A stretch of DNA of 13,485 bases from Abditibacteriaceae bacterium (GCA_031425655.1 JANPJS010000230.1:1-13485), one strand, 5' to 3'. Shown: positions 1 to 13,485, counted from the first letter of the stretch. The notes: a model not told the origin generated them from the letters alone. Numbers and translations: made by a program.

Positions 1-81
1 GTGCCCTTTGGGCAGGTTCCTCTTCCAAACAGGAAGAAGTGGCGCCAGCTTGTTTGGAAGAGGAACCTGCCCAAAGGGCAC
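1..81. repeat. Perfect 31-bp inverted repeat with 19-nt loop (REP-like palindrome), possibly truncated by the window edge
   Basis: 1-31 GTGCCCTTTGGGCAGGTTCCTCTTCCAAACA is the exact reverse complement of 51-81. Each arm also holds a mini-hairpin TGCCC-NNN-GGGCA. Confidence 0.85.
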
Positions 82-115
82 CCGGCCCCGCACCGCAAGC
101 CGAAGGGAGCGCGTC

Positions 116-3100
116 ATGATTCCGGTTCGCGTGCATTTGAACGGCTTTATGAGCTATCGTGAGCCGGGCGAATTTCTCTTCGACGGCGCGCCGCTGTGGA
201 TGTTGGCTGGGCCGAATGGCGCCGGAAAATCAACGGTTTTCGATGCCATTACTTTCGCGCTTTTCGGCGAAACACGCGCCGGTTCCACCAACTATCGTGA
301 GCTTATAAATCACCACTGCGATAACTTGGTGGCCGAGATAGATTTTCGTATCGGCGAAGACGTTTATCGCGTTAAGCGCACTATAAATCGGCGTAATAAA
401 TCCACGTTTCAAGCGTGGCATCTCAGCGGGCCGAATCCGCCGCCGGGCAAAGCGATTCCCGGCGAAGCTCGCGCCATTCCCGATGCTGAAAGCAAAACCG
501 GACTCGAATCGTGGGTGCGCGAAGTGCTGGGCTTAGACCGCGAGACGTTTTCTACTTCGGTCTTGCTGCGACAGGGCAAAAGCGACGCGTTACTCAACGC
601 CGAACCGCGCGAACGGCATCGGATGCTGGCGCAGATTGTCGGCCTCAAAGCCTATGAAAATTTGCACAAGCGCGTGGTGGAATTGCAGCGCGATGCCAAA
701 GGCGCCGCCGATTTTTGCCAGAGTAAATTGCAAAGCATTGAGCCGGTAGACGAAGACCGTTTGCTGGAACTGGCGCGCGTAATGGACGCCGCAGACGACG
801 CGAAAAACCAGGCGCGCACGCAAAGCGAAGAATGGACGCGCCTTTTGGTGCATTGCCGCGCGTGGCACGAATTGCAAAGCGAGCAAAACGAAATCGAAGC
901 GCGCCTCGCGACGGCGCGTGGGCTTATCGCCCAGGCGCCGCAAATTCGCGCCGATTTGCTGCGCTTTGCTGATTTGCAAAACGTGCTGCCGCGCCTGCGC
1001 GAATTGTGGCAGGTGCGCGAAAAACTGGCGACGTGCGAACGCGCGATTGAACAACTGACGCGCGACGCAAGCGAAGCGCAAAACGGTGCCGCCAGCGCCC
1101 AAATTACGTTGGATGCGGCCCGCGCGCGGCAAAACGAAATTGCCCTCGCGCAACGCGATTGGCTGAACCGCCGCTCGACCGCCGACGGGCGCATCGCGGA
1201 ATACGCCGAGCCTCTGGCGCAGCTTAATCATTTGGCGGAATTGCGCCGCGAAAGCGCCGAGCTGTCGGCACAATTAAACGAGTTTTCGGCGGATTTAGAA
1301 GAGCGTTTAATCGCGCTGCAAGCAGCCGTCGCCGAGCATTTGGAACTCAAAAGTGCGCGTCCCTGGCTCGAACAGTTTGTGCAAGCGCGCGAAGACTGGA
1401 AAAGCGCCCGCGCCGACGGCAAGAAGGCGAAAGAAGAGCAAGCGCACTGGCAGACGCAAATGGCCCAATGGGAGCCGCAAACCGAAGCGCTGACGGCGCA
1501 GGAAAACGCGATGCTTTCGCAGGCCAACGAAGCGCGCGAGGAATTGGGACAAGCGCGGGCGCGCGGCCATCAGATTAAGGAAAGTGAGGCGCGTTTGCAC
1601 TCGGTGGAGAATCAACCGATGTGCAGTTATTGCGGCCAGCCGCTGACCGAAGAGCATCTCGACGCCGAACGAGGGCGTTTGCGCGACGAAAAAGCTGTCG
1701 CACAACGCGATTTTGAAAGCGCCGTCGCGCGCCAGAAATTCGCCGAAAGCGAACTCGTGCGCGTGCAGCGCGAACGCGAATCGGCGATTCGCTCGTTGGG
1801 TGATGCGTGTCGTTCCGCACAAGATACCGAACGCGCTTTCGCGCAGGCCAAAGAGATGTCGAAAAGCGCTTGTTCGCGCGGTTTATCGGCGCTGGAGCAG
1901 TTGCCGGAACGCTGGCGAGTGCAAATTGACACCGACGGCAGCGGCCATTTGGAAACCTGTTTTCGCAATGGCTTTCCGTCTTCCGAAGACATTGACGAGG
2001 TGCGGCGGAGTGAGCGCGAAGGCGCCGGATTGTCGCGCGAACTTTCGGCGCTGCAAGAGCAGGTCGCAAGGCGCCGGAAAATCGCCGCGCAGAGCGAATC
2101 GTTAGATATACGCCGCGCGCCGCTCGAAGCGAAATTTTCTGCCGAAGTTGAAGCGCAAGTGCGAGAATCGGCCCGCCTCGCGCGCGACGATAAAATGCAG
2201 TCGGAAACGCAATTACGCGACTTAGCGGCACAACTGCAAGGAGCCGAACGCGATTTATCATCGGCGCAAGATTCTCTCGAATCCGCGCACGCCAAACGAC
2301 AAAACGCGGCAGACGCGCTGGCCGCGCAGCGGCAACTGCAAAGCGTCCAAAGCGGCGCGGCGGAGTCGTTGGAAGCAAACCTGTCAGCCGAATGGCAGAA
2401 GGCGGCCCGCGAACTTTCGGACGTGCGACTAAGCGAATGGGAAAGCGAAGCCACATCGCTGACAACTGCGCCGCAGCGCGTTCAAGAGCTGGAAAAGGCC
2501 GAACACGACGATAAATCGCTGCAAATTCGCTTGTTGGAAACGCAAAACAAGCTCGACGACGTGCCGCGCGAGGCGCGTCGTGCGCCCGAAGAAATTCAAG
2601 CGGCACAGCACACGGCGGATTTAGCTTACAGCGAGGCCGAAACGCAGTGGCGCGATGCGGCAGCCGAGCAAACGCGTTTGGAAAGCGATAAAAAGCAACG
2701 CGCGCAGGCCGAAGCCGATTTTCATGTGCAAACGCACCGCGCGCAATTATTGAAAATCTTAGCTGAATATCTGGGGCCGGATAAGTTGCAGCGCTATCTT
2801 TTGCAGGAAGCCGAAAACGCGATTGTCGCGCATTCCAATCAAGTGCTCGACCGCATTTCCAACGGCACTTTGCGCCTCGAACTGCGCGCCAACGCTGCTA
2901 CGACGACCTCGAAAGAGCCAACCGCATTGGACATGGTCGCTTTCAATTCCGAGACCAGTGAACAGCCTTTGCCGGTCGCGTTATTAAGCGGTAGCCAGCG
3001 TTTTCGCGTGGCGGTCGCGGTGGCGCTGGGCATGGGACAATTCGCCAGTCAGGGCACGCGGCGCATCGAATCGGTGATTATTGACGAAGGTTTCGGCAGC

Positions 3101-3274
3101 TTAGACCGCGATGGCCGCCGCGAAATGATTGACGAATTGCATTCGCTGAAAAGTGTCTTGCAGCGCATCATTTTGGTGTCGCATCAGGAAGAATTTTCCG
3201 ACGCCTTTCCCAATCGCTACGCCATCGAACTGCGCGACGGCGCCTCGCACGTCACGCTGGTGGATGAGCGGTAA
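116..3274 (+). CDS. sbcC: SbcC/Rad50-family SMC-like ATPase (SbcCD nuclease subunit C), ~1052 aa
   Basis: ATG at 116 after GAAGGGAG; N-terminus MIPVRVHLNGFMSY; Walker A GPNGAGKS; Q-loop LLRQG; long coiled coil with central Zn-hook CSYC (1622-1633); signature LSGSQ; Walker B/D-loop VIIDEGFGSLD; H-loop VSHQ. Confidence 0.9.
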   Translation: MIPVRVHLNGFMSYREPGEFLFDGAPLWMLAGPNGAGKSTVFDAITFALFGETRAGSTNYRELINHHCDNLVAEIDFRIGEDVYRVKRTINRRNKSTFQAWHLSGPNPPPGKAIPGEARAIPDAESKTGLESWVREVLGLDRETFSTSVLLRQGKSDALLNAEPRERHRMLAQIVGLKAYENLHKRVVELQRDAKGAADFCQSKLQSIEPVDEDRLLELARVMDAADDAKNQARTQSEEWTRLLVHCRAWHELQSEQNEIEARLATARGLIAQAPQIRADLLRFADLQNVLPRLRELWQVREKLATCERAIEQLTRDASEAQNGAASAQITLDAARARQNEIALAQRDWLNRRSTADGRIAEYAEPLAQLNHLAELRRESAELSAQLNEFSADLEERLIALQAAVAEHLELKSARPWLEQFVQAREDWKSARADGKKAKEEQAHWQTQMAQWEPQTEALTAQENAMLSQANEAREELGQARARGHQIKESEARLHSVENQPMCSYCGQPLTEEHLDAERGRLRDEKAVAQRDFESAVARQKFAESELVRVQRERESAIRSLGDACRSAQDTERAFAQAKEMSKSACSRGLSALEQLPERWRVQIDTDGSGHLETCFRNGFPSSEDIDEVRRSEREGAGLSRELSALQEQVARRRKIAAQSESLDIRRAPLEAKFSAEVEAQVRESARLARDDKMQSETQLRDLAAQLQGAERDLSSAQDSLESAHAKRQNAADALAAQRQLQSVQSGAAESLEANLSAEWQKAARELSDVRLSEWESEATSLTTAPQRVQELEKAEHDDKSLQIRLLETQNKLDDVPREARRAPEEIQAAQHTADLAYSEAETQWRDAAAEQTRLESDKKQRAQAEADFHVQTHRAQLLKILAEYLGPDKLQRYLLQEAENAIVAHSNQVLDRISNGTLRLELRANAATTTSKEPTALDMVAFNSETSEQPLPVALLSGSQRFRVAVAVALGMGQFASQGTRRIESVIIDEGFGSLDRDGRREMIDELHSLKSVLQRIILVSHQEEFSDAFPNRYAIELRDGASHVTLVDER

Positions 3275-3322
3275 AAGCGCCGCAAAATACTCGCTCCAAC
3301 TGTCAAACGACGAGAGGTGGAG

Positions 3323-3835
3323 ATGATGAACAAATGGCGCAGCGTGTTGGACTCATTGTTGATACTCTGGATTTTATTCATTGCCTGGATTTTAATTTAC
3401 GTGTGGGAAGTTCTCGGTCGGTTCATGCCTCTGTGGGGTTATATGACCTATGCGCTGGTATGGGGCGTGCTATTGCGGCAACTTCTATCCGATTCGCGCT
3501 ATCCCGGACGCCGCGTTGTGTTCGGACTCTTTTTAGTGGTTCTTGTCTGTCAGAGCGTTCTTTTTTCGTCGCGCCGAGGATTCTTGCGCCACCTTTACAG
3601 CGTCCGACCGGGCATGACAGTAACTCAAGTCGAAGACATTATGGGGCGTTATCACGAATTTGATGGTGAAGAATCGAATGTCGGCCATGGTTCTGATGGA
3701 AAACTGAAATTAGTGAGTGGCAATGGCCTGAGTTATCGCCACGCCGACGGCAACAACGGTCTTTTCAACGCCGATGTTGGTGTGGTCATCTTCAAGAATG
3801 GGCGTGTGGAGGAAGTGAGTTTCGATCCCGATTGA
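3323..3835 (+). CDS. Hypothetical membrane protein: three predicted N-terminal TM segments plus a soluble SmpA/BamE-like C-terminal segment
   Basis: Hydrophobic N-terminal stretches, then VRPGMTVTQVEDIMG...VVIFKNGRV, which resembles the BamE/BLIP-like fold. Start is ambiguous (GTG 3317, ATG 3323 or 3326) after GAGAGG/GGAG. Confidence 0.65.
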   Translation: MMNKWRSVLDSLLILWILFIAWILIYVWEVLGRFMPLWGYMTYALVWGVLLRQLLSDSRYPGRRVVFGLFLVVLVCQSVLFSSRRGFLRHLYSVRPGMTVTQVEDIMGRYHEFDGEESNVGHGSDGKLKLVSGNGLSYRHADGNNGLFNADVGVVIFKNGRVEEVSFDPD

Positions 3836-3917
3836 TTTCCGATTCGCACGTCACGCTTGTGGATGAACGCTGAAGGCTGTGGTGAAATTGAAGTTGAATC
3901 TCGGAGGAATCATCGAA

Positions 3918-4652
3918 ATGCAGAATCGTCAAAATCTCGCGCGCAAAGCGTTTACGTTAGTCGAACTTTTGGTCGTCATTGCGATCATTTCTTTGCTCGC
4001 CGCATTACTTTTCGGGGCGATGACGCGCGTGCGCGAAAACGCGCGCAAAACCAATTGCCTCAGCAACATGAAGCAGTTGCAGATGGCCGTTTCGATTTAC
4101 CAGCAGCCTTACGATGAAACGATGCCGCTAAGCTTTGCCGACTTCGATCCGGCCAACAACACTTTCGAGCCGGGCAACGGCGAGAAAGGCTGGGCGCAAT
4201 CGCTTCAGCCTTTTATTCAAAATACGCAGGTGTTCGGCTGCCCGAACGATAGTTCCCTCGTTACCAATGATCCGGCCACTTCGTTTAGTGATTACGCTTA
4301 TAATCGGGCGTTGGGCTACGTTTCGGCAAACATCGGGCCGCGCACCTTAGCCGATATCAAAAGCCCGGAATTGACCATTCTTTTCAGCGAAGCCGATCCG
4401 GGCAGCGCGGCCAGCAGCCAACCGACCAACTTGAATAAAAGCGGGTTGCTCACGGGCGCGGCAGCTTTAACGGGTTCCAAGTTGGCGCGGCATTCAGGCG
4501 GCTCGAACTTCGTGTTTTGCGACGGTCACGCCAAGTGGTATCCCGCCGACAGCGATACGGAAAGCTCGAAAATATACGCCGCCAATACGCCGTTTAACAT
4601 ATCGGGCGACAGTCCAACTTTTCACGCTGACGATCAAGTGACGTATCCGTGA
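3918..4652 (+). CDS. Prepilin-type N-terminal cleavage/methylation protein with DUF1559-like region and C-terminal H-X9-DG motif
   Basis: GGAGG at 3903-3907; KA|FTLVELLVVIAII; ARKTNCLSNMKQL; FGCPND; RHSGGSNFVFCDGHAKW (H-x9-DG). Confidence 0.9.
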   Translation: MQNRQNLARKAFTLVELLVVIAIISLLAALLFGAMTRVRENARKTNCLSNMKQLQMAVSIYQQPYDETMPLSFADFDPANNTFEPGNGEKGWAQSLQPFIQNTQVFGCPNDSSLVTNDPATSFSDYAYNRALGYVSANIGPRTLADIKSPELTILFSEADPGSAASSQPTNLNKSGLLTGAAALTGSKLARHSGGSNFVFCDGHAKWYPADSDTESSKIYAANTPFNISGDSPTFHADDQVTYP

Positions 4653-4661
4653 GCGCCACTT

Positions 4662-4703
4662 AAAGCAAAGGCCCCACGAAATATCGCGGGGCCTTTGTTT
4701 TTT
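4662..4703. terminator. Bidirectional intrinsic terminator between convergent genes
   Basis: AAAGCAAAGGCCCCACG-aaatat-CGCGGGGCCTTTG-TTTTTT hairpin with a T-tract on the + side and an A-rich run on the other. Confidence 0.8.
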
Positions 4704-5326
4704 CAGCGAAAGTGAAATTCCTTGAAGCCGAATAATTGCAGTTGCTTGCGCAGAGCTTCCTGTGCTCCGAGTTCGGCTTGTTTGAGGATTTCGCTTTGCA
4801 CCGCAGCGGCGCGAATGCGGTTTTCGGCTTCCTGACGCACTTTGGTTTCGAGTTGCGCGTCGGGTTTGGAGAAAATACCGGTTTGGCGCTCGAAAACCTC
4901 ACTTTGGTTGTTATTGAGCGTGGCGTGAAAAATCTTGGCGGGCGGCAAATGCAGCGTGGCTACGCCGTCTTTGGTTTCCACGTCTTCCGGCTTCATCTCC
5001 GATAAATCCACGCCGGCCACCACTTCGCCGTGCCCGATAAAAACCAATCTATCGCCGGCGATGAAGTCCGGCAAAAGTCCGCTGCTGGTGTCGCCTTTGA
5101 CGATGGTGTGGCCGCGATAGCGCGCGGTTTCGAGGCGCGACAGCTTTTGCAATTGATCCAAGACGACCGGGCCGGACGGCGTGATCGTCGTCGAAAAACC
5201 GAAAGGATTAAGCAGCATTTGCCGTCCGCGCTGAAAACTTGCCAGCACAAGCAGCACAACGATGATTCCCAGGGCGAAGGCGCCGCCGAAGCCAAGCGAA
5301 GTCAGAATGGTTTTGAGTCGTCGCAT
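4703..5326 (-). CDS. DUF4230 domain-containing protein with N-terminal membrane anchor, ~207 aa
   Basis: Likely start MRRLKTIL at 5326. One TM segment, then VLDQLQKLSRLETARY, GEVVAGVDLS, LHLPPAKI and ILKQAE, typical of DUF4230. Confidence 0.8.
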   Translation of the reverse strand: MRRLKTILTSLGFGGAFALGIIVVLLVLASFQRGRQMLLNPFGFSTTITPSGPVVLDQLQKLSRLETARYRGHTIVKGDTSSGLLPDFIAGDRLVFIGHGEVVAGVDLSEMKPEDVETKDGVATLHLPPAKIFHATLNNNQSEVFERQTGIFSKPDAQLETKVRQEAENRIRAAAVQSEILKQAELGAQEALRKQLQLFGFKEFHFR

Positions 5327-5397
5327 GATAAAGAGCGCGCCGCGAAAGTGCCACAAGTGTAGGAAACTAAGCGCACCACGCGCAAAAAGGGAAAACA

Positions 5398-5763
5398 ATG
5401 GCAAAAGCGAAAAATGTTTTAGGCGAAGAATTGCAAAGCTGCTGCACCGATCCGATGACGGGCTATTATCGCAACGGTTGCTGCGATACGGGGCCGGGCG
5501 ACATGGGATTGCACCTCGTCTGCGTTGTGTTGACCGATGATTTTCTCGAATTCTCGCAGGCGGCGGGCAACGATCTCTCAACGCCGATGCCGCAGTATGA
5601 TTTTCCCGGCCTGCAAGCCGGCGACCGCTGGTGTTTGTGCGTGAGCCGTTGGAAAGAAGCCTTCGATGCCGGTTGCGCGCCGCAAGTCGTGCTTGAAGCA
5701 ACGCACGTTAGCGCGCTGGAATGGGTGAACATGGCCGATTTGCAGTCGCACGCGCTGAAATGA
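5398..5763 (+). CDS. DUF2237 family protein
   Basis: NVLGEELQSCCTDPMTGYYRNGCC, GLHLVC, GNDLSTP, GLQAGDRWCLCVSRW and VVLEATH are DUF2237 hallmarks. Confidence 0.9.
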   Translation: MAKAKNVLGEELQSCCTDPMTGYYRNGCCDTGPGDMGLHLVCVVLTDDFLEFSQAAGNDLSTPMPQYDFPGLQAGDRWCLCVSRWKEAFDAGCAPQVVLEATHVSALEWVNMADLQSHALK

Positions 5764-5774
5764 AATGTGGACAG

Positions 5775-6116
5775 TTAGCTTGTTTCTTCGGGCACGAAAA
5801 TCCACAGGCAGATGTAGACAATCGCCCCGACGCCATAGCCACAGATTAGCACCGCGAAGCCAAGCCGCCAGACCCACGACGGCAACGGAGTCAACTTCCC
5901 CAGCCCGCCGCAAACGCCGCCCAGCCAGACATCGCTTTTGGAGCGCGTGAATTTCCGCAGAACATCTGTCGAAGCATTGACGATGCTCGGCGCCCCGTCT
6001 GAGGCATCCGGCGCTCCTTGCAGCACGCGCGCTTTGGCTTCGGCGAATTCCGCGTCGGTGAGCGCGCCGGAGTCCCGCAGTGTCTGGAGTTTCTGAAGTT
6101 CGTCCACGATGTTCAT
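5775..6116 (-). CDS. SHOCT domain + PspC domain membrane protein
   Basis: N-terminal DELQKLQTLRDSGALTDAEFAEAKARVL (SHOCT); C-terminal RSKSDVWLGGVCGGLG...VWRL...YICLWIFVP (PspC); AAGGA RBS upstream. Confidence 0.85.
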   Translation of the reverse strand: MNIVDELQKLQTLRDSGALTDAEFAEAKARVLQGAPDASDGAPSIVNASTDVLRKFTRSKSDVWLGGVCGGLGKLTPLPSWVWRLGFAVLICGYGVGAIVYICLWIFVPEETS

Positions 6117-6229
6117 GGGCCGCCATCCTTTTGCTGTCTAACGTGCGTTCAATCAGATTATGGCAACCGTGAGCGGCGTTGGCTACACGGCGCAGCGATT
6201 GTTGGCAAATCGTGAAGCACAGGAGAAAA

Positions 6230-7639
6230 ATGAAATCAACATTACTGGCGTTGTTTGTCCTCTTCAACGTGGCACTGGCCGGTGCGCAAGGCCAGAAACT
6301 GTCTCCGCTTTCGGGCTTCTGGCAGGGCGCGCTGAATGCGGGGCCGATCCCGATTCGTGTCGAATTCGCTATCGCCGAAAAAGAGGGCAAGCTGCTCGGC
6401 ACATTGTCGAGCGTGGATATGGGCGGAGTGGGCGCGGCGCTGAACGTGATCAGCCTGAAAGAGCGGGTGGCTCGCTTTGAAGTCGGCCCACAGGACTTTT
6501 TTACGGGCACGCTGAACGATCAGGGCACAGAAATCGTGGGCACATGGCAGCAGGGCAAGGCCAAATTTCCCTTAACTCTAAAGCACGCGGACAAAGCCAT
6601 CGTGCTACACCGTCCGCAGGAGCCGAAGCCGCCATTTCCCTATCGCACGGAAGAAGTTGTGATCCCTGCGTCGAAAGACGTAAAGCTGGCCGGCACGCTG
6701 ACTCTGCCGCCGGGCGATGGGCCGCATCCCGTCGTGGTATTCATCAGCGGCTCCGGGGCGCAAGACCGCGACGAATCGTTGATGGGACATCGTCCGTTCG
6801 CGGTGCTGGCCGACCATCTCACGCGACAGGGCATCGCGGCGTTGCGCTGCGATGATCGCGGTGTGGCTCGTTCCACCGGTAACTTCGCCATCTCCACTAC
6901 CGCCGATTTCGCCGACGACACGCGCGCCCAAGTCGCATGGCTGCGCGCTCGCCCGGAAATTGATAAGCGCCGCGTCGGGCTTGTCGGCCACAGTGAAGGC
7001 GGCATCGTCGCGCCGATGGTCGCCGCGCAGGACAAAGACGTGGCGTTCATCGTTTTGCTGTCCGGCGTCGGTGTGCCGATGAAAGAACTGTTGGTGCGGC
7101 AAATGGTGGACGGGACGCGATTAAAAACCACCGACCCGAAAAAAATCGCCCGCACCGAAGCGATGGGGCACGAAGTAGTCGCCTTACTCACCGAAGACCT
7201 GGACGACGCCGCGCTGGAAAAGCGACTGCGCGAAAAAGTGACGGCCTCATTCGCCGAGTTAACGCCCGCAGAGCGCGCCGAAGGCGCCGACCTGGAATCT
7301 GTTATCTCAAGTCTTCTGCCGTTACTGCGCTCGCCGTGGCAACGCTGGATTGTCCGCTACGACCCCGCGCCGAATCTGCGCGCCGTAAAATGTCCGGTGC
7401 TGGCGCTCAACGGCGAAAAGGACGTGCAGGTCGCCGCGAAGGAAAATCTCGAAGCCATCGCGCGCGAGTTGGCCGCCGGCGGCAATAAAACCGTGAAAAC
7501 CGCCGCGCTGCCGAATCTCAACCACCTTTTTCAACATTGCCAGACGGGAGCGATCAGCGAATACGGCGAAATCGAAGAAACCATGTCGCCCGAAGTGCTG
7601 ACGCTGGTGTCCGATTGGATTCGCGCACAAACGAAGTGA
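6230..7639 (+). CDS. Secreted alpha/beta-fold serine hydrolase (S9/S15-like), ~469 aa
   Basis: AGGAG RBS; signal peptide MKSTLLALFVLFNVALAGA; RPQEPKPPFPY; GSGAQDRDE; nucleophile GHSEGG; acid GEKDVQV; His NHLFQ. Confidence 0.9.
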   Translation: MKSTLLALFVLFNVALAGAQGQKLSPLSGFWQGALNAGPIPIRVEFAIAEKEGKLLGTLSSVDMGGVGAALNVISLKERVARFEVGPQDFFTGTLNDQGTEIVGTWQQGKAKFPLTLKHADKAIVLHRPQEPKPPFPYRTEEVVIPASKDVKLAGTLTLPPGDGPHPVVVFISGSGAQDRDESLMGHRPFAVLADHLTRQGIAALRCDDRGVARSTGNFAISTTADFADDTRAQVAWLRARPEIDKRRVGLVGHSEGGIVAPMVAAQDKDVAFIVLLSGVGVPMKELLVRQMVDGTRLKTTDPKKIARTEAMGHEVVALLTEDLDDAALEKRLREKVTASFAELTPAERAEGADLESVISSLLPLLRSPWQRWIVRYDPAPNLRAVKCPVLALNGEKDVQVAAKENLEAIARELAAGGNKTVKTAALPNLNHLFQHCQTGAISEYGEIEETMSPEVLTLVSDWIRAQTK

Positions 7640-7761
7640 ATTCATTGAAGCGAAGCCGCAATGCAAAAAGCCGCATTACTCTCGCGGAGTGCGTGGCTCA
7701 GCCTGATTGAATAGAAGTAACACCGTTCACAATGGCGATTCAAAACATCCCTTTGCGGGAA

Positions 7762-7962
7762 CTACATCGGATGACCGTTGTATGAACTCCAGATGAGGAG
7801 CGCAACAAGGGATACATAGGCAATCAACCCCAGCAGAAGAAATCCGCCAATAATTTTAATGACCTTGCCGATGGGTTGGTTCCAGCGACCAGTGCCTAAG
7901 AAGAAACCGGCTGCCAGTAGTAAGGCGATGAGTGGTATGACGACAAAGATGTTTGTGCTCAT
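7762..7962 (-). CDS. Small two-TM hypothetical protein (66 aa)
   Basis: ATG start; two hydrophobic helices joined by GRWNQPIGK; same strand as the two neighbouring small ORFs. Confidence 0.55.
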   Translation of the reverse strand: MSTNIFVVIPLIALLLAAGFFLGTGRWNQPIGKVIKIIGGFLLLGLIAYVSLVALLIWSSYNGHPM

Positions 7963-8049
7963 GGTTTCGTGTCTACTCGGCGCTTTTCGCTCGGTTCCAG
8001 TGGTGCCTGCTTGATGGACTTTCGTTCCATAAGGGACGTGAGGAAACGC

Positions 8050-8313
8050 CTAACGCTTATTGGCAGCACTCTGCAACACTGCGAGAAGCGCCAGATAGAT
8101 TAAAGGCCATGGGGCGACCATGACAATGAGAATCCCCGAAAGATCACCACTGGATTGAGGCGTGAAGACTTTCCAGAGAGTCCAAAGATAAAAAGGGAGC
8201 GAGGGAATGAGACAGAGAATTGAGGCGACTCGCCACCCTCCTTTAGAGCGCAACAGGGTGAAAGTTTGCAAGATGGGATAGCCCAACAGAAAGACAAAGA
8301 AGAGTAATTGCAT
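8050..8313 (-). CDS. Small three-TM hypothetical protein (87 aa)
   Basis: Three hydrophobic segments; starts 13 nt after the stop of the upstream ORF. Confidence 0.6.
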   Translation of the reverse strand: MQLLFFVFLLGYPILQTFTLLRSKGGWRVASILCLIPSLPFYLWTLWKVFTPQSSGDLSGILIVMVAPWPLIYLALLAVLQSAANKR

Positions 8314-8326
8314 AGTGGGCGGTCGC

Positions 8327-8524
8327 TTATTTCTTCTTGGCTACAAAAGCGGCAAACACAAAGAAGGCGGCGGCAATCCAAGAGCAGATAGGTGTTAAGG
8401 AATAGAGCCATACATTTCCTCCATTCTGCATAATGCGCGTGAGTAGAAAGGTCTGAAAAATGGCTAAGATGACGAAGAGGCAGGCTACCACCTTTGCAAC
8501 AGTTGACTTCGCTTCTGGCTTCAT
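8327..8524 (-). CDS. Small two-TM hypothetical protein (65 aa)
   Basis: AGGA upstream of ATG; two TM segments; basic tail AKKK. Confidence 0.6.
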   Translation of the reverse strand: MKPEAKSTVAKVVACLFVILAIFQTFLLTRIMQNGGNVWLYSLTPICSWIAAAFFVFAAFVAKKK

Positions 8525-8567
8525 GAAGTGATCCTATACCATTAAAATCGTTCGCACAATGACGAGA

Positions 8568-8639
8568 CGAAATCGAAAAAACATATCGCCCGAAGTGCTG
8601 ACCCTCGTCTCCGATTGGATTCGCACGCAGGCAAAGTAA
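8568..8639 (+). pseudogene. Diverged duplicate of the last ~72 nt of the hydrolase gene (direct repeat of 7567-7639)
   Basis: Encodes ISPEVLTLVSDWIRTQAK* versus MSPEVLTLVSDWIRAQTK* in the intact gene. Many differences are synonymous; there is a 1-nt deletion near the 5' end. Confidence 0.85.
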
Positions 8640-8668
8640 GCGTTGGTTTTGGGATATTGCAACGAAAT

Positions 8669-8693
8669 CAAGCCGCACCGTGCGGCTTGTTTT
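8669..8693 (+). terminator. Intrinsic terminator-like hairpin after the duplicated hydrolase 3' end
   Basis: CAAGCCGCA-ccg-TGCGGCTTG-TTTT. Confidence 0.6.
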
Positions 8694-8726
8694 CTGGTTC
8701 CGCTGAAAGAAAGCGAGAAACTTGTC

Positions 8727-9359
8727 ATGCGATTTAAAACTGGCGCGCCGTCCGACGATTCCGATTTCGCACCCGAACAAGAGGTTGGATGGCGGAAACT
8801 CCGCGAGATGGGGCCGGGAGCCATTATGCTCATCGGGAGCCTCGCGGGTATTCCGCTGGCGGCTTTGATTGGCTATGGCTGGTCGAGAATTTCCGGCGCC
8901 TCCCCGTCCATCAGCTTCAATGTCATGGCTCTCGGACGTTGGACGCTGTTACTCCTGCCGTTACTCTTTATTCTCTCCATGGGCGGTTTTCTCGCAGGTT
9001 TAATCTTTGTCCACGAGCTGATTCACGCCTTGTGCTGCCCGCAGTTTGGACTCACGTCCGAGACGGCGATGGGTATTTGGCCGAGCAAATTCATTGCTTA
9101 CGTCAGTCACTCAGGCCCAATTTCAGTCAAACGGGGCATCGTTTTGGGAAGTGCTCCCTTTTTAGTTTTATCCGTGGCCCCGTTATTGGTCGCTGCCATG
9201 GGCGGGCCGCATTGGACGCTTTTGACACTGGTTTCGGTGGTAAACGCACTGATGTGCGGAGGCGACGCCATAATTGTTGTGATGATCCTCTCTCAAGTTC
9301 CCTTGAACGCAACGCTGCGAAACAAGGGCTGGGATACATGGTGGCGCCCCGCCGAATGA
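8727..9359 (+). CDS. DUF3267 family membrane protein (putative zincin-like metalloprotease), ~210 aa
   Basis: ATG at 8727; TM segments; VHELIHA (HExxH); APFLVLSVAP; NALMCGGD. Confidence 0.8.
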   Translation: MRFKTGAPSDDSDFAPEQEVGWRKLREMGPGAIMLIGSLAGIPLAALIGYGWSRISGASPSISFNVMALGRWTLLLLPLLFILSMGGFLAGLIFVHELIHALCCPQFGLTSETAMGIWPSKFIAYVSHSGPISVKRGIVLGSAPFLVLSVAPLLVAAMGGPHWTLLTLVSVVNALMCGGDAIIVVMILSQVPLNATLRNKGWDTWWRPAE

Positions 9360-9382
9360 TGAAGCGAGCCTTTGGCGCTCGA

Positions 9383-9430
9383 AAAACACAAAAGCCGCGC
9401 AAAGGTTCGCCTTGCGCGGCTTTTATGTTT
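9383..9430. terminator. Bidirectional intrinsic terminator between convergent genes
   Basis: AAAAGCCGCGCAA-aggttcgcc-TTGCGCGGCTTTT hairpin with A and T tracts on either side. Confidence 0.8.
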
Positions 9431-9437
9431 GCTACCG

Positions 9438-10004
9438 TCAAACCATGGGCATCACAGCGGGGTCAACGCCCACGAAGACGCCGCCGAGCATTACACCTAA
9501 CTGGCTCGCGGAGATGAGCATCAAAAAATACTCGCCGAGTAGCAATAATAGCGCGAGTTCAGGCAGTTTACGGGCCTCTTCTTCAATTTCCACTTGAATC
9601 GGCTCGCCTTGAAGCCATTGGCGCGCCTTGAAGTGCAGTAAGGGCACGCCGGCATCGCTCGCCAGCGTCCATTTGTGGCCCTCGGCTTTGTCGTGCAGCC
9701 ATTGAAAGCGGCTGCCAGAGGCAAACTCCACCTCTGCGCTGCTGCCAATGCGGTCAGGCTTGAACTCCGCGAGGTTTTCCTCAGAGCCGGCGGCGCGCAC
9801 GGTGAGAGTTGGAGGCAAAAAGTCCACGCGCTTGAAAGTCCACTGGCTGCCTGCGGTTTCGCCGATGGCCAACGTGCCCCACGACTTCTGGAACGACAGC
9901 GTGGCCACGGTCTCGTCGCCGTCGCGCAACTCGAAGGCGCGCTTGTTCTCAACGGACACTTCCCATTGCAGTCCGGCGCCGTTCGCTTCGTGAATCGCTT
10001 TCAT
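9438..10004 (-). CDS. Hypothetical protein (188 aa), beta-rich
   Basis: GGGAGG RBS before ATG; protein-like composition (FELRDGDETVATL, WTFKR, LLLLLGEYFL); ends at a terminator. Confidence 0.75.
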   Translation of the reverse strand: MKAIHEANGAGLQWEVSVENKRAFELRDGDETVATLSFQKSWGTLAIGETAGSQWTFKRVDFLPPTLTVRAAGSEENLAEFKPDRIGSSAEVEFASGSRFQWLHDKAEGHKWTLASDAGVPLLHFKARQWLQGEPIQVEIEEEARKLPELALLLLLGEYFLMLISASQLGVMLGGVFVGVDPAVMPMV

Positions 10005-10028
10005 CGTTTCCTCCCTGATGTCGTTGAA

Positions 10029-10217
10029 CTACTTCTTCGCGCTGCGTCCTGCCAGATAGACAATGCCACCTGCGAGGCACCCCGCGACCACAGCCGAGAC
10101 AACCACTCGAAGCCACGGGGGTTGTCCGGCCTTTCCCATCTCCTCAGAAATGGACTGTGCTATGATCATCCCAAAAATCACAGCGCCAGCCGTAATCCCA
10201 CTCAGGTTCTTTTGCAT
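10029..10217 (-). CDS. Small two-TM hypothetical protein (~62 aa)
   Basis: GGGAG 9 nt before ATG 10217; MQKNLSGITAGAVIFGMIIAQ...LRVVVSAVVAGCLAGGIVYLAGRSAKK. Confidence 0.65.
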   Translation of the reverse strand: MQKNLSGITAGAVIFGMIIAQSISEEMGKAGQPPWLRVVVSAVVAGCLAGGIVYLAGRSAKK

Positions 10218-10243
10218 AATACGCATCTCCCGTTCGATCAAAA

Positions 10244-10753
10244 TCAAGCCGGGCGGCGACGCCGCGCGTTTGATAATTTCCCCAAAAACACCAACAGCAC
10301 GCCCAGCGCGGCCCACATCGCCACCGACACGCCGATGCTTTCGTTTTGCCGCTCTAAAAGCCGCGCGTTGGCGTTGCCCGCAACCGCGAAAAACAAGGCG
10401 CACGCACCGCGAATGCCAAGCGCCACGCCGATGTTGATTGCCATGAAAAACCACAGGGCAAACAACAGATTCCACGCGACAACAAGGCGCTCACCGCGCT
10501 CCGGCGGGGCGATTTGACGACGCGAACCGCGCCACTCGCGCCGCAAAGCGCGCCCGATTTTTTCGGGCTTGCCGAACTGCTGCAAAGCACCTTTTAGCGC
10601 CGCTTCGGGCGCGTGGCCCGCGCTCAGCTTGGCCTTCACCGCTTCGCTGAGATGCCCGCGCATCTCGCCGACCATTTCGCGGCGCAGCGTCAAAGGCATC
10701 GGCCAGAGGCGGCGCTCGATGCGCGCCAAGTATGTTTCAAGCGGTTCGCTCAT
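10244..10753 (-). CDS. PadR-associated membrane protein with N-terminal permease-prefix-1/HAAS-like helical domain
   Basis: LETYLARIERRL...EMRGHL...ALQQFGKPEKIGRAL followed by TM segments; overlaps the 3' end of the PadR gene; GGAGG RBS. Confidence 0.8.
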   Translation of the reverse strand: MSEPLETYLARIERRLWPMPLTLRREMVGEMRGHLSEAVKAKLSAGHAPEAALKGALQQFGKPEKIGRALRREWRGSRRQIAPPERGERLVVAWNLLFALWFFMAINIGVALGIRGACALFFAVAGNANARLLERQNESIGVSVAMWAALGVLLVFLGKLSNARRRRPA

Positions 10754-11078
10754 CGCGTTTGCCTCCAATCACGTCATTGATGGCGTTACTGAAATTGCGC
10801 CATGTTTCGGTGCGGCGCGCGAGTTCGGCGTGGCCGTCGGCAGTCAGCGTATAAACCTTGCGCGCCGGGCCGCTGCCCTCGGTTTCCCAATGGCTGGCGA
10901 CAAATTTCTGCCGTTCCAGCGCGTGCAGCGCCGGATACAGCGTGCCTTCCTTGAACTTCAGCGCGTTGCCGCTGCGCTCTTCAATTTGCCGCGCAATTGC
11001 GTAACCGTGCAGAGGCCCGTCGCCCAGCACCGCTAAAATCATCGTCGGCGTGTTCCCTTTTAATAACTCTCGTTCCAT
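10737..11078 (-). CDS. PadR family transcriptional regulator
   Basis: ELLKG...ILAVLGDGPLHGYAI...KEGTLYPALHALE...GPARKVYTLTADG; likely start ATG 11078. Confidence 0.93.
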   Translation of the reverse strand: MERELLKGNTPTMILAVLGDGPLHGYAIARQIEERSGNALKFKEGTLYPALHALERQKFVASHWETEGSGPARKVYTLTADGHAELARRTETWRNFSNAINDVIGGKRDERTA

Positions 11079-11086
11079 CGCCGCCA

Positions 11087-11115
11087 ATTGTAATATGATC
11101 TACATCGGATTGCAA
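11087..11115 (-). promoter_or_regulatory. Sigma70-type promoter for the PadR gene (probably leaderless) with an overlapping candidate operator
   Basis: Minus strand TTGCAA-17 nt-TACAAT, then 8 nt to ATG, with no SD. TGTA-N8-TACA inverted repeat at 11089-11104. Confidence 0.65.
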
Positions 11116-11122
11116 GGCATAT

Positions 11123-11262
11123 AACTTATTCTGTCCGTGGTGCGGCTGGGAGTTCGACCTCACTGCCGACCGATACTTGACCGGGAAGCACAAATTGTGC
11201 TCATACGAATCGCCGAGGAAGACGGCTAAGCGCTCGTGATTATTCGAGAAAGAGATTTTTGA
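11123..11262 (+). pseudogene. Degraded C-terminal fragment of a Rieske [2Fe-2S] ferredoxin-like gene
   Basis: Frame from 11132 reads CPWCGWEFDLTADRYLTGKHKLCSYE (compare Rieske CPWHGWxFDxxTG). After a -1 frameshift it reads IAEEDG*ALVII. No first CxH motif or start codon. Confidence 0.55.
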
Positions 11263-11441
11263 TCAGTGACCATCACGTTTTTCGGCTGGCGAATGCGTCG
11301 GACGAGGCGCGGAAGTTGCGAAGACAGGCATTGCACGGTCATAGCAAAAATCGCAGCGGCAATTTAGAGGAACGAAGCCGCGCGCATGGCCGTATTTTTG
11401 CCCGGCTTCGTAAACTCGAAGTTGCAACAAAGGAGACTCCC

Positions 11442-11636
11442 ATGAACTTTTTAAAAGCCGACGAAACGGTGCGCCGTCCTTTGCCGGCAACTCCGATTGA
11501 ACGTCCGGGCGGCGACGACAAAAGCGGCCCCAGCGCCCCCAAAGTGCAGCGTCCCGACACACGCCATTTGCTCGAACGCATGAAGCGCGTAGACCCCGAT
11601 CAAGCCAAACGCTACCGCCAACGCAGCGGGCAGTAA
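11442..11636 (+). CDS. ubact: UBact: Pup-analogous ubiquitin-like small protein modifier (64 aa, C-terminal RSGQ)
   Basis: AAAGGAG RBS; Pro/Gly-rich disordered N-half; C-terminal LLERMKRVDPDQAKRYRQRSGQ matches the UBact R[ST]G[EQ] end; lies directly upstream of proteasome beta and alpha genes. Confidence 0.9.
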   Translation: MNFLKADETVRRPLPATPIERPGGDDKSGPSAPKVQRPDTRHLLERMKRVDPDQAKRYRQRSGQ

Positions 11637-11640
11637 CGGC

Positions 11641-11756
11641 AGACACGGAGTTATGAGACACGGAGTCGGGAGACAGAAGAATTGATACGATTGCATCCGC
11701 GTTTTCAACTCCGTGTCTTCCAACTCCGTGTCTCCGTGTCTCCCAACTCCGTGTCT
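11641..11756. repeat. Palindrome of ~15-nt-period repeats between ubact and prcB
   Basis: AGACACGGAGT at 11641 and 11656 (degenerate copy at 11671), opposed by AACTCCGTGTCT at 11707, 11722 and 11745 (partial copy at 11732). Confidence 0.85.
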
Positions 11757-11767
11757 TTCCTTTCACT

Positions 11768-12586
11768 ATGAACACACAATTTCAAGCGCCGGGCGATTTT
11801 TCCCGCTTGGTTTCCTTAGCGCCGCACGCGGATGTGCCGTCGGGCGGCGCTTCCACTTCGATTGACACGCATGGCACGACGGTCATCGCCGTGAAATACC
11901 GCGATGGCGTGCTCAATGTCGCTGACCGGCGCGCGACTGCGGGCATGGGCGTGATGTTCGACCGCGCCGAGAAGATTTTGCCGCTCGACGACCATACTTT
12001 AGTCGCCATCAGCGGCAGCTTTGCCAAAGCGATTGAAATCTCGCGTTATTTGCGGCATTCGTTCAAATACTATCAGCGCAGCCAGTTGCAGCCGATGAGC
12101 TTGGAAGGCAAATTGGCCGAGATGTCGCGTGCGATTTCCAACAACTTGCCAATGATGTTGCAAGGCATCGGCGCGTTTATTCCCGTCTTGTCAGCGTGGG
12201 ACGAAGAAGCGAATGAAGGCCGCATTTTCTTCTACGACGGCATGGGCGCGCGCTTCGAGAGCGCCGAATTCGGCGCGGCGGGCAGTGGCAGTTCGGCGAT
12301 TCGCGGCGCCTTCGATTACATCGTGCGCACGCACAAGCCCTTTTCGCAAATGGATTTGCAGGAAGCCTTGCGCGAATGTTTAATCCTGCTCGACATCGCC
12401 GCCGATTTAGATGCCGCGACTGGCGGCTATTCCAAAATCCTGCCCGCCGCCAAAGCCGTGACGCGCGAGGGTATTTTGTCGCTCGACGAAGAGCAAATGA
12501 AAGCCGTTTTGCGCGCGATGGCCGCAGGCAGCGTGCCCGCTGTTTCGACTGTGCGCGCCGAAAAAATAGAAGCGGACGCGGAATAA
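11768..12586 (+). CDS. prcB: 20S proteasome beta subunit (Ntn threonine protease) with 36-aa propeptide
   Basis: THG|TTVIAV processing site (Thr1 codon at 11876); D17/R19 in ADRRAT; K33; G47; AAGSGS; DLDAATGG. Confidence 0.93.
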   Translation: MNTQFQAPGDFSRLVSLAPHADVPSGGASTSIDTHGTTVIAVKYRDGVLNVADRRATAGMGVMFDRAEKILPLDDHTLVAISGSFAKAIEISRYLRHSFKYYQRSQLQPMSLEGKLAEMSRAISNNLPMMLQGIGAFIPVLSAWDEEANEGRIFFYDGMGARFESAEFGAAGSGSSAIRGAFDYIVRTHKPFSQMDLQEALRECLILLDIAADLDAATGGYSKILPAAKAVTREGILSLDEEQMKAVLRAMAAGSVPAVSTVRAEKIEADAE

Positions 12587-12655
12587 TTTTGAGTTTTAAG
12601 TTTTGAGTTTTGAATTAGCATCAACTCAAAACTCAAAACTCAAAACTCAAAACTC
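12587..12655. repeat. Palindrome of heptamer tandem repeats between prcB and prcA
   Basis: Four TTTTGAG-type units (12587-12614), a short loop, then four CTCAAAA units (12625-12652). Confidence 0.9.
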
Positions 12656-12657
12656 TT

Positions 12658-13383
12658 ATGTATAGCCCTTACGATTTCAACCAATCCATCGCGCATCGCG
12701 CGGAATATGTCGAAGAACGTTTGCGCGGCGGCTCGCCGGTCGTGGGCGTGTCCTACGACGGCGGAGTTTTGCTGTTCGCGGTGCGGCGTGGGCCGCGCAA
12801 AATCTTCGAGATTTACGACCAAATGATGTTCGCCGCTTTGGGCAATCAGGCCGATGTCGAAGCCGTGCGTCTGGCGGCGATTGACTTTTGCCATCAGGAA
12901 GGCTTTCAGCGCTCGCCGGACGACGTTTCGGCGCAGCGTTTAGTCGGTTTCGCTATTTCGCCTCCCTTGAAGCGCGCGTTTGGCGACCCGATGATGACGC
13001 CCAACGTGATGCGCGCGGTTTTCGCCGAAATGGGCAAAACCGCCGAAAAAGACACCTTTTTCGTGCTGAATTACGACGGCGAATTTATGTCGTCGCGCCG
13101 CTTTGCCGTGGCGGTTGGCGGCGATAGCAGCGGCGATGCCATGCGCGAATCGCTGGAAAAATCGCTGGGCGACCATGCGCCGGATTTGCCTGCTGCTTTG
13201 CGCGCCGCCGCCGAAGCATGGCGCATTGGTGCGCGTCCGCGCGGCGATGACGACGAAAAAGCGGAAGACGATTCGCTGGCCGAAGCTCTCAGAGAAGGCC
13301 GCGTCGAAGCCGCGATTCTCGACCGCCAAACCGCGCGCGAAAGCAAATTTCGCCTGCTGCGCGAAGATGAACTGAAGTTCTGA
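12658..13383 (+). CDS. prcA: 20S proteasome alpha subunit
   Basis: MYSPYDF...RAEYVEERLRGGSPVV, RKIFEIYD, ALGNQADVEAVRLAAID, EGFQRSPDDV, VEAAILDR; follows prcB. Confidence 0.9.
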   Translation: MYSPYDFNQSIAHRAEYVEERLRGGSPVVGVSYDGGVLLFAVRRGPRKIFEIYDQMMFAALGNQADVEAVRLAAIDFCHQEGFQRSPDDVSAQRLVGFAISPPLKRAFGDPMMTPNVMRAVFAEMGKTAEKDTFFVLNYDGEFMSSRRFAVAVGGDSSGDAMRESLEKSLGDHAPDLPAALRAAAEAWRIGARPRGDDDEKAEDDSLAEALREGRVEAAILDRQTARESKFRLLREDELKF

Positions 13384-13394
13384 AGCTGAATGGA

Positions 13395-13485
13395 ACACGG
13401 GCTTCGCACACGGAAACGACACGGATTTTCACGGTTTTTCTTTCGATTGATCCGTGAAAATCCCCGCCGTTGCCGTGTGCGAAGC
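13395..13485. repeat. Imperfect palindrome with ACACGG repeats downstream of prcA (runs off the window)
   Basis: GCTTCGCACACGG (13401-13413) pairs with 13473-13485; GGATTTTCACGG (13423-13434) pairs with 13452-13463; ACACGG occurs at 13395, 13408 and 13419. Confidence 0.85.

Follow-up and report, generated by a model that had tools for sequence, protein, structure and literature searches.

The stretch of DNA analysed here (hereafter the window) comprises 13,485 nucleotides and makes up the entire contig C230 in a metagenome-type assembly, 97% complete, of an Abditibacteriaceae bacterium. Near its 3' end it encodes three consecutive genes on the plus strand: ubact (11442..11636), specifying a tag protein of 64 amino acids with a net charge of +6 and the C-terminus RYRQRSGQ; prcB (11768..12586), specifying a 20S proteasome beta subunit of 272 amino acids; and prcA (12658..13383), specifying an alpha subunit of 241 amino acids whose frame is intact and full length. 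An earlier interpretation made from the DNA sequence alone (the sequence-only reading) had placed the 64-residue protein just 5' of prcB, with prcA 3' of the latter, had likened this arrangement to actinobacterial pup-prcB-prcA, and had assigned the tag to UBact, a named family, rather than to Pup. Each of these points was borne out by the analyses described below.

The tag protein scored 77.3 bits against Pfam PF20513 (cut-off 27.8) and 80.6 bits against NCBIfam NF033388 (cut-off 35), and positions 11442-11636 gave the sole UBact match of a profile search in this genome. Its end conforms to R[ST]G[EQ], which we take to be the mark of the UBact family; the same pattern closes all 32 relatives (RSGQ in 19, RSGE in 13), and among closed frames at loci of metagenomes, viruses and named genomes it does so in 86/86. 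By itself such a tail does not identify a UBact: 8 of 86,676 stop-to-stop frames of at least 40 amino acids in the genome carry it, only 11442-11636 matching the family model. Identification of the 64-residue protein as Pup was rejected, as it had no Pup match at E 0.1 and ends in SGQ rather than GG[EQ]; the Pup profile (PF05639) gave 0 matches across the genome, while a C. glutamicum control was positive. By every criterion that can be computed, the window protein belongs to the UBact family and is not Pup. Its content of 8 Pro and 4 Gly residues suggests a disordered protein, and the UBact profile retrieved no PDB chain at E values up to 10, though the PDB includes Pup chains. The 64-residue start is supported by a Shine-Dalgarno-like AAGGAG (11430..11435, plus strand) 6 nt 5' of the ATG, by an equivalent Met that opens all 23 aligned UBacts, and by the open frames at ubact in three same-genus genomes, which span 72-78 amino acids only; an SD-like word precedes the start in 24 of the 32 relatives. 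A version of 125 amino acids with a TTG start, which the sequence-only reading had already flagged as an over-extension by the ORF track, was rejected because the extension is not conserved: the same-genus frames are too short for it, and tblastn found weak similarity in those three genomes and no more.

PrcB carries a 36-residue propeptide, with HG|T at residue 37 (Thr1 codon 11876-11878), and alignment verified the mature residues T1, D17, K33 and G47 that had been read from the sequence as an intact active site. Its nearest solved structures are beta subunits (E 9e-29 to 3e-22), presumably of Rhodococcus and mycobacterial type, judging from the PDB codes. Against TIGR03690 it scored 142.5, under the equivalog cut-off of 191.9 and yet by far the best of the models (HslV 21.6). 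Same-family proteins share a C-terminal extension, V-R/K-A-x-R/K-I/V-E/D-A-D (approximately 12550-12586), that is absent in the other-family proteins compared. PrcA scored 82.4 bits against the bacterial alpha model TIGR03691 (cut-off 139) and matched solved PrcA structures at E 7e-13. An HslV is encoded elsewhere, on contig C48 of the source genome (G000; L010:1492-2034, minus strand; NF003964 286 bits, over cut-off), so that genes for HslV and for a 20S proteasome coexist in this genome.

Three different short repeat families part the operon genes, and relatives often have extra genes at the same junctions. The first, an imperfect repeat between ubact and prcB (11637..11767; 14 blastn matches on 8 contigs of the genome), is not part of the UBact system. 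The second, between prcB and prcA (12587..12657), is palindromic and self-complementary, with 302 blastn matches on 85 contigs, and the third, of a different family, lies 3' of prcA (13389-13485). Rfam gave 0 matches within the window, and a promoter and terminator scan returned counts at chance level. Divergent from ubact are genes for a PadR-family regulator and a HAAS-domain membrane protein (10244-11087, minus strand). The remaining neighbours, namely an SbcC/Rad50-like ATPase (8-3274), a prepilin-type DUF1559/H-X9-DG protein (3879-4652), a SHOCT-PspC fusion (5775-6116) and an alpha/beta hydrolase (6179-7639), are ordinary and unrelated to the UBact locus.

The third repeat contains a 91-nt exact match (13395..13485, plus strand) to the start of contig C160, which is the sole contig partner for this end of C230. 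Because C160 opens with a PafA-type ligase gene on the same strand (C160:117-1601, outside the window; 494 amino acids), the operon likely continues as ubact-prcB-prcA-pafA. These four genes occur in that order on a single contig of the same-genus genome G002. Contigs from three DNA runs, the best-matching of which may be the source sample itself, confirm the window sequence piecewise, and none among the contigs listed from these runs bridges the C230-C160 join.

Exactly two Pup_ligase-family genes are present in the genome, on C160 and C187. The C160 enzyme has no Dop loop and bears the PafA-specific V-G-S-H insertion, His and Ser-Ser; at the 19 alignable positions that discriminate Dop from PafA according to Hecht et al. 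(PMC7947786), assigned by reading of the alignment, it is PafA-type at 10, Dop-type at 2 and neither at 7. It scored 293 against the PafA model TIGR03686 (cut-off 551), and since a whole-sequence search placed it slightly nearer Dop (E 1e-59) than PafA (E 4e-51), its assignment as a ligase rests on motifs and position. Among 58 homologues, GxExE is kept in 57, and D74 (equivalent to D64, which is Asn in the inactive 4BJR variant), R232 (equivalent to R201), R250, H252 and W462 are each kept in all. The structural model has the PafA/Dop fold (pLDDT 85.6; TM 0.74-0.82 for nine of the ten best matches). The second enzyme (C187:1228-2712) was identified as Dop from its Dop loop with the conserved Trp, its DHGH (DHxH) motif and the Arg of TRDEPH; it aligned over its full length with the A. 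cellulolyticus Dop 4B0R at E 1e-100, versus E 4e-62 for PafA structures, and scored 410 against TIGR03688 (cut-off 492). The single ARC-type ATPase of the genome (C34:38913-40724) exceeded the cut-offs of PF17758, PF16450 and PF00004, possesses both tandem proteasomal OB domains and an AAA module with Walker A/B and pore loop, has Mpa as best PDB match (E 3e-97), and scored 447 against the equivalog model (cut-off 505). The genome thus holds all three kinds of partner (PafA-like, Dop-like, ARC/Mpa) to which the sequence-only reading had pointed. Both dop and arc sit amid unrelated genes, unlinked from the window operon, a split that the sequence-only reading had missed along with the probable continuation into pafA. 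No Bpa/PafE was found in a search run without a positive control.

The closest named prcB loci belong to Abditibacteriaceae MAGs (89-91% identity) and also to Armatimonadota MAGs, with one 71% match labelled Actinomycetes, and homologues of the C160 ligase are named Abditibacteriaceae, Chthonomonas and Capsulimonas. Across 41 genomes including the source, 33 have UBact, while Pup_ligase, ARC and prcB each occur in 34; one set of seven genomes is devoid of all four. Linkage was tallied in 21 relatives (15 same-family, 6 other-family) out of the 32 with UBact; genomes in which a part was absent, truncated or confined to a very short contig were left out, as were three distant genomes with pafA on another contig. 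It is important to note that these relatives are kin rather than independent samples, and that the counts are descriptive and not statistics. In the same-family genomes pafA lies 2.1-10.3 kb from ubact in 15 of 15, dop lies at most 2.1 kb away in 7 and is unlinked in 8, and arc is within 10 kb in none; in the other families, arc is at most 4 kb away in 5 of the 6 genomes. Given that arc is unlinked in 15/15 and dop in 8/15, the split locus of the source genome is typical of its family.

The UBact system was named in 2017 (Lehmann, Udasin, Livneh, Ciechanover, BBRC 483:946, as cited in PMC12751074) and is also mentioned in PMC11354881. Small G[EQ]-ending tags beside PafA genes and proteasome subunits have been noted in Nitrospirae and verrucomicrobia (PMC2588565, PMC5666114, PMC7947786), and Armatimonadetes were named as having proteasome subunits by Fuchs et al. 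2017 (PMC5666114); the accessible portions of Iyer et al. 2008, Fuchs et al. 2017 and Hecht et al. 2020 hold sequence-level notes only on such loci. Whereas Hecht et al. 2020 (PMC7947786), in the portion accessible, term Dop/PafA homologues of Armatimonadetes very sporadic, UBact was found in 143 of 251 Armatimonadota genomes sampled evenly over the phylum, and mostly on an all-or-none basis by family. The UBact-proteasome system described here is already catalogued and is common in Armatimonadota, and the locus itself adds little, being one of many such operons with a tag already named in databases. It resembles Gram-negative UBact loci in having a tag over both cut-offs with an R[ST]G[EQ] end, directly 5' of prcB-prcA, and PafA, Dop and ARC homologues in the same genome; as far as compared it differs from them in gene arrangement only, arc and dop being unlinked here. 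With the actinobacterial Pup system it shares the order tag-prcB-prcA-pafA, a terminal G[EQ], the catalytic residues, and homologous ligase, deamidase, ATPase and core subunits. Unlike that system, its tag has an RSGQ end instead of GG[EQ] and carries a net positive charge (+6), Pup being acidic, its ARC ends in -GVI rather than GQYL, its PrcA is without R26, and its ligase has an insert of approximately 29 residues and a different substrate loop.

We consider it probable that UBact and the 20S core form the heart of a tag-and-destroy pathway akin to pupylation. The scheme is modelled on pupylation as set out in PMC8599861 and bioRxiv 10.64898/2026.04.10.717840, and while genes, families, catalytic residues, gene order and co-occurrence were computed, every biochemical step is one that we infer. 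Dop (C187) would deamidate Gln64 of UBact to Glu and would also remove the tag, and the C160 enzyme would spend ATP to link lysines of the substrate with the Glu side chain through an isopeptide bond. The ARC hexamer (C34) would then capture the tag by its N-terminal coiled coil, unfold the substrate and thread it into the 20S core, docking by its Tyr-free -GVI tail, the carboxylate of which would bind PrcA K48. Interchange of Q and E at the tag end is the expectation for a deamidase-coupled tag (PMC8599861), and the 19 Q and 13 E ends among the 32 relatives fit such coupling. In favour of the pathway we counted a UBact over cut-off, two Pup_ligase genes, one ARC, and co-occurrence of the parts in the 41 genomes; against it, scores under the actinobacterial equivalog cut-offs (PafA 293/551, Dop 410/492, ARC 447/505, beta 142/192, alpha 82/139), an ARC without GQYL, a PrcA without R26, unlinked arc and dop, and a C230-C160 join that falls in a repeat family. 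Literature searches, covering few subscription papers, found no experimental study of UBact or of its conjugation to lysines. Reconstitution would tell whether a tag with no recognisable sequence similarity to Pup has been combined with the ligase, deamidase and proteasome known from pupylation, and whether the tyrosine is dispensable when a proteasomal ATPase opens the gate. Since close homologues of the ligase occur in Chthonomonas and Capsulimonas, for which cultured strains exist, bench tests are practical; the source genome, as a metagenome-type assembly, is not the best starting point for them.

A first departure from the actinobacterial system concerns docking of ARC on the core. Mycobacterial activators need a C-terminal GQYL (PMC12288473, PMC8755798), in which Tyr binds PrcA R26 and the carboxylate binds K52 (PMC8755798, PMC12288473, bioRxiv 10.1101/249060), and loss of PrcA R26 blocks PafE-driven degradation (bioRxiv 10.1101/249060). 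The C34 ARC ends in ARNGVI, with no GQYL/HbYX motif. Tyr is absent from the last four residues in all 32 complete relatives, and the ARCs from metagenomes (15/15) and further ones from the phylum (5/5) are likewise Tyr-free; two terminal Val/Ile residues are present in 30 of the 32, the Armatimonadota tail being basic and of the type x-[G/S/N]-V/I-I. Among 46 ARC-like proteins hand-picked from the best 150, a penultimate Tyr was found in 9 and a VI/II end in 7, and as one of the latter sits in a cluster named Nanoarchaeota, the Tyr-free tail is not confined to Armatimonadota. On the side of the core, PrcA G24 aligns with M. tuberculosis R26, a position at which none of 40 PrcA has Arg (S 11, D 10, G 7, E 6, A 5, Q 1); its N-terminal neighbour, Arg or Lys in 36/40, might compensate for the missing Arg. 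PrcA K48 aligns with the M. tuberculosis activator-pocket lysine K52, and Lys is found there in 40/40. Because the ARC tail and this Lys are both conserved, docking would appear to be altered rather than lost. When a complex was predicted from ARC residues 572-603 and three copies of PrcA, the score was 0.01 and the mark 0.32, values that weigh on neither side of the question of binding.

In corynebacteria without a proteasome, the tag directs unfolding or disassembly of complexes. By extension, UBact could be conjugated here with ARC never docking on the 20S, the tag directing unfolding or complex disassembly and the core acting alone or with an unknown activator. The missing penultimate Tyr in 32/32 relatives and 15/15 metagenome tails, the want of Arg at the R26 position in every PrcA, the distance of arc from the operon throughout the family, and the possession of HslV by this genome would all agree with such a division of labour. 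We nevertheless regard it as unlikely, as the ARC tail is conserved and not decayed, the carboxylate-binding Lys is invariant, ubact remains directly 5' of prcB, arc lies in the operon in five of the six genomes tallied from other families, and ARC and prcB co-occur.

A second departure concerns the ligase. The segment between GxGR/KVG and QLSQR comprises 38-39 residues in 19/19 PafA-position proteins versus 9-13 in 13/13 Dops, which in the C160 enzyme amounts to the insert of about 29 residues noted above. The loop that contacts the substrate in C. glutamicum PafA (residues 196-216; bioRxiv 10.64898/2026.04.10.717840), ATTRSRPIINTRDEPHA, has RVRFNRAIINPKRDSFY as its C160 counterpart. Together with the 7 of 19 discriminating positions that fit neither enzyme, this rewritten loop and long segment could mean that general ligation to protein lysines is not the role of the C160 enzyme, which would instead be a ligase of narrow specificity, a second hydrolase, or an enzyme that attaches UBact to another kind of acceptor. 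We judge this improbable. All catalytic residues are retained, R207, which is central to substrate recognition in PafA (PMC10465538), is matched by a basic residue in 58/58 (Lys in 55, Arg in 3), the V-G-S-H insertion, His and Ser-Ser are present while the Dop loop is absent, and a bona fide Dop is encoded separately. That the locus has fallen silent or is a remnant in decay, as splitting of the original six-gene operon within the family and the repeats between its genes might be taken to indicate, is scarcely credible against six intact frames (ubact, prcB, prcA, pafA, dop, arc) with invariant catalytic residues and the retention of UBact in 15/15 same-family genomes that are at least 90% complete.

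Within the preferred reading, a tag-dependent route into the 20S core, we give about an even chance to a more specific proposal: that in Armatimonadota UBact systems a Tyr-free tail and an Arg-less alpha pocket together open the 20S, and that the ligase selects substrates by its lineage-specific insert and loop. What appears new here is the loss of the PrcA Arg in parallel with the absence of Tyr from ARC, along with the remodelled ligase; no description of the Tyr-free tail, the Arg loss or the remodelled ligase was found in the literature searched, which included few subscription papers. If true, docking by a Tyr-free tail would represent an ATP-dependent proteasome activator outside the HbYX/GQYL rule.

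Several other UBact-like loci were encountered. A phage UBact of 58 amino acids with an RSGQ end (L198:7010-7186, plus strand; PF20513 67.4 and NF033388 67.3, both over cut-off) sits between portal and head-morphogenesis genes of a 69,987-nt viral record (G041) with direct terminal repeats, in which no Pup_ligase or proteasome gene was found. It was the only match in two viral scans, and tblastn found no UBact in 50,697 GenBank phage records. Within a single Armatimonadota family, three genomes have an additional UBact-like ORF, divergent in sequence, in tandem between ubact and prcB (L201:3606-3803, minus strand; L200:2499-2684, minus strand; L202:3219-3416, plus strand); these end in RSGQ, RGGQ or RPGQ, scored 29.6, 33.2 and 24.1 bits against PF20513 (cut-off 27.8), and possibly form a two-tag system. 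A similar ORF with a KNGQ end (L204:1331-1528) lies on another contig of a fourth genome. FKBP genes have been noted next to actinobacterial Pup loci (Iyer et al. 2008, PMC2588565), and one genome only (G039) encodes a 124-residue ORF (L203:1711-2085, plus strand) that combines an FKBP-type domain (PF00254 29.9, cut-off 21.1) with a UBact-like tail ending in RSGE (PF20513 33, cut-off 27.8; NF033388 32.6, just below 35).
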